From a bacterium (GTDB lineage: Bacteria; Zhuqueibacterota; Zhuqueibacteria; Residuimicrobiales; Krinioviventaceae), in the NCBI GenBank assembly GCA_963674595.2, contig CAXXFV010000023.1, positions 768,001 through 832,000 of the forward strand: a stretch of DNA of 64,000 nucleotides, in the 5' to 3' direction. Shown one piece after another: positions 1 through 64,000 of the stretch (position 1 is the first letter of the stretch; each line of letters opens with the position of its first letter). Below the pieces are notes generated by a model. The model made no database searches. It had not been told where the DNA came from and saw only the letters and a program-made list of their open reading frames with translations. The position numbers and the translations under genes are program-made.

Positions 1-1
1 C

Positions 2-421
2 ATCGCCATGCCGGAATGGGTTGTCAGCAAACTGGCTGACGCTCTCAATAACCAGGGAAAGGCAGTAAAGGGATCACGGATTTTAATCCTCGGCCTGGCC
101 TATAAACCTGACGTGGATGATGACAGGGAGTCTCCGACCTATAAATTGATGGAGCTGCTGGAGAAAAAAGGGGCGGAGATCGATTATCACGATCCGCATA
201 TTCCGGAAATACCCCCAACCCGTGAATACCGCGTTTACGCGGGAATTAAATCGGTCGGCCTGACAGGTTCCGTCATCAGTTCCTATGACTGTGTTTTAAT
301 AAGCACAAATCACAGCTCGGTTGACTACGAGCTTGTTGTTAAAAACGCCAAACTGGTCGTTGACACCAGGAACGCTACTAAGGGAATCAGTGATCCGAAG
401 AAAAAAATAGTAAAAGCTTAA
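2..421 (+). CDS. Nucleotide-sugar dehydrogenase (UDP-GlcNAc/UDP-Glc 6-dehydrogenase family), C-terminal part, truncated by window start
   Basis: ILGLAYKPDVDDDRESP, HDPH and VVDTRN motifs of the C-terminal UDP-binding domain; lies upstream of wzm/wzt. Confidence 0.9.
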   Translation: MAMPEWVVSKLADALNNQGKAVKGSRILILGLAYKPDVDDDRESPTYKLMELLEKKGAEIDYHDPHIPEIPPTREYRVYAGIKSVGLTGSVISSYDCVLISTNHSSVDYELVVKNAKLVVDTRNATKGISDPKKKIVKA

Positions 422-524
422 GTAACTTGGATTTCAGGATGCCCTGGAACTTGAAATTCACAAACAGCTTTTTCTGTGTAACCTTATTTCCGATTATTCT
501 GTCAGTTGAGGAATCAGAGCAGGC

Positions 525-1331
525 ATGGCAATTATACGAATAGACATAAAGAGGCTGAAGCGAATAATCCTGCACTATGGGGACCTGATTTACAGCTACA
601 CCAAAGCCAATCTCCGTGGTGAGGTAGCCCGGAACTTCCTGGGATACGCCTGGTGGAGCCTGGAACCCATGCTGGGCATGCTGGTGTATTACCTGGTTTT
701 TGCCGTGGGACTGCGTTTAGGAGATGAAAATTTCTTGACATTCCTCCTGGTAGGGACCAGTTTCTGGCTATGGTTCAACAAGACTGTATTGCAGGCATCC
801 ACCAGTATCACGAAGGCTAAAGGGATCATACTCTCAGCCAAGGTATCCAAAATCGTTTTCCCTCTTTCATCTATCCTGCACACGTCTGTCAAACAGATTG
901 TAGTAGTGGGGGTACTGCTGGTGTTCCTCCCGATTGCGGGAATCAAGATTTCCATCTACTGGCTGCTGCTCCCCCTAATAATGGCTGTCCAGCTGTTTTT
1001 TATAGCGGGAGTGTCTCTGTCGGCATCGATTATCGTGCCTATTATCCCTGACATGGGTTTCCTGATTGACACCGCTCTCCGCTTGATGTTCTTTGTTTCC
1101 GGGGTCTTGTTCAGCCTTGACAGGATTGGCCCTCCCTACGGCAAGTACCTCTATTATGGTAATCCAATGGCAGGACTGATCACCAATTACCGAAAAATAC
1201 TGCTGGATGGAGAACTCCCGGATTTTCCCTACCTGGCCGGGTGTTTAATTGCATCTGTTTTCCTGTGCCTTATCGCAGGATTCACGCTTCATAAACTGGA
1301 CAAGTATTATCCGAGATGGGTACTCAAATGA
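525..1331 (+). CDS. wzm: ABC-2 polysaccharide export permease (Wzm/RfbA type)
   Basis: FLGYAWWSLEP N-terminal motif, about 6 TM helices, NPMAGLITNYR; ATGA overlap with the ATPase gene. Confidence 0.88.
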   Translation: MAIIRIDIKRLKRIILHYGDLIYSYTKANLRGEVARNFLGYAWWSLEPMLGMLVYYLVFAVGLRLGDENFLTFLLVGTSFWLWFNKTVLQASTSITKAKGIILSAKVSKIVFPLSSILHTSVKQIVVVGVLLVFLPIAGIKISIYWLLLPLIMAVQLFFIAGVSLSASIIVPIIPDMGFLIDTALRLMFFVSGVLFSLDRIGPPYGKYLYYGNPMAGLITNYRKILLDGELPDFPYLAGCLIASVFLCLIAGFTLHKLDKYYPRWVLK

Positions 1332-2068
1332 AATCAGAACAGGTACTAATAAGGGCTGAAAATATAAGTATCACCTATAGCATGGGATCCTTCTGGAACA
1401 AAACCAGCTATACCCCGATAGAAGACATGACGTTTGATGTAATTTCGGGGCAGAACCTCGGAATAATAGGACGGAACGGAGCCGGAAAATCCACGCTGCT
1501 CCGTCTCCTGGCCGGGATAATCCTGCCTGACGTCGGCAGGATTATCAAGGGACCTGAAGTTTCAGTAAGTATGCTGGTAGCCAATGCAGGTTTTGATCCT
1601 TTTATTTCAGGCAGGGACAACATATACCTGGCCGGAATGATATTCGGCCTGAGCAGAAAAGACCTTAATGAGAAAATGCCCAGGATTGTGGAATTTGCCG
1701 GCATAGGGGACTGGATTGATAAACCGCTGAAAACCTATTCTTCGGGAATGGCTGCCAGGGTGGGGTTTTCCCTCTCGCTTGAAATGACACCGGATGTCCT
1801 GCTTATTGATGAAGCAATGGGTGCGGGGGATGAAAACTTCCGCAAAAAAGCCCGGACCAGGCTGCTGAAAAAAATCCAGTCTGATCAGACAACAGTTATT
1901 GTCAGCCATGACCTGGACGTCCTGACCGATCTATGTTCCCGCGTGATCTGGATTCATGAAAAACGCATCAGGATGGATGGTGACCCCAAAAAAGTTACTG
2001 AAGCCTACCTTAAAACCACCGGCGGCAAAAAAGAAAACAGGAAAAAAAGTATCCTGAAAGGTGACTAG
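1328..2068 (+). CDS. wzt: ABC polysaccharide export ATP-binding protein (Wzt/RfbB type, no C-terminal carbohydrate-binding domain)
   Basis: Walker A GRNGAGKST, YSSGMAAR signature typical of Wzt/TagH, LLIDE, SHD; start placed at ATG 1328 overlapping the wzm stop. Confidence 0.9.
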   Translation: MKSEQVLIRAENISITYSMGSFWNKTSYTPIEDMTFDVISGQNLGIIGRNGAGKSTLLRLLAGIILPDVGRIIKGPEVSVSMLVANAGFDPFISGRDNIYLAGMIFGLSRKDLNEKMPRIVEFAGIGDWIDKPLKTYSSGMAARVGFSLSLEMTPDVLLIDEAMGAGDENFRKKARTRLLKKIQSDQTTVIVSHDLDVLTDLCSRVIWIHEKRIRMDGDPKKVTEAYLKTTGGKKENRKKSILKGD

Positions 2069-2137
2069 CCGGGATTTGTCTTGTTTGGGCAAACTGAAAT
2101 TCCAAATCTTGAACTTCAGACCATGTCCAATGATTCT

Positions 2138-2165
2138 CCATAAGCTGGAAGCTTATGCCACGGCT
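2138..2165. repeat. Short REP-like palindrome CATAAGCTGGAAGCTTATGCCACGG (second copy near 35293)
   Basis: Hairpin CATAAGC-TGGAA-GCTTATG; near-identical copy CATAAGCTGGGAGCTTATGCCACGG at 35293-35317; both lie between convergent genes. Confidence 0.7.
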
Positions 2166-2167
2166 AA

Positions 2168-2196
2168 CCTTGAATCTTGAGTCTTGAATCTTGAAT
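2168..2196 (-). repeat. Heptamer tandem array (TTCAAGA)n on the minus strand
   Basis: ccttgaa tcttgag tcttgaa tcttgaa, about 30 bp downstream of the lipid kinase stop. Confidence 0.85.
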
Positions 2197-2225
2197 TGTG
2201 TGCCTGCGCCCCCGCAGGTACGCGA

Positions 2226-3092
2226 TTATTCCTCCGGACAGACTATATTCAGAGTTTTGGGGTAGAGGCTGAATTCACAGGAGCCTGAAGAGATCAGCTC
2301 CCCGTCCGCCTGGATCGGCAGATCATCCCTTCCCCGGATCCTGAGCTGACTGGTCTTGTAATAAATCACATCACTATGATTAAGATGACTCCCCGTAACG
2401 GAATCGCAGAGAAGGCGTCCCAGCCTGACAATACTGTCTGATGTAAAGAGGCAGACATCCAGCTCTGGAGAAAAAATACTGGCCTTCGGAGCAATCTTGA
2501 AAAATTTTCCGTAAGAACTGCTATTAGAAACCACGGCCATGGTAACCAGTCCGGAATATCCATCCGATTCGATCTCAAACGGTGTCATATTATACTCAGA
2601 ACCCCTGGTTATAGCCGTAACACCGAAGGAGAGAACTCCCAGGTATTTCTTGAGGTAGGCAGGAACACTGGCAATGATATGCCCATCAATACCGGCACTG
2701 GCCATTAGGTGAAACGGACGATTTCCGGCTGAGCCCAGGTACATTTCCCTGACCCTGCATTTTTCCAGCATCATCAGGTCCTCAAAAAGGAAATAAGGCA
2801 TATTCAGCTCATGGACCAGGACATTGGCGGTTCCCCCGGGAAGAAGCATAACCGGGATGCCCCATTCAGTAACTTCAGGAAGCAGGTAATGGAGGGTCCC
2901 GTCACCGCCATAAATTATCAGGAGATCCCGATCCGGAAAACGATCTGCATAGCCAGGCTTGCCGGTATACTCCACCTCAATGTCAAGACCAGATCTCCGC
3001 AGCACATTTAGAACAAAATTCAGCCGCAGGAACTGAATCTCCCTGTTCCCGGCAAGCGGATTATGAAGCAGGAGCGCTTTGCTGAATTTCAT
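2226..3092 (-). CDS. Diacylglycerol kinase family (YegS/DagK-like) lipid kinase
   Basis: NPLAG, GGDGT, LPGGTANVL and QADGE motifs. Confidence 0.92.
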   Translation of the reverse strand: MKFSKALLLHNPLAGNREIQFLRLNFVLNVLRRSGLDIEVEYTGKPGYADRFPDRDLLIIYGGDGTLHYLLPEVTEWGIPVMLLPGGTANVLVHELNMPYFLFEDLMMLEKCRVREMYLGSAGNRPFHLMASAGIDGHIIASVPAYLKKYLGVLSFGVTAITRGSEYNMTPFEIESDGYSGLVTMAVVSNSSSYGKFFKIAPKASIFSPELDVCLFTSDSIVRLGRLLCDSVTGSHLNHSDVIYYKTSQLRIRGRDDLPIQADGELISSGSCEFSLYPKTLNIVCPEE

Positions 3093-3177
3093 CTGAACCT
3101 GAATTCTTCTTTGAATGAAAACCGGAGCCCGTATCTATCGAAATACGGCTAATCCCGGTACCGTCCAGAACGAACTG

Positions 3178-4488
3178 CTATCTTGCCGCGGTTGCGGTAA
3201 CATTTCTATCTACTTCACCATCAGCATCCGCCATCAGAAGTTTTTTGTCCTCCTGGTTCAGCCTTTCGAGAAAAGCATCCCTGAAAGCGATGTAGGCAGG
3301 CATCACTGAGGCGCTGACCCCTGTTTCAGAAGGCAGGGCGATCATTTTCCTGGGATTAAGCCACTTTCCCCGGTTGTCCTGAATCCTGTAATCAAGATGC
3401 GGGCCGGTTGCCGAACCAGTCATACCGACCAGTCCAATACGCTGTCCCTGCGATACACTTTGGCCGGCATTTACCAGCATTTTGGATAGATGCAGGTAGT
3501 AGGTGTGGAAACCATTCGTATGGCGAAGTTTTATAAAATTACCGTTGGCCCCCTTATAATGAGCCTCTACAACTCGCCCGCTGGCTGATGCCAGGACAGG
3601 CGTACCCTTTGGAGCAGCGTAGTCTACCCCGTAATGGGGCATCCTAACCTTGTGAATAGGATGAAGCCGGGAACTTGAAAAATTCGAGCTGATCCTGTGA
3701 TCATATTTAAATGGCGCTTTCAGGAAGGCCTTTTTCACGCCTTTTCCATCATAATCGAAATAACTGCTTTTCCCGGTTTCAGGGTTCATGAAGAGAAACC
3801 CGTAAAAATCCTTGCCGCCATTATGAAAACTGATCGCCTTTACCTGTCCGTATCCCAGAAACTCACCTTCACAAAATTTCTTCTCCAGGATTACCTTGAA
3901 TGTATCTCCGGGCTGAAGCGCAAAAAAATCGACGTCCCATTGCATTGGCTCATAAATGGACATCACCAGCTCTCCGCTCTCTCCGCGGGAAATAATCGTA
4001 TCCCACAAGCTGGTGCGGATTTCCCCTTGTATTAATTCTTCCCTGATCTCTACCGGGCGATCTACTTTTAACGCCTGGAAGCCTGTATCATTGCGAATAA
4101 CTGCCACATACTCTTCCCTGCTGACGTTGTAGATGAAGCGGCGGAACCTGCCGTCTGCGTATTTTTCCAGTGAATAGGTGGCATCTGATTTCACCTTGTT
4201 GAAGTCATAAACATCCTTTGAATCTGCAACCAGGTAATGCAGCTCCTGGGGAGTGAATCCATTTCCCAGCAAAACATCCCGTAAATTTGAATCCCTTCCA
4301 AACGCCCCTGTAGATCGGACTACCTTAAACGCGTCAGGAACTGGAGGGCCCATCACTAGCTCTGGTTCCGCAGGCTCTTCCTGGACTTCTCTTCCCGTTA
4401 CGGAATACCAGGTCACCAGGAGCAGCGCGGTGACGATAAAAATACCGGCTACCAGAAACAAACTTGATTTTCTGTCCAGCAATTTCAT
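3178..4488 (-). CDS. M23 family peptidoglycan DD-endopeptidase (MepM/Csd3-like)
   Basis: N-terminal TM anchor; HYGVDYAA and ATGPHLDY zinc motifs; YLHLS. Confidence 0.93.
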   Translation of the reverse strand: MKLLDRKSSLFLVAGIFIVTALLLVTWYSVTGREVQEEPAEPELVMGPPVPDAFKVVRSTGAFGRDSNLRDVLLGNGFTPQELHYLVADSKDVYDFNKVKSDATYSLEKYADGRFRRFIYNVSREEYVAVIRNDTGFQALKVDRPVEIREELIQGEIRTSLWDTIISRGESGELVMSIYEPMQWDVDFFALQPGDTFKVILEKKFCEGEFLGYGQVKAISFHNGGKDFYGFLFMNPETGKSSYFDYDGKGVKKAFLKAPFKYDHRISSNFSSSRLHPIHKVRMPHYGVDYAAPKGTPVLASASGRVVEAHYKGANGNFIKLRHTNGFHTYYLHLSKMLVNAGQSVSQGQRIGLVGMTGSATGPHLDYRIQDNRGKWLNPRKMIALPSETGVSASVMPAYIAFRDAFLERLNQEDKKLLMADADGEVDRNVTATAAR

Positions 4489-4490
4489 GT

Positions 4491-5009
4491 TCAGGAATCC
4501 CTCTGTTTCTTTTTATTACCGTTTTTTTTGAGTTTTTCCAGAATCTTCTGTTCTACAAAATCAGGAACAAGCCCCTCCACCGATCCTCCAAGCGCCACAA
4601 CCTCCTTCACCTGGCTGGAACTCAGGTAGGTATACTCAGAGGAAGGCATCAGGAAGATTGTTTCAACTTCTCTCTCCAGTCGCCGGTTCATCAGCGCCAG
4701 CTGAAACTCATAATCAAAATCTGTCACTGCCCGCAGGCCTCTTATGACAACACCGGCTTTCTTCTCCTTGGCAAAATTAACCAGAAGGCCGTCAAAACGT
4801 GCCACCTCAACATTGTCAAACGGTTTGATAGCCAGGGCCAGCATTTCAGCCCTCTCGGCCGCACTAAAAAAAGGATCCTTTCGTTCATTTTTAAGTACAG
4901 CTACAATAACCTTGCTGAAAATCCGGCTTCCCCTCTGGATTATGTCCAAATGCCCGTTGGTAACAGGATCAAATGAACCTGGATAGATTGCGACACCCGC
5001 TTTATTCAT
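4491..5009 (-). CDS. coaD: Phosphopantetheine adenylyltransferase
   Basis: YPGSFDPVTNGH, RGLRAVTDFDYE, SSSQVKE. Confidence 0.98.
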   Translation of the reverse strand: MNKAGVAIYPGSFDPVTNGHLDIIQRGSRIFSKVIVAVLKNERKDPFFSAAERAEMLALAIKPFDNVEVARFDGLLVNFAKEKKAGVVIRGLRAVTDFDYEFQLALMNRRLEREVETIFLMPSSEYTYLSSSQVKEVVALGGSVEGLVPDFVEQKILEKLKKNGNKKKQRDS

Positions 5010-5241
5010 ATTTTTACTTTTTCCCTGCTCCGCCAGTTAACGGCTACTTGCACAATTTATACTTGAGAGGTTCTCTGTCACAGAGCCTGTATCCGCAGGC
5101 TTACCGATCTATTATAACCATTCTCTCTGTAACCTGAATTATTTTCGAACCGTGATCTGCCAAGCCCGCTTAAAAAAACCTTGACGGAGATATAATCTGC
5201 TGAGAGAATTTAAATGCTCACCCGGTATTCTTCAGGGGCTA

Positions 5242-5883
5242 TTGTGCCCGAACGCCTCTATTACGACAAAACGTATTTTTGTGCTTAGAGATAAGGTTTG
5301 GGAAGAAAATCAACGTCTCTTCCGATCAATTGTTTTTGCTATTGTCAGAAACCCGGCTGACATTGAAGACGTCCTCCAGGAAACATACCGGAGAATCCTT
5401 AAAACACCCTCCCAAATAACCAGTCGGGAAGAAGCGTTTTATTACCTCAAAAAAAGTGTCCGGAACACGGCTATCGACTGGAACAGGAAGTCATTCAGGA
5501 GAAACCTCACGGTCAAGGAACAGGTTTCAGACTACGACAGGCTGGAAGAATTACATTCATCAGGAGACAGTCCACTTTCTCAACTGCTGGAAGAAGAGAG
5601 AAAACAGTCTTACGCTGATTTCATCAGTGAAGTGTACCTAGCCATGGATGAACTCCCTGAAAAGCAGCGAGAGGCGGTAAAAGCATTTTTCTCGGTTAGG
5701 GGCGCTCCGTCTCCGAAAGAACTCTGCGCTATTAAAAACATTCCCTATTCAACGCTGCGGAGCAGGATGGTCAAAGGGATCGACTCAATCAGGGACATCC
5801 TGTCTAAAAAAAATATACCCGGTTTCGCTAAAGCCATTTCTGAAACGTTATTAAAGAAAACAGAAAAGAGCGCAGTTAAATGA
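5242..5883 (+). CDS. ECF-type RNA polymerase sigma factor (start uncertain; GTG at 5281 is possible)
   Basis: Region 2 DIEDVLQETY...RNTAIDWNRK; region 4 LPEKQREAV...STLRSRMVKG. Confidence 0.88.
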   Translation: MCPNASITTKRIFVLRDKVWEENQRLFRSIVFAIVRNPADIEDVLQETYRRILKTPSQITSREEAFYYLKKSVRNTAIDWNRKSFRRNLTVKEQVSDYDRLEELHSSGDSPLSQLLEEERKQSYADFISEVYLAMDELPEKQREAVKAFFSVRGAPSPKELCAIKNIPYSTLRSRMVKGIDSIRDILSKKNIPGFAKAISETLLKKTEKSAVK

Positions 5884-6563
5884 AATGTACTGATATTTTG
5901 CTTTACGAGTATCTCTCCGGCAATTTAAATCCGGAAGAGGCAGAAAAAACAGCCGCGCACCTGGAGGAGTGCCCGGAATGCAGGGAGAAATTCAAAATCA
6001 TGGTAGCCCTGGACAATCCGCGGATGCCGTCCCTGCAAAAAAAATCGAACAGGTTCATCCCTGCCGGGAGAAATCTGCGACTCGCTGCTGCCGGGCTGCT
6101 CCTGGCTGTTGTCCTTTCCATTTTGTACAGCCAGCTTCCAACTGACTGCGGTTTTCCGGCCAGCAGTACCCTGGCAACCAGCCAGCCCTATCCCCTGGTT
6201 ATGCTGGAGACCAGGAACAGCAGCGGGGCCGGTCTCACCAGGGGACTCCATCTTTACCGGGAGGGGAGCTATCGGGAGGCTCTGGCCGAACTGGAGCAAT
6301 ATGAAGAAAACCATGACGCCCTGTTCTTTTCTGCCATATCCCTGTACATGCTTGATGAACCGGTAAAAGCTTTAGAAAAGTTAAAACGGCTAGCCGTAGT
6401 TTCTGAAAAATGGGCTTTCGCTGCTGACTGGTACCGTTCCCAGTCCCTGCTGAAGCTTGGGAAAACCGACGAAGCAGTTTCTGTTCTGAAAAAAATCTCC
6501 GAAACCGAAAACCAATACCGAAAGCAGGCACTTGAACTTATAAAAAAACTGGAAGAACAATGA
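5880..6563 (+). CDS. Zinc-finger (zf-HC2/ZAS) anti-sigma factor with one TM helix and a C-terminal TPR-like domain
   Basis: HLEECPECR = HxxxCxxC; hydrophobic helix LAAAGLLLAVVLSIL; helical repeats; ATGA overlaps with both neighbours. Confidence 0.85.
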   Translation: MKCTDILLYEYLSGNLNPEEAEKTAAHLEECPECREKFKIMVALDNPRMPSLQKKSNRFIPAGRNLRLAAAGLLLAVVLSILYSQLPTDCGFPASSTLATSQPYPLVMLETRNSSGAGLTRGLHLYREGSYREALAELEQYEENHDALFFSAISLYMLDEPVKALEKLKRLAVVSEKWAFAADWYRSQSLLKLGKTDEAVSVLKKISETENQYRKQALELIKKLEEQ

Positions 6564-9091
6564 CAGGGGAAAATTTCTTGCTGTTTCTCGCCGTTTCAAT
6601 TCTACTCTTGTCCGGGTTTTGCCTGGCCGGAGAATCTGAAATATGCAGTTTCAGGAACGACCCTCTCTGTTTCCACGAAAACATGAGAAGAAGAGCAATG
6701 GAAGGGATGGACAACCGGGCCGTGCTGGAGAATCTCCATACCGAGTTCCTGGAACACTCCTTTGATGGGCTGTTAAAAAGCCACCCCAAAGGGAACGCAG
6801 GATTTATTCTCCTTTACAGTGCCTGGGTTCGCTGGAATGAATCCAGGCAAGACGAAGCACTGCAGTACTACACTATAGCCAGGCGGGTATTCCGGGAGGC
6901 GGGCATGGCAAGCGAGTCCCGTTTCTGCCTTTATTACATGGCTCGGATTGCCGCTGAACAGGAAAAGTTTTCGGAAAGTATAAACCTTCTGAAACAGGCT
7001 CTTGCTGAAGGAACAGCAGTCAACGCGCCTTACCTGGAAGGCCTGGTTAATGAAAGCCTGGGTTACGCGTTATGGTATATGGACAGGCTGCCGGAGAGCG
7101 CGGAATCCTTCGGCAGATCGGCTGAGCTGTGGCTCCGGATCGGGTATAAACCAGGAATGGTCAACTGCTGGAGCAACCTCGGTTTGCTTTTCCAGGAACT
7201 GGACCTGCCGGACCAGGCCTGGAGAGCATATGAAAACGCCATCAATTGCCTGCAGGAAGATACCTTCCCGGAAATCAAGTTCCTCCTTTATCGCAACTGC
7301 GCCCTATTCCATTATCGTAATAATCACCAGGAACTTGCTTCTTACTACCTCCTCAACTGCCGGGAATTCAGGGAGTGTGATGAAACTCTCTATATCCTTG
7401 CCAAAGCTGAAATACTGGAACAGCCTGAGCTGCTTATTTCCTTGAATCCCGAGATTCCATCCATGGTTTTTATCAGGGACCTCCTCCTTGCCAAGTTTCA
7501 AAAAAAAGAGGGCAATATCAGTGAGGCCATCGGCCTGATCAGGAAGGTAATAAAAGAAAGCCAGTCATTAAACATGCCGAGGCATACCCGGGAGGCGCGC
7601 CTTTCGCTGGCGGAAATCATGGTAGAGCATGGATCAGCGGATGAAGCAAGGAAGCTATTCCAGCAGTCCCTGAATGAGAGTACCTACCTCAACAGTATAG
7701 ATATTCTCCTCCCCTTTTCCAATTCATCAGAGCGGCAGTTGAATGGCCTGATACGCTGCCTGGTCAGAAGCGGAAAGATACGCGAGGCCCGGTCTTCCAT
7801 ACAGGAGGCAGCATCACTCAAAACCCGAAAAGGCAGACTGTTTCTTCGCAGCCTGAAGAACCAGTCCAAGTCCGATTCAAACAGGCTCCTCAACAGGGCG
7901 GTAATGAAAATGGAAGGGAAAACTGATTTCAAGCTCGGTCTTACCTCCGAACCTGTGTGCCCGCCTGCTGGTGTCACTATGATAGAGTTCTGGCCTGATG
8001 GGAAAGAATTATTTGTGTGGATTGACAATCCCCGCAGTCATTACTTTCTGCAGCTGGAGCTGAATGACTGGATCGGGGATATCATTCGCAGGCTAACATC
8101 TTCTCTCTATTCCCAGGAACCCTTCCTTCCCCCTGAACCTTCCGGTGAAATTTCAATAAGTCTTTACCGTCAACTATTCCAGCCGATGGAACATCTCATT
8201 GCAAATAAACGACTCCTGCTAATAGCCCATAAAGAGCTGCAGTCCCTGCCTTTTGAAATGCTGCAGCCATGCCCGGGTAATTACCTCCTGGAAAAATACA
8301 CCTTCAGTTACCTTCCGGGACGGCATTACCATTGCCGGACTGAGGAAATAACCCAGCCGCCTCTGCTGATCCAGCCTTCCGGATTCAGCAGCAGGGCGGG
8401 AGCTGCCGGGGAACTTGAATTCCTGCAGTCGATCCACCCTGGCCTTAAAACACTGGAGTCTCTTGATATCAGGACTCCCTTGACCGCCAGCCTGATCCAT
8501 ATAACATCACATCTAAAACTGGACCGTAGGTACTGGCTCAATTCCGCCCTTGCCAGCGAAAATTACTCAAAATCAATGGCTGATCTATTTAAACAGGAGA
8601 TGAGATGCAACCTGCTCTCCCTGGGTGTCTGCGAATCTGCCAATTCAGCTACCTCGGCTTCCCCTTACTGGATGGGATTTTCAGAAATGTTCATGCTAAA
8701 CGGAGCAAATACCCTCCTGACCAGTAGATGGAGGATGGACGAACTTTCATCTCATATCTACACTGAATTTTTTAAATTGTGCAGGGATGGTATGGCCATG
8801 GATGAGGCTCTCAGGAAATCCAGGTTAAAATTCCTGAAACCGGAGAAATATGGATTGCCGCCACAGGCCGCTCACCCCTTCTACTGGGCCGGAATCACGT
8901 ACGTCGGAGAACCGGGAAGGATGCTTTCTTTCCCCGTAAAGAATAAAAACAGTGCAGGTATTGTCCCGGTTATCTTTTGGTTAACCCTGCTGGCGGCTGC
9001 CCTATTCAGGGATAAGTGGGCTTTTTGTGCCAGGAGGATATTAGGCGCATTGAAGGCAATGCAAGATTCAAGAGTCAAGATTCAAGATTAG
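6560..9091 (+). CDS. TPR + CHAT (caspase-HetF family) protein with signal peptide and C-terminal TM helix
   Basis: TPRs (WSNLGLLFQEL); LQSLPFEML; IHITSH and LSLGVCES carry the putative His/Cys dyad; LTSRWRMDE; HPFYWAG. Confidence 0.85.
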   Translation: MTGENFLLFLAVSILLLSGFCLAGESEICSFRNDPLCFHENMRRRAMEGMDNRAVLENLHTEFLEHSFDGLLKSHPKGNAGFILLYSAWVRWNESRQDEALQYYTIARRVFREAGMASESRFCLYYMARIAAEQEKFSESINLLKQALAEGTAVNAPYLEGLVNESLGYALWYMDRLPESAESFGRSAELWLRIGYKPGMVNCWSNLGLLFQELDLPDQAWRAYENAINCLQEDTFPEIKFLLYRNCALFHYRNNHQELASYYLLNCREFRECDETLYILAKAEILEQPELLISLNPEIPSMVFIRDLLLAKFQKKEGNISEAIGLIRKVIKESQSLNMPRHTREARLSLAEIMVEHGSADEARKLFQQSLNESTYLNSIDILLPFSNSSERQLNGLIRCLVRSGKIREARSSIQEAASLKTRKGRLFLRSLKNQSKSDSNRLLNRAVMKMEGKTDFKLGLTSEPVCPPAGVTMIEFWPDGKELFVWIDNPRSHYFLQLELNDWIGDIIRRLTSSLYSQEPFLPPEPSGEISISLYRQLFQPMEHLIANKRLLLIAHKELQSLPFEMLQPCPGNYLLEKYTFSYLPGRHYHCRTEEITQPPLLIQPSGFSSRAGAAGELEFLQSIHPGLKTLESLDIRTPLTASLIHITSHLKLDRRYWLNSALASENYSKSMADLFKQEMRCNLLSLGVCESANSATSASPYWMGFSEMFMLNGANTLLTSRWRMDELSSHIYTEFFKLCRDGMAMDEALRKSRLKFLKPEKYGLPPQAAHPFYWAGITYVGEPGRMLSFPVKNKNSAGIVPVIFWLTLLAAALFRDKWAFCARRILGALKAMQDSRVKIQD
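9060..9090 (+). repeat. Heptamer array (TTCAAGA)n forming the 3' end of the CHAT ORF
   Basis: tgcaaga ttcaaga gtcaaga ttcaaga tt. Confidence 0.8.
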
Positions 9092-9135
9092 GGGAGGAGG
9101 TGGAGCAGGAGAAATCAGGAGCTGATTCCGGAACC

Positions 9136-9702
9136 CTATTTTGAATTCTGAATTAATTTCAGCAGGATCAGTCGGCTGCCTCCGCCCTCTAGCTCCCGTT
9201 CCACGGAAAACATTTCAGGCACTAAATCAAGAGAAGTTTTCTTAAAATATTCCAGGATCACCAGCGAATCCTCATTAATCCAGTCAGATTCGGAAAGTTT
9301 ACTTAACAGCTTGGTATATCTGCCGAAATCAAAGGGAGGGTCCAGATATACATGGGTCGCAGGACGTTCGATAAAAGCTCCTGAAGAATTGCGGATCAGG
9401 GTAAAGGCATCCCTCTGCAAAATCCTGTGAGGTATGTCCATTCCTATCCGGTCAATATTGGTCTCAATCAGCTTGATCCCTGTGCGGTCACGGTCATTGA
9501 ACAGGACAAAATCAGCGCCCCGGCTGGCGGCTTCAATGCCAACGGCCCCGGATCCCGCAAAAAGATCAACCCATATTGAATGAAGAAGCGATTCATCTAT
9601 TACGCTGAATAGTTTCTCCCGCAGGCTGTCCATAGTGGGACGGACTTCGCCCCTGACCTTTGCTAATTGCCTGCCCCTATATTTTCCGCCTATTATTCTC
9701 AT
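9136..9702 (-). CDS. rsmD: 16S rRNA (guanine966-N2)-methyltransferase
   Basis: MRIIGGKYRGR, RPT, DLFAGSGAVGIEAASRGA, LDPPF; start placed at the internal ATG (MRIIGG). Confidence 0.95.
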   Translation of the reverse strand: MRIIGGKYRGRQLAKVRGEVRPTMDSLREKLFSVIDESLLHSIWVDLFAGSGAVGIEAASRGADFVLFNDRDRTGIKLIETNIDRIGMDIPHRILQRDAFTLIRNSSGAFIERPATHVYLDPPFDFGRYTKLLSKLSESDWINEDSLVILEYFKKTSLDLVPEMFSVERELEGGGSRLILLKLIQNSK

Positions 9703-9827
9703 AATATTAAAGGTTACACCCCGGACAGCCATTTTATCAGAAAGAACGATTCCAGGCCCGCGGCCGGCGGATTCAGGATCGTCAAAAGGAAATTCAGGAT
9801 TGAAAAATTACTCCTGTAAGGAATTTG

Positions 9828-9885
9828 CCTTGAACCTTGAAACTTAAACTCCCCCCAAAGCGGGGCCAATCTTGAATCTTGAATT
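9828..9885 (-). repeat. Degenerate heptamer array (TTCAAGA/TTCAAGG) downstream of recG
   Basis: ccttgaa ccttgaa acttaaa ... tcttgaa tcttgaa tt. Confidence 0.7.
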
Positions 9886-9905
9886 AAAAAGCACCGCTTT
9901 CAAAC

Positions 9906-12035
9906 TTATCCGGAAGAAGAAAAGCCGGCTTTCCCCCCCCACTTCTTCTGATAGATAGTATTTAGCCGATCCCTGTATTCCTGGCTGATCTCGCCATTAT
10001 CAAACAGTTCTGAAACATCCTGCCTGGCCGCGGCAAGAAGGCTGAAATGTTTTACCAGGCTGCCGAAATGAAAATCAGGCGCGCCAGATTGCCGGACTCC
10101 CAGGTAATCCCCCGGGCCCCTGATCTCCAGATCCTTTTCAGCTATGACAAATCCGTCGTTGCTTCGGCACATTACCCGGAGCCTTTCCACTGCTTCCCTG
10201 GTGGCAGCCCTAACTACCATGAGAATACACAGACCCGGAATCTCTCCCCTGCCGACCCGGCCGCGCAACTGGTGCAGCTGGGATAACCCAAACCTTTCCG
10301 CATGCTCAATAATAATTATGGCTGCTGCAGGCACGTCAATCCCTACCTCTATCACTGTTGTTGTTACCAGCACCTGGATCAAGCCATCCCGGAAGTCCAC
10401 CATTACCCTGGTTTTCTCATCCGCGCTCATTCTGCCATGCAGGAGTCCAACCCGGGCAGATGGAAATACAGACTGCAGGCGTTGAAACATTTCAGTCGCT
10501 GCCGTCAAATCCATTTCCGCCGACTCCTCGACCAGGGGACAAACCACAAAAACCTGCTGCTTCAGCTCTAGGCGCGCTCCAACCAGGGCATAGACCTCCT
10601 CCCGGGAAGCTTCTGTCTTGACCACTGTCTTTACCGGTTTCCTCCCCGGAGGAAGCTGGTCAATAAGCGAAACATCCAGGTCTCCATAGAGAGTCATGGC
10701 CAGGCTTCTGGGGATCGGAGTCGCGGTCATCACCATTATGTCAGGGGCAGAGCCCTTCCCGGCCAGAATGCTCCGCTGCATTACACCGAACCGATGCTGT
10801 TCATCAATTACCACCAGACCCAGGGCTTTAAAAACCACCTTTTCCTGGATTAAGGAATGGGTCCCTACTACCAGTTGAGTCTTGCCTGAAGCAAGGCTTG
10901 CCAGCAATTGCTTCCTGGATGCAGGCCCGGTGCTGCCCGTAAGAAACCCCATTTTGTAGGGGGTTCCCTGCAGCAGGGCAGAAAAGCTGATGAACTGCTG
11001 TTCAGCCAGCAGTTCAGTAGGAGCCATGAATGCGGCCTGGTAACCATTTTCCATTAAGACAAGCATGGCCTGGAGGGCCACGATTGTCTTTCCTGAACCG
11101 ACATCACCCTGGAGCAGCCGGTTCATCCTCCGCGGGGCAATAATGTCCTGTACTATTTCCCTGAGAGCCTTTTTCTGGGCTGGAGTCGGCCTGAAGGGAA
11201 GAATGCTCCTGATGCGCTCCCTTAACTGGGCGGTAATCCTGATATCCCTCCGGCACGAACCGAGGAGATTCTTTATCCGAAGTTCTTTGAGTCCAGCCTG
11301 AAAAAGAAAAAATTCCCCATAAATCATTCTCTTCCGGGCCGGTGTTTCGCAGTTATTAAGCTGTTTTAAAAAATCCTTACGGTCAGTTCCCGGGGGTAGC
11401 GAGGGGAAATGAATTCCCCAGTAAGCGTCATATAATCCGGGAAACTTATATTTAAGAAGAATCTTTTCGGGAAGATTTTCTGGTATTTCAGGAGAAGAGG
11501 ATAACAGCCTGAATATTATCTGCCGGATCATTCTGCCGGAAATCTTACCAATCCTCCGGTATACAGGTACTATCCGGTCAGTGTGAACAGGAAGATCATT
11601 CCCCTGGTTCAGCATCTCGATTTCCGGGTTCAGCATGGTGAGGGCCCTGCTGTATTGATCCCAGCTGACCTCGCCGTAAAAAACCGCGTTCCTGCCCTCT
11701 TTCAGTATGCCGGACAGATAGGGCTGATTGAAAAACTTGATACTGATTGAAGCTTTTCCGTCACTGATTATGGCTTCATAAAGGCTGAATCCCTTCCGCC
11801 TGGTAAACCTTCTCCCTGAGGCTGAAATCTTACCCCTGACCACACACTTGTCCCCGTCGCGCAGTGAAGAGATAGGAAGGCAGGATTCCCGGTCTTCATA
11901 ACGGATCGGAATCCAGGAAAGCAGGTCTTCGACCGACTGAATGCCGGCGGACCGAAACATTTCAGCCCGGGAAGGACCAACTCCCTTGATATATTGAACA
12001 GGTGTATCCAGTTCCAGAATCATAAGCGGCTGCAT
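9906..12035 (-). CDS. recG: ATP-dependent DNA helicase RecG
   Basis: RLLQGDVGSGKT, DEQHRFG, TATPIPRSL, QLRGRVGRG, DLEIRGPG. Confidence 0.98.
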   Translation of the reverse strand: MQPLMILELDTPVQYIKGVGPSRAEMFRSAGIQSVEDLLSWIPIRYEDRESCLPISSLRDGDKCVVRGKISASGRRFTRRKGFSLYEAIISDGKASISIKFFNQPYLSGILKEGRNAVFYGEVSWDQYSRALTMLNPEIEMLNQGNDLPVHTDRIVPVYRRIGKISGRMIRQIIFRLLSSSPEIPENLPEKILLKYKFPGLYDAYWGIHFPSLPPGTDRKDFLKQLNNCETPARKRMIYGEFFLFQAGLKELRIKNLLGSCRRDIRITAQLRERIRSILPFRPTPAQKKALREIVQDIIAPRRMNRLLQGDVGSGKTIVALQAMLVLMENGYQAAFMAPTELLAEQQFISFSALLQGTPYKMGFLTGSTGPASRKQLLASLASGKTQLVVGTHSLIQEKVVFKALGLVVIDEQHRFGVMQRSILAGKGSAPDIMVMTATPIPRSLAMTLYGDLDVSLIDQLPPGRKPVKTVVKTEASREEVYALVGARLELKQQVFVVCPLVEESAEMDLTAATEMFQRLQSVFPSARVGLLHGRMSADEKTRVMVDFRDGLIQVLVTTTVIEVGIDVPAAAIIIIEHAERFGLSQLHQLRGRVGRGEIPGLCILMVVRAATREAVERLRVMCRSNDGFVIAEKDLEIRGPGDYLGVRQSGAPDFHFGSLVKHFSLLAAARQDVSELFDNGEISQEYRDRLNTIYQKKWGGKAGFSSSG

Positions 12036-12236
12036 TTTCCCTCTGATTCCAGGCTTTGCTTCGACCAGCCTGGATTAAGGTTATCCCAAAGAACCAATTC
12101 ATTTTAACAATATATATAACGTTCCAGACGGCCTTATAACGAAAACCGTCAATAATAATTCTGAATCATCAGGCTGAATAATCTCATAAACCCATATGTC
12201 TGCTCTTGTGAAGAAAACTATGGTATATTTTCTGGA

Positions 12237-12803
12237 GTGCAAATCCGAAAATTTTTAATGATTACTCTTTTCCTGTTACTGGCTTCCTGCGGCCGAAGCA
12301 TTGAAAAACAGGCCCGGGACCAGGTAAGGAAGCTCAGCAACGCAGACCTGGAGAAAAAACAGGTATCAGTGTTCAATGTCAGCCAGATGGGTGACACCGC
12401 GACAGCGGAAATAGATATCCATACAGCTGTAAAAATGAGCAAAGAAGATGGCAAGTGGCTGATTAAAGAAATTCGCCTGGGCAGTGAGAAATGGGAAGAC
12501 GTCCACAGAATAGTCGGGGCGATTGAACAGATAAGAGCAGAAGATACCATGGCTGACATGAAAACAATAAGAGATGCGGTTGAAGCATACAGTAAAGAAA
12601 AAGGCCCCCTGGAACTTGAAATAAATTTTGTAACCTTGATTGATCTTTTGGCTCCCGAATATCTGCCTAATCCAATCCGAGAAGACGCGTGGGACAATCC
12701 GTTCACCCTGCTGGTGACAAAAGAAGGCTTTCAGATCAGATCCGCCGGACCGGACGGAAAATCTGGAAGCAGAGATGACCTGGTATTAAACAATGAAAAT
12801 TAA
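12237..12803 (+). CDS. Putative lipoprotein with a type II secretion GspG-like C-terminal domain
   Basis: Lipobox LLLASC; C-terminal DAWDNPF...IRSAGPDGKSGSRDDL matches the GspG tail; no prepilin leader. Confidence 0.7.
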   Translation: MQIRKFLMITLFLLLASCGRSIEKQARDQVRKLSNADLEKKQVSVFNVSQMGDTATAEIDIHTAVKMSKEDGKWLIKEIRLGSEKWEDVHRIVGAIEQIRAEDTMADMKTIRDAVEAYSKEKGPLELEINFVTLIDLLAPEYLPNPIREDAWDNPFTLLVTKEGFQIRSAGPDGKSGSRDDLVLNNEN

Positions 12804-13659
12804 AGAAAAATATACATATTTTTATGCCGTTGCAGTTATCCTGCTGGCTCTCATCGGCGCCTCCTGTGCAGGCGGAGATACTGCGACAGGTGAATCAATT
12901 AACTGGCAGCCTGATGTTTACGCGGCTTTTAAAACAGCTGCCCAGGAAAACAAAGACGTACTGCTGTACCTCAATGCTGACTGGTGCGGTTACTGCCGGA
13001 AACTGGAAGCGGAAACTTTCACGGATGCCAAGGTAATAAAAGAACTGGGCGATGCCTTTGTCTGGGTCAAACTGGATGGGGATAAAGATCCGGACGGAAA
13101 CCGCTATAAAAACAAGTTTAATGTCCGTGGTTACCCCGCGATGTTCATCCTTGATCCAGAAGAAAACGAGCTTGACCGTATATCCGGATATCTCCCTCCC
13201 GAGAATTTCCTGGAGATGATGATTTCCATGCGCGACGGCAACACTTTTGCCGGGCTTCAGGAGAGAGTTAAAGAGAATCCGGATGACATGAAAGCCAAAC
13301 AAAAACTTGCTGAAAAACTGCTTTTCAGAGGCCAGCCGGGAGATTCCCTGAAAAACCTGGAGATGGTACTTAAAGCTGATCCTGATAACGAACAAGGACA
13401 GATGGAACCGGCCTTGTATTTAATGGCCCAGGCGACTTATGCCATGCGCCAGTATCAGCCGACTCTCGCTGTCCTGGATAAATACGAAGAAAAATTTCCG
13501 GATGGCACACATATTGCCGATTTCATGTTGCTCAGGGCCCAGTTAAACCTTGAAAATAATGAGAGCGAATCCGCCCGGTCCACGCTGGAAAAATTCCTCA
13601 AAGCATATCCCCATCATCCCAAGGCTGAACTTGTGAGACGCCACCTGTCCGAAAATTAG
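12793..13659 (+). CDS. Thioredoxin-fold lipoprotein with C-terminal TPR repeats
   Basis: Lipobox LIGASC; ADWCGYC active site; VRGYP cis-Pro loop; YbgF-like TPR tail. Confidence 0.85.
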   Translation: MKIKEKYTYFYAVAVILLALIGASCAGGDTATGESINWQPDVYAAFKTAAQENKDVLLYLNADWCGYCRKLEAETFTDAKVIKELGDAFVWVKLDGDKDPDGNRYKNKFNVRGYPAMFILDPEENELDRISGYLPPENFLEMMISMRDGNTFAGLQERVKENPDDMKAKQKLAEKLLFRGQPGDSLKNLEMVLKADPDNEQGQMEPALYLMAQATYAMRQYQPTLAVLDKYEEKFPDGTHIADFMLLRAQLNLENNESESARSTLEKFLKAYPHHPKAELVRRHLSEN

Positions 13660-13678
13660 CCGAAACAAGGGAGACCTG

Positions 13679-13802
13679 AATAGTTGCGAGTAGCAGGTTG
13701 CGGGTTGCTAAGTAATCGGGTGAGGCTATCGTAGTTTACCAAACAATTGGGGTGGGAAAAATCAATCCCGATTCCGAGCCCGACCCCAACCCCGATGCCG
13801 AG
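13679..13802 (+). repeat. Heptamer (TTGCGGG-type) and hexamer (CCCGAY-type) arrays
   Basis: aatagttgcgagtagcaggttgcgggttgc; cccgat tccgag cccgac cccaac cccgat gccga. Confidence 0.7.
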
Positions 13803-13895
13803 CATAAATTGAGGATCCGCAAACGTCGCACTTTCCAATTGAACTCAAAAAATGTCAAAGTATGAATGACGAATTTCGAACAATTACGCACTTCG

Positions 13896-14096
13896 ATGCA
13901 GTCAAGACATCGGTAACACTAATCATTCAGGACATAGGTAACAGTCCGTTTATGCCCCTTCACCCGGGCGGCAACAACTAACGCCGGAGGCGTTTAAGTT
14001 TCCCCGGAAACAGTAGGTGGCGGCGTGTGCATTTTCAACTGCAATGGGTATTACCTATGTCCTGAGCAAAAGTGTTACCTATGTCCTGAACACGCG
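13896..14096. mobile_element. MITE-like non-autonomous element with doubled terminal inverted repeats resembling IS481-family ends (outer boundaries approximate)
   Basis: TTCAGGACATAGGTAACA (13926-13943) is the exact reverse complement of TGTTACCTATGTCCTGAA (14073-14090); degenerate second copies at 13901-13918 and 14049-14066; no transposase ORF inside. Confidence 0.7.
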
Positions 14097-14115
14097 CCCT
14101 TAACAATTGCCTGAT

Positions 14116-14736
14116 TCAGATCAGGTGCCCCATTCTTTCCCTTTTAGTATCCAGGTATCTGCTGCTGTGCTCCGAGGGCTCAATTATTAGAGGAACCCTT
14201 TCCGTCACATCTATTCCCTCTTTCTTCATGCCTTCCAGTTTGCGAGGGTTATTAGTAAGCATCCGGATTCCCTTCACCTCAAAATACCTTAGAATCTCAG
14301 CGCAGAATGCGTACTGCCGCTCATCAGACCTGAAACCCAGTTTATGATTGGCATCAATCGTATCAAGGCCCTCATCCTGGAGGGCATATGCCCTGAGTTT
14401 ATTAAGCAGCCCGATGCCCCTTCCCTCCTGCATCTGATAGATCAAAATTCCTTCATCGCTCTTTCCAATAGCCTCCAGTGATGCATCCAGCTGCTTTCCG
14501 CAGTCACAACGCAGGGAGTGGAGCGTATCACCTGTGAAGCACTTCGAATGAATCCGGGCAAGCACATTTCTGCCCTTGAGTTCACCGGACACCAGGGCTA
14601 CCGCCTCCTCATCACTTTGCGTGTCCTTGAATCCGTATATGGTAAAACTTCCGAACGAGGTGGGGAAACAAGCCTTGACGACCTGTTCCGGGTCTATACA
14701 AGGCCGATCACTGCTTAATTCTTTCTGATTACTCAT
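14116..14736 (-). CDS. ribA: GTP cyclohydrolase II (stand-alone)
   Basis: RIHSKCFTGD, SLRCDCG, QEGRGIGL, LTNNPRK; start placed at ATG MSNQKE. Confidence 0.95.
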   Translation of the reverse strand: MSNQKELSSDRPCIDPEQVVKACFPTSFGSFTIYGFKDTQSDEEAVALVSGELKGRNVLARIHSKCFTGDTLHSLRCDCGKQLDASLEAIGKSDEGILIYQMQEGRGIGLLNKLRAYALQDEGLDTIDANHKLGFRSDERQYAFCAEILRYFEVKGIRMLTNNPRKLEGMKKEGIDVTERVPLIIEPSEHSSRYLDTKRERMGHLI

Positions 14737-14998
14737 TTTTGGAATTATACCAAAATCGCCGCTATTGAATCGCTTTCGGAACAGGGTCTCTACCGGAAAA
14801 GACAAACAAAAAAATATTCTTACAATCCCGATTAGATTTTTACATTAACTAAGAAAATCTTTTACCAACCGCTCAATATAAATTAATTTCTTGTTTATAT
14901 TTTCAGCCTGTGCTAATACAATAGGAAAATCTGTTGTGGAGAATTAATTGAAATTTTTCATTAAAATAATTTAATTATCTGGGAGAGGATTAAGAACC

Positions 14999-15427
14999 AT
15001 GGAAGAAAACAATATACCCACCCCGCCAGGAACGCCACCCGAAACACCACCTCAAACTCCTCCTGTAAATACACCTCCTCCACCAGGAGGCGGCGCAGGA
15101 TATGTATCTCCGAACCGTACTATTATGCTCATACTGGCCTATCTCAGCGTTCTGGCGCTGATTCCGCTTCTTACCGAAAAGGAAGACAAGGAAATTCAGT
15201 GGCATTCCAAGAATGGTTTGGTAATCACAGCAGCCTGGATAATCCTTGCTATTGCCTTAACGATCCTGGGTTTTATTCCCATTGTTGGACAGGTTCTTGG
15301 TTGTTTGGCCATGCCGTTTATAGGCCTTGGCGGGTTGATAGTATTTATTTTATGTATCGTCAAAGCCCTCAACGGAGAACGTTTCCGCCTTCCCATGGTT
15401 TCTGACTATGCAGATAAATGGCAGTAG
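14999..15427 (+). CDS. DUF4870-like membrane protein with Pro-rich N-terminus
   Basis: LAYL...IQWHSKNGL...IVKALNGERFRLP pattern; about 3 TM segments. Confidence 0.75.
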   Translation: MEENNIPTPPGTPPETPPQTPPVNTPPPPGGGAGYVSPNRTIMLILAYLSVLALIPLLTEKEDKEIQWHSKNGLVITAAWIILAIALTILGFIPIVGQVLGCLAMPFIGLGGLIVFILCIVKALNGERFRLPMVSDYADKWQ

Positions 15428-15451
15428 ACTGACTGACTCGAAATGAACAGA

Positions 15452-15489
15452 CAGGGGGTAACCAGATGTTAATCCTGATTATCCCCCTG
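15452..15489 (+). terminator. Stem-loop downstream of the DUF4870 gene
   Basis: cagggggtaa...ttatccccctg imperfect inverted repeat; no strong U-tract. Confidence 0.35.
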
Positions 15490-15523
15490 GACCCAGCCCG
15501 CAATCCCTTCCATCGGGCCTGAA

Positions 15524-15913
15524 ATGAACATCAGAGAGATGCTCAAAACCAATAAAAAAGCCCGTATCCTACTCGTGGGCTCAGCCCTTTTCCTGCTGCT
15601 GGCCGGATTAACTGCAACTGATATACCGCTGCGTTACGAAATCAGGCTGATCCATTTTTACAAGTCTCATGTTTCCCCCGTTTCCAGTCATTTTGTGACT
15701 TGCCGATTCAGTCCTACCTGATCCAGCTATGCCCTCCTGGTCCTGGAGGCTGACGGATTTTGGCTGGGGAATCTGAAAATCACCGGCCGGCTGCTCAGGT
15801 GTTCAGCCTTCGGATTCGTGTGGGACGCCTTGTTTTCAGAAAAACAGAAGGAACAAAAGCAAACCGGGATTAGCTGTTTATTATTCAGGGAATTTTCACA
15901 CCGGCTATCATAA
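15524..15913 (+). CDS. yidD: YidD-family protein with in-frame UGA (15719-15721) at the conserved Cys; probable selenoprotein (129 aa with readthrough)
   Basis: LIHFYKSHVSP...CRFSPT*SSYALLVLEADGFWLG...RLLRCSAF aligns to the YidD pattern CRFxPTCSxY...RILRC on both sides of the stop; frame stays open to TAA 15911-15913; SECIS-like hairpin follows. Confidence 0.75.
15722..15757 (+). promoter_or_regulatory. Candidate bacterial SECIS element
   Basis: Directly after the UGA: upper stem CCTCC/GGAGG closing loop TGGTCCT that starts 16 nt after the UGA; lower pairing TCC/GGA and AG/CT. Confidence 0.6.
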
Positions 15914-16057
15914 TGTCTAAATCCATATCACTTGCATCCACAACAATTAATGGACCGTCCCCTTTTAACTACCCGGCAAGGGCTTTCTTCCCGGCACCTT
16001 GCCCTGTAGACTGAATATTCGCGTGTGTTGACTATCAGGCAGTTTACTGCAAATATT

Positions 16058-17356
16058 ATGGACATGGTTTGGTACAAAAAACTGCACTGGCAGATTATTA
16101 TCGGGCTGGTTCTCGGACTGATATACGGGGCATTGGCAGCATCCATCGGCCTGCAGAAATTCACTGCCGACTGGATTGCTCCTTTTGGCACAATATTCAT
16201 AAATCTCCTCAAACTGATTGCGGTTCCCCTGGTACTTGCTTCCCTGATATGCGGAGTTGCTTCCCTTTCCGATCTAAAAAAACTCTCAAGAATCGGGGGA
16301 AAAACAATCCTCATATACATGGCCACCACTGTTATTTCAGTTTCTATCGGGCTGACACTGGTGAATATTCTCAAACCAGGACACTATGTCCCACCGGAGA
16401 TGCGGGAGCAGCTGCAGCAAACCTACGAAAAAGATGCCGCCAGCCAGACTGACCTGGCCAGGCAGGCCAGGGAGAGAGGCCCGCTGCAGCCCCTGGTCGA
16501 TATTGTTCCCTCCAACCTTTTTGATTCCGCTTCTGATAACAGGAACATGCTGCAGATTGTGTTCATCGCGCTGCTGGCGGGGATTGCCCTGATCCAACTG
16601 GAAGACAGTCAAAGCAGGCCTTTACTTGAATTTTTCAGTTCCCTTAACGAAGTCATTATCAGGATTGTTGACATAATAATGCTGATGGCTCCGCTGGGGG
16701 TATTCGCCCTCATATCAGGAACCATCACTTCCATTGCCGAAGAAAACATCATGCAGGTGGTCAACCTGCTCGGGGCCCTCGGGTACTATTGCTTCGCGGT
16801 TGTTCTCGGATTGATGATCCAGGGATACGTAACCTATTCAATTATGCTCAAGCTCTTTACCCCTATGCCGCTGGGACGCTTTTTCAAGGGGATAGCCCCG
16901 GTTCAGCTGGTGGCATTCTCAACCAGTTCCAGCGGGGCCACCCTTCCGGTCACCATGGAAAAATGCCAGGATGAACTGGGAGTTTCAGACGAAATATCCT
17001 CTTTTGTGCTTCCCCTGGGAGCGACCATCAACATGGACGGTACCGCTCTTTACCAGGCTGTGGCCGCAGTTTTTATTGCCCAGGCCCTGGGTATGGAACT
17101 TTCTCTCTCAGCCCAGCTGGTAATCATCCTGACAGCTGTACTGGCCTCCATAGGAACAGCAGCCGTGCCCAGTGCGGGAATTATAATGCTGGTTATAATC
17201 CTGGAAGCCATTGGCGTTCCCAGCGCGGGGATTGCCCTGATCCTGGGAGTGGACCGTATCCTGGATATGCTGAGAACTGTAACCAACGTGACCGGGGACA
17301 GCTGTGTTGCCGTGCTTATAGCCTCATCAGAAGGACAGCTGGACCAGGAGGATTAA
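16058..17356 (+). CDS. Dicarboxylate/amino acid:cation symporter (GltP/DAACS family)
   Basis: AFSTSSSGATLP, LPLGATINMDGT, VDRILDMLRT; start at ATG 16058 or 16064. Confidence 0.95.
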   Translation: MDMVWYKKLHWQIIIGLVLGLIYGALAASIGLQKFTADWIAPFGTIFINLLKLIAVPLVLASLICGVASLSDLKKLSRIGGKTILIYMATTVISVSIGLTLVNILKPGHYVPPEMREQLQQTYEKDAASQTDLARQARERGPLQPLVDIVPSNLFDSASDNRNMLQIVFIALLAGIALIQLEDSQSRPLLEFFSSLNEVIIRIVDIIMLMAPLGVFALISGTITSIAEENIMQVVNLLGALGYYCFAVVLGLMIQGYVTYSIMLKLFTPMPLGRFFKGIAPVQLVAFSTSSSGATLPVTMEKCQDELGVSDEISSFVLPLGATINMDGTALYQAVAAVFIAQALGMELSLSAQLVIILTAVLASIGTAAVPSAGIIMLVIILEAIGVPSAGIALILGVDRILDMLRTVTNVTGDSCVAVLIASSEGQLDQED

Positions 17357-17375
17357 ACCCACTGAGGAGTCGATA

Positions 17376-18776
17376 ATGGCAGAGGTATCACGGAGAAAAT
17401 TTCTTCAGGCCGCGGCAGGTGCCGGGATTCTGGCCGGACACTCAGTCGCGGCAGAAACAAAAATACCCGGAGACGCCCGCCCTAATATCATAATAATTGT
17501 TTCAGACGACCATCGTTATAATGCCCTGGGGTGTATGGGTAATCCCGTAGTCAAAACACCTGTACTTGATGATCTGGCTGCAGGTGGAGTCCTTTTTCCC
17601 AATAACTGCTGCACTACTTCAATCTGCTGCTCCAGCCGGGCCAGTATCCTGACAGGAATGTATACATCCCGGCACAAAATTATTAAATTTGACGATGACC
17701 TGGATCCGGCACTATGGAGCCAGTCTTACCCGGTTCTCCTGCGCCAGGCCGGATACCATACCGGATTTACCGGAAAATTTGGAGTCGGGACCAACCTGCC
17801 TGCGGATTCTTTTGATTACTGGAAAGGAATCCCCGGACAGGGGAAATACTGGAATGAGGTCAACGGCCAGAAGCGTCACATTACTGATATTTTTACTGAA
17901 GATGCCCTCGGATTTTTCGATACCTGCCCTGCTGACCGCCCTTTCTGCCTCTCCATCAGCTTCAAAAGCGGGCATACCATGGATTATGATCCCCAGCCCT
18001 GGCAGCCAAAACCTGAATTCGAGCATCTGTACCGGGACGATGTTATCCCCGTACCGCCAACTGCAACCGAAGAGGCCTACCAGGCCCTGCCGGAATTCCT
18101 TAAAAATTCAGAGGGACGCAGCAGGTGGAAAAACCGGTTTATAACCCCAGAGCGTTACCAGGAAACAGTGAAGGATTATTATCGACTTCTGACCGGAATG
18201 GACAGTGCCATAGGAAAAATCCGCTCCAGGCTGGAAACAATCGGCAAGGCTGACAATACCATCATTGTCTACCAGGGAGACAATGGATTTTACATGGGGG
18301 AGAGAGGCCTGGCCGGAAAATGGTATGCCCATGAAGTATCAATGAAAACACCTTCGATTATTTTCGATCCGAGACTTCCCCGGGAACTACGGGGACGCAG
18401 GCCCCGGGAGATGAGCCTTAACCTGGACATCACTCCAACCATCCTGGACTGGGCCGGCATTCCGATACCCGGAAACGTACAGGGTATCAGCCTGCTTCCT
18501 CTCCTGGAAGGGAAATCGGATTTCCTCAGGGAAGACTGTTTTTATGAACACCCCTTTGAATATGACGGTAAAATCCCACAGAGTGAAGGAGTCCGGTCAA
18601 ATCCATGGAAATACATACGATGGATCAGCCAGGACCCGGTTTACGAAGAATTGTACGATCTCGAAAATGACCCGGATGAAATGACCAACCTGGCCGCAAA
18701 CAGCACTTACCAGCCTCAGTTGGAAAAAATGAGGGTCCGCTGGGCGGAGCTGAGGAAAGAGGTCAGGGGCACCTGA
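17376..18776 (+). CDS. Tat-exported sulfatase (Cys-type)
   Basis: SRRKFL Tat motif; SDDHR; CCSSRASILTG; GDNG...GKW; ELYDLENDPDE. Confidence 0.92.
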   Translation: MAEVSRRKFLQAAAGAGILAGHSVAAETKIPGDARPNIIIIVSDDHRYNALGCMGNPVVKTPVLDDLAAGGVLFPNNCCTTSICCSSRASILTGMYTSRHKIIKFDDDLDPALWSQSYPVLLRQAGYHTGFTGKFGVGTNLPADSFDYWKGIPGQGKYWNEVNGQKRHITDIFTEDALGFFDTCPADRPFCLSISFKSGHTMDYDPQPWQPKPEFEHLYRDDVIPVPPTATEEAYQALPEFLKNSEGRSRWKNRFITPERYQETVKDYYRLLTGMDSAIGKIRSRLETIGKADNTIIVYQGDNGFYMGERGLAGKWYAHEVSMKTPSIIFDPRLPRELRGRRPREMSLNLDITPTILDWAGIPIPGNVQGISLLPLLEGKSDFLREDCFYEHPFEYDGKIPQSEGVRSNPWKYIRWISQDPVYEELYDLENDPDEMTNLAANSTYQPQLEKMRVRWAELRKEVRGT

Positions 18777-18784
18777 AATCGGAA

Positions 18785-19024
18785 ATTCAAGAATCAAGAT
18801 TCAAAATTCAAGAGGGAAATTCAAAATCGGCTACCCTGGTCGGACTTACATCCCTCCCCGGCGTTGCTGTTGCCTTGTTCCCCATGGTTCCGCTTGACTT
18901 CGCAAGGGATTCGGGGGACCTGAGGAATGCCTTTGGCGACGTTGATTCAACAACCTCACCAGGAAGAAATCTTGAATTTTCAATTTTGAATCGATCTTGA
19001 ATCTTGAATCTTGAATCTTGAATT
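18785..19024. repeat. Inverted pair of heptamer arrays, (TTCAAGA)n ... (TCTTGAA)n, between convergent genes
   Basis: ttcaaga atcaaga ttcaaaa ttcaaga after the + strand stop; tcttgaa x4 abutting the - strand stop. Confidence 0.85.
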
Positions 19025-19664
19025 ACTTGCGCGAAGGCGCGCAAGTCCGGTCCACAAGCACCGCCCTGACCGGAGATCCGTCTCCGCCGGAAATTTTCAG
19101 GGGAAGCGCGATCAGCTCATATTCTCCATCCGGGACTTCCTCCAGAAAAAGGTTTTCGAGGACCACTATTCCGGCAGCCATTAATATGCGGTGGGTTTCC
19201 AGGGCAGCGCTGTCCGGAGGGTCTACTGAAGGAGTGTTGGTACCTACCAGCAGCACTCCAGCCTCAACCAGGAAACGAGCTGCATCCGGGCCGGGATAGG
19301 TGAAGGCTTCAGGAAAACTCCGAAGAGGGGCATCCTGTCCCGGGCAGCGGAAGATCACTCTCCTGGCCTTTTTTTCAGTTAAGATCCCAAGATTTTCCGG
19401 ATTTATCACCGGGCCATTAACTGTCATTACCAGGGCAGACCCGATTACAGCGGATAAATCGACCTGGTCAACAGTCAACCCGTTCTCAATAGTATGCCGC
19501 GGGGCGTCCAGATGGGTCCCTATATGCAGGGCTGTCCTGATATTACTCGAATTGCTTCCCTGCCCATCCTCAATGCGGCAGGACAGCTCCCGGTAAAACT
19601 CCCAGTCCCCGGGCCAGGCCGGCAATCCCTCCTGCAAGGTGTGCGATATGTCATATATCTTCAT
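19023..19664 (-). CDS. Cyclase family / kynurenine formamidase (KynB-like)
   Basis: HIGTHLDAPRH, VLENL, ALPLKISGGDGSPVRA. Confidence 0.9.
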   Translation of the reverse strand: MKIYDISHTLQEGLPAWPGDWEFYRELSCRIEDGQGSNSSNIRTALHIGTHLDAPRHTIENGLTVDQVDLSAVIGSALVMTVNGPVINPENLGILTEKKARRVIFRCPGQDAPLRSFPEAFTYPGPDAARFLVEAGVLLVGTNTPSVDPPDSAALETHRILMAAGIVVLENLFLEEVPDGEYELIALPLKISGGDGSPVRAVLVDRTCAPSRK

Positions 19665-19739
19665 AATTATTTCTTCCCTGGCGTCCCTGATCCCTTGTCA
19701 AACCATGCGAGAGCAACCTCCACCCCCTGGAATGAAGTG

Positions 19740-20459
19740 CTACCTTATTGTCAGCATTTCAGGCGGGAGATGCCCGGTACAGTTAAAGCTATGTAATACC
19801 GGCCCCCGTTCCTTTAAAACAAATTCTGTTACCGAGCAGTTCTTAAGTCTGAACGTAATTTCCATGGTCTGGAGATCATCAAGTTTAAGGAGTGTTCCTG
19901 TAATAAGGGATACAGGGGTTGCCGAAGTAAAAACCACAATATTACCTTTACTCCCCGCTCCGTCCAGGATCCTTTCCAGGGCTTTTATCACCCGGTTCCG
20001 GAGATGGGGAAGGCTTTCAATGCAGGAAGTACTGACCTTCCCGGAAACCCAGAACAGCATGGCCTGTTCAAAATATTCCTGGAATATAATGGCTTTTTCC
20101 CCGGGATCACCAGACGCGCGGTAGGATGTTATAAGCCTTTCCAGGTCAGGGTATTCGGTTCGAAAATCATTGAAATAGGCCATGATCCGGTCAGCGTCAA
20201 TCTCTGCCAGATCTTCCAGGATCACGGGATCCGGAAACGGGAGTCCGCTCTTACGAAAACTTTCCCCAACAATTTCAGCTGTCCCCTTCTGCCTTTTTAA
20301 AGGTCCGGAAAAAACCAGCCCAACTTCCAGCCCGCTCTCTTTCCACCATTCAGCAAGCAATTCCGCCTGCCTTTTTCCAAGATCCGAAAGCCTGTCGTAA
20401 TCATCAGTAAAAGCCGAAGCCTGCCCATGTCTCACCAAAATCAATCTGCTCATCGCCAT
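19740..20459 (-). CDS. Histidine phosphatase (phosphoglycerate mutase) family protein
   Basis: LVRHGQAS, YDRLSDLG, GPLKRQ. Confidence 0.88.
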   Translation of the reverse strand: MAMSRLILVRHGQASAFTDDYDRLSDLGKRQAELLAEWWKESGLEVGLVFSGPLKRQKGTAEIVGESFRKSGLPFPDPVILEDLAEIDADRIMAYFNDFRTEYPDLERLITSYRASGDPGEKAIIFQEYFEQAMLFWVSGKVSTSCIESLPHLRNRVIKALERILDGAGSKGNIVVFTSATPVSLITGTLLKLDDLQTMEITFRLKNCSVTEFVLKERGPVLHSFNCTGHLPPEMLTIR

Positions 20460-20684
20460 TTTCTTTCTTTATTGAATCAACTCTCCACTTAATTCCTATA
20501 GCGAAAGAGTATACAGCGAAGCAGTTCTCCAGTGAACCCGGATATTTTGAATATGCATTTAACAAAAAAAGGCTTGCGCCTGCCGGGCAGTCTGGTTTAA
20601 TAATAAGCTCCTGAAGATTTTTTTCTTCTTCATCAAAAAAATAAAAAATGACCAGCTGATTGCTGGACAATTGGAGGCTTAATA

Positions 20685-21917
20685 ATGAAATTAGGGATTA
20701 TCGGTGCAGGATTCATTGCAAAGTTTCAAACCGTTGCCATTTCCCAGGTAAGAGGGTGGCAGATAGCCGGGATCTGCAGTCCGGAAGGGGCTGAAGAACT
20801 GGCTGCATTTGTAGAAACAAAGGGACTCGGGCCTGCATCCATCTACCCTTCTATCAGCGAAATGGCAAAAAATGTGGATGTCCTGGCCATTTTCTCCCCG
20901 AATTTCACCAGGATAGCTGTCATGGAAGAGATTAGAGACGCAGTGAAGGAAGGGTGCCAGCTCCAGGGAATCATCTGTGAAAAACCTTTAGGCAGGAATT
21001 ATGCCGAAGCAAAACGAATGGTCGAACTCCTGGAAGAGACCGGGGTTCCTGGAGCCTACTTTGAAAACCAGCTATTCATGAAACCCCTTGTTATCCAACT
21101 GGATCAGCTGGCCGGAGTCAGGAAAGCCATGGGCCCCTTATCACTGGTTCGTTCCGCTGAAGAACATGGAGGGCCTCATGGTTCCTGGTTCTGGAATCCG
21201 ATTCTGCAGGGTGGAGGAGTTTTAAACGACATGGGATGCCACAGCATCGCGGTGGGATGGTATGCACTCACCCCTACCGACAGGGAACTTACGTTCCTCA
21301 AACCTGAAAAAGTGTCGGCTGACATCGGGCTGCTTAAGTGGGGACGGCCTGAGTGGCGCAAAAAACTGCTGGACAGGTATGGTGTCGATTTTTTAAAAAC
21401 ACCGGCTGAAGACTTTGCCACAGGTATGATCACCTATCGAAACCCGGAGACCAACCAGCTTTCGAAAGCACAATTTACCAACTCCTGGATGTTTGAAAAA
21501 CAGGGGCTCAGGATTCTAATGGATGGAACCGGTCCGGGATACGCCTTTGAAATCAACACCCTGGTCTCCCCTCTGACCGTGTTTATCGGGGACGATGCCG
21601 CGGAAGCTATCGCGGACCAGGAAATGGCCCTGGAAAAAGCCACTTCCAGCCGCGGGCTGCTGGCGGTTCAACCCAATGAAGCTGACCTGTATGGATATAC
21701 TGATGAATTTGTCGATGCCCTGGCTTCTTTTGCCAAGGGGCAACCCGGAAAACTTCCATGGAGTTACGGCCTGGAGGTAATCCGCCTGGTAATGGCCTCA
21801 TATATGGCGGCTGAAAGGGGAAAAACGGTGGACCTTACAGACCCTGAAACCTGCCGGGAGCTGGAGAGCTATGTTCCCGCCATTGCCAGGGGACTGGGTG
21901 CTGATATTTTGTATTAA
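20685..21917 (+). CDS. Gfo/Idh/MocA family oxidoreductase
   Basis: GIIGAGFIA, CEKPL, GGGVLNDMGCH. Confidence 0.9.
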   Translation: MKLGIIGAGFIAKFQTVAISQVRGWQIAGICSPEGAEELAAFVETKGLGPASIYPSISEMAKNVDVLAIFSPNFTRIAVMEEIRDAVKEGCQLQGIICEKPLGRNYAEAKRMVELLEETGVPGAYFENQLFMKPLVIQLDQLAGVRKAMGPLSLVRSAEEHGGPHGSWFWNPILQGGGVLNDMGCHSIAVGWYALTPTDRELTFLKPEKVSADIGLLKWGRPEWRKKLLDRYGVDFLKTPAEDFATGMITYRNPETNQLSKAQFTNSWMFEKQGLRILMDGTGPGYAFEINTLVSPLTVFIGDDAAEAIADQEMALEKATSSRGLLAVQPNEADLYGYTDEFVDALASFAKGQPGKLPWSYGLEVIRLVMASYMAAERGKTVDLTDPETCRELESYVPAIARGLGADILY

Positions 21918-22006
21918 CAGAAAATTTAAGGATTATTAAAATATTGATCATGGTTTCCGGGTTTTCCAGAAGAACGGACACCTTAAAACAAAAAAGGGGA
22001 ACATTT

Positions 22007-23347
22007 ATGCCTAAAAATATTGGCAGAAGACAGTTTATTCAGACCAGTGCCATGGCCGCGGCCGCTTCCGCTGCTGTGTCACCTGTTCTGGCACAGGAGC
22101 AGAAAAAAGCTCCGTCAGACCAGGTAGTTATGGGGTTCATCGGGACCGGCAGGATGGGGAATGGAAGCCTGAGGACTTTCTGTGATCATCCAGGTTTCAG
22201 AGTTGCCGCTGTATGCGATGTCTACCAGACCAACCTGGACAAGGCGCTTGGTGAACTTGACTCCAGGTCAATCAAGGCCGATTCCTACAAGGATTTCCGC
22301 AAGATCCTGGAACGTAAAGATATTGACGCTGTGAACATTTCTTCCCCAGACCACTGGCACCCCCTGATGGCAGTTATGGCCTGCCAGGCCGGCAAGGATG
22401 TTTACGTGGAGAAACCAATTTCCTTAACAGTCGCTGAAGGCCGGAAAATGGTTGAGGCAGCCAGGAAATATAAAAGAGTTGTTCAGGCTGGAACCCAGCA
22501 GCGTTCAGGAACGCATTTCCAGAAGGCAGTTAAGCTGGTTCGCGATGGGGAACTGGGCGCTATTACGGCAGTAAAAACCTGGAACCTTGGCAACGGCTTT
22601 CCTGAAGGCTGGGGCAATCCTCCGGATTCAGACCCTCCTGCCGATCTTGACTGGGATTTCTGGCTGGGACCGGCACCCAAAGTACCCTTCAATAAAAACC
22701 GGTTCGGAGTTGCCCCCGACAGGTGGTCCACATTCCGGTATTTCTGGGATTACGCCGGCGGAATGATGACCGACTGGGGCGTTCACCTTATTGATATTGT
22801 GCAGTGGGCTATGCAGGTCAAGGCACCGGACACCGTCTACGCCACCGGGGGCAAATACCAGATAAAAGACAACCGGGACACACCAGACACCCTGATGGTT
22901 TCCTACCAGTACCCCGGATGGATTCTTACCTATGAAAACCGCGATTGTAACGCTAATCCCATCAATGGTCACGGTTACGGAATCGAATTCTACGGAACCA
23001 ACGGCACCATGTTCCTGGACCGTTCCGGTTACGAAATTATTCCGGAAACAGACCGGGACGGAGACAGGTCTATTCCGAGGATGTATTCAATGCAGGGCGT
23101 CAATGTGAATAATTCCAGTTATGATCACGCTGATAATTTCTATAACTGCATAAAGTCCAGGAAAAAACCTATTTCTGACATCGAGGAAGGCCACACTTCC
23201 ACGGCAGCCTGCCTGCTGGCCAATGTTTCCTACCGTACCGGGACCAAGCTGGTGTACGACGGCGCAACCGAAACCATTAAAAATAATCCGGAAGCCTCAA
23301 AACTCCTGGATAAGGAATACCGGGCTCCCTGGAAACTGGAAGTCTAG
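22007..23347 (+). CDS. Tat-exported Gfo/Idh/MocA family oxidoreductase
   Basis: GRRQFI Tat motif; PDHWH, VYVEKP, DWGVHLID; start placed at MPKN. Confidence 0.92.
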   Translation: MPKNIGRRQFIQTSAMAAAASAAVSPVLAQEQKKAPSDQVVMGFIGTGRMGNGSLRTFCDHPGFRVAAVCDVYQTNLDKALGELDSRSIKADSYKDFRKILERKDIDAVNISSPDHWHPLMAVMACQAGKDVYVEKPISLTVAEGRKMVEAARKYKRVVQAGTQQRSGTHFQKAVKLVRDGELGAITAVKTWNLGNGFPEGWGNPPDSDPPADLDWDFWLGPAPKVPFNKNRFGVAPDRWSTFRYFWDYAGGMMTDWGVHLIDIVQWAMQVKAPDTVYATGGKYQIKDNRDTPDTLMVSYQYPGWILTYENRDCNANPINGHGYGIEFYGTNGTMFLDRSGYEIIPETDRDGDRSIPRMYSMQGVNVNNSSYDHADNFYNCIKSRKKPISDIEEGHTSTAACLLANVSYRTGTKLVYDGATETIKNNPEASKLLDKEYRAPWKLEV

Positions 23348-23350
23348 CAA

Positions 23351-23373
23351 TTGACGATTGACGATTGACGATT
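23351..23373 (+). repeat. Heptamer array (TTGACGA)3 starting 3 nt after a stop codon
   Basis: ttgacga ttgacga ttgacga tt. Confidence 0.9.
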
Positions 23374-23394
23374 TGGGATAAAGTCCTAAGTTCG

Positions 23395-23424
23395 AAAAAA
23401 AGCGGGCCTCCAGGCCCGCTTTTT
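23395..23424. terminator. Bidirectional Rho-independent terminator
   Basis: aaaaaaagcgggcct-cc-aggcccgcttttt perfect hairpin with A and T tails between convergent genes. Confidence 0.85.
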
Positions 23425-23579
23425 AATTCAAGATCAAGATTTAAAATTCAAAATTTGAAATTCAAGGTGGCAGGCCCCCAAGCCATAGTCCATACCGTCC
23501 ACAAGGTCCATATCGTCCACAAAATCCCAACTTTGAACCTTGAACACCGCCCAGTGGGGCGCCAACCTTGAATCTTGAA
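23425..23579. repeat. Inverted TTCAAGA/TCTTGAA arrays enclosing a 9-mer array (GTCCAYNNN)4
   Basis: ttcaaga tcaaga tttaaaa ttcaaaa ... gtccatacc gtccacaag gtccatatc gtccacaaa ... ccttgaa tcttgaa. Confidence 0.75.
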
Positions 23580-23604
23580 GTGATTTCGGGCTGCAAGCCC
23601 GAAA

Positions 23605-24951
23605 TCACTTCCCCATCAGTTCCAGCACCGCGGCGGACACCAGGCGAACCCCGGTACGGAGTGTCGGCTCCGGATCAGGAGCCAGCATCGGCGAATGCAG
23701 GGGCGGCGGAATCTGCCCTGCCCTGGCCATTTCCGCAGCCCTGTCACTATTGAGGGATCCGAGCCAGAACAGGAATGAAGGAACCTGGTTATCTTCCAGC
23801 CTGTACCTGGAAAAATCCTCCCCCGGCATGACCGGGTCCAGAACAACTACCTTATCAACCCCAATTTCACGGCGAAAAACGTCACTGATTCGTCCTGATA
23901 ATGCGGGATCATTGTAAACCGCGGGGGTATAGACCTCATTCTCCGGCATGGAAACCACCGGAAGCAGCTCCTCCGGCAGCCCATAGGACAGCGCCGCATA
24001 ACGGCAGATAGTCTTGATCGAATCCAGTACCTGTTCACGTACTTCAGATTTGTAGGTCCTGACCGTCAGCTGGAGATTGACATGGTCCGGAATAATGTTG
24101 TGCTTGGTCCCTCCATGGATTGATCCGACTGTAACCACGACCGGGTCGAGGGGAGAAACAATCCGGCTGGAGATAGTCTGCAGTTCCAAAATTATCTGTG
24201 ATGCCAGGACAATGGGATCCTTGGTTTTTTGAGGAAGAGCTCCGTGACCGCCGATACCCCGGACCAGGATATCAACGGAATCCACGTTTGCCATCGCGTA
24301 TTCCGGGGTGAATCCAACGCTTCCGGCAGGAAGGGAATCATGCACGTGAAGGGCCAGGGCATAATCAGGCCTGGGAAACTTCTCGTAAAGGCCTCCCTTC
24401 AGCATGGCCAACGCCCCGCTGCCCATCTCTTCGGCAGGCTGGCCGATCATCATCAGGGTTCCGCTCCAAAGATCCCGGTTCTCGGCCAGGGTTTGGCCGA
24501 CTGCCATAAAATTCGTCATGTGGATATCGTGTCCGCAGGCATGCATGACACCGGTTTCTGACCCGCTGTCATCAGCAAAAATTACCGTACTGGCATAGGA
24601 TAGTCCTGTTTGTTCAGTGACAGGTAGCGCATCCATGTCAGTCCTGACCAAAACCACCGGACCTTCTCCATTTTTCAGGATCGCCACAACTCCATAGGCA
24701 GTTAATCCCTCGACCCCATAGTCCCCAAACCTTTCGGTTACTGCAAAGCCGGCATCTCTCATTTGCTGAGCCAGGAAAGACGAGGAGTCCTTTTCATGAT
24801 AGGAGAGCTCCGGATTGGCATGCAGGTGCTGGTATATTTCAAGCCAGTTTTCCATATGCCTGTTTATCGTATTCATTATCGTCACATTATCCTCCGCTGA
24901 AACAGGAATCATGAATAACACCAATATAACAACCATTATTTTATATTTCAT
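23605..24951 (-). CDS. M20D family amidohydrolase, exported
   Basis: RTDMDALP, MHACGHD, QPAEE, GGHG, EDF; signal peptide. Confidence 0.93.
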   Translation of the reverse strand: MKYKIMVVILVLFMIPVSAEDNVTIMNTINRHMENWLEIYQHLHANPELSYHEKDSSSFLAQQMRDAGFAVTERFGDYGVEGLTAYGVVAILKNGEGPVVLVRTDMDALPVTEQTGLSYASTVIFADDSGSETGVMHACGHDIHMTNFMAVGQTLAENRDLWSGTLMMIGQPAEEMGSGALAMLKGGLYEKFPRPDYALALHVHDSLPAGSVGFTPEYAMANVDSVDILVRGIGGHGALPQKTKDPIVLASQIILELQTISSRIVSPLDPVVVTVGSIHGGTKHNIIPDHVNLQLTVRTYKSEVREQVLDSIKTICRYAALSYGLPEELLPVVSMPENEVYTPAVYNDPALSGRISDVFRREIGVDKVVVLDPVMPGEDFSRYRLEDNQVPSFLFWLGSLNSDRAAEMARAGQIPPPLHSPMLAPDPEPTLRTGVRLVSAAVLELMGK

Positions 24952-25046
24952 GTCGCCTCTTTAGAAAAAACATAAGTAATAGTCCGGCCATTTCACCTCC
25001 AGGGAAAAAGACAGGTACAAATTCAGTCGAATAATTTTGCTCCGGT

Positions 25047-26165
25047 TCAGACAATGAATTCAGCCACTGAAACCGGACAGCTGCCATTAGCCGCGGAAGC
25101 TTCAGCCGCCCAGATTACAGCTTCAGAGTGTCTCACCAGGCTTGATTCCAGTCCCAGGAGCGGGTCCTTTTCTCCCTTCAGCACATGCCCTATGAAGGCC
25201 CTGACTGTCCTGCCGCATTGATGTTCCCAAACATCCCCGCTGTCGAGATGATGCAGGGCAAAATCAGGATCCGGAGAATACAACCTTCCCCTCGGCACAG
25301 ATGACCAGCAGACCCTGCTTTCCAGGGGATTAAAGGGGCTGTAGTCAAACTGCCCTCCAGTCCCGATAACGGTGTGCCTGGCGTCATATTTTTCAGCAAA
25401 ATCAATATTACCCTGCACTACCGCGGTAACATTATTTTCAAAAATAATAATTATGTCCATCTGGGTATCATAATCAAATGCCCGGATACGGGGAGGACTG
25501 CTTTTGCATATTACCTTTTCCGGAACCGTTCCCACCTGGAACACGGCAGTGGAAACAGCATGGCATATTCCCATGGGAACAGCGCCGCCGCTGAGGGAAC
25601 GGGACAGTTTCCATACCTGTTCAGCAGACTGGGAAACCTGGATAGGATGGCGGTAGGTGAAATGCACAGAAGCAAGTTCCCCGAAAGCTCCTTCCTCAAT
25701 AAGTGACCGGAGATTCTCCTGCTCGTCATAATGGACCAGTATGTAGTCCAGTTTCGTGGTAAGGCCGCAGTTTTTTACGGTTTCACAGAGCCGGCGGGAA
25801 TCCTCCCGGGTAGTGGCAAAAGGTTTTTCAAGGAACAGGTGTTTCCCGGCTTCCAGGGCCCTGACCGCGAATTCAGCGTGCAGGTGGTTGGGGACGGCTA
25901 AAATAACCGCGTCGACGTCTCCATTCCTGAGCAAATCTTCATAAGAATCAAAGCAAACCGCGCTGCCCAGGCCGAGTTCCTCGCGGCGGCTATCCATAAC
26001 CTTGCGGTTCAGGTCACAGAGCGCGCTGACCTGTGAAACTTTACTTTTCCGTCCCCTGCCGGTTTCCCGATCAAATCCCCCATCATCATATTCAACGCCA
26101 GCGGCGAGGGCTCCCGCCATCCAGCCTGAGGCCCCTACAATTCCAACCTTAACTTTTTCTGTCAT
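25047..26165 (-). CDS. Gfo/Idh/MocA family oxidoreductase
   Basis: VGIVGASG, PNHLH, LEKPF. Confidence 0.88.
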   Translation of the reverse strand: MTEKVKVGIVGASGWMAGALAAGVEYDDGGFDRETGRGRKSKVSQVSALCDLNRKVMDSRREELGLGSAVCFDSYEDLLRNGDVDAVILAVPNHLHAEFAVRALEAGKHLFLEKPFATTREDSRRLCETVKNCGLTTKLDYILVHYDEQENLRSLIEEGAFGELASVHFTYRHPIQVSQSAEQVWKLSRSLSGGAVPMGICHAVSTAVFQVGTVPEKVICKSSPPRIRAFDYDTQMDIIIIFENNVTAVVQGNIDFAEKYDARHTVIGTGGQFDYSPFNPLESRVCWSSVPRGRLYSPDPDFALHHLDSGDVWEHQCGRTVRAFIGHVLKGEKDPLLGLESSLVRHSEAVIWAAEASAANGSCPVSVAEFIV

Positions 26166-26436
26166 TCATTCACCTGGACAATCATTAGATTCAGTTATTT
26201 CTGATGATATATACTGGTCAGACTTTATCAGCTATTATTCTACCTTCTAACACCCTCCTTACCAAGCCGAAATTCTATCCCTTTCCCCGTCTTGCTGTTG
26301 TATCAGAAAATGCCTCGTTCCGCTGTCAACCTTAAAAGGGGCAGCATCAGGATGGCCGGCGATAACTGGTTCCTGGATTCAAAGTAACCGCGCCACCCAA
26401 CATTGTCCGGTTGATTTAGTTACAATTAAAAGAATT

Positions 26437-27930
26437 ATGAAAAATAAGACTTTTCGGGAATTAAAAAAAACAGCCGCTATTGTCTGTTTTTTATTACTCC
26501 TGCCGGCATGCTCTGAACCTGTGGAACAGGCTGAAAAACAACTGGTTCCTGAACATCCCAATATACTGCTGATAATCTCGGATGACCAGGGATACGCTGA
26601 TATCGGAGTTGCGGGACAGGCTTCTGATGTTCACACTCCCAATATTGACCGAATCGCGGAAGCCGGAATCCGCTTCACCCAGGGATACGCGACATCCCCC
26701 ATCTGCAACGCTTCCCGGGCAGGCCTGATGACTGGAGTTTACCAGCAGCGATTCGGCACCTACTGGTATGGGGGAAAAGGGATTCACGATGGACATTTCC
26801 CCACAATAGCCGAAGTGCTGAATGGAGCCGGGTACTCCACTGGTTATGTAGGCAAATTCCATTACGGCGATCCTTTGCTGCAGGGTCCTGAAAACCGGAA
26901 TTTCCCGTTAAATCATGGTTTCGATTTCTTCTTCGGAAATGGTACTCCCCGCAAGCATTACCTCGTCCATAACAGCCAGGCTGAAGAGGACTTCCAGAAG
27001 GTAAAGCAAAGGTTCCATAAAACAGGGCAAAGCCTGCAGCAGGGTCCTATGTGGGTAAACGATAAACAGGCGGATGTAGACGGTTTCAGCACAGAAATCT
27101 ACGCGGCACAGGCCAGTCAGTTCATCATGAGCCATTTAAAAGAACCTTTTTTCCTGACCCTCTCCTTTAATGCTGTTCATAATTTTACTCATCAGCTTCC
27201 GCGTGAATATATGGAGGCGAACGGGCTGAAAGGCTACCATGACTGGGATCCGGCAAAGGAGGATTACTATGAATGGTATCAGCAGGGAAGATTTCCTAAT
27301 AATCCGGAAGGGAGAGCCCACTACCTGGGACAGCTCTACTACCTGGACCGGGAAATCGGAAAAGTACTGGACCTGCTGAAACAGCAGGGACTCTATGAAA
27401 ACACCATTATTGTCTACATCAGCGACAATGGCGGCTCTACACCCATATATGCCGACAATTCTCCACTGAGAGGAAGTAAATATACCCTTTATGAAGGAGG
27501 CATCCGGGTCCCCTTCCTTATATCCTGGCCGGGGCGCCTTCCGGAAAATCTCACCAATGACAGGGTAGTAAGCGCTTTGGATATTTTTCCCACCTTGTGC
27601 AGCCTGGCCGGAACAGAGATCCCGTCGAACCTGGATGGCCTTGACCTGTCAGATATGCTTTCAGGTGCAGACCCTGGGCTTGAGCATTCTCTCCTGGTCT
27701 GGGACACCGGGCATGAAACAGCGGTCAGGCAGGGGGATTGGAAACTAAAAACAGCAACGGATAACAGCAGCGCCAAGTACGAAATGGTGGAGGTTGAACT
27801 GGGCGAATTCCTGTATAACCTGGCCGACGATCCCGGAGAAAAAGTCGACCTCGCCGGAAAACATCCTGAAGTTTTAAATCAGCTGAAACAGGTTTACCTG
27901 GAATGGAAGCAACGGACAGAAAACAAATAA
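26437..27930 (+). CDS. Sulfatase (lipoprotein, Cys-type)
   Basis: Lipobox LLPAC; SDDQGYAD; CNASRAGLMTG; GKFH; SDNGG; YEGGIRVP. Confidence 0.92.
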   Translation: MKNKTFRELKKTAAIVCFLLLLPACSEPVEQAEKQLVPEHPNILLIISDDQGYADIGVAGQASDVHTPNIDRIAEAGIRFTQGYATSPICNASRAGLMTGVYQQRFGTYWYGGKGIHDGHFPTIAEVLNGAGYSTGYVGKFHYGDPLLQGPENRNFPLNHGFDFFFGNGTPRKHYLVHNSQAEEDFQKVKQRFHKTGQSLQQGPMWVNDKQADVDGFSTEIYAAQASQFIMSHLKEPFFLTLSFNAVHNFTHQLPREYMEANGLKGYHDWDPAKEDYYEWYQQGRFPNNPEGRAHYLGQLYYLDREIGKVLDLLKQQGLYENTIIVYISDNGGSTPIYADNSPLRGSKYTLYEGGIRVPFLISWPGRLPENLTNDRVVSALDIFPTLCSLAGTEIPSNLDGLDLSDMLSGADPGLEHSLLVWDTGHETAVRQGDWKLKTATDNSSAKYEMVEVELGEFLYNLADDPGEKVDLAGKHPEVLNQLKQVYLEWKQRTENK

Positions 27931-27947
27931 CCGGGACATTTTCCCGG

Positions 27948-28109
27948 GAGTTTAGTTCCAGCCCGCGTTCCTCACCGGTTTACGTATCAAGTAGGTGGGG
28001 ACGCCCCTTTGCTCTTCGAGCTGTGGAGGACAGGGCCGGCCCGACAGGGTTCATTAAAACCAAGGCCGCAGCTGCAGTCAGACGATGAGAGATGCGGGCT
28101 GGAGCACTC
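27948..28109. ncRNA. Unidentified structured intergenic element (candidate ncRNA or mobile-element remnant)
   Basis: About 23-bp imperfect closing stem gttccagcccgcgttcctcaccg / cgatgagagatgcgggctggagc; internal hairpin gctc-ttc-gagc; no credible ORF. Confidence 0.4.
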
Positions 28110-28284
28110 AGCTTTATCAGACTTCCTGTGATACTATTAAAAAGAAAATCCATCAAAAATATTAACACTCTTTATAAAGTGCCTGTTAATGTATAATTAA
28201 CGGAAAATTATACAAATATATATACGCATTGAAGGGGAAAGCTCGACCTTGGGCTCCCCTTTTGTTTCCGGTTGAAGTTACCTG

Positions 28285-28998
28285 ATGAATAAAAATAGAA
28301 AATTAACAATTTTTTTTCTGTTTCAGACCTGTTTTTTTCTTACCCTGATACTCTGCATGTCAGAAAGTATTGAAACACCGTTTAAGGACTGGTCAAAAGA
28401 GTACTCCTTAAGCATCCTGAACGAATCCTCCTGGTCGCAGCATAAAACCTATATCCGCCAGTTAAGGGGAATGGGCAGCGGCATCCAGGGCGAAAAGGAA
28501 ATTTACAACACCTATTTTGTCCGCTTTCTTTCCGCCCAGCCGATCCGGAAAGCTTTCGCAAGGATTAAGGAACTCCACATAGATTATGACGAGATGAGTG
28601 AAGGCGAAAAAGTGGATTTTGACAACGAGAACCAGAAATCCGCGGACCTCGAACTGAAAGACTGGATTGTTGTTTCAGTGGCATTCCGGTCAAATGTGCC
28701 CAGGGAAGAATCCGCAGTGGACCAGTTCCTGATGAGCCAGACAACGGAAACCGTAAAAAACCGGGTTTACTTGTCGACCAAAAAATTCCCGCGGCTGGAA
28801 ATCACCGAATATATAGCACCATCCGAAAAAATTGTCGGTGCCAAATTTATTTTCCCCAGGACCAAGGACGGTCAGGAAATCGTAACTGCTGAAGATGATA
28901 AAATCACCTTCGAATTCAACGCGCCTGGATCGGACCCTCTTCTCCGCGCAACCTTTGATGTTAAAAAAATGATCCAGGGAGGGGAACTGGTAATATGA
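28285..28998 (+). CDS. Hypothetical exported protein, translationally coupled to the TonB receptor
   Basis: 237-aa ORF with N-terminal hydrophobic segment; ATGA overlap with the next gene. Confidence 0.75.
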   Translation: MNKNRKLTIFFLFQTCFFLTLILCMSESIETPFKDWSKEYSLSILNESSWSQHKTYIRQLRGMGSGIQGEKEIYNTYFVRFLSAQPIRKAFARIKELHIDYDEMSEGEKVDFDNENQKSADLELKDWIVVSVAFRSNVPREESAVDQFLMSQTTETVKNRVYLSTKKFPRLEITEYIAPSEKIVGAKFIFPRTKDGQEIVTAEDDKITFEFNAPGSDPLLRATFDVKKMIQGGELVI

Positions 28999-31853
28999 TC
29001 CGCCTGAGAAAATCAGTTTTTATTGGACTGATTCTCCTTTTTGCATATGTAGGGTTTCTGCAGGCCGGCACTGTATCCGGAGTAGTGCGAAATTCAGCTG
29101 GGATATTGCTGGCTAACCAGAAAATCATTTTTTCCGGTGGAGAAACTCTTGGCGATAAGATTATTCTTTCCGACCTGGAAGGGCGTTTCAGAATTGAACT
29201 TAATGCCGGAACATACCGGGTTTACCATCTTCTGGGGGAAGAGCGGGTTTACCTGGAAGAACTTACGGTGTCAGATACTGAAGAGATCAAGCTGGAACCG
29301 ATTGTCGAGGAATACACCGATAAAACACTGGATGCGATAAGAGAATTCAGGGTCGGTTACAGCACACTCAACAGCGATGCCTATCAAAATCTGGCTGAAA
29401 TGATCAACCCTTTTCCTGACAAGGGGAAGGGATGGCTATATGGATCATTATACGAATTCCACCGAAATGATAATTTCGACGCCAGGAATTTCTTTGACCC
29501 AGTGGGAGAGCCCCTTCCGGAATACAAAAGGAACCAGTTCGGCGTTACCGTAGGGGTGATACTTAGTCCGCACCTGACATTGCAGGGAGATTTTGACGGG
29601 CTCCGCATCATCCAGGGATCCACTGCGGTATCGCACGTGCCGACCAGCCTGATGAGAACCGGGGATTTCAGTGAACTGGAAGTTGACATCATTGATCCTT
29701 TCACTGGGAATCCTTTCCCCGGAAACAAGCTGCCCCTGGACCGTATGCATCCTGTCGCGCTCAAGGTACTGGAAGTAATCCCTACTCCAAATCTTGCCGA
29801 TTTTGACCGCAATTTTGTCAATAATGACCCTTTTATCAACTATCAGGATAACTGGTCCACCCGCATGGACTATACAGCTGAAGACAACTCCAAACTGATT
29901 GTGAACTACAGCTTTACCGACAGGGACCGCAACCAGGTAGGCTCCCTGCCGGCTTTCACTTCCAAAAGGACTGAACGTTACCAGGATTTCTCCGTGTCAT
30001 TTAACAAGACTCTTTCGGAAAGGCTGGTTTCCTATACCCGTCTTTCCTTTAACCGAAGCCTCTCCTATGGCCTGTCCCCAAATTCAGGAAATGCCGGGCT
30101 CCTCGCTTCGCTGGGTATCAGCGGACTGGTTCTTGATGACCCACTGGAAGAGGGCTATCCCGACTTTGAGCTTTCCGGTTACGCCGACCCCGGAGACGGC
30201 AACAATCCCAGCACTGCTGTCCGGAACCGTCTGGAACTGGACCTGTCTTTCACCTATGCCATCAATAATCATTCAATCCAGATGGGGACAGAAATCGGGG
30301 GAAACCAGCTCAATAATTACAGGTCAGGAAGCATGCACCGGGGGAGTTTTGATTTTTCAGGGGAATATTCAGGCGACGCATTTGCCGATTATCTCCTTGG
30401 ATTTCCTAATACTGCTTCATTAGGAATAGGTACTGACCGTGCCGATCTCAGGCGGAAATACTGGGAAGTATTCATCCGTGAATCCTGGAAAATCCATCCG
30501 AAATTCGACCTTTCCATGGGCCTGACCTACAGTTTTCAGCAGCCTTATCATTCCATCACCGACAATGTGTCGTCCTTCTATCCGATGCTTTTTGAACCGC
30601 CAACAGATGGAGAAATAATCACCTACGGAACTGTCCGCTCCAGGATTCTGGGTTTTGCCGGGGTCCAGGACGGATCACTTATCTTTCCGGATAAAAATAA
30701 CTGGGCGCCCAGTATCTCTTTCGCTTACAGCCCCCTGGGAAGCAATCAACTGGTTATAAGGAGTACCTATTCCCTGTTTTATGATCCCCCGGATGAAAGA
30801 GATTACTCAAGAAGGCTTACCAGGAACTATCCTTTCTTCTACTATAAGACCGCGGAAAGCCTGCAGGATAAGCCTTCCATTGATCTCGCAAATCCGTTTA
30901 CCGGAGCAACGCCGCCTGAAATTTCAATCCAGGGTATTGCGCCTCATTTTGCCCACCCTTACTTCCATTACTGGAGGGTTGAGGCCCAGAATGAAATTGC
31001 GCCCAACTGGAACATAGAAGCTTCCTACGCCGGGCGTAGGGGAGTTCATACCAGCCGGACCATCCCAGCCAATGTACCGCTTCCCGGCGAAGGCGATATC
31101 CAGGCAAGAAGGCCTAATCCTCTCTATGGCAAATTTTCAATTTTTGATGATGGAGGCAGTTATTCATCCAACGAATTCCGGCTATCCCTCAACAAAAGGT
31201 TCTCTAAAGGTTTTTCCATTAATTCGGGTTGGATCTGGAATAAAACCATGACCAATTATCACTATGGGGAACCCAATAATCCCAGGAATCTTGCCGCCGA
31301 AAACGGCCCCACGTCATGGTCACCCGAAAAACGCTTTTACCTGAGATATATCATAGATATCCCCGCGCATTTCATTTTCCCCTGGAGAACTAATGCCAGT
31401 TTTTACAAATGGATCCTGGACGGATGGAGGCTTTCCGGTATAACCGATATCACCGATGGCCGTCCATTTACGGTTGTAGTAGATTCAGATCCGAACAACG
31501 ACGGTGTTTATGGAGACCGTCCCGACAGGATAGGATCAGGGGAATTATCTTCTCCCAACGTGGACCAGTGGTTCAACACCGCTGACTTTGCAGCTGCAGC
31601 ACCCTATTCATTCGGTAATTCCGGGCGCGGCATATTGAAGGGGCCGGGACACCAGACCTGGGACATCAGTGTTATTAAGCAGACAAGGCTCAACCAGGGA
31701 GATATGGTTGAATTGAGGATCGCCCTGTTTAATGCTTTTAACAATGTCAACCTGGACAATCCCAACGCTACTTTCGGCAATGACTCCTTCGGCACTATAT
31801 TCGGCGCGGACAGGGCCCGGGAAATAGAAGTGGCCCTGAAGTACTCATTTTAA
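28995..31853 (+). CDS. Oar-like TonB-dependent outer-membrane receptor with carboxypeptidase-regulatory-like N-domain; plug apparently truncated
   Basis: GSLYEFHRNDNFDARNFF, RNQFG, FADYLLG, NNWAP, FNAFN, terminal REIEVALKYSF. Confidence 0.9.
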   Translation: MIRLRKSVFIGLILLFAYVGFLQAGTVSGVVRNSAGILLANQKIIFSGGETLGDKIILSDLEGRFRIELNAGTYRVYHLLGEERVYLEELTVSDTEEIKLEPIVEEYTDKTLDAIREFRVGYSTLNSDAYQNLAEMINPFPDKGKGWLYGSLYEFHRNDNFDARNFFDPVGEPLPEYKRNQFGVTVGVILSPHLTLQGDFDGLRIIQGSTAVSHVPTSLMRTGDFSELEVDIIDPFTGNPFPGNKLPLDRMHPVALKVLEVIPTPNLADFDRNFVNNDPFINYQDNWSTRMDYTAEDNSKLIVNYSFTDRDRNQVGSLPAFTSKRTERYQDFSVSFNKTLSERLVSYTRLSFNRSLSYGLSPNSGNAGLLASLGISGLVLDDPLEEGYPDFELSGYADPGDGNNPSTAVRNRLELDLSFTYAINNHSIQMGTEIGGNQLNNYRSGSMHRGSFDFSGEYSGDAFADYLLGFPNTASLGIGTDRADLRRKYWEVFIRESWKIHPKFDLSMGLTYSFQQPYHSITDNVSSFYPMLFEPPTDGEIITYGTVRSRILGFAGVQDGSLIFPDKNNWAPSISFAYSPLGSNQLVIRSTYSLFYDPPDERDYSRRLTRNYPFFYYKTAESLQDKPSIDLANPFTGATPPEISIQGIAPHFAHPYFHYWRVEAQNEIAPNWNIEASYAGRRGVHTSRTIPANVPLPGEGDIQARRPNPLYGKFSIFDDGGSYSSNEFRLSLNKRFSKGFSINSGWIWNKTMTNYHYGEPNNPRNLAAENGPTSWSPEKRFYLRYIIDIPAHFIFPWRTNASFYKWILDGWRLSGITDITDGRPFTVVVDSDPNNDGVYGDRPDRIGSGELSSPNVDQWFNTADFAAAAPYSFGNSGRGILKGPGHQTWDISVIKQTRLNQGDMVELRIALFNAFNNVNLDNPNATFGNDSFGTIFGADRAREIEVALKYSF

Positions 31854-32076
31854 ATAGTTGCGGGTTGCGGGTTGCGGGTCGCGCGTGACAGGGGGCAGGT
31901 AGCAAGTAGCGATCAAATTCCCGGGATCACAATACACCAACTCGTTGTCGCTATCGTTGTCAGCAAAGCGGTTATCGTTGTCGTAATCGGAACCGAAACC
32001 AGGGTAGAATCCATCCCTCCCGGCACTAAGACTAAGAATTCGATAACGACAACGACAACGATAGCGACAACGATAA
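31854..32076. repeat. (TTGCGGG)3 array plus inverted hexamer arrays (GTTGTC/GTTATC ... CGACAA/CGATAA)
   Basis: atagttgcgggttgcgggttgcggg; cgttgtcgctatcgttgtc...; cgataacgacaacgacaacgatagcgacaacgataa. Confidence 0.85.
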
Positions 32077-32082
32077 TGGAAA

Positions 32083-33246
32083 TTAGTACAGAAACATAGG
32101 TTTCCCCAGGACGCTGGTCACCTTGGGTTTGTATTCTTCCAGATCGTAGAAAGTATCTACATCCACTCTTTTCACACCCTGTGAAACAATATCCAGGTCT
32201 TCGTGGGTATAGCGCCCGTCACGAGACGCGACCAGGCGGCCGGTTTCTTCTTTCTGGATCAGTTCAATAGCCAGGCTGCCGAAGTTGGCAGAAACCATAC
32301 GGTCCAGCAGATCAGGAGTTCCGCTGCGCATCAGGTACCCCAACCTCTGGTAAATCACCTTGCGGCCGGTCCTGCGGCGGATCTCATCAGCGGTAGCATC
32401 CCCGATACCCCCGAGTTTACGCCTGCCAAACTCATCAGCCGGTCCGCTCTGCATGACCTCATCGCCAATCATCCTGGCCCCTTCCGACATGGCTACAAGG
32501 GCATAGTTGCTGGGACTCCTGTCCTGGTCTTCCATGAGAAACCTCGACAACAGGTCAGGGTCAAAGGGCACTTCACTGATAATAGCCCTGTCAACGCCGG
32601 CCAGGTAGGCTGCAATCAGTGATGTCTCTCCTGAATTCCTGCCAAAAAGCTCTACTACCCCTATTTGTTCATGGGATCCCACCGTAGTTCTGAGCTGGGT
32701 TATGTAATCAACACTGCGGCTGACCGCGGTTGAAAAACCAATGCAGTAGTCTGTCCCATGAACATCGTTATCCATGGTCTTAGGAATCGCGACAACCTTG
32801 ACTCCCTCAGAATGCATGCGGTGGGCATAACGAAGAGTATCGTCACCCCCTATGATAACCAGGCTATCCAGCTTCAAAGCTTCCAGTACACTCAGGATAT
32901 GGGTGCTGCAGTCATACCAGGCCCGATCCTCCTGGTATTCCGATTTCGTTCTCAGGAACATCGGTAAATGCTCCTTTTTCACGCGGGCAGGATTGGTCCT
33001 GGAAGTATGAAGAAAGGTCCCTCCGCTCCTGGCCACAGTCCTTACCAGCTCAGCAGTAAGCTCCATTGTATTTTTTTTAACCGATTCCTCATCGCTGAGG
33101 TCGCAGTTCAGCAAGCCGGCCCAACCCCTTCTAATGCCGACTACCTCATCGCCGTCTTCCAGTGCGCCTTCGACCACAGCCTTAATGCACGGGTTTAATC
33201 CGGGAACATCTCCCCCTCCAGTGAGAATTCCAATTCTTTTTGACAT
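32083..33246 (-). CDS. pfk: 6-phosphofructokinase, probably PPi-dependent
   Basis: [36 protein letters not shown]; start placed at MSKRIG. Confidence 0.93.
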
Positions 33247-33553
33247 ATTACTCTCTCTTATCTGCGCCTTCACGCCTCTATATGAATGTATGCTCCAGTG
33301 GCAAACCATTCATGTCAACAGGTTTATCACCTGTATTGATTACAATCCTGGCCAGATCACAGCCGGTTTCCCCAAAATTTATCAACGTTGCTATTCAAAA
33401 AACCAGGCCGCCACTCCACCACATTCTGGTTTTCTGCTATTTCGCCGTCTGCTAGTATATAACCTTATTAAAACCAAGACAAAAATCTTATCTGGGAGTA
33501 ATATATTAAACTGGCAATAAACCAAACATTTAAGTTATAGCGGAGGTTATTCA

Positions 33554-34894
33554 ATGACGAATATTAGTCGAAGAGAATTTGTTGTAAAGTCAGCCGCCAT
33601 GTCGGTAGCAGCTTCAGCTGTTGCGCCGACTATCCTGGCGTCCGACAACTGGAAAGGCGCAAATGACAGGGTCAGGATTGCGGTAGCCGGAATCAGGAGC
33701 AGGGGAAAAGACCATATTGGGGGCTATCAGAAACTCAAAAATGTCGAGGTCGTGGCACTTTGCGATATCGACCAGAGCGTCCTGGATGATAACCTCAAGG
33801 ATTTCCAGAAAGCCGGATGGAAAACACCTGAGACTTACGTGGATATTCGGAAAGTCCTGGAAAATAAAGAAATTGATGCCGTTTCCTTCGCCACTCCCAA
33901 CCACTGGCATTCACTGGGCACTATCTGGGCCTGCCAGGCGGGAAAAGACGTCTATGTCGAAAAACCTGTCTCCCACAATATCTGGGAAGGCCGGAAAATG
34001 GTGGAAGCGGCAAAGAAATACAACAGGATTGTGCAAAGCGGTTTGCAGATACGAAGCAATCCCGGGATGAGAGCCGCGATTGAATACCTGCATGGCGGAC
34101 AGCTCGGTGAAGTATACCTGGCCAAGGGTTTATGCTACAAATGGCGCGATACTATCGGCAAAACCCCGGACGCACCGGTCCCGGCCGGTGTCGATTACGA
34201 CCTGTGGACAGGTCCGGCACCAAAGAGGCCTTTCTCAGAAAACCGTTTTCACTACAACTGGCACTGGAACTGGACATACGGAAATGGAGACATCGGAAAC
34301 CAGGGCGTGCACCAGTTTGACATAGCCCGCTGGGGCCTGGGCATGGACGACCATCCAGTCAAGGTTTCCTCAATGGGTGCCCATGTGATGTTTGACGATG
34401 ACCAGGAAACACCCAACATCCAGCACTCTACCTTTACCTATGATCCCGCATCCGCCGGCGGAAAAGTCAAGACCCTGCAATTCGAAGTACGCCACTGGAT
34501 CACCAATCATGAAGGCGGTATAGGCGAAGGCCCTGACAACACCGTGGGAGTCATCTTCTACGGTTCCGAAGGCTACCTGGTCGTGGATGGTTATGCCAGC
34601 TGGCACGCTGTTCTCGGCAGGGAAAGAAAGCCGGCGGCTTCTGCCAATGTTGAAGGCGATCACTACAAGAATTTTGTTGACGCCGTAAGGTCACGGAATG
34701 CTGGAAACCTTAACTGCAGCATTGAAGAGGGCCACAAAAGTACAGTGCTCTGCCACATGGCCAATGTTTCCTACAGGGTCGGCCGATCACTGGAATTTGA
34801 TCCGGCCAGTGAAAAATTTGTAAACGACGACGAGGCCAACAAACTGCTTTCCCGCGATTACCGGGCGCCTTTTGTTGTTCCCGAAAACGTGTAG
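33554..34894 (+). CDS. Tat-exported Gfo/Idh/MocA family oxidoreductase
   Basis: SRREFV Tat motif; TPNHWH, VYVEKP, GNQGVHQFD. Confidence 0.92.
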   Translation: MTNISRREFVVKSAAMSVAASAVAPTILASDNWKGANDRVRIAVAGIRSRGKDHIGGYQKLKNVEVVALCDIDQSVLDDNLKDFQKAGWKTPETYVDIRKVLENKEIDAVSFATPNHWHSLGTIWACQAGKDVYVEKPVSHNIWEGRKMVEAAKKYNRIVQSGLQIRSNPGMRAAIEYLHGGQLGEVYLAKGLCYKWRDTIGKTPDAPVPAGVDYDLWTGPAPKRPFSENRFHYNWHWNWTYGNGDIGNQGVHQFDIARWGLGMDDHPVKVSSMGAHVMFDDDQETPNIQHSTFTYDPASAGGKVKTLQFEVRHWITNHEGGIGEGPDNTVGVIFYGSEGYLVVDGYASWHAVLGRERKPAASANVEGDHYKNFVDAVRSRNAGNLNCSIEEGHKSTVLCHMANVSYRVGRSLEFDPASEKFVNDDEANKLLSRDYRAPFVVPENV

Positions 34895-34912
34895 GCTGAA
34901 TTAGATTTTTCA

Positions 34913-34953
34913 GGTTCAAGATTCAAGATTTGCAACATCTTGAATCTTGAACC
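34913..34953. terminator. Hairpin built from heptamer repeats (GGTTCAAGATTCAAGAT / ATCTTGAATCTTGAACC)
   Basis: Perfect 17-bp inverted repeat 18 nt after the stop codon. Confidence 0.6.
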
Positions 34954-35008
34954 TCCAATCTGCCATGTCTGGCCATCGGCCAGTATCAACCTGAATCGTC
35001 AATTTAAA

Positions 35009-35243
35009 TGTGCCGCCCTTCCAGGGCTTTAATGCTACTATTGGGACCATTCTTACCCCAGGTTCGCTGCGCTCACCTGGGGCTCTTCCCTGCCGGGCTT
35101 CCAGCCCTGAATATCCAGCCGCATCAGTCCCGGAGGGACGGCATGCCTTAGCCCTGGTTGACCCGACAGAGCTCGAAGAGCGAAGGAGGCGAGCCCAGGG
35201 TAAAAAATTCCCCTCACCAGAAAGAGCACTGGAAGCGCGACAC
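35009..35243. repeat. Two REP-like composite palindromic units, back to back
   Basis: tgtgccgcccttccagggct...ccccagg...cctgggg...ctgccgggcttccagccctg, then cagtcccggagggacggc...gccctgg...cccaggg...gcactggaagcgcgacac; same family as 38211-38325 and 42786-43166. Confidence 0.7.
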
Positions 35244-35321
35244 CAGAAATGCGAATGCCGAATGTCCTGCTGACTGACCCGAGCATCTATTTCATAAGCT
35301 GGGAGCTTATGCCACGGTCAA

Positions 35322-35337
35322 AATCGTCAATCGTCAA
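35322..35337 (-). repeat. Heptamer array (TTGACGA)n on the minus strand after a stop
   Basis: aatcgtcaatcgtcaa next to the stop at 35345. Confidence 0.75.
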
Positions 35338-35344
35338 TTAATTG

Positions 35345-36493
35345 TCATCCCAGTTCCGGAATATCCACCCAGGAGCGTTTCTGCCAGGATTCAAAACCCT
35401 TTTCAGCCAGCTGAACTCCTTTCGCGCCTTCCAGTAAATCCCAGGGAAAAGGTTCACCCATCAGTACATGCCGCAGGTACAGTTTCCACTGGGCTTTAAA
35501 TGCGTTTTCAGAAGCCTCCCCTTCAGAGGCCTTTATCCAGTCGTCAAAATAATTCAGGGGACTTTCCACATCCGGATTCCAGACCGGCCGGGGCGTAGTC
35601 TCGGCTGTCTGCAGCCTGCATTCGCGCAGGGTGGCTACAGCTGAGCCTCCAGTGCCGTCCACCTGGATAGTCAACAGGTCATCCCTCCTCACCCTTACGG
35701 CCCAGGAAGAATTAAAGCTGACCAGGACCCCGTTCCGCAATTCGAATGAACCATAAGCGGCATCTTCCGCCGTGCAGTCGTAGCGGTTTCCATCCTCATC
35801 CCACCGCACCGGGATATGGGTGGCAGCAATGCAGCTTACCGACTTGATATTTCCAAAAAGATTGTCGATAACATATCTCCAGTGGGGAAACATATCCAGG
35901 ATGATGCCGCCGCCGTCTTCTTTCCGGTAATTCCATGAAGGCCTCTGGCAGGGGACAGTGTCTCCTTCAAAAACCCAGTAGCCGAATTCTCCCCTTACTG
36001 AAAGAATCCTGCCTAAAGCCTTTTTATCCAGGAGGGATTTCAGTTTCAGCAGACCCGGCAGCCAGAGTTTATCCTGCACGACACCCTGCTTGACTCCGGC
36101 TTCCCTGGCTAACCGGTATAGTTCGACCGCATCCTCCGTGTTGAGGGCGGTAGGCTTTTCGCAGTAAATATGTTTTCCGGCAGCAATGGCCTTTTTCACT
36201 GCTCCCACCCTTAAACCCGTAGTCTGGGAGTCAAAATAAATTTCGCAGTCTTCCCTTTCCAGGGCTTCATCCAGGCTGGCAGTCCAGTCCTTAACTCCAT
36301 ATTCTTCTGATATTTTTTTGAGTTTGTCCGGATTCCTGCCGACCAGCACGGGACGCGGAATAACAAACTCACCGGGTGACACCTCGATCCCGCCTTCCGC
36401 GGCTATGGCCAAAAGAGACCTTTCCAGGTGCTGGTTCTTCCCCATGCGCCCCGTGACTCCATTTAATATGATTCCGATTTCCCTTTTTTTCAT
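35345..36493 (-). CDS. Gfo/Idh/MocA family oxidoreductase
   Basis: NGVTGRMG, YCEKP, RGEFGYWVFEG, GGGIILDMFPHW. Confidence 0.92.
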   Translation of the reverse strand: MKKREIGIILNGVTGRMGKNQHLERSLLAIAAEGGIEVSPGEFVIPRPVLVGRNPDKLKKISEEYGVKDWTASLDEALEREDCEIYFDSQTTGLRVGAVKKAIAAGKHIYCEKPTALNTEDAVELYRLAREAGVKQGVVQDKLWLPGLLKLKSLLDKKALGRILSVRGEFGYWVFEGDTVPCQRPSWNYRKEDGGGIILDMFPHWRYVIDNLFGNIKSVSCIAATHIPVRWDEDGNRYDCTAEDAAYGSFELRNGVLVSFNSSWAVRVRRDDLLTIQVDGTGGSAVATLRECRLQTAETTPRPVWNPDVESPLNYFDDWIKASEGEASENAFKAQWKLYLRHVLMGEPFPWDLLEGAKGVQLAEKGFESWQKRSWVDIPELG

Positions 36494-36545
36494 GTTTCCT
36501 TCCCAGAAAAATGTATCCCTTAAGACTCAATTCCATTATCTAAAA

Positions 36546-36986
36546 TCAGGCTTTAGTGCACTGCGGCCAGGCTCCTTCAGGCAGCGGGGGAACATCCTTG
36601 CCAGCCACAGGAAGCGTTCCGCTCAGCTCCTGTTTCCAGTGAGCCACATCTCCGGCCGGGCCGTAACAGTAAATCATTAGCATTGGTTCATCACCGGTAT
36701 TTGTCAACTGGTGAAACACGCCGCTGGGCACGTAGACAGCCTGCTTTTCCCTGATGATTTCCATTTCTTCACCGAGGCAGAACTGCCCTTCCCCCTGGAT
36801 AATAAAATATACTTCTTCCTGATCATGGTCATGCCAGGGCACCTGGCCTCCCCGGGGTTCCAGGGTCACGTATCCCATGCTGAAAGCTTCAGCCTGGATA
36901 GGGGACTGCCCTCCAGACAGGTTCTGGGTTTTCCTCCGTGCCGGGTAGGTCCGTCCTTCAATTTCTCTCAAGTCCACAATCTTCAT
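36546..36986 (-). CDS. Cupin domain protein
   Basis: PWHDHDQEEVY and PSGVFHQL cupin motifs. Confidence 0.9.
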   Translation of the reverse strand: MKIVDLREIEGRTYPARRKTQNLSGGQSPIQAEAFSMGYVTLEPRGGQVPWHDHDQEEVYFIIQGEGQFCLGEEMEIIREKQAVYVPSGVFHQLTNTGDEPMLMIYCYGPAGDVAHWKQELSGTLPVAGKDVPPLPEGAWPQCTKA

Positions 36987-37011
36987 AACTCACTTTTTCC
37001 TTTTATTAATA

Positions 37012-37830
37012 TCAGCCTTCGAGTATGCCCTGCAGGTAACCAATGGCCCGGGCGGCCTGGCTCCGTCCATCCGGAAAGTAATCAAAAGGTTCTACGGCTA
37101 AAACACCCTGGTAATTATTATCCTCCAGGGCAGACAAAATCCTCCTGAACTCCAGTTTCCCCTGTCCCGGAGCTCTCAGGCAGGGATCGTTCAGGTGTAC
37201 GTGCCGTATCATGCCATTAGGGACCCATTTATTTATCAGTTCAGGGACAGACTCTTTTTCCGCGCCCGAAGCAGCCTTGGTATCCAGCATGGTCCTGAAA
37301 AACGGACTGCCCACTTTTTCAACCAGTTCCGCGGCCTCGGCAATTGTATTTATGAAATTAGTCTCCTTTTCAGTCAGGGGTTCAATACAATAAATCACTC
37401 CGGCTTTCCCGGCCTCCTCAGCCACCCGGGAAAAAAGCTCGGCAGCCCTTATCATGGCAGATTCCCTGTCTCCTGAAAAAGTCCGCTGTCCGGGAGAGCC
37501 GTGCACCAGGGTTCTTCCCCCCAGGTCGGCACAGAGTTTAACCAGGCCCAGCATCACTTCCAGGGTTCTTTTCCTGACTTCACGGTCAGGAGAAGTTATT
37601 GATAAACCTTCGGGCACCAGCAGCAGCCAGTGCAGGCTGGTTATTTCGATCCCGTATTTTTCGGCTGTCCGCCTGATTAACAACCTTTCCTCCGCCGGGA
37701 TCAGGTGGGGATTGCCAGACAGGGTAAAGGGAGCCAACTCCAGGCCCGCGTATCCAATTTCAGAAGAAAACCTGCACTGTTCCTCAATATCTAAATCCCT
37801 GATTACTTCGTTGCAGAGAGAAAATTTCAT
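37012..37830 (-). CDS. Sugar phosphate isomerase/epimerase (xylose-isomerase-like TIM barrel)
   Basis: GLELAPF, IEPL, MLDT, HVHLND, PGQG, VEPF; start placed at MKFSLC. Confidence 0.9.
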   Translation of the reverse strand: MKFSLCNEVIRDLDIEEQCRFSSEIGYAGLELAPFTLSGNPHLIPAEERLLIRRTAEKYGIEITSLHWLLLVPEGLSITSPDREVRKRTLEVMLGLVKLCADLGGRTLVHGSPGQRTFSGDRESAMIRAAELFSRVAEEAGKAGVIYCIEPLTEKETNFINTIAEAAELVEKVGSPFFRTMLDTKAASGAEKESVPELINKWVPNGMIRHVHLNDPCLRAPGQGKLEFRRILSALEDNNYQGVLAVEPFDYFPDGRSQAARAIGYLQGILEG

Positions 37831-38210
37831 AACTGAAATACTACCACGCCGGCAGAGGTCAAAACCATCATTCATCATCGACCATGTAACCTATGATTCC
37901 AAGGGGATACTTACCTTGGAAACCAAGGCATCTCAAGAAGGACGCTACTTCCAAGACTTTTACACATTTTCCGGAAAAAACTTTGGATTTGATTTTTAGT
38001 GCTTAAGATTTTCCCGCCTTCATGCGGGGATTTGCGAATGTCGCGATAAACCGGAATGTAGTGGAAAATGAAAGAGTCCTGCAGGAAAGGAGTAGCTAAA
38101 CATTAAATCTTAAATCTCAATAGTGTCCATGCCTGAATTCCCATAGGACGTCTCAGCACCGGAGGCACCGTAACTGAGAACTGAGATGTGAGAAGTTCGA
38201 AGTGGTGGTG

Positions 38211-38325
38211 TTCAGCACCGGAGGTGCGGCAGGTAATAACCCAGGCTGATCCCGGACCGAAGGTTCGGGAGAGCCCTGGGTAGGAGCATGTGGCCAGGTG
38301 AAGGAGCTCTGGAAGGGCGGCACAG
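38211..38325 (+). repeat. REP-like composite palindromic unit
   Basis: ttcagcaccggaggtgcggcag...cccagg...cccggaccgaaggttcggg...ccctgggt...gagctctggaagggcggcacag. Confidence 0.7.
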
Positions 38326-38433
38326 GAATCAAAGTCTTGCGCGGATAGCAATATAAGGAGTGTTATCATCTGGTTCTGGTGATAAAATTATAATAATCAA
38401 GAACTTAAATCCTGGTGGAACAAGGAGCAGAAT

Positions 38434-38940
38434 ATGAACAGCACGTGCAGAGCTGCAATAGTTATCATGATGGTGATGATCCTTATGAACCCAGCCCTCC
38501 TGGCCTGGGGCAGTCCTGTTCCCGGCCGATGGGAAAAAGTTGCAGAAACTAAGCCATGGGACAAAATAACTGTTTACACAAAAGACGGAGTTGAGCGAAC
38601 CCTCAGATATAAGGCCATTAATGACCAATTCCTTACCTGTTCCGACCAGGATAACACCGCTATTCAAATTGAAAAGGTCTTCATAGATAAGATAATTCTC
38701 CATAGAGCCGGATCATTTGCAAAAAAATGGGCAATCTGGGGTGCTGTGGGCGGAACCATTGGCGGGGCAATTTTTAGTCAAGGCCTCGATTTTGTTCCAT
38801 CGGGTCAGGTAATGGTGGCAGGTATAGGTGCCTGCCTCGGTGCTCTTGGAGCTGGTTTAGCAGGAGGTACTGTTGCTTCACTTGGAGGACCCATTTACAT
38901 TTCAAAAGAGGCGGCGCTGGCAAGAGCGGCAAAGGATTAA
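38434..38940 (+). CDS. Hypothetical exported protein with C-terminal glycine-zipper-like hydrophobic hairpin (paralog 1)
   Basis: Signal peptide; PVPGRWEKVAETK; GxxxG-rich tail; IYISKEAALA. Confidence 0.8.
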   Translation: MNSTCRAAIVIMMVMILMNPALLAWGSPVPGRWEKVAETKPWDKITVYTKDGVERTLRYKAINDQFLTCSDQDNTAIQIEKVFIDKIILHRAGSFAKKWAIWGAVGGTIGGAIFSQGLDFVPSGQVMVAGIGACLGALGAGLAGGTVASLGGPIYISKEAALARAAKD

Positions 38941-38944
38941 CACT

Positions 38945-39436
38945 ATGAATAATAACTACAAAGCAGCAGTGGCAGCAGTCGTGGTTATGATCCTTATGGT
39001 CAATCCAACTCTCCTTTTTGCAGGCAATCCGATTCCAGGAAGATGGGAAAAGGTTGCGGAGACTAAGACAGGGGAGCAAATCAATGTACTTATGAAGAGT
39101 GGTATTACGCATAAATGTCGATACGTGTCAACGAATGAAGAATTTCTAATCTGTTCCATTAAAAACACAGACAACCTTCAACTTGATTTGGTATCGATCG
39201 ACAAAATTGTCGTCCCGAAGGCAGGAAAGTATGCGGCATATGGTGCGCTTTTAGGAGCCGTAGGCGGACTTGGAGCATCTGCCCTACTAGTTGGTGGCGC
39301 GGATGCTACTACATCAACTGGGGGATTCATCAGCTTTATGGCTGTCTGTGCCGGTTTAGGGATCGCCGTGGGTGCTGGAATAGGTGGATCCGGCGAAACC
39401 ATCTATATTTCAAAAGAAGCGGCACTGGCAAAATAG
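38945..39436 (+). CDS. Hypothetical exported protein with C-terminal glycine-zipper-like hydrophobic hairpin (paralog 2)
   Basis: PIPGRWEKVAETK and IYISKEAALA shared with the upstream gene; start at ATG 38945. Confidence 0.8.
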   Translation: MNNNYKAAVAAVVVMILMVNPTLLFAGNPIPGRWEKVAETKTGEQINVLMKSGITHKCRYVSTNEEFLICSIKNTDNLQLDLVSIDKIVVPKAGKYAAYGALLGAVGGLGASALLVGGADATTSTGGFISFMAVCAGLGIAVGAGIGGSGETIYISKEAALAK

Positions 39437-39679
39437 CATCATGATCCAAAACTTCTTCTGGCCTTTGGATACCCATCCAGCTACACCTGAACCTGCCCTC
39501 GTCTCCAAGGCCATGGGAAATACCAGGGAAGCCTCAGGAGACATATCCTGCTGTCCAGGGATGGCCTTTCACGTCCTTGTTGATTTTATTATCTGAGGTA
39601 TAGGGAAAAAGTGATTCCATCATCTAATTTCAGTGGTAAAATTTAAACTTAGCTGATACTTAATACAGTGGAGGCAGTA

Positions 39680-40288
39680 ATGAAAAAGATTATCTTTTGC
39701 CTGTTTAGCATCCTTGTTACTGGAACAATGGCCCATGGTGGAGACGGGCCCTTTGGTCTTGAAATGGGTATGAGCCTGGAGGAAGTAACAACTGTGTTGG
39801 GTGAAGCTCCGACCCCATACCCGCAAGTAGGGGAAAAGACACTTCCTCACGGATACAAAGTCTGTGCCGCTAAAACACCTCCCGAGCTCGAATCGTTCAT
39901 CCTGACCATCACTCCCAAAACCGGCTTATGCGAGATTTATCTCCGAACAGGCAATTTTTCCAAAATGCCTGCAGATATGAATAGTCCTGATCCAAGGGAT
40001 GTTTATCCAAAACTGGTGGATATGGTTTCTTCTAATTATGGAGATCCAGTTAAGGGAGCAGAAATCCCGGAAGGAGAGGATCTGTTTGAAGGGGAACCTC
40101 TCGACCTGTCAACAGTCTGGAAACCTGGCAAAAATGGAATTGAAAGCATTACCCTGGGTTGGGTTCCGACGTCAGAAGCAGGCAGCAATATGAATATATT
40201 GTATGTTTTCAACAATAGGGCTATGGCCATTGAGGAATACCGGCAGAAGGACTTTCTCTCTGATATAGAAAAAGAAGTTAAGCCATGA
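39680..40288 (+). CDS. Hypothetical exported protein
   Basis: RBS ggagg; MKK signal peptide; GPFGLEMGMSLEEV N-terminal motif. Confidence 0.75.
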   Translation: MKKIIFCLFSILVTGTMAHGGDGPFGLEMGMSLEEVTTVLGEAPTPYPQVGEKTLPHGYKVCAAKTPPELESFILTITPKTGLCEIYLRTGNFSKMPADMNSPDPRDVYPKLVDMVSSNYGDPVKGAEIPEGEDLFEGEPLDLSTVWKPGKNGIESITLGWVPTSEAGSNMNILYVFNNRAMAIEEYRQKDFLSDIEKEVKP

Positions 40289-40380
40289 GATAAAGCCTTA
40301 TCCCTTTCTTGCTGATCCACGCGCGCTCCAGTACCTATTAGTCCTGCGAAGATCATATCCCCTTCGCTGAATTCAGGGGG

Positions 40381-40471
40381 AAATCCGAAGCACTAAATCC
40401 GAAATCCGAAAAGGATTTTCAGCCGGCAGAAATCTCACATATGTAACCTTCGGATTTCGAGTTTCGGATTT
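40381..40471. repeat. Inverted heptamer arrays (AAATCCG / CGGATTT)
   Basis: aaatccg aagcact aaatccg aaatccg aaa ... ttcggatttcgagtttcggattt; related array near 46301-46350. Confidence 0.75.
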
Positions 40472-40568
40472 ATAATTTTCCGCCGGAGGCGGACGAAATT
40501 CCCGGTTCAGAATCTCAAATGCGGATTTTCCCCCTTTTTTTTATAAATCCGGAGTTTATAATGTTGCT

Positions 40569-41954
40569 ATGATCGATATTGATAATAAGCTTACCCCCCG
40601 GGACCTTGCCCCGCTGTTCCCGGGCTTCTGGGAGTGTTCCGGCGACAAGCTGCGCTCCATAGAAGATAACTTCGATTTTACAAAAGGCTCTCCGGTTTTC
40701 ACTGTCAAGGGAGCCTACACAACCCGGGGCTGGACCGACTGGACCATGGGATTCCTTTATGGATCGGCCCTGCTGCAGTTTGAAGCTGCCAGGGACCGGG
40801 AATTCCTGGACATGGGGATTAAAGGTATCCTGGAAAAAATGCCGCCCCACCTCACCCACACCGGGGTACATGACCACGGATTCAACAATGTAAGCACCTA
40901 TGGAAACCTGCGGCGCCTGCTGAGAAACGGGATCCTGCCCGAAAACGAATGGCAGCTGAGATTCGCGGAACTGGCCCTGAAATGCTCCGCCTCCGTGCAG
41001 GCAGCACGCTGGACATCAACCGGGCCACTGGGTTTTATCTACTCTTTTAACGGGCCCCATTCCCTCTTCGTGGACACCATCCGAACCCTGAGAGTACTGG
41101 CCCTGGGGTGGATACTCGGCCATCGTCTTTACGGTGAGAATGACCGGCAGATATCACTCCTGGAAAGACTGGTCTCTCATGCCAGGATGACTGCCCTCTA
41201 TTCAGTTTTCTACGGGGAAGGCAGAGATTTGTACGACACCAGGGGGCGGGTTGCCCATGAATGTATTTTCAACACGAATGATGGAAACTTCAGGTGTACC
41301 AGTTCTCAGCAGGGTTATTCAAACCATTCCACCTGGACCCGGGGCCTGGCCTGGGCCATCACCGGCTTTTCAGAAATTCTCGAGTTTTTACAGATTGTCC
41401 CTGCAGAAGAATTGTCAGATATCGGGGAAAAAGTGGGAATTGAAAGCCTAATGCTGAAAGCCGCCCTGGCTACCGGCGATTTCTATATCAATTTTACCCC
41501 TGCTGACGGAATTCCCTACTGGGATACCGGCGCCCCCGGCCTGCATAACATCGAAAACTACCTCGATAAAGCTGCTGATCCATTCAATAAATTTGAGCCT
41601 GTGGATTCCTCCTCCGCGGCCATTGCCGCCCAGGGCCTGCTCCGGCTCGGCAGGTATGTCAAACTGAAAGGGCTGAGTGAATTGGGGGACAAATACCGGC
41701 AAGCCGGACTGAAAGTAACCAGCACGCTGCTCCGGGAACCATATTTGTCCAAAAATAAGGACCACCAGGGCCTGATCCTCCATTCCACCTACCACCGCCC
41801 CAATAACTGGGATTACATCCCTGAAGGACAATCGGTGCCCTGCGGCGAATCCAGTATGTGGGGCGATTACCATGCCAGGGAACTTGTTATGTACCTGGAA
41901 CATATGCTCAGGGGTTCAAACATGACATTCTGGGGAGAAGAGACTTATGGGTAA
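40569..41954 (+). CDS. GH88-like (unsaturated glucuronyl hydrolase-like) alpha/alpha-barrel protein
   Basis: WTMGF, HDHGF, STWTRGLAW, IPYWD, DSSSAAIAA, WGDY. Confidence 0.82.
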   Translation: MIDIDNKLTPRDLAPLFPGFWECSGDKLRSIEDNFDFTKGSPVFTVKGAYTTRGWTDWTMGFLYGSALLQFEAARDREFLDMGIKGILEKMPPHLTHTGVHDHGFNNVSTYGNLRRLLRNGILPENEWQLRFAELALKCSASVQAARWTSTGPLGFIYSFNGPHSLFVDTIRTLRVLALGWILGHRLYGENDRQISLLERLVSHARMTALYSVFYGEGRDLYDTRGRVAHECIFNTNDGNFRCTSSQQGYSNHSTWTRGLAWAITGFSEILEFLQIVPAEELSDIGEKVGIESLMLKAALATGDFYINFTPADGIPYWDTGAPGLHNIENYLDKAADPFNKFEPVDSSSAAIAAQGLLRLGRYVKLKGLSELGDKYRQAGLKVTSTLLREPYLSKNKDHQGLILHSTYHRPNNWDYIPEGQSVPCGESSMWGDYHARELVMYLEHMLRGSNMTFWGEETYG

Positions 41955-42717
41955 AGTAGCATTGATAACAGGCGGCACCCGGGGCATCGGGCTGGGCATA
42001 TCCACGAAACTGGCCCAGGTGGGCATAAACCTTTGCCTTTGCGGAAGAAAACCGGCCGAAGAGGTCTATGAGACCATTGATGAGTTGAAAAAAATCGGCG
42101 TTAATGTTCTGTACATACCTGCCGATGTGTCCTCCACCGGTGACAGGCTGCACCTTCTCAATTCCATAATCAGGCATTACGGCAGGCTCGATATTCTTGT
42201 CAACAATGCCGGAATTGCACCCACCGAAAGAAAGGACCTCCTGGAGGCCAGTGAAGAGAGTTTTGAAAACGTGATGCGGGTCAACCTGCAGGGGCCCTAT
42301 TTTTTAACCCAGATAACAGCCAGGTACATGGCAGAACAAAAAAAGGCATTTCCTGAATTCCAGGGATGTATTATCAATATTTCATCGATTTCAGCGGAAC
42401 ACGCTTCAGTTAACCGGGGAGAGTATTGCATTTCAAAGGCTGGAATAGCCATGGCCACCAAATTGTGGGCAGCCAGGATGGCGGAATTCAACATACCGGT
42501 ATATGAAGTGCGTCCCGGAATCATCAAAACCGACATGACCTCAGGAGTTACGGAAAAATATGACAACCTGATTGCGGAAGGACTCATGCTGCAAAAAAGA
42601 TGGGGACTTCCCGAAGACATAGGAAAAGCCGTGGCCGCACTGGTTACCGGCTCATTCCCCTACTCCACAGGCAGTGTTTTCATGGTTGACGGCGGGTTCT
42701 CCGTACCAAGACTGTGA
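41947..42717 (+). CDS. Short-chain dehydrogenase/reductase (3-ketoacyl-ACP reductase-like)
   Basis: TGGTRGIG, NNAG, YCISK. Confidence 0.93.
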   Translation: MGKVALITGGTRGIGLGISTKLAQVGINLCLCGRKPAEEVYETIDELKKIGVNVLYIPADVSSTGDRLHLLNSIIRHYGRLDILVNNAGIAPTERKDLLEASEESFENVMRVNLQGPYFLTQITARYMAEQKKAFPEFQGCIINISSISAEHASVNRGEYCISKAGIAMATKLWAARMAEFNIPVYEVRPGIIKTDMTSGVTEKYDNLIAEGLMLQKRWGLPEDIGKAVAALVTGSFPYSTGSVFMVDGGFSVPRL

Positions 42718-42785
42718 AAGCAGGGGTCGAATGGCCTTTGATGAACGAATACGGTTTTCGAACGGCACGGCAACTGCAACCACTC

Positions 42786-43166
42786 AAGGCCGGAGGCCTG
42801 ACATGATTTAGCCCAGGCCGAAGGCGTAGCCGTAGCCTTTGCCCTGGGTTGACGGCCATCACCAAAACCAACAAAGCTCCGGAGGAGCGAAACCGTCATC
42901 CTCACCCAAATCTGTAAATCAATTACTCATGAAGATGTCCAGGGAACATCGAAACGATTAGGAAACTAAAATTATGCCAAAATCCCTTATCCAGCGGTCA
43001 TGAGATGAAATAAAACTTTTTCTAATCACTCTGTGCCGCTCTTCCAGAGCTCTCTCCTCATAGACCGGCCTTTTTCCCCAGGGTTCCGCCGACTTCGCAA
43101 CGGCTCCGCCATTTCTCGTCTAGGCTCCACCCTGGGCTATGGCCTGACGCACCTGCCGGCGCTGAA
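42786..43166. repeat. Two REP-like composite units in inverted orientation
   Basis: aggccggaggcc...tagcccagg...gccctgggt...gctccggaggagc, and ctgtgccgctcttccagagctc (reverse complement of 38304-38325 with 1 mismatch)...ccctgggcta...gcacctgccggcgctgaa. Confidence 0.7.
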
Positions 43167-43182
43167 AATGCAGGTTAAACGC

Positions 43183-44805
43183 CTAAAACGCGTTCCAGGT
43201 GTGGAGGATTTCGCCTTCCAGAGTAAGGATCCTGATCGTTGCCGGCCGGCCTTTTCCCCAGCCCTCCCCCATTACCAGCTCATCAATTCCATCTCCGTCG
43301 ATATCAACAGCTGAAAGGTTAGCCCCGCAAGAGCCCTCGCTCTCCCAGGGGACCATGTCCCTGACCGGGCTCCAGCCCCGGCCGTGGGAGAACACCTTGA
43401 TCCATGGGGGATAGCCCCGCAAAGGGCCTGGGGACACTGCTATACCCCAATCACCATCGCCCAGCTGCACCAGGGACAGGTTAATTCCGAAAGTTGTCGG
43501 AAGAGTTTCCAGAATTTGCAGATCTTCTCCGTTAGTAGCTGAGACAGCCACACTGGAAGGATTGACGGAAATCCCATTTCCCCACCTGATCAGCTGTGGG
43601 TCAGGCCCGGGCCTGACAACTCCCCTTAATCCATTCTGGAACAGCAGGTCATCAGTTACCTTACCGTCAGGCAAAAGCCATTTGCGGACAGGGACTCCGG
43701 CGGCAGTATATTCCGCTACCACCCGGGGAGCCCGGGGCCCGGGGCCAGGCCCCAGGAAAACACTGCCGCCGGAGGCATATACCCAGGCACCATATGATTC
43801 CGGAAAATCAGGATCAGTGATCAAAAATTCTCTTAAAATATCCCCGGAAGTATTAAAAACTCTCACTAAGGGAGGATTAACCTGCCCCGGCCCCGGTACG
43901 GCTATGATCTCGTCGCCCGGCCCGAAGCCGACATCCCCGACCGAAATCATGGCAGAGAAATCATATTCAGGGAATGCTGTCCATTCAGATAAAATTTCTC
44001 CCCGCGGAGAAAAAAGCCGGATATGGGAATTATTGCCCCGGTCAGGGCCGGGAACCGCGGCAATAAACGGTGACCGGCTGCTTCCATATCCGGCTGCCAC
44101 GGTTACACCATCTCCATAAGCCTCAAAACGGAACCCTCCAGGGCCGACCTGCAGTCCCCCCATTACCCCCGCCTTCAGAAAGAATGAGAGACACAGGCCC
44201 AGAAAAAAATGGGAGATCCAGGCCCAGAAAAAACTAGGCTGCCCGGTGTAAATCAGGCACCAGAAAAAAGCGGCGGCAAATGTCACCATGACAAAAACGG
44301 GTGAGGGAAAATGGAACAGTGAGAAGGCTGCTGCTGATAAGAGTGATGACAGGATTCTGGTACGCCGGCTCAGGGATTTTCCGGCCCGGGCTTCCCCCCA
44401 TTCTCCCTGGCTAGAAAAGATGATCAGCGAGAGCCGCAGAAAAAAATTCTGCAGCGCATATTGCTGAACTGCCGCCCAGGCCAGGTACCCGGGAGCCTCC
44501 GCCGTTATCTTCAGGTTCCAGTCCGGATTATTCCATCCGGCGGCGGCAATGCCCAGACATCCGGCAATAGTCAGGGCTCCATACCACTTGCCGGCTCGAA
44601 GAAAATACTTAAACCCAAGGCCCAGCGAATCCAGGTCAGGTTTAAAGAGAATGTGGGAAAGAAGTATCAAGCCGAGACAGGTTGCTTCTACCAGAATCAG
44701 CACCGGAAAATGCTGATAGCTGTATCTCCCCGCCCATAAATAATAGAGCAGGGACGCGGTAAACAGCCCCAGCATTAACAGCGCCTGTATCTTCTTATTT
44801 TTCAA
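43183..44805 (-). CDS. CPBP/Abi-like membrane domain fused to FG-GAP-like repeats
   Basis: About 7 TM helices with QQYALQ, FSLFH and ISH motifs; C-terminal GDVGFGPGDEIIA and DIDGDGIDELV repeats. Confidence 0.75.
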   Translation of the reverse strand: MKNKKIQALLMLGLFTASLLYYLWAGRYSYQHFPVLILVEATCLGLILLSHILFKPDLDSLGLGFKYFLRAGKWYGALTIAGCLGIAAAGWNNPDWNLKITAEAPGYLAWAAVQQYALQNFFLRLSLIIFSSQGEWGEARAGKSLSRRTRILSSLLSAAAFSLFHFPSPVFVMVTFAAAFFWCLIYTGQPSFFWAWISHFFLGLCLSFFLKAGVMGGLQVGPGGFRFEAYGDGVTVAAGYGSSRSPFIAAVPGPDRGNNSHIRLFSPRGEILSEWTAFPEYDFSAMISVGDVGFGPGDEIIAVPGPGQVNPPLVRVFNTSGDILREFLITDPDFPESYGAWVYASGGSVFLGPGPGPRAPRVVAEYTAAGVPVRKWLLPDGKVTDDLLFQNGLRGVVRPGPDPQLIRWGNGISVNPSSVAVSATNGEDLQILETLPTTFGINLSLVQLGDGDWGIAVSPGPLRGYPPWIKVFSHGRGWSPVRDMVPWESEGSCGANLSAVDIDGDGIDELVMGEGWGKGRPATIRILTLEGEILHTWNAF

Positions 44806-44846
44806 AAATCACCTGTCGGAATTAAATCATTCGGGCTGCCCGGGAT

Positions 44847-45902
44847 TCACTGCAATGCGCCCCTGGCATCAACATTCCATGTCTTTTCAACCCTGCCCTT
44901 CCGCACCCCGACGACCTGGTTAAACAGGTTATTACATACACAGCAGTGATTCGGAAGGATGGTTACCCTCTCCCCGATCTCGGGCTTCCTGCCGCAGGAG
45001 GAGAAATCGACATTGCCATGCTCTTCAGAGAGGGCGTATATCCTGGCTTCCGGGTATTCAAGAATCAACCCATACCCATCCTGCCCCAGGAGATCAGAGG
45101 AAAGAGCCTTGCTTCCGGTATCCAGGATTCCCCTGTCAGCGGTTGGCCTGCTCACCACAGTGGCGCGGACATGAAACGCACATTCATCCAGGTTGTGGGT
45201 TCCGGCCTCCACAGTGTAGCGGTCTCCGTAAACGTAGGTCCCAACCCTGTATTCAGTAATCTCCTTGTAGTTGTGGACGTGCCAAAGCTGTGGACTCCCC
45301 CCGGCGGATACCTTTTCAAAACTGATGCCAGGAAAACTCCTGGTTTCCCGGACAAAGGTATCAGTATTCCTGTTCACAGGGTAGGTCATCAGGCCGTCGA
45401 AAATCAGCCCGGGAGATCCCTTGATTATTGCTGCCAGTTCCGCTGCTTCAGCGGGAGTCTGTACTCCGCACCGGCCGGAGCCGGTATCAAACTCTACTGC
45501 AACCGGGAGTTTAATCCCGCTGGCCTCGGCAGTTCTTGAAAGGCCTTGCACCGTTACAGCGGAATCAGCCGTAACGCTCAACTGGATCTTCTTTGCCAGC
45601 AAGGCCATCCGCTCCAGCTTGGCAGCTCCCAGCAGATTGTAGGGCAGGAATATGTCGCCGATGCCTCCGTCAGCCATTATTTCCGCTTCAGAAATCTTCT
45701 GGCAGGTTATGCCCTTTGCTCCGGCATCCATCTGCATCTTGGCAATCACCACATTTTTGTGGGTTTTGATGTGGGGGCGGCTGATCAATCCAATTTCATC
45801 AAGATAATTCTGCGCCTTTCTGATATTGGCTTCCAGTTTATCCATGTCCACGATAGCCGCGGGTGTATCAATCTCGGATATCTTCTGGTTAATAATATTC
45901 AT
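44847..45902 (-). CDS. PLP-dependent D-threonine aldolase / D-serine dehydratase (DSD1) family enzyme
   Basis: DTPA, RPHIKTHK, GRCGV, SEEHG, PNHCC. Confidence 0.92.
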   Translation of the reverse strand: MNIINQKISEIDTPAAIVDMDKLEANIRKAQNYLDEIGLISRPHIKTHKNVVIAKMQMDAGAKGITCQKISEAEIMADGGIGDIFLPYNLLGAAKLERMALLAKKIQLSVTADSAVTVQGLSRTAEASGIKLPVAVEFDTGSGRCGVQTPAEAAELAAIIKGSPGLIFDGLMTYPVNRNTDTFVRETRSFPGISFEKVSAGGSPQLWHVHNYKEITEYRVGTYVYGDRYTVEAGTHNLDECAFHVRATVVSRPTADRGILDTGSKALSSDLLGQDGYGLILEYPEARIYALSEEHGNVDFSSCGRKPEIGERVTILPNHCCVCNNLFNQVVGVRKGRVEKTWNVDARGALQ

Positions 45903-46057
45903 GAAAATTATTGTATCTCGAAGACTCTTTAATCGCCAAACTGGATTTGCCCGGCAGTCTCCTGTTTTTCATTCCCACGAACGCAGTTCTCCTGATCTGC
46001 ATAACTCGCGGTTCGTATTTTGGTGTTCTCCCCTTCAGGATTTTGGGTGTTCAATCA

Positions 46058-46089
46058 GGGGGTCGGGGTCAGGGTCGGAATCGGAATCG
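46058..46089. repeat. Hexamer array (GGGGTC/GGAATC)
   Basis: ggggtc ggggtc agggtc ggaatc ggaatc; reverse complement of the 13766-13802 type. Confidence 0.7.
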
Positions 46090-46386
46090 TTTATTTTTGA
46101 GAAACGATCGTTATTTCCGGAAATAAAACCTGTTTTTCCTTTTGTACCGGCAGCACTCCCTTCGGCTCATTGCATCCCCTACCGATGGTCCACCTTCCCC
46201 TAATGATTGTCCCGTTCTGACTCTTTCGGTTCGCAACTATCCCGGGTCCTGGCGGACCGGAAGCAAGGCTGCTTCCGACTACAACCCGCCGATGGCGGGG
46301 AAACCCGAAGCACTAAACCGGCAGCACTAAATTCAAAAATCCGAAATTCATTCGGCATTCGCAATTCACAGTTCGACCTTTCCCTT

Positions 46387-48267
46387 TCACCCTTTCATGA
46401 AATATCTTTCTACCATTTCCTGACTGGGCCTTTCCGGATCGAATTTCGAGACCAGGATTCCGATCAGAAAGGAACTGAACAATCCCCACATTACCGGGTG
46501 CAGTCCCAACAGATCCAGCCGTATTCCCCCGAATACTGTCGGGGCAAACATCAGCAGGCATACGGCCAACCCGCCCACGAATGCGCTTATGGCCCCAACC
46601 CGGGTTGTGCCCTTCCAAAAAAGGCTCAGGCAGATCGGTGCCAGGAAAGCGCTGGCAAAACCACTGCTGGTGAATACCACTATGTATTGGAGAAAATCAA
46701 TCTGCTGGGTGGCTCCAATGGTCACAATAACTCCGACAGTTACCGTAGTACAATAGCTGATCCACTTGGTCTTACGTTCACTTATATCCGGGTTTATGCT
46801 TCTCTGGTAAAAATCCCTGACAATTGCTGAGCTGATCATCAAGAGAAAACTGTCTACCGTGGACATGACAGCCGCAAAGGGGGCTGCCACAAAAATCGCT
46901 GCCAGCACCGCAAAAAATGGCCCCATGTCTCCCACGATCCTGGTTGCCACCAGGATCATGGCTTTGTCCGCGGCCTCTGGCGGTACGTAGGGAAGCAGTA
47001 CCTTGGCCGAGGTAAATATAAGAACCAGGGGAATATAAATCAGGGTGAAATAGAAACAAACAATGATAATCGCCCGGCGCAGGGAACGGCTGTCCTTAAA
47101 GGCCATCAGCCTGATCATCATTCCCGGCTGTCCCATGGCTACAATGGCCCACATGACAAAGTAGGACATAGCCAGGCCCAGAGGATGAAACGGCAGCCCA
47201 TTCGATTTTCGGCCCGGTCCGAACATGTACTCCCCGCTTCCAATAAACCAGGTCTTTTCCATTGGTTTAACAATCCCGCTTCCATCGTTGTCATAAGCGA
47301 GAACCACATCTTCCAGGAGTGCTGAAATCCCGGGGTCACTGATGATTAGGCCCCTGATTTCATCAGCCGTTGTCACTACATTCCCGCTCCGGTCAGCTTC
47401 AAGGATCACTTCAAGCCATCTCTGTCCGCCGGAATCCCGTACAACTGAAACACAAGGTGAATTGACTTCGCTTCCAGAAGGGAAAAGATAATACACTCCC
47501 TGTAAATCATCTTTGGAAAAGTCATCACTCCGGAGAAACGCCAGGTCGTTATTCTCTCCGCTGATGGAAGTCACCGCAGCAGCGGGCTGCGACATTACCC
47601 GTTTGGCGGCATTATCCAGGCCTCCTACATGGGAAATGACAACCGGACACAGCAGCACAACACCCAGGCCCATCACCACTCCCTGCATCACATCTGTCCA
47701 GACCACCGCCCTAAAGCCTCCAAAGGAGGTATAGACAACAACAACAACAGAGAATATCAGGAGTCCAACGATGTAGCCCCATGAGGAAGGAAAATTGAAG
47801 GTCTCTTCAATTATAATTGCGCCGGCCTTGAACTGCGCGACCAGGTTGCAGGTTGTAAAAAAGGCTATCGCCAGCGCGGCCATGAGACCCAGCGCCGGAG
47901 AATCAAACCTGTCCCTCAAAACGTCCGGGACCGTGATAGCGCCTGTTTTCCTGGCTACCTGGTTAAGCCTCTTTCCCAGAATCCCCATTGCTGTTAGCGG
48001 ATAGATCATATAGCTGGCAATCCAGAATGCAAGAACCCATCCATAACTGTAAATGAGAGCGGGAAATCCAATATAGCTTCCGGCTGAGGTGGCGGTCGCG
48101 GCAAAGGCAAAGGCCAGGGTCCAGCTCTTCATGCCCCTGCTCCCAAGAAAATACTCGCCCATGAATTCCCGGTTTTTCATAACCTTGTGAGAAATCAGGG
48201 CCAGTAACAGGACGCCCATAATATAAATAACAAAAGCTGCTGTTGTAATTGGGTTGGTTTCAGCCAT
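46387..48267 (-). CDS. Sodium:solute symporter (PanF/PutP-like) with a large loop insertion
   Basis: EYFLGSR, SAGSYIGFP, GGFRAVVWTDVMQG, AAVMSTVDS; preceded by a YhdT-like small gene. Confidence 0.9.
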   Translation of the reverse strand: MAETNPITTAAFVIYIMGVLLLALISHKVMKNREFMGEYFLGSRGMKSWTLAFAFAATATSAGSYIGFPALIYSYGWVLAFWIASYMIYPLTAMGILGKRLNQVARKTGAITVPDVLRDRFDSPALGLMAALAIAFFTTCNLVAQFKAGAIIIEETFNFPSSWGYIVGLLIFSVVVVVYTSFGGFRAVVWTDVMQGVVMGLGVVLLCPVVISHVGGLDNAAKRVMSQPAAAVTSISGENNDLAFLRSDDFSKDDLQGVYYLFPSGSEVNSPCVSVVRDSGGQRWLEVILEADRSGNVVTTADEIRGLIISDPGISALLEDVVLAYDNDGSGIVKPMEKTWFIGSGEYMFGPGRKSNGLPFHPLGLAMSYFVMWAIVAMGQPGMMIRLMAFKDSRSLRRAIIIVCFYFTLIYIPLVLIFTSAKVLLPYVPPEAADKAMILVATRIVGDMGPFFAVLAAIFVAAPFAAVMSTVDSFLLMISSAIVRDFYQRSINPDISERKTKWISYCTTVTVGVIVTIGATQQIDFLQYIVVFTSSGFASAFLAPICLSLFWKGTTRVGAISAFVGGLAVCLLMFAPTVFGGIRLDLLGLHPVMWGLFSSFLIGILVSKFDPERPSQEMVERYFMKG

Positions 48268-48646
48268 TTGTTGTCCCGTCTTCGCTTTTGTTAACCAAAC
48301 CCTCTCCGCCCAGGTCATCATCTTTCATATAGAAAGTACAGAAAAGCCAGGTGATGACAATGCAGAGAAACCAGGGAACAACAATGGCGTAAAAAACCCA
48401 GTCTGGAATGCCCAGTCCCAGGGGAGTTGTCAGGGACGAAGGGTCCCGGTTAAATGACTCCAGGGGACCGATAAATTCTTCTATTGTCAACCCGCTGGAT
48501 ATTCCGGCTGGTTCATGGCTGGTATAGCCGTACAGGTAGGAGACAACAATGGAATAAGTGCTGAAAAAAAGCCAGATAAAAAATATCAGGATCGCTTCCC
48601 TTCTGCAATTCAGGTAAACACTATCCATTAAGTTTTTGCCAGTCAC
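48260..48646 (-). CDS. YhdT/DUF997-like small membrane partner of the symporter
   Basis: RREA...TM...GIPDWVFYA...TM...YMKDDDL; overlaps the symporter start. Confidence 0.75.
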   Translation of the reverse strand: MTGKNLMDSVYLNCRREAILIFFIWLFFSTYSIVVSYLYGYTSHEPAGISSGLTIEEFIGPLESFNRDPSSLTTPLGLGIPDWVFYAIVVPWFLCIVITWLFCTFYMKDDDLGGEGLVNKSEDGTTNG

Positions 48647-48709
48647 AAAACACCTTCAGTAAATGAAAAAAAGAGGGATCCAGCAGGCTTCCGGAAAAAC
48701 ACAAACCTG

Positions 48710-49237
48710 TCACGGTGCAAGTTCGGCCAATCGGCGGGCTGCCTCTATTGAAGCGCTGTAGTCAACATGGGAATAGATATCATCACAATACTCTACATGG
48801 CCTAAAATATTCATTTCATCCAGGATAAACACGGCCCTTGATAACAGCCTTAATTCCTTGATCAGGACTCCGTATGCCCTGCCAAAGCTGGCCTCCCTGT
48901 AATCTGAAAACATGTAGAATGAGTCTACCTTGGAAAGCGTGCACCAACGGTCCTGGGCAAAAGGAAGATCCATGCTGATGGTATAACACCTGACCCCATT
49001 AATCTTGGCGGTTTCCTCGCTGAAACGTTTGGCCTGGGTAGCGCAGATAGGGGTATCAAGTGAAGGGACAACGCTGAAAATCTTTATCCTGCCTTTTATG
49101 TCCTTAAATGTCACTGGTTTCAAAGCAACATTAACCACGCTGAAATCAGGAGCCCGGTCCCCAACTGCAAGTTGCGGCCCGATTAATGTTTGTGGGTTTC
49201 CTTGTATTTTTACTGCGCCAGGTCTTTCAATGTTCAT
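48710..49237 (-). CDS. tpx: Thiol peroxidase (atypical 2-Cys peroxiredoxin)
   Basis: VPSLDTPICATQ, SMDLPFAQDRWC, LLSRAVF. Confidence 0.95.
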   Translation of the reverse strand: MNIERPGAVKIQGNPQTLIGPQLAVGDRAPDFSVVNVALKPVTFKDIKGRIKIFSVVPSLDTPICATQAKRFSEETAKINGVRCYTISMDLPFAQDRWCTLSKVDSFYMFSDYREASFGRAYGVLIKELRLLSRAVFILDEMNILGHVEYCDDIYSHVDYSASIEAARRLAELAP

Positions 49238-49616
49238 CTATAAATCACTCCCTCTTTTTGAATTCAGCAATTAATTCTAAAGAAAATTCTCCAAAGGTGA
49301 AACCTCTTTCCAAAACCAGCGTCTTATACTTTATAAGAAAGTGAATAGTTCAACCAGCAGGAATCCGTGGCTAATATTTGATCAAATCGCACTAACTACT
49401 GGAAGAATTTGAAAGAACTGAGTATCCGGAACATTAAACTAAAAATAATTTTTATCGGAAAGATAAAAAAATAAAAAAAGTTCTATAGATTTTCAGTGAA
49501 GTGTGTTATAAATGCTTATTCTCGATTTCCAAGAGACTATTCGCTGTGCATTTCGCACAACCATCACATATTGTTCGAGTTAATTTTTTTAAATCTATTA
49601 AGGAAATATTTTTACC

Positions 49617-49955
49617 ATGAGAAGTTCTGCATTGGAAAGTGAAGGTCTGTACCCACAAACCAGGAAACCTGATCCTTCTTTGTTAAACCTGTCTTTAGGG
49701 ATATTGCTCCAGGCTTTCCGGGATATAGTTGCACCCAAAAAGACTTCAAATAAAGAGTGGGAAGAATGGCGTCAGGACGCCCTGGACTGGTTCTATTCCT
49801 ACGAAAATCAGCCGGGCAGCTTTCACTGGGTTTGTGAAGTCCTGGAGATGAGTCCTAATGAATTAAGGGGATGGTTGCAGGAATACAGGCAGAGTACAGC
49901 CAAACAGAAAAAAGAAATGGCAAGAAAGCTTACTCGATTCCAGATCCGCCATTGA
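49617..49955 (+). CDS. Hypothetical small helical protein
   Basis: 112-aa ORF after an AT-rich promoter region; ILLQAFRD...ALDWF...SFHWVCEVL. Confidence 0.7.
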   Translation: MRSSALESEGLYPQTRKPDPSLLNLSLGILLQAFRDIVAPKKTSNKEWEEWRQDALDWFYSYENQPGSFHWVCEVLEMSPNELRGWLQEYRQSTAKQKKEMARKLTRFQIRH

Positions 49956-50049
49956 TTTTCAGAAACCCTTCTTTATACTTGTTTTATGACAGGCACTCCG
50001 CAACATCAGGGAGTGCCTGCATTTTTTTGGCGCTGCTGGAAATGATGAA

Positions 50050-50955
50050 ATGAGTTTTTTTGGTCTCTTCATACTCAGCCTGTTTGCGACCTATGTCATA
50101 ATTTTTTTTACGGCAATTCATCACCTTCGCAAAAAACAGGCCCGGCGCGTTAATCTCCCCGAAAAAGAAAATATTTCCTTTAATGAGATCAAAAACGATT
50201 ACCCCCTCCTGGAAGTAATCAATGTCAAGAAATCTTTCGAAAATCCAGTCCTGAAAGGTATTTCTTTCCAGGTCATGCCGGGACAGACCCTGGGTATACT
50301 TGGCCGCAGCGGTACCGGTAAAAGTGTTCTCCTCAAACTGATAGCCGGATTCCTTAAACCTGATTCCGGGGAAATTATCTACAGGGGAGTAGGAATTCGC
50401 AATTTTAACGAAGAAAAGCTGCTTACCCTCCGCAAGGAAGTCTCCTATGTATTTCAGAGCGGAGCCATATTTGATTTCTTTAATGTTCGGGAAAATGTAG
50501 CCTTCCCCCTGAGAGAAAGGGGAGAGCTCTCCGATAAGGAAATCGAAGACCGGGTAGACTACCTTCTTGAGGCCGTGGAAATGGAAGGCATGGGACACCT
50601 GTTAGTAACTGAACTGGGCGTAGGTGCTAAAAAACAGGTGGCTATTGCCCGAGCCCTGGCAACCAATCCCAACCTGATTCTCTACGATGAACCTACAACC
50701 GGAACCGATCCTCTTATCGGGAAATCCATCAGCGCCCTGATCAGAAAACTGAGCAAACAGGAACAGATAACATCCATAGTAGTCACCCATGATATGAGAT
50801 GCCTGGAAACCGTTTCTGATCGCATTATCCTGCTCAAGGACGGACTGCTTCACTTCTCAGGTATCGCCAATGACTTCAGAACTTCAGAGGACGCGTTCGT
50901 CACCGCATTCAGGGAAGGACGTCTTTTCAAGGAAGCCCCAGCCGCCGGAATATAG
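50050..50955 (+). CDS. MlaF/Mkl-like ABC ATP-binding protein with an N-terminal TM helix
   Basis: GRSGTGKSVLLK, YVFQSGAIFD, ENVAFPLRE, LYDEPTTG, VTHD; signature motif degenerate (LGVGAKKQ). Confidence 0.85.
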   Translation: MSFFGLFILSLFATYVIIFFTAIHHLRKKQARRVNLPEKENISFNEIKNDYPLLEVINVKKSFENPVLKGISFQVMPGQTLGILGRSGTGKSVLLKLIAGFLKPDSGEIIYRGVGIRNFNEEKLLTLRKEVSYVFQSGAIFDFFNVRENVAFPLRERGELSDKEIEDRVDYLLEAVEMEGMGHLLVTELGVGAKKQVAIARALATNPNLILYDEPTTGTDPLIGKSISALIRKLSKQEQITSIVVTHDMRCLETVSDRIILLKDGLLHFSGIANDFRTSEDAFVTAFREGRLFKEAPAAGI

Positions 50956-51031
50956 ACGCTTTATCAGAAAAACCTCATCACCTGGTAAAAATCTCTCTGC
51001 TCTGTCTACTGTTTTTCAAGCCTGCCGTTTT

Positions 51032-51250
51032 TCAACTTCCGGGATTGTAATCAGGAGGGGGAAGCAGAAGCCAGAGAATTATGTATACCACAATGCCGGG
51101 AAACATAACGCTGACCACTGAAATCAGGACATAGGCAATCCGAACCCGGTTAGGGGAAAGCCAGCCCAGGTATTCCGCTATTCCAGCGCACACTCCGGCA
51201 ACCATCTGATCACTAGACCTCTTTAATATTTTTTTCTGACCTTCTGCCAT
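51032..51250 (-). CDS. PspC domain protein
   Basis: LKRSSDQMVAGVCAGIAEYLG...VRIAYV...YIILWLLLP. Confidence 0.9.
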   Translation of the reverse strand: MAEGQKKILKRSSDQMVAGVCAGIAEYLGWLSPNRVRIAYVLISVVSVMFPGIVVYIILWLLLPPPDYNPGS

Positions 51251-51540
51251 TTTGGTTCTCCATAAAGCCATACTGAGTACTCCGGCACCGCATCGATACC
51301 GGCCTGGTTTAATTATCACTCTTCAATATAGAACGAAGAATCTAAAATCCAGTAAGAAATATTGTTCAAGGCTGTCAATCTCACTTAGGGAAGACTCTCA
51401 CCTGGCAACAGGTACTTAAGTTTTAAAAATTTCAAATAAGAAGCATTTTGTAAAAAACCACACTGACAAATGTCTTCCAGGGGACTGGAAAAATTGAATT
51501 TACCTGGAAGGTTCAGATATATTATTGACCAGAAATCTCC

Positions 51541-51592
51541 AGGGATGGAGTCCCCTGCATATAAGTGCCATGGTCGGGCTGATGACTCCTGC
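51541..51592 (+). promoter_or_regulatory. Fluoride riboswitch (crcB motif)
   Basis: GGGATGGAGTCCCC...GCTGATGACTCCTGC matches the GATGGAGT.../GCTRATGACTCCT consensus; upstream of crcB; a downstream GGAGTC near 51671 can pair with GACTCC. Confidence 0.9.
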
Positions 51593-51700
51593 CACGCAGA
51601 CTCCTTCGCCAGTGCTGGTTCTTCGGTTTTTCCGAAAAAGTTCACTGCATTTTTTTCTGCGTAATGACCGGGAGTCTCATTCTGAACAAAGGATTCAATT

Positions 51701-52078
51701 ATGACTCATAAACTCATATTACTTGGCCTGGCCGGAGCGCTGGGCACATTGTCCAGGTATGGGCTGGCAGGTTTTGTACACCGTTTCATCGGCCCATCCT
51801 TTCCCTGGGGAACCTTTTCGGTCAATATAATCGGCTGCTTCATGGCAGGACTGCTTTGGGCATTATTCGAGAGCCGATGGCCGGTCTCAGGAGAAACAAG
51901 AACAATAATCCTTGTCGGTTTCATGGGTGCTTTTACAACATTTTCAGCGATGATCCTGGAAACCAGCGAGTTAATGCGCTCTGCGGAATGGTTGTATGCG
52001 GCTGGCAACCTGAGCCTGCAGAATGGCGTCGGATTCGCAGCCATATTCGCTGGAACAGCCCTGGGCAGGATGATTTAG
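51701..52078 (+). CDS. crcB: Fluoride efflux channel Fluc/CrcB
   Basis: GALGTLSRY, FPWGTFSVNIIGCF, GFMGAFTTFS. Confidence 0.97.
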   Translation: MTHKLILLGLAGALGTLSRYGLAGFVHRFIGPSFPWGTFSVNIIGCFMAGLLWALFESRWPVSGETRTIILVGFMGAFTTFSAMILETSELMRSAEWLYAAGNLSLQNGVGFAAIFAGTALGRMI

Positions 52079-52127
52079 AAATCCTGGCAGTCTACAGGTG
52101 TAATATAAAGTTTTAGAGGAGAGAAAA

Positions 52128-52472
52128 ATGGAACTCCCATCTGAAGCCTTGTTGCTGCGAATTTTTATCGGTGAAAGCGACAAATCCGGAAACAGGCCTC
52201 TTTATGAATTGATTGTTGAAGAGGCTCGCAAGTCAGGCATGGCCGGCGCCACCGTTTTAAGGGGATGCCTGGGATTCGGGGCCACCAGCCGCATCCATAC
52301 CTCCAAGGTATTAAGGTTGTCCGAAGATCTGCCCATGGTAGTGGAAATCGTCGATGCCAAGGCCAAAATCGAAGCTCTTCTGCCGAAACTGGACAGTATG
52401 ATCACTGAAGGATTGATCACCCTGGAAAAGGTCCGGATCATCGCCTACCGGCATAGTTCAAAAGAAAAGTAA
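52128..52472 (+). CDS. DUF190 (PII-like) protein
   Basis: LLRIFIGESD, AGATVLRG..GFG, LSEDLP; commonly adjacent to crcB. Confidence 0.93.
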   Translation: MELPSEALLLRIFIGESDKSGNRPLYELIVEEARKSGMAGATVLRGCLGFGATSRIHTSKVLRLSEDLPMVVEIVDAKAKIEALLPKLDSMITEGLITLEKVRIIAYRHSSKEK

Positions 52473-52504
52473 CAGGGGGCAGGTCACAGGTAGTAGAAAT
52501 TTAA

Positions 52505-52539
52505 AACCCGGAACCTGCAACCCGCAACCCGCAACTATT
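52505..52539 (-). repeat. Heptamer array (TTGCGGG)n after the stop of LRR gene 1
   Basis: Minus strand reads aatag ttgcggg ttgcggg ttgcagg ttccggg. Confidence 0.8.
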
Positions 52540-55497
52540 TCAATCAAACATTGGCTCCAACCTGGTGGTTGGGGGGATGGCCGCCATGTAACGCAGCGAC
52601 CTGTCTCCGAAGAGCTGCTGGCCCGCGATCGGCTGGTCACTCTGGATCCTGATGAATCCGCCTGACTGGGTCGGGAATGCCGGCCATACGTCAGGGTCAG
52701 TCAGGGTCCTGGCAATTCTTTCGCCCGGATCAAGCACCAGGGTCTTTTCCGCAACCTTCCCCTCATCAACCCCGAATGCCTCAATCAACACGGTTGCTGT
52801 TTCGTCTCCGGGATTGTAAAAGGCAAACCCGGTAAATACCGTGTCCAGGTTGGAAATATGGTTGAATACTGCTTCCTGGAACAGCCTGTCCTGCAGGGGC
52901 AGGGACATGGCGTATTCCATGGTATCGCCATCAGCAAAAATAATATCCCCGATGATGCCTCCCATTTCAGTTTCAACAACCAGGGAGCCGGTATGGATGA
53001 CACCCTCACCTTCCAGGCCGAATAGTGTTCCAATGTCGGCACGATAGATGGACCGCATGGGTATATTCACCTGGACGGGATCAGCCAGGGGATTTCCGTT
53101 ATCCCCGATGGCGGTCAGGGTCACCAATCTATCGGATTGTTCAGTGTTAACCAGCCGCAGGTTGGTTACGATATTGGATCCATGAGCCAGCTGGGCTGAA
53201 TAAAGTTTAGTGGCAGGTGTCCGTTCCACCGCGTTCATTCCCAGGGCGGTTCGCACCCCGGGAAATTCAATTCGGGAAAAGCCCACCACTCCCGGCCCTT
53301 CCGTCACCTCGATATCCATGTAGGCATTGATGATTCCCTGGTTGGGGTAAATCAGATCTCCATAGTCTCCCGCGATGAAACCCATGGGAGGAATGGTGTG
53401 GGACCTTATGGAATATCCATTGGAACCCTTTAAAGTGCATTGGATTGTAACTTCTTCATCAGTCGGATTGACAATACACATCTGAATCTCAGGCTGCCAG
53501 CCGGCAAAGAATCCTTCATCCAGGGGCCTGGTGAAAAAGAGCCTCTTTGCATAATGAGACTGGGATTCCGCTCCATCCAGCATTTGCGTATCGCTCACTC
53601 CATACAGGAAGATGCTTCCCATCTTATTGCTGTTCTCAGCCCTCAGTTCAATCCAGGAGAAATCAGTGTGATAAGGATCTCCGTGAAAGAATTCCCAACC
53701 CAGTTTACTCATCTGCCTTCCGGCATTGACCACCTGGTGGTTCTGGCCCTGGGGCTCCATGACTCCATTTGGGTCATAAGCCGCAAGGTCAAGATTAAAG
53801 GCAGAGTCCCCGAAATTGGAAACAACTACCCCGGTAAAATACCCGGGAGCCTGTTTCCAAGCCGGGATAAAAGCCCGGGACAGGGTTCCGGCAACAGCGG
53901 CAGCGGTTTCAGCGCCCTGGCTCTCCAGGTTATTCTGGTTAAGGCTATGAGCCCAGGTAACCGCGTTGACCCGGAATTCATACTCAACACCTGGTTCGAG
54001 ATTGGCTACGGTCAGTTCGGAGCTGTCCTTATCAGCGGCCATCCCGTAATAATTGAAATCAGGATCACCAGCCTGCCGGTAATAGACCTTGTATCCGCCT
54101 TCATTACTGGTGTATGAAATCGGATCCCATGAGACCCTGACCCGGTTTTCCTCGGTTCCAGAGATCTCAGTTACTTCTGCCGTAACACTCTCAGGTTCAA
54201 TGGTCTGGGTATCCAGGAAGTGCCCGGAATGCTTGGTTTCCATGGCGGCCAGGATTGCGGGATTATCAGTGTACAGGCAATTCCAGCTTAAATTCAGGGT
54301 ATCGGGAGGGGTGGCCAGGAAGGCCGGAAGGCCGCCGGAAAGTTTATTGGCGTAGAGGTCCAATCTCTCGAGATTGCCCAGGTTGCCGAGTTCAGCAGGG
54401 ATCTCACCGCTTAAGCTATTGGAGGAGAGGTCTAGTCTCTCGAGGCTGGTCAGGTTTCCAAGTTCTGCTGGTATTTCACCACTTAAATTATCCCTGAAAA
54501 GGACTAACTGCCTAAGACGGGTCAGGTTACCCAGTCCCGGAGGGATCTCCCCATCCAGGCTGTTGTTACTAAGGAACAGTTTTTCCAGGTTGACAAGGCT
54601 GCCAAACTGGGAAGGAATGGGTCCAGTGAAATTATTGTCACTGAGGTACAATTGTTCTAAGCCATGCATATTTCCCAGTCCCTCCGGAATCTCACCAGTC
54701 AATTCATTACTATTGAGCCAGAGTACTCTCAACCCGGTAAGGCTGACGACTTCCACCGGGATCTCACCGGTCAGCGCGCAGTTAGACAAACCCAGGCAGG
54801 TCAGGTTTGCCAGGTTGCCCAGTTCAGGCGGAATTATTCCTCCCAGGCTGTTACCGTCCAGGTACAAAATATCCAGCTCTGCCAGATTCCCCAGTTCCGG
54901 AGGAATTCCACCAGTCAGTTTGTTTGTAAGTAGGTATAGGGCTTCTAGATTCACAAGGTTGCCCAGCTCAGGCGGAATCTCCCCGGTCAGCTGGTTAACC
55001 ATTAAACAAAGTTCCCTCAGGTTTACCAGGCCACAGAGTTCCAGGGGAACAGGTCCGGTCAGCGCGTTTTGACTCAGATTCAAAATCTCAAGATTGTCCA
55101 GGCTTCCTAATGTGGAAGGGATGTTGCCTGTCAGGTCATTGGAAAAAAGATACAACCGCTCCAGGCCGGAAAGATCCCCCAGTTCCTCAGGGATGGGCCC
55201 AGTCAGGCCATTATTACCGATGTAAATCTCCACTACATGTCCACTCTCAACCGTAATTCCATACCAGTCATCGACTGGTTCAGCGGAAAGCCAGTTGGTG
55301 TTGTCTGTCCACCCGGAGCCCCCCGTACCATTGTACAGCGCATACAGGGCCTGGCATTCCGCATCCGGAATTCCGGTGCAGGTCTGGGCGGCGGCTGAAG
55401 GAACTGCTCCTGAAATCACTACTGATAAAATAAGAAATCCCAAAACATGCAGTCTTCTAAAGGGAAACAGAGACCCGTCATAGGTTGGATGGCACAT
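52540..55497 (-). CDS. Exported LRR protein 1: N-cap + 13 plant-type 24-aa LRRs + FN3 + four C-terminal beta-rich modules
   Basis: Signal peptide; ECQALYALYNGTGG..W..WL..W.G cap; LxxLxLxxNxLTGxIPxELGNL repeats; FN3 (VSWD, YKVYY, LEPGVEYEFRV); RBS aaggaaggt before ATG 55497. Confidence 0.92.
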   Translation of the reverse strand: MCHPTYDGSLFPFRRLHVLGFLILSVVISGAVPSAAAQTCTGIPDAECQALYALYNGTGGSGWTDNTNWLSAEPVDDWYGITVESGHVVEIYIGNNGLTGPIPEELGDLSGLERLYLFSNDLTGNIPSTLGSLDNLEILNLSQNALTGPVPLELCGLVNLRELCLMVNQLTGEIPPELGNLVNLEALYLLTNKLTGGIPPELGNLAELDILYLDGNSLGGIIPPELGNLANLTCLGLSNCALTGEIPVEVVSLTGLRVLWLNSNELTGEIPEGLGNMHGLEQLYLSDNNFTGPIPSQFGSLVNLEKLFLSNNSLDGEIPPGLGNLTRLRQLVLFRDNLSGEIPAELGNLTSLERLDLSSNSLSGEIPAELGNLGNLERLDLYANKLSGGLPAFLATPPDTLNLSWNCLYTDNPAILAAMETKHSGHFLDTQTIEPESVTAEVTEISGTEENRVRVSWDPISYTSNEGGYKVYYRQAGDPDFNYYGMAADKDSSELTVANLEPGVEYEFRVNAVTWAHSLNQNNLESQGAETAAAVAGTLSRAFIPAWKQAPGYFTGVVVSNFGDSAFNLDLAAYDPNGVMEPQGQNHQVVNAGRQMSKLGWEFFHGDPYHTDFSWIELRAENSNKMGSIFLYGVSDTQMLDGAESQSHYAKRLFFTRPLDEGFFAGWQPEIQMCIVNPTDEEVTIQCTLKGSNGYSIRSHTIPPMGFIAGDYGDLIYPNQGIINAYMDIEVTEGPGVVGFSRIEFPGVRTALGMNAVERTPATKLYSAQLAHGSNIVTNLRLVNTEQSDRLVTLTAIGDNGNPLADPVQVNIPMRSIYRADIGTLFGLEGEGVIHTGSLVVETEMGGIIGDIIFADGDTMEYAMSLPLQDRLFQEAVFNHISNLDTVFTGFAFYNPGDETATVLIEAFGVDEGKVAEKTLVLDPGERIARTLTDPDVWPAFPTQSGGFIRIQSDQPIAGQQLFGDRSLRYMAAIPPTTRLEPMFD

Positions 55498-57351
55498 GAT
55501 CACCTTCCTTTTTTATTCAATTGTCAGGTTGGCAGCTCAACCAGCCCATATTCAGTAAAACTGGTTAAACACCAATATTGAATTCATTAATCAGAAATTT
55601 ATTCCTCAATCGTCAATCGTCAATCGTCAATCGTCAATTGATAAACATGCCTTCCAACCTGGTGGTTGGGGGGATGGCCGCCATGTAACGCAGCGACCTG
55701 TCTCCGAAGAGCTGCTGGCCCGCGATCGGCTGGTCACTCTGGATCCTGATGAATCCGCCTGACTGGGTCGGGAATGCCGGCCATACGTCAGGGTCAGTCA
55801 GGGTCCTGGCAATTCTTTCGCCCGGATCAAGCACCAGGGTCTTTTCCGCAACCTTCCCCTCATCAACCCCGAATGCCTCAATCAGCACGGTTGCTGTTTC
55901 GTCTCCGGGATTGTAAAAGGCAAACCCGGTAAATACCGTGTCCAGGTTGGAAATATGGTTGAATACTGCTTCCTGGAACAGCCTGTCCTGCAGGGGCAGG
56001 GACATGGCGTATTCCATGGTATCGCCATCGGCAAAAATAATATCCCCGATGATGCCTCCCATTTCAGTTTCAACAACCAGGGAGCCGGTATGGATGACAC
56101 CCTCACCTTCCAGGCCGAATAGTGTTCCAATGTCGGCACGATAGATGGACCGCATGGGTATATTCACCTGGACGGGATCAGCCAGGGGATTTCCGTTATC
56201 CCCGATGGCGGTCAGGGTCACAATTCTACTGGATAATTCAGTGTTGACCAGCCGCAGGTTGGTTACGATATTGGATCCATGAGCCAGCTGGGCTGAATAA
56301 AGTTTAGTGGCAGGTGTCCGTTCCACCGCGTTCATTCCCAGGGCGGTTCGCACCCCGGGAAATTCAATTCGGGAAAAGCCCACCACTCCCGGCCCTTCCG
56401 TCACCTCAATATCCATGTAGGCATTGATGATTCCCTGGTTGGGGTAAATCAGATCTCCATAGTCTCCCGCGATGAAACCCATGGGAGGAATGGTGTGGGA
56501 CCTTATGGAATATCCATTGGAACCCTTTAAAGTGCATTGGATTGTAACTTCTTCATCAGTCGGATTGACAATACACATCTGAATCTCAGGCTGCCAGCCG
56601 GCAAAGAATCCTTCATCCAGGGGCCTGGTGAAAAAGAGCCTCTTTGCATAATGAGACTGGGATTCCGCTCCATCCAGCATTTGCGTATCGCTCACTCCAT
56701 ACAGGAAGATGCTTCCCATCTTATTGCTGTTCTCAGCCCCCAGTTCAATCCAGGAGAAATCAGTGTGATAAGGATCTCCGTGAAAGAATTCCCAACCCAG
56801 TTTACTCATCTGCCGTCCGGCATTGACAACCTGATGGTTCTGGCCCTGGGGCTCCATGACTCCATTTGGGTCATAAGCCGCAAGGTCAAGATTAAAGGCA
56901 GAGTCCCCGAAATTGGAAACCACCACCCCGGTAAAATACCCGGGAGCCTGTTTCCAGTTTGGGATAAAAGCCCGGGACAGGGTTCCGGCAACGGCGGCAG
57001 CGGTTTCGCTGCCCTGGCTCTCCAGGTTATTCTGGTTAAGGCTATGAGCCCAGGTAACCGCGTTGACCCGGAATTCATACTCAACACCTGGTTCGAGATT
57101 GGCTACGGTCAGTTCGGAGCTGTCCTTATCAGCGGCCATCCCGTAATAATAGAAATCAGGATCACCAGCTTGCCGGTAATAGACCTTGTATCCTCCTTCA
57201 TTACTGGTGTATGAAATCGGATCCCATGAGACCCTGACCCGGTTTTCCTCGGTTCCCGAGATTTCAGTTACTTCTGCCGTAACATTCTCCGGTTCAATGG
57301 TCTGGGTATCCAGGAAGTGCCCGGAATGCTTGGTTTCCATGGCGGCCAGGA
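52556..57351. repeat. Near-identical 1699-bp direct repeat (52556-54254 and 55653-57351); 159-bp repeat at 55231-55389 and 58328-58486
   Basis: Direct comparison; both blocks and the start codons sit at a constant offset of 3097 bp. Confidence 0.95.
55606..55637 (-). repeat. Heptamer array (TTGACGA)4 that supplies the stop codon of LRR gene 2
   Basis: tcaatcg x4 + tcaa; the TGA at 55634-55636 is part of the first repeat unit. Confidence 0.9.
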
Positions 57352-58594
57352 CCATTGGATCAGAGGCGTGAAGACAATTCCAGCTTAAACTAACATTATC
57401 GGGAGGAGAAGCAAAAAAATTCGGCAGATCGCCGGAAAAAGCGTTGGAGGAGAGGTGTAACCTCCAAAGATTGTTCAAGTTGCCCAGCCCTGGAGGAATC
57501 TCTCCGGTTAACTCATTTTGACTGAGTTGAATATCTTGAAGATTGCTCAAAGTGCCCAGTTCAGGAGGTATCTCACCATATAAACTATTTCTAGCTAGGT
57601 ATAACCGTTCAAGATTACTCAAGTTACACAGCGCATCCGGAATCTCACCAGTTAGATTATTATCGTATAGGCTTAACGTTGTAAGACTGGCCAGGTTGCC
57701 CAGTTCAGCCGGTATCTCACCAGTCAAGCCATTAGTACTAAGCCCTAGCGATAAAAGATTTGTCAGGCTGCCCAGCCCTGGAGGAATCCCGCCGGTTAAC
57801 TCATTTTCACTGAGTTGAATATCTTGAAGATTGCTCAAGGTGCCCAGTTCAGGAGGTATCTCACCACTTAAACTATTACTAGTTAGGTATAACCTCTTAA
57901 GGTTGATCAAGTTACCCAGCGCATCCGGAATCTCGCCAGTTAGATTATTGTCGTATAGGCTTAACGTTGTAAGACTGGTCAGGTTGCCCAGCTCAACCGG
58001 AATCTCACCACTTAAACTATTGCTGAAGATGTATAATCCATCAAGATCGGTCAGATTGCCCAGTTCTGGGGGAATCCCTCCAGTTAAATTATTTTCACCG
58101 AGTTCCAACGCTGTAAGGCTGGTCAGGTTGCCCAGTTCAGGAGGTATCTCACCAGATAAACTATTTCCGGTGAGGTGTAATCCCTCAAGACTGGTCAGGT
58201 TGCCCAGCGCAACCGGAATCTCACCACTTAAACTATTAAAAGAAAGGCCTAACCTTTCAAGACTGGTCAGGTTTCCCAACTCAACTGGAACTGTTCCAGC
58301 CAGTCCATTTTGGGAAAGCCAGATTCTCACTACATGTCCACTCTCAACCGTAATTCCATACCAGTCATCGACTGGTTCAGCGGAAAGCCAGTTGGTGTTG
58401 TCTGTCCACCCGGAGCCCCCCGTACCATTGTACAGCGCATACAGGGCCTGGCATTCCGCATCCGGAATTCCGGTGCAGGTCTGGGCTGCAGCCGGAGATG
58501 CTAAGGCAAAAATGGGTAAAACAAACAGTAATACCCGATACATAATTGATCTGTGGAGAAAAATTGGAGAAATTTTACATGGTTCACAGCACAT
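55634..58594 (-). CDS. Exported LRR protein 2, paralog with the same architecture and a diverged LRR cassette
   Basis: Same cap, 13 LRRs, FN3 and C-terminal modules; RBS aaggaaggt before ATG 58594. Confidence 0.92.
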   Translation of the reverse strand: MCCEPCKISPIFLHRSIMYRVLLFVLPIFALASPAAAQTCTGIPDAECQALYALYNGTGGSGWTDNTNWLSAEPVDDWYGITVESGHVVRIWLSQNGLAGTVPVELGNLTSLERLGLSFNSLSGEIPVALGNLTSLEGLHLTGNSLSGEIPPELGNLTSLTALELGENNLTGGIPPELGNLTDLDGLYIFSNSLSGEIPVELGNLTSLTTLSLYDNNLTGEIPDALGNLINLKRLYLTSNSLSGEIPPELGTLSNLQDIQLSENELTGGIPPGLGSLTNLLSLGLSTNGLTGEIPAELGNLASLTTLSLYDNNLTGEIPDALCNLSNLERLYLARNSLYGEIPPELGTLSNLQDIQLSQNELTGEIPPGLGNLNNLWRLHLSSNAFSGDLPNFFASPPDNVSLSWNCLHASDPMVLAAMETKHSGHFLDTQTIEPENVTAEVTEISGTEENRVRVSWDPISYTSNEGGYKVYYRQAGDPDFYYYGMAADKDSSELTVANLEPGVEYEFRVNAVTWAHSLNQNNLESQGSETAAAVAGTLSRAFIPNWKQAPGYFTGVVVSNFGDSAFNLDLAAYDPNGVMEPQGQNHQVVNAGRQMSKLGWEFFHGDPYHTDFSWIELGAENSNKMGSIFLYGVSDTQMLDGAESQSHYAKRLFFTRPLDEGFFAGWQPEIQMCIVNPTDEEVTIQCTLKGSNGYSIRSHTIPPMGFIAGDYGDLIYPNQGIINAYMDIEVTEGPGVVGFSRIEFPGVRTALGMNAVERTPATKLYSAQLAHGSNIVTNLRLVNTELSSRIVTLTAIGDNGNPLADPVQVNIPMRSIYRADIGTLFGLEGEGVIHTGSLVVETEMGGIIGDIIFADGDTMEYAMSLPLQDRLFQEAVFNHISNLDTVFTGFAFYNPGDETATVLIEAFGVDEGKVAEKTLVLDPGERIARTLTDPDVWPAFPTQSGGFIRIQSDQPIAGQQLFGDRSLRYMAAIPPTTRLEGMFIN

Positions 58595-58815
58595 GATTAA
58601 GCACCTTCCTTTATTTAAATATAAATAACCCGAACCGGAATTCACCCGGATGAGTCAATACTATTCAATAAAAAAGCCTTATATCCTGTTGAAAATGCCG
58701 TGTGTCTCATCCGGCTGGAGCATGCCTGATCAGCAGCTTGATAAGAGATGTAGTTCCGGTTCAGCTGAAGCCCCAAAAGTGTGTCTGTACCCAACCTCTA
58801 ATCTATGAAGAAATT

Positions 58816-59637
58816 TTACGCCTTGCGCATGGAAATTGTAAATGATGAATTAATGCCTTCCATGCGGATTCCGAACTCCGGAAATGACTCCTGGTGAATG
58901 GTTATTTCCTGAAATCCCGCTTGGCGAATATGGTCAAGAAGGGATCTTTTTGAAAAAAGACGCATTTCCAGGGTGGACCCCTTCCCTCCATGAAAGATAA
59001 GATCTTTAAAAACCTGCTCCTGCCCTTCGCGTGTCCTGTTCACCAAGATCCTCTTCTCACCCTTGCCTTCAATCCTGCAACTGTGGAGGTCAGGAAAATG
59101 TTCAATGGTCAGTCCCTCATTTTTATAAGGAACGGTTAATACGCAAAGGCCATTCGGTTTCAGCAATTTAAACAGGTTCTCAAAGGCTGTTTCAACCGGA
59201 GGGGGAACATGTTCAAGGACTTCGCTCGTTATCACAAAATCTGCGGTTCCCTGCAGATCATCGCTTATATCGGTAATGTCCAGCCTGGGGCGCTTGTGGT
59301 AAAAAGTGTTGGTGTAGGAGAATTTTTTTCCCAGAGGCCGGGCATAAACGGGGGAATCACTTATTCCGATTCCCACCAAGCCCCTGGATCCAGGCATGTC
59401 CGTGATCGGGACTATTTCGCCAAACAGCTCTTTAGATAAAACCGCGATTATGGACCTGAACCTGAGGTTGGAGCCGCAAAAATAACAGGAAGGAGCTTCC
59501 CTGTCAGTGATTGCGGAAACAGGGGAAACAGGGAATTTACCGCAGATATTGCAGCGGAACCCATAAAGATCTTTATCCGAATAACGCCTCGCCAGTAAAA
59601 ACTCAAGATGCATTCTTCGGTATTGAATCTTAATCAT
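58816..59637 (-). CDS. Class I SAM-dependent methyltransferase-like protein with an N-terminal CxxC...CxxC motif
   Basis: CNICG...CYFCGS; LDIT; ITSEVLEHV; LLKPNGLCVLTVP. Confidence 0.8.
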   Translation of the reverse strand: MIKIQYRRMHLEFLLARRYSDKDLYGFRCNICGKFPVSPVSAITDREAPSCYFCGSNLRFRSIIAVLSKELFGEIVPITDMPGSRGLVGIGISDSPVYARPLGKKFSYTNTFYHKRPRLDITDISDDLQGTADFVITSEVLEHVPPPVETAFENLFKLLKPNGLCVLTVPYKNEGLTIEHFPDLHSCRIEGKGEKRILVNRTREGQEQVFKDLIFHGGKGSTLEMRLFSKRSLLDHIRQAGFQEITIHQESFPEFGIRMEGINSSFTISMRKA

Positions 59638-59692
59638 AGGTGATTACTGCCAGTTTCCCTCGATTGAGAGGAAATAATAATCGTTTTATTTT

Positions 59693-59989
59693 TTACCTGT
59701 GCCGCGACTCCAGTTCCCTTACCACCTCCTGCAGGGTTAGATCCTGCTCAACCAGCAGTACCAGCAGGTGATAAACAAGGTCCGCGGATTCCGATACAGT
59801 GCGTTCTCTGGATTCCAGGGTGGAGACCATGACCTCCACCGCTTCCTCCCCTACCTTGCGGATAATTTCCGGAAGCCCTTTCTCAAACAGGGAATTAGTG
59901 TAGGACCCCTTTGCCGGATGTTCCTTTCTGTCCCTGATAAGTGCTTCCAGGCTGTTTAAAAAATCCAGGTTGTTGCTTCTCTTTTCCAT
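59693..59989 (-). CDS. hisE: Phosphoribosyl-ATP pyrophosphatase (stand-alone)
   Basis: SYTNSLF, KVGEEAVE, ESADLVYH. Confidence 0.95.
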   Translation of the reverse strand: MEKRSNNLDFLNSLEALIRDRKEHPAKGSYTNSLFEKGLPEIIRKVGEEAVEVMVSTLESRERTVSESADLVYHLLVLLVEQDLTLQEVVRELESRHR

Positions 59990-60039
59990 AGTATCCAGTC
60001 TACAGCCGCTCTCATGCCGCTGGTTTTATCAATTTCCCC

Positions 60040-60795
60040 CTACATACGCATGGTCACACCATGCTCCTGCAGGTATTCCTTTACCGACCTGATCGTGTAT
60101 TCCTGGTAATGAAAAATACTGGCAGCCAGGACTGCGTCGGCGTTCCCTTCGGTAAAACCCTTCAGCAGATGCTCCGGAGATCCGGCACCTCCTGATGCAA
60201 TCACCGGAATCCTGACCAGTTCTGAAATCCTGTTTAATAATTCCAGGTCATATCCGTCCTTGGTCCCGTCACAATCCATGGATGTCAGCAGGATTTCCCC
60301 GGCGCCCAGCCTTTCAGCTTCACAGATCCAGGCAATGGCATCCTTCCCGGTCGGCCATCTCCCGCCGCCGACATACACTTCCCAGCTCTCTCCGACCCTC
60401 TTGGCGTCAACTGCCACAACAATGCACTGGGAACCGAAGGCCCTGGAGCATTCCCTGATGAGTTGAGGATTCTTCACCGCGGAACTGTTGATTGAAACCT
60501 TGTCAGCCCCGGCCCTTAACAGTTCCTGGACCTGTCCTAGGCTGCTGATGCCCCCGCCAACCGTAAATGGTATAAAAATGGTGTCCGCTACTCTGCGGAC
60601 CCATTCCAGCATGGTCTGCCGCTTTTCCACGGTTGCCGTTATGTCCAGGAAAACCAGCTCATCGGCACCTTCCCGGTAGTAGCGCCCTCCCAGCTCGGCC
60701 GGGTCTCCGGCATCCCGGAGGTCTACAAAATTGATGCCCTTGACTACCCGCCCGTCAGCCACATCCAGGCAGGGAATGATCCGCTTAGCCAGCAT
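60040..60795 (-). CDS. hisF: Imidazole glycerol phosphate synthase cyclase subunit
   Basis: [30 protein letters not shown]. Confidence 0.98.
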
Positions 60796-61504
60796 TCAGG
60801 AAATCCTCCATTGTGAAATTACCTTCATAAAGAGCCCGGCCCACTACCGCTCCGCTTACACCGTTTTCAGACAGAACCTGTACGTGCTCCGGAGAGCATA
60901 CGCCGCCGGCTGCAATAAGAAAAGCATCGTCAGGAAGAAGAGATAAAAGCAGTTCCATGGTTTTCAGATTAGGCTGCTCCATGGTCCCGTCTTTTTCAAT
61001 GTCAGTGCAGATAACCTGGCGGATACCCCAGCCGCTTATCCGCCTGACAATTGACTCCAGCGGCTCTTCACTCTGCTCCATCCAGCCGGAGGTCCGCATT
61101 TTCCCGTCCTTTACATCCAGGCTGACAATAAAACGATCCGCCCCGAAAGCCTTGATCCAGTCTTCTACCCTGTCTGGAGTATCCGCGACCGCGGTACTGA
61201 TAATCAGGTACTCAACCCCGCCTTCAATTAACTGATCCACGTCTTCACGGCTGCGGATACCGCCTCCAACCTGCATGGGGAGACGGCAAGCCTTCCGGAT
61301 ACCTGACACGGTTTTCCGCTGCCTTCCCTTTCCGTCCCTGGCTCCTTCCAGGTCAATCACATGGATTCTTTCAAATCCAGCGTCCTGGTATTTCCGGGCC
61401 TGCTCAACCGGGTCTATCTCATACCTGGTCTCAGCCCCGTAGTCGCCCTTGAGCAGCCTTACACATGCTCCTCCAATTACATCTATCGCCGGAATTACTA
61501 ACAT
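60785..61504 (-). CDS. hisA: ProFAR isomerase
   Basis: [34 protein letters not shown]. Confidence 0.97.
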
Positions 61505-61518
61505 AAATCAGGTTACCT

Positions 61519-62124
61519 TTATAAATTCACAAAATTGTTAAGAAGTTTCAGCCCTGTTTCACCGGAGCGTTCCGGGTGAAACTGCAAGCCGAAATAATTA
61601 CCCTTCCTGACCGCGGAGGAAAAAACCCCGTTATACTCGGTAGACGCAAGTGTTACACCATTTGAAACCGGGGCAAAATAGCTGTGTACAAAATAATAAA
61701 AACCGTTGTCCGGAATGTCCTTAAGCAAGTTATCCTTTAAGCCGGAACAGGCCGCCTGGTCCCATTCAACCTGGTTCCACCCCATGTGCGGCACCTTCAC
61801 GTCTCTGCGGTCAAAAAGCTTTACAGTTCCGGGTAAAACTCCCAGGCATTCCACGTTGTCTTCTTCTGACGTTTCAAAAAGAAGCTGCAGTCCCAGGCAA
61901 ATACCGAGAAAGGGAACCCTCAAGTCCCTTATAACCTGGCACAGCCCTTTTTCCTCTAATGAATCCATGGCAGCCCTGGCCGATCCGACACCCGGAAGGA
62001 TTACCTTATCCGCGGTACAGATTATCTCGGGGTCAGAGGTAAAAACATGATTCACCCCCAGGTGTTTCAGGGCCAGGCCCACGTTATACAAATTACCGGC
62101 TTTGTAATCAATTACTGCTATCAT
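61519..62124 (-). CDS. hisH: Imidazole glycerol phosphate synthase glutaminase subunit
   Basis: LPGVG, GICLGLQ, PHMGWN, YFVHSY, QFHPE. Confidence 0.98.
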   Translation of the reverse strand: MIAVIDYKAGNLYNVGLALKHLGVNHVFTSDPEIICTADKVILPGVGSARAAMDSLEEKGLCQVIRDLRVPFLGICLGLQLLFETSEEDNVECLGVLPGTVKLFDRRDVKVPHMGWNQVEWDQAACSGLKDNLLKDIPDNGFYYFVHSYFAPVSNGVTLASTEYNGVFSSAVRKGNYFGLQFHPERSGETGLKLLNNFVNL

Positions 62125-62133
62125 AATTCCCTT

Positions 62134-62751
62134 CTACAGGAGTCCTTTGGTTGAAGGGATCCTTCCAGGATCGGCACTACCGCTTCGGTTGATGCTCACC
62201 GCAAGCCGCAGGGCCCGCCCGAAAGCCTTGAACATTGCCTCCACCTTGTGGTGTTCATTTTCACCCTGGTTCATGAATTTGAAGTGCAGTGTCAAACGCG
62301 CTTCACAGGCCAGTGAGTAAAAAAAGTGGTTGACCATATCGGTTGGCATCTCGCCCAGGCTGTCGCGGACAGGTTTGTAATCCGAGACATAATAAATCCT
62401 TCCGCTCAAATCCAGGGCCGCAATCGCCATGGTTTCATCCATCGGCAGCAGGAAATATCCATACCTCTCTATTCCCCTCTTGTCCCCCAGCGCTTCCGCG
62501 AGAGCCTGTCCCAGCGCAATTCCCACATCCTCTATGGTGTGGTGGGCATCTACGTTCAGGTCTCCTTCAGCTTTAACCCGCAAGTCAATCCCTGAATGCC
62601 AGGCCAGCAGGTTAAGCATATGGTCCAGGAATCCCACTCCGGTGCTGATATCAGATTCCCCGCTTCCGTCCAGGTTGATTTCCAGGGAAATCCTGGTTTC
62701 ACCGGTCTCCCTGGTTATCTTGGCGGTTCTTTTAGCGTTATCTTTACTCAT
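62134..62751 (-). CDS. hisB: Imidazoleglycerol-phosphate dehydratase
   Basis: RETGET, DHML, HHTIED, PMDE, HHKVEA, PSTKG. Confidence 0.98.
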   Translation of the reverse strand: MSKDNAKRTAKITRETGETRISLEINLDGSGESDISTGVGFLDHMLNLLAWHSGIDLRVKAEGDLNVDAHHTIEDVGIALGQALAEALGDKRGIERYGYFLLPMDETMAIAALDLSGRIYYVSDYKPVRDSLGEMPTDMVNHFFYSLACEARLTLHFKFMNQGENEHHKVEAMFKAFGRALRLAVSINRSGSADPGRIPSTKGLL

Positions 62752-63802
62752 TGAGACTTCTCCTTACCTCTTTTAAAAACAGGTCATTTTCTTCCGGAGT
62801 GCCAATAGATACCCGCAAACAGTTGTGCAGGCCATACTGGGTGCCGCGGTCACGGATGACAATTCTTTTCTTAAAAAGCTTTTCATACAGGGATAGGGCT
62901 TCCGCGTAGCGGAACAGGACAAAATTCGCCTGGGAATCAGACACGATCTCAATCCCGTCCATAACCGCGAGCTCTGATTCTATCCGTCTCCGTTCACTGA
63001 TAATCAGATCTATTTCCTCAACCGCTTCCTGGATTTTTTCCAGCTCCATGATGCCTGTTTCCTGGGTCATGGCGTTCAGGTTGTACGGAAGCTTGACTTT
63101 CATAAACAGCTGGATCAAAACAGGATCGGCCAGGACATACCCCAGCCTGATTCCAGCGGAGCCAAATGCCTTGGACATGGTCCGGGTGACAACCAGGTTT
63201 GGATATTTTTTTATGAGGGACGAAATTGAGGGTTTACCGGAAAACTCCACATAGGCCTCGTCAACCAGGACAATGCCCTTCCACTGCTCCAGGACCCCGG
63301 TGATCTCGGCGGCATCCATAAGGTTTCCCGTTGGATTATTAGGAGAGCAGAGAAATAACACTTTTATATCTTCCCCTGCTTTATCCAGGAAATATTCTGA
63401 TTTAAATGCAAATTCCCGGTCCAGCTGGAACCTCTTTACCGGAATCCCGAAAATTTCAGCCAGGACCTCGTACATTCCATAAGTGGGTTCAAATATGGCT
63501 ATGGAGTCCCTGCCTGGAGTACAGAAAACCTTGAAGATCCAGTCGAAAACCTCGTCAGAACCGCTTCCCGCTAATATGGAAGAAGCAGGAATCGCCGTGA
63601 AACGGCTCAGGGCATTTCGCAGTTTATCCTGGTGAGGATCGGGGTACCGGTTGACCAGGGCTCCACCCTGCCAGCGGGGAAATGGATTCTCATTGGCATC
63701 CAGGAGGATTCCCTCCTTAACCGTGTCCCTGGCACATGTATAACCCTTCAGTTTCAGGATTTCGGGACGCACCAGCTTTAAAACTTCATCAATGGTGAGC
63801 AT
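62744..63802 (-). CDS. hisC: Histidinol-phosphate aminotransferase
   Basis: LDANENP, NRYPDP, CSPNNPTG, DEAY, RTMSKAFG. Confidence 0.97.
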   Translation of the reverse strand: MLTIDEVLKLVRPEILKLKGYTCARDTVKEGILLDANENPFPRWQGGALVNRYPDPHQDKLRNALSRFTAIPASSILAGSGSDEVFDWIFKVFCTPGRDSIAIFEPTYGMYEVLAEIFGIPVKRFQLDREFAFKSEYFLDKAGEDIKVLFLCSPNNPTGNLMDAAEITGVLEQWKGIVLVDEAYVEFSGKPSISSLIKKYPNLVVTRTMSKAFGSAGIRLGYVLADPVLIQLFMKVKLPYNLNAMTQETGIMELEKIQEAVEEIDLIISERRRIESELAVMDGIEIVSDSQANFVLFRYAEALSLYEKLFKKRIVIRDRGTQYGLHNCLRVSIGTPEENDLFLKEVRRSLNE

Positions 63803-63999
63803 TACTCTTTTCCCTTCCTGATCAGGTTTAACCTGGTTGTTACCGCGTTCGCATGGCCTTCCAGATCTTCCTCCCTGGCCAGGAGCCTGAGGGGGTCCGA
63901 AATATCTGACAGACCCTGTTCTGAAATCTCCTGGAAAGTCAGCTTCTTGACATAACTATCCAGGGAAACCCCGGAAAAGGCACGGGCTGCCCCTGATGT
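63802..63999 (-). CDS. hisD: Histidinol dehydrogenase, C-terminal end (truncated by window end; absent from the ORF track)
   Basis: Manual translation TSGAARAFSGVSLDSYVKK...LAREEDLEGHANAV...*; its TAA overlaps the hisC ATG. Confidence 0.93.
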   Translation of the reverse strand, partial: TSGAARAFSGVSLDSYVKKLTFQEISEQGLSDISDPLRLLAREEDLEGHANAVTTRLNLIRKGKE

Positions 64000-64000
64000 T

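What the first reader, a model, noticed from the sequence alone, without database searches (positions are those of the whole stretch)
15524..15913. Candidate selenoprotein: YidD-family protein with UGA at the conserved cysteine and a SECIS-like hairpin
Seen: the ORF track stops at 65 aa (...CRFSPT*), but the same frame continues SSYALLVLEADGFWLGNLKITGRLLRCSAF... to TAA at 15913. Established: YidD has the motif CRFxPTCSxY...RILRC, so the TGA at 15719-15721 occupies the second conserved Cys, and the downstream half including the third Cys is intact. Seen: right after the TGA is a hairpin, CCTCC-TGGTCCT-GGAGG, with lower pairing TCC/GGA; its loop starts 16 nt after the UGA and contains GGUC. Established: bacterial SECIS elements lie immediately 3' of the UGA, and the E. 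coli fdhF SECIS apical loop contains GGUC. Inference: the codon is read as selenocysteine, giving a C-x5-U site. This copy also has an extra N-terminal hydrophobic helix and is outside the usual rnpA-yidD-yidC context, so it may be a redox-active YidD paralog. I do not know YidD as an established selenoprotein family, but cannot exclude a prior report.
Basis: partly seen in the sequence, partly recalled or inferred. Interest (0 to 1): 0.88.

Follow-up and report, generated by a model that had tools for sequence, protein, structure and literature searches.

The report
Selenocysteine-containing YidD-like membrane protein
A small membrane-anchored relative of the YidD protein has an in-frame UGA where relatives carry an invariant cysteine, and comparison with related genomes indicates the UGA is read as selenocysteine, so this looks like a selenoprotein family not yet in published lists.

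Summary
An ORF at 15524-15721 stops at TGA, the same frame runs on to TAA at 15911-15913, and the read-through protein is a YidD-family member (Pfam 58.2 bits). The TGA lies at the second of three invariant cysteines.

The selenoprotein reading is well supported by comparison:
- TGA sits at this codon in 6 of 6 orthologous DNA sequences, from about four lineages.
- Five further database proteins end exactly at that column.
- dN/dS after the TGA is 0.14 at dS 1.1, the same as before it.
- Homologues with the residue read (P0002, 29 loci, 52 aligned proteins) all carry Cys.
- The Sec forms plus one Cys form make one clade.
- A hairpin 16 nt after the UGA meets the published bacterial SECIS criteria and is kept in all Sec forms.

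One correction: the assembly is chimeric. The contig switches from 38% to 50% GC at an rRNA operon, so its selABCD genes belong to another organism. The true relatives (three genomes; one is labelled Acidobacteriota) each carry selA, selB, selD and tRNA-Sec.

The gene always follows a DUF4870 membrane-protein gene. YidD was absent from a 2026 table of over 110 selenoprotein families. No experimental evidence exists.

The parts
14999..15427 (+). Gene for a 142-aa DUF4870 membrane protein, the conserved upstream partner of the YidD-like gene
   Evidence: Pfam PF09685 DUF4870, E 4.9e-8, 33.4 bits against a cut-off of 25. A homologue lies directly upstream on the same strand in 28 of 31 related loci. 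Invariant residues include H69 and C102.
15524..15913 (+). YidD-like selenoprotein gene: 129 codons with UGA at codon 66, then TAA. The conserved core is codons 1-105 (15524-15838).
   Evidence: Orthologues are aligned. dN/dS is 0.14 on both sides of the UGA.
15554..15616 (+). Codons 11-31: hydrophobic N-terminal helix, a presumed membrane anchor
   Evidence: AlphaFold2 helix 11-31 in a model with mean pLDDT 90, plus the hydrophobic sequence. No transmembrane predictor was run, so the membrane anchor is an inference.
15719..15721 (+). In-frame UGA, the proposed selenocysteine codon (U66), at the second invariant Cys of the YidD motif
   Evidence: TGA at the same codon in 6 of 6 orthologous DNA sequences. 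Cys in 29 of 29 Cys-form loci read. The column is invariant in a 56-sequence alignment.
15720..15759 (+). SECIS-like hairpin. Lower stem 15720-15724 with 15755-15759; upper stem 15733-15737 with 15745-15749; apical loop 15738-15744 (UGGUCCU).
   Evidence: Consensus fold. 94.4% of cells paired across 6 Sec forms, against 61% or less when slid. It meets the four bSECIS criteria quoted from PMC13188914. Energy is -12.3 kcal/mol.
15839..15913 (+). C-terminal tail (codons 106-129 plus stop), not conserved outside the closest relative
   Evidence: Present in G197. Other orthologues stop at codon 106. An 80%-identical contig in run X1 skips 15838 to 16026.

Best explanation
The gene at 15524-15913 encodes a single polypeptide of the YidD family. 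It belongs to a subfamily that carries an N-terminal membrane-anchoring helix. Codon 66 (UGA, 15719-15721) is decoded as selenocysteine. The proposed mechanism is the usual bacterial one: the hairpin that starts just after the UGA, with its apical loop 16 nt downstream containing GGU, recruits SelB carrying Sec-tRNA(Sec), so the ribosome inserts Sec instead of terminating (inferred). The product has C60-x5-U66 and C93, where all three positions are invariant Cys in Cys-form homologues. In the AlphaFold2 model U66 is the first residue of a long helix. Because Sec almost always replaces a chemically active Cys, the YidD Cys triad is most likely a redox-active or metal/chalcogen-binding site (inferred). 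That site probably works together with the DUF4870 membrane protein encoded directly upstream, which is a shown conserved gene pair with a function inferred only. The host is a relative of genome G197, in a class whose one titled member (G061) is labelled Acidobacteriota. It is not the low-GC organism that makes up most of the assembly.
For: **TGA conserved across orthologues.**
- It is at the same codon in the window, L074 (G197), L075 (G198), L059/L073 (G061), L056 and L057, with an identical reading frame after it.
- These sequences are 88%, about 67-78%, about 69-75% and about 72-78% identical to the window in DNA.
- Five database proteins (P0003, P0004, P0005, P0053, P0057) end exactly at ...CRFxPT.

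**Purifying selection after the UGA.**
- Window against L056, codons 67-105: dN/dS 0.144 at dS 1.14.
- Codons 30-65 give 0.137.

**Cys/Sec pair.**
- P0002, 66% identical, has Cys at the column.
- 29 of 29 Cys-form loci have TGY there.
- The column is invariant in 56 sequences.
- The five Sec forms plus Cys-form P0002 form one clade, with support 86/91.

**A real pseudogene looks different.** G150 has TGA at the Arg codon after the first Cys, and its motifs have decayed.

**The hairpin.**
- It meets the bSECIS model quoted in PMC13188914: loop 7 nt, stem 5 bp, G at loop position 2 followed by G, spacing 16 nt, and -12.3 kcal/mol over 48 nt.
- The six stem pairs are formed 5, 5, 6, 6, 6, 6 of 6 in the Sec forms. 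In the 29 Cys forms the median is 3-4.
- The stem Leu codons 71 and 74 are invariant in four Sec lineages, while 0 of 6 other all-Leu columns are. The third base of the loop Val codon varies.
- One compensatory pair is seen (C-G, U-A, U-G).
- The SelD genes of G197, G198 and G061 carry a similar hairpin: 5-bp stem, loop CGGGU starting 17 nt after their UGA.

**Sec machinery in all three relatives.**
- selB: 366, 271 and 350 bits.
- selA: 518, 519 and 422 bits.
- selD: 358, 371 and 363 bits, each with one TGA.
- tRNA-Sec: 73.3-73.5 bits.

**No code change.** The natural stop of three orthologues (L056, L057, L059) is itself TGA, so TGA is not reassigned genome-wide.
Against: - There is no experimental evidence of any kind: no Se labelling, no peptide and no RNA run (one search lists no RNA holder).
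- Covariation in the hairpin is not statistically significant (157 of 500 shuffles reach it). The window's hairpin alone is not unusual (z = 0.27).
- The peptide ALQVLE is intrinsically palindromic at the codon level, and 2 of 29 Cys forms also form all six pairs.
- The Sec forms are one clade, so their agreement is partly inheritance.
- The stop codon of the five truncated database proteins was not seen as DNA.
- The Sec machinery of the window's actual host could not be checked, because only about 220 kb of it is in the assembly.
- C93 lies at the far end of the same predicted helix as U66, so a three-Cys site within one monomer is not evident. No coordinates were available to measure this.
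Confidence: 0.88

Rival explanations
1. A recent nonsense mutation or a sequencing error: the gene is a pseudogene of a Cys-form YidD-like gene.
For: TGY to TGA is a single-base change. A Cys-form relative at 66% identity exists. One decayed pseudogene of the subfamily exists elsewhere (G150).
Against: TGA is at the same codon in 6 DNA sequences down to about 67-78% DNA identity. It is also in contigs of two other runs. dN/dS is 0.14 after the stop at dS above 1. There are no frameshifts or further stops in any orthologue.
Confidence: 0.02
2. The UGA is read through, but not as selenocysteine. Possible routes are near-cognate Cys or Trp insertion, or a low-level leaky stop. Alternatively termination is the main outcome, and a 65-residue membrane peptide is the functional product, with occasional extension.
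For: The nature of the inserted residue cannot be seen in DNA. Hairpin covariation is weak. The 65-aa product contains the membrane helix and the first Cys.
Against: The column is invariant Cys in homologues, which is the signature of Sec/Cys exchange. All three relatives' genomes that carry the TGA form have complete Sec machinery. The hairpin fits the bSECIS model and resembles the SelD hairpin of the same genomes. The downstream 39 codons, including the invariant C93, are as constrained as the upstream part, which a rare read-through product would not explain well.
Confidence: 0.07
3. A split gene: two separate polypeptides (residues 1-65 and 67-105) translated independently and assembling after translation.
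For: Gene callers report only the 65-aa piece.
Against: The six Sec sequences show no start codon or spacer conserved after the TGA. The codons following it are TCN-AGY/TCT-TAY-GCN in all of them, and the two parts stay in one frame without any gap in all six. No database protein starting at residue 67 turned up among the 150 best profile hits; the short C-terminal hits P0037 and P0114 start earlier or are Cys-form fragments. P0114 was not printed or inspected.
Confidence: 0.03

Closest known systems
[quoted passage not shown]
   Same: The domain matches above both curated cut-offs. The motif is the same: C-R-F-x-P-T-[C/U]-S-x-Y ... R-L-L-R-C, with three conserved Cys positions. It is small and membrane-associated. 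A review table lists YidD as a SecYEG/YidC-associated factor on the basis of in vitro transport and cross-linking (Yu et al. 2011, cited in PMC8082313; passages seen).
   Different: It is a paralogue, not the housekeeping copy: G061 carries a separate canonical YidD at 103 bits beside the Sec form at 52.8 bits. It has an added N-terminal hydrophobic helix. Subfamily motifs G-F-W-x-G-N and C-S-P-x-G replace the canonical C-terminal end. It is not next to rnpA/yidC but follows a DUF4870 gene. It has Sec at the second Cys.
Bacterial selenoprotein genes with Cys homologues and a coding-region SECIS (for example SelD of the same genomes; E. coli fdhF as the textbook case, recalled)
   Same: An in-frame UGA aligned to Cys. 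A hairpin immediately downstream, with G-G/U in a small apical loop 16-37 nt from the UGA (model quoted from PMC13188914). A clade-restricted Sec form within a mostly Cys family. A similar hairpin in SelD of G197, G198 and G061.
   Different: The protein family (YidD) is not among the families in the main-text table of that 2026 review: 0 occurrences of yidd, PF01809, TIGR00278, insertase or YidC. Most listed families are thioredoxin-fold or other soluble redox proteins; this one is a small membrane-anchored helical protein with no fold match in the PDB.
DUF4870 (PF09685) membrane proteins
   Same: The upstream gene matches this family.
   Different: A conserved pairing of a DUF4870 gene with a YidD-like gene is not something I know to be described (recalled; not searched in papers). 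The pairing is seen in 28 of 31 loci and as one fused 457-aa database protein, P0028.

Membership tests
YidD family (PF01809 / TIGR00278) | Profile match above the curated cut-off | tested here: met
   PF01809 58.2 bits (cut-off 27). TIGR00278 54.6 bits (cut-off 40). Both were run with C in place of U.
YidD family (PF01809 / TIGR00278) | Three conserved cysteines in C-[RK]-[FY]-x-P-[ST]-C-S ... R-C (motif partly recalled, partly read from the hits) | tested here: met
   C60, U66 (UGA) and C93. The three columns are invariant in 56 subfamily sequences.
YidD family (PF01809 / TIGR00278) | Housekeeping context rnpA-yidD-yidC (recalled) | tested here: not met
   The neighbours are DUF4870 and an SDF symporter. 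A separate canonical copy exists in G061. This is a paralogous subfamily, not the equivalog.
YidD family (PF01809 / TIGR00278) | Function in YidC/Sec-dependent membrane protein insertion | not testable with these tools
   Known only from E. coli experiments cited in PMC8082313.
Bacterial selenoprotein | In-frame UGA aligned with Cys in homologues | tested here: met
Bacterial selenoprotein | UGA and downstream reading frame conserved among orthologues under purifying selection | tested here: met
   6 of 6 DNA orthologues. dN/dS 0.144 downstream.
Bacterial selenoprotein | bSECIS hairpin: loop 3-9 nt, upper stem 4-16 bp, G in the first two loop positions, 16-37 nt from the UGA, MFE at or below -7.5 kcal/mol (PMC13188914) | tested here: met
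   Loop 7 nt (UGGUCCU), stem 5 bp, spacing 16 nt. Energy -12.3 kcal/mol. Kept in all six Sec forms. Covariation is not significant, and bSECISearch itself was not available.
Bacterial selenoprotein | Host has selA, selB, selD and tRNA-Sec | tested here: inconclusive
   Met in G197, G198 and G061, the genomes that carry the orthologues. For the window's own host it cannot be tested: the assembly's selABCD lie in the low-GC part of a chimeric assembly.
Bacterial selenoprotein | Selenium incorporation shown (75Se labelling or mass spectrometry) | not testable with these tools

The most novel reading that the evidence does not exclude
The YidD fold is not a passive 'insertion efficiency factor' but a membrane-face thiol/selenol active site, either redox or metal/chalcogen-handling. 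Its middle Cys is the reactive residue. In this subfamily it works as a two-gene module with a DUF4870 membrane protein that carries its own invariant Cys and His. The natural Cys-to-Sec substitution marks the catalytic residue of the whole family, housekeeping YidD included.
Probability: 0.3. Interest if true: 0.8.

Novelty: new member of a known kind. Interest (0 to 1): 0.62.

Why it matters
YidD is nearly universal in bacteria, yet its chemistry is unknown, and nobody has explained why its three cysteines are conserved. Natural Sec-for-Cys replacement is one of the best computational flags of a chemically active cysteine. A Sec form would therefore point at the middle Cys as the functional residue and give a direct handle for experiments: U66C and U66S variants, redox or metal assays, and partner pull-downs with DUF4870. 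It would also add a membrane-anchored, non-thioredoxin-fold family to the bacterial selenoproteome, and gene callers currently truncate it to 60-65 aa. The case also shows how a chimeric contig can mislead a 'does the genome have selABCD' test.

Tried and rejected
**Searches that found no orthologue.**
- 60 nominal relatives of the assembly: 58 of 61 genomes match at E <= 0.01, but the best non-self hit is 51% identical and is the canonical YidD.
- The assembly's nominal class: only G000 itself of 125 genomes matches. The chimerism explains this.
- A first genome-contig scan with alignment A1 found no relative.

**False leads.**
- The apparent TGA in G003 lies upstream of the start of a canonical gene.
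- Second YidD-like hits in nominal relatives (L067-L072) belong to other subfamilies.
- 'Stops inside' in G205 and G209 are the natural stop codons.
- L060 (Firmicutes) has TGA followed two codons later by TAA, so it is not a Sec candidate.

**Structure.** No sequence match in the PDB. No fold match at E <= 0.001; the best Foldseek hit has E = 6.

**Complex prediction.** The job with the DUF4870 protein and the YidD-like protein gave no verdict (score 0.00). It counts neither for nor against binding.

**Expression.** No RNA holder is listed for the locus, so nothing can be said.

**Synonymous conservation as a block.** Codons 67-77 are not elevated: 2 of 8 columns are fully identical, against 7 of 37 elsewhere. 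Only the stem positions stand out.

**Papers.**
- 'yidd' + 'selenoprotein': 3 papers hold both terms, 2 listed, neither relevant by title or abstract.
- 'insertion efficiency factor' + 'selenocysteine': 0 papers.
- PF01809, TIGR00278 or COG0759: 6 papers, 5 listed, none on selenium by title or abstract.
- 'yidd' + 'cysteine': nothing relevant among the 10 listed.
- The alpha-hemolysin term was a poor choice and returned noise.
- Yu et al. 2011 (PMC3187451) is not held, so its content is known only through the table row in PMC8082313.
- Supplementary tables of selenoproteome papers were closed and may list this family.

Full report
**1. What is in the sequence**

An ORF starts at ATG 15524 and stops at TGA 15719-15721 after 65 codons, ending ...TCRFSPT. 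The same frame then runs on without a further stop to TAA 15911-15913.

With the TGA read through, the 129-residue protein matches two curated YidD profiles:
- Pfam YidD PF01809: E 7e-16, 58.2 bits against a cut-off of 27, residues 40-96.
- NCBIfam TIGR00278: 54.6 bits against a cut-off of 40.

The TGA occupies the second of the three conserved Cys positions (C60, U66, C93).

- Stem arm CCTCC at 15733-15737.
- Loop TGGTCCT at 15738-15744.
- Stem arm GGAGG at 15745-15749.
- 16 nt lie between the UGA and the loop.

Taken alone, the hairpin means little. The 60-nt stretch folds no better than shuffled sequence: z = 0.27, and 121 of 200 shuffles fold at least as well.

**2. The base is real**

Logan contigs of four public runs were laid on 15400-16100.
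- Run X1 may be the source sample. Two of its contigs cover the TGA without any difference.
- Run X4 is a marine sediment metagenome from a different study. It has a 218-nt contig covering 15713-15930 with two differences, neither in the TGA.
- X1 also holds two diverged versions of the locus. One is a 6004-nt contig with 63 differences over 15514-15838. The other is a 160-nt contig with 7 differences over 15583-15742. No listed difference falls in 15698-15753, but 48 rows of that table were not shown.

These are contigs, not raw reads.

**3. Orthologues keep the TGA and the frame behind it**

Protein searches gave the first evidence.
- A search with the read-through protein found one close relative, P0002. 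It is 105 aa, 66% identical, and has Cys at the column (CRFNPTCSSYAL).
- A search with only the 65-residue N-terminal piece found three proteins of 60-65 aa (P0003, P0004, P0005) at 95%, 77% and 77% identity. All three end at ...TCRF[SN]PT, so they are truncated at the same column.
- A profile search of 1.84 billion representatives added two more proteins that end at that column, P0053 and P0057.

DNA was obtained for five orthologues. All five have TGA at codon 66 and an open frame after it.

| Locus | Source |
|---|---|
| L056, L057 | JGI metagenome contigs |
| L059 = L073 | MAG labelled Acidobacteriota, handle G061 |
| L074 | G197 |
| L075 | G198 |

Three of them (L056, L057, L059) end their gene at codon 106 with TGA as the ordinary stop. 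TGA is therefore not reassigned genome-wide.

Selection was measured between the window and L056:

| Region | dN/dS | dS |
|---|---|---|
| Codons 67-105 (after the TGA) | 0.144 | 1.14 |
| Codons 30-65 (before the TGA) | 0.137 | 2.3 |

The part behind the stop is as constrained as the part before it. This excludes a pseudogene and a sequencing error.

A genuine pseudogene of the subfamily looks quite different. In G150 the TGA is at the Arg codon after the first Cys, and the GN and RL motifs are decayed.

**4. A Cys family with a Sec clade**

The profile search shows a distinct subfamily of roughly 55 clusters at E < 1e-10. Its features are an N-terminal hydrophobic helix, the YidD core, and the motifs G-F-W-x-G-N and C-S-P-x-G. 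Nearly all members have Cys at the column.

In a 56-sequence alignment the only invariant residues are Y46, C60, C66 (the Sec column), L74, C93 and G97.

In the class that contains G061, 54 of 137 genomes carry the subfamily at E <= 1e-12.
- I read 33 of the 55 match rows as sequence.
- Of those, 3 are Sec forms, 29 are Cys forms and 1 is the pseudogene.
- The other 22 rows are reported without internal stops and were not inspected.

A maximum-likelihood tree of 35 core sequences places the five Sec forms and the Cys form P0002 in one clade, with support 86/91 and an unresolved interior. This is the usual picture for a selenoprotein family: one origin of Sec from Cys, and possibly one reversion.

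The ESM Atlas look-alikes of P0002 are YidD clusters. Their commonest known phylum is Acidobacteriota.

**5. The hairpin as a SECIS**

The 2026 review PMC13188914 (passages seen) gives the bacterial SECIS model. The window meets all four criteria.

| Criterion | Model | Window |
|---|---|---|
| Apical loop | 3-9 nt | 7 nt (UGGUCCU) |
| Upper stem | 4-16 bp | 5 bp |
| G in the first two loop positions, usually followed by G or U | required | G at position 2, followed by G |
| UGA-to-loop spacing | 16-37 nt | 16 nt |
| MFE | at or below -7.5 kcal/mol | -12.3 kcal/mol over 48 nt |

The other Sec forms fold at -14.5 to -18.6 kcal/mol. In them an A-U pair closes the loop further.

The consensus fold of the Sec forms also pairs GAUCC, which begins inside the UGA, with GGAUU 35 nt downstream. 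This gives a 40-nt element.

Pairing across the six Sec sequences:
- 94.4% of the 72 pair cells are standard pairs. The figure is 61% or less when the register is slid.
- One pair shows C-G, U-A and U-G.
- Variation is too small for significance: 157 of 500 shuffles reach the observed score.

Two further observations speak for constraint on the RNA.
- The six apical stem pairs are formed 5, 5, 6, 6, 6, 6 times in the Sec forms. In the 29 Cys forms the distribution is 1:1, 2:3, 3:9, 4:9, 5:5 and 6:2.
- Among four Sec lineages, the two stem Leu codons (CTC at 71, CTG at 74) never change. None of the 6 other all-Leu columns is invariant. The third base of the loop Val codon is C, T, C and G.

Two cautions apply.
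- The peptide A-L-Q-V-L-E is nearly palindromic at the codon level, so the hairpin is partly predisposed. That may be why Sec could evolve here.
- The Sec forms are kin, so their agreement is partly inherited.

The SelD genes of G197, G198 and G061 are themselves TGA-containing. They carry a comparable hairpin: a 5-bp stem with loop CGGGU starting 17 nt after the UGA.

**6. The Sec machinery, and a trap**

The window's assembly G000 has all four components above cut-off:
- selD, with its own TGA
- selA
- selB
- tRNA-Sec

But the assembly is chimeric exactly here.
- All contigs are 35-41% GC.
- Contig C23 (950,646 nt) is 33-43% GC up to about 731 kb, then 47-53% GC to its end. The window is C23:768001-832000.
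- The switch coincides with a 5S/23S rRNA operon.
- The window region is 88.4% identical over 3247 nt to G197.
- The assembly's canonical yidD region on contig C4 has no counterpart in G197, G198 or G061.
- None of the 124 other genomes of the assembly's nominal class has the paralogue.

So the assembly's selABCD, all in the low-GC part, say nothing about the gene's host.

I repeated the test on the three genomes that do carry the orthologue. All four components are above the curated cut-offs in all three.

| Component | G197 | G198 | G061 |
|---|---|---|---|
| selB (bits) | 366 | 271 | 350 |
| selA (bits) | 518 | 519 | 422 |
| selD (bits, each with one TGA) | 358 | 371 | 363 |
| tRNA-Sec (bits) | 73.5 | 73.5 | 73.3 |

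G061 also has a separate canonical YidD (103 bits, no stop) beside the Sec paralogue (52.8 bits).

**7. Context and likely function**

The gene directly upstream on the same strand (14999-15427) encodes a 142-aa DUF4870 membrane protein.

A homologue sits immediately upstream on the same strand in 28 of 31 related loci.
- This holds for 4 of 4 Sec loci and 24 of 27 Cys loci.
- The three exceptions (L082, L084, L085) are close kin of one another.
- The upstream gene often abuts or overlaps the YidD-like start.
- One database protein, P0028, is a fusion of the two.

The partner has its own invariant residues, among them E60, D63, H69 and C102. The SDF symporter and ribA neighbours are less constant.

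An AlphaFold2 model of residues 1-105 was built from the 56-sequence alignment. Its mean pLDDT is 90, with helices at 11-31, 34-54, 66-93 and 95-104. U66 is therefore the first residue of a long helix, and C60 lies in the loop before it. No similar solved structure was found.

My reading separates three levels of support.
- Shown by comparison: this is one translated protein with a recoded UGA.
- Inferred from the rule that Sec replaces chemically active Cys: C60-x5-U66 is a redox-active or metal/chalcogen-binding site at the membrane surface.
- Inferred from gene order only: it acts with the DUF4870 protein.

A complex prediction gave no verdict and is not used.

**8. Comparison with what is known**

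The protein is a YidD-family member by profile and motif, but it is a paralogue with a different architecture and context. It is not the housekeeping rnpA-yidD-yidC gene. What is known of YidD itself is thin. [quoted passage not shown] The primary paper was not available.

As a selenoprotein it follows the standard bacterial pattern. The family is not in the main-text table of more than 110 prokaryotic selenoprotein families in PMC13188914: there are 0 occurrences of yidd, PF01809, TIGR00278, insertase or YidC. It is also not in the main text of the deep-Sep paper PMC12013277.

Full-text searches found nothing linking YidD with selenium. NCBIfam has no selenoprotein model that matches it. Public gene calls truncate it. 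Supplementary tables could not be read, so an earlier listing cannot be excluded.

**9. Verdict**

This is most likely a genuine selenoprotein gene (confidence 0.88) and a new family-level member of a well-known kind. Interest is moderate to high (0.62). New selenoprotein families are found regularly, but this one flags the reactive residue of a near-universal protein of unknown chemistry and comes with a conserved partner gene. Nothing is experimentally shown.

Noticed in passing
G000:C23:727001-735000 (L109), outside the window; the window is C23:768001-832000: The 950-kb contig switches from about 38% to about 50% GC at a 5S/23S rRNA operon (5S at L109 4696-4812, 23S at 4893-7846). The last 220 kb, which includes the whole window, resembles G197 at 88% DNA identity, while the rest of the assembly does not. 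This is probably a chimeric join at the rRNA operon. A very large acquired island is not strictly excluded.
   Followed up: yes
L058 2130-2164 (-), MAG titled Rubrivivax sp., handle G062: A canonical YidD, directly after what looks like the end of rnpA, also has TGA at the second conserved Cys (CRFEPT-TGA-SRYAL), with the frame open behind it. No selB above cut-off was found in this 3.2-Mb MAG (best 108.9 bits). It could be an error, a pseudogene or an incomplete bin.
   Followed up: partly
L104 (G150:C2:672400-673200, - strand): A decayed pseudogene of the Cys-form subfamily: TGA at the Arg codon after the first Cys, no hydrophobic N-terminus, and altered GN and RL motifs. It is a useful contrast with the Sec forms.
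   Followed up: yes
protein P0028 (457 aa, representative library): One predicted protein joins a DUF4870 domain and a Cys-form YidD-like domain in a single frame, followed by a long low-complexity tail. It is either a real fusion or a frame or assembly artefact. Either way it shows the same gene order in a distant member.
   Followed up: no
window 12793-13659 (+): Three genes upstream of the YidD-like gene lies a 288-aa protein with a thioredoxin-like domain (WCGYC) and TPR repeats, and an N-terminus that looks like a lipoprotein signal. Whether it is linked to the YidD-like/DUF4870 pair was not tested.
   Followed up: no
window 15514-15838 in run X1: The run that holds the window nearly completely also holds two diverged versions of the locus (about 80% and about 96% identical). 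The sample therefore contains several related strains or species. The 80% version lacks 15839-16025.
   Followed up: partly
L067-L070 (G008, G034, G022, G042): Genomes of the assembly's nominal family carry a different YidD-like paralogue of about 150 aa. It has a signal-peptide-like N-terminus, a C-x-F-x-x-S-C-S-x-F-G motif and a longer C-terminus. It is unrelated to the Sec subfamily.
   Followed up: partly
L001 (G000:C4:13190-14113) and G197, G198, G061 selD: SelD itself carries one in-frame TGA in all four genomes. This is the known Sec-containing form of selenophosphate synthetase.
   Followed up: partly
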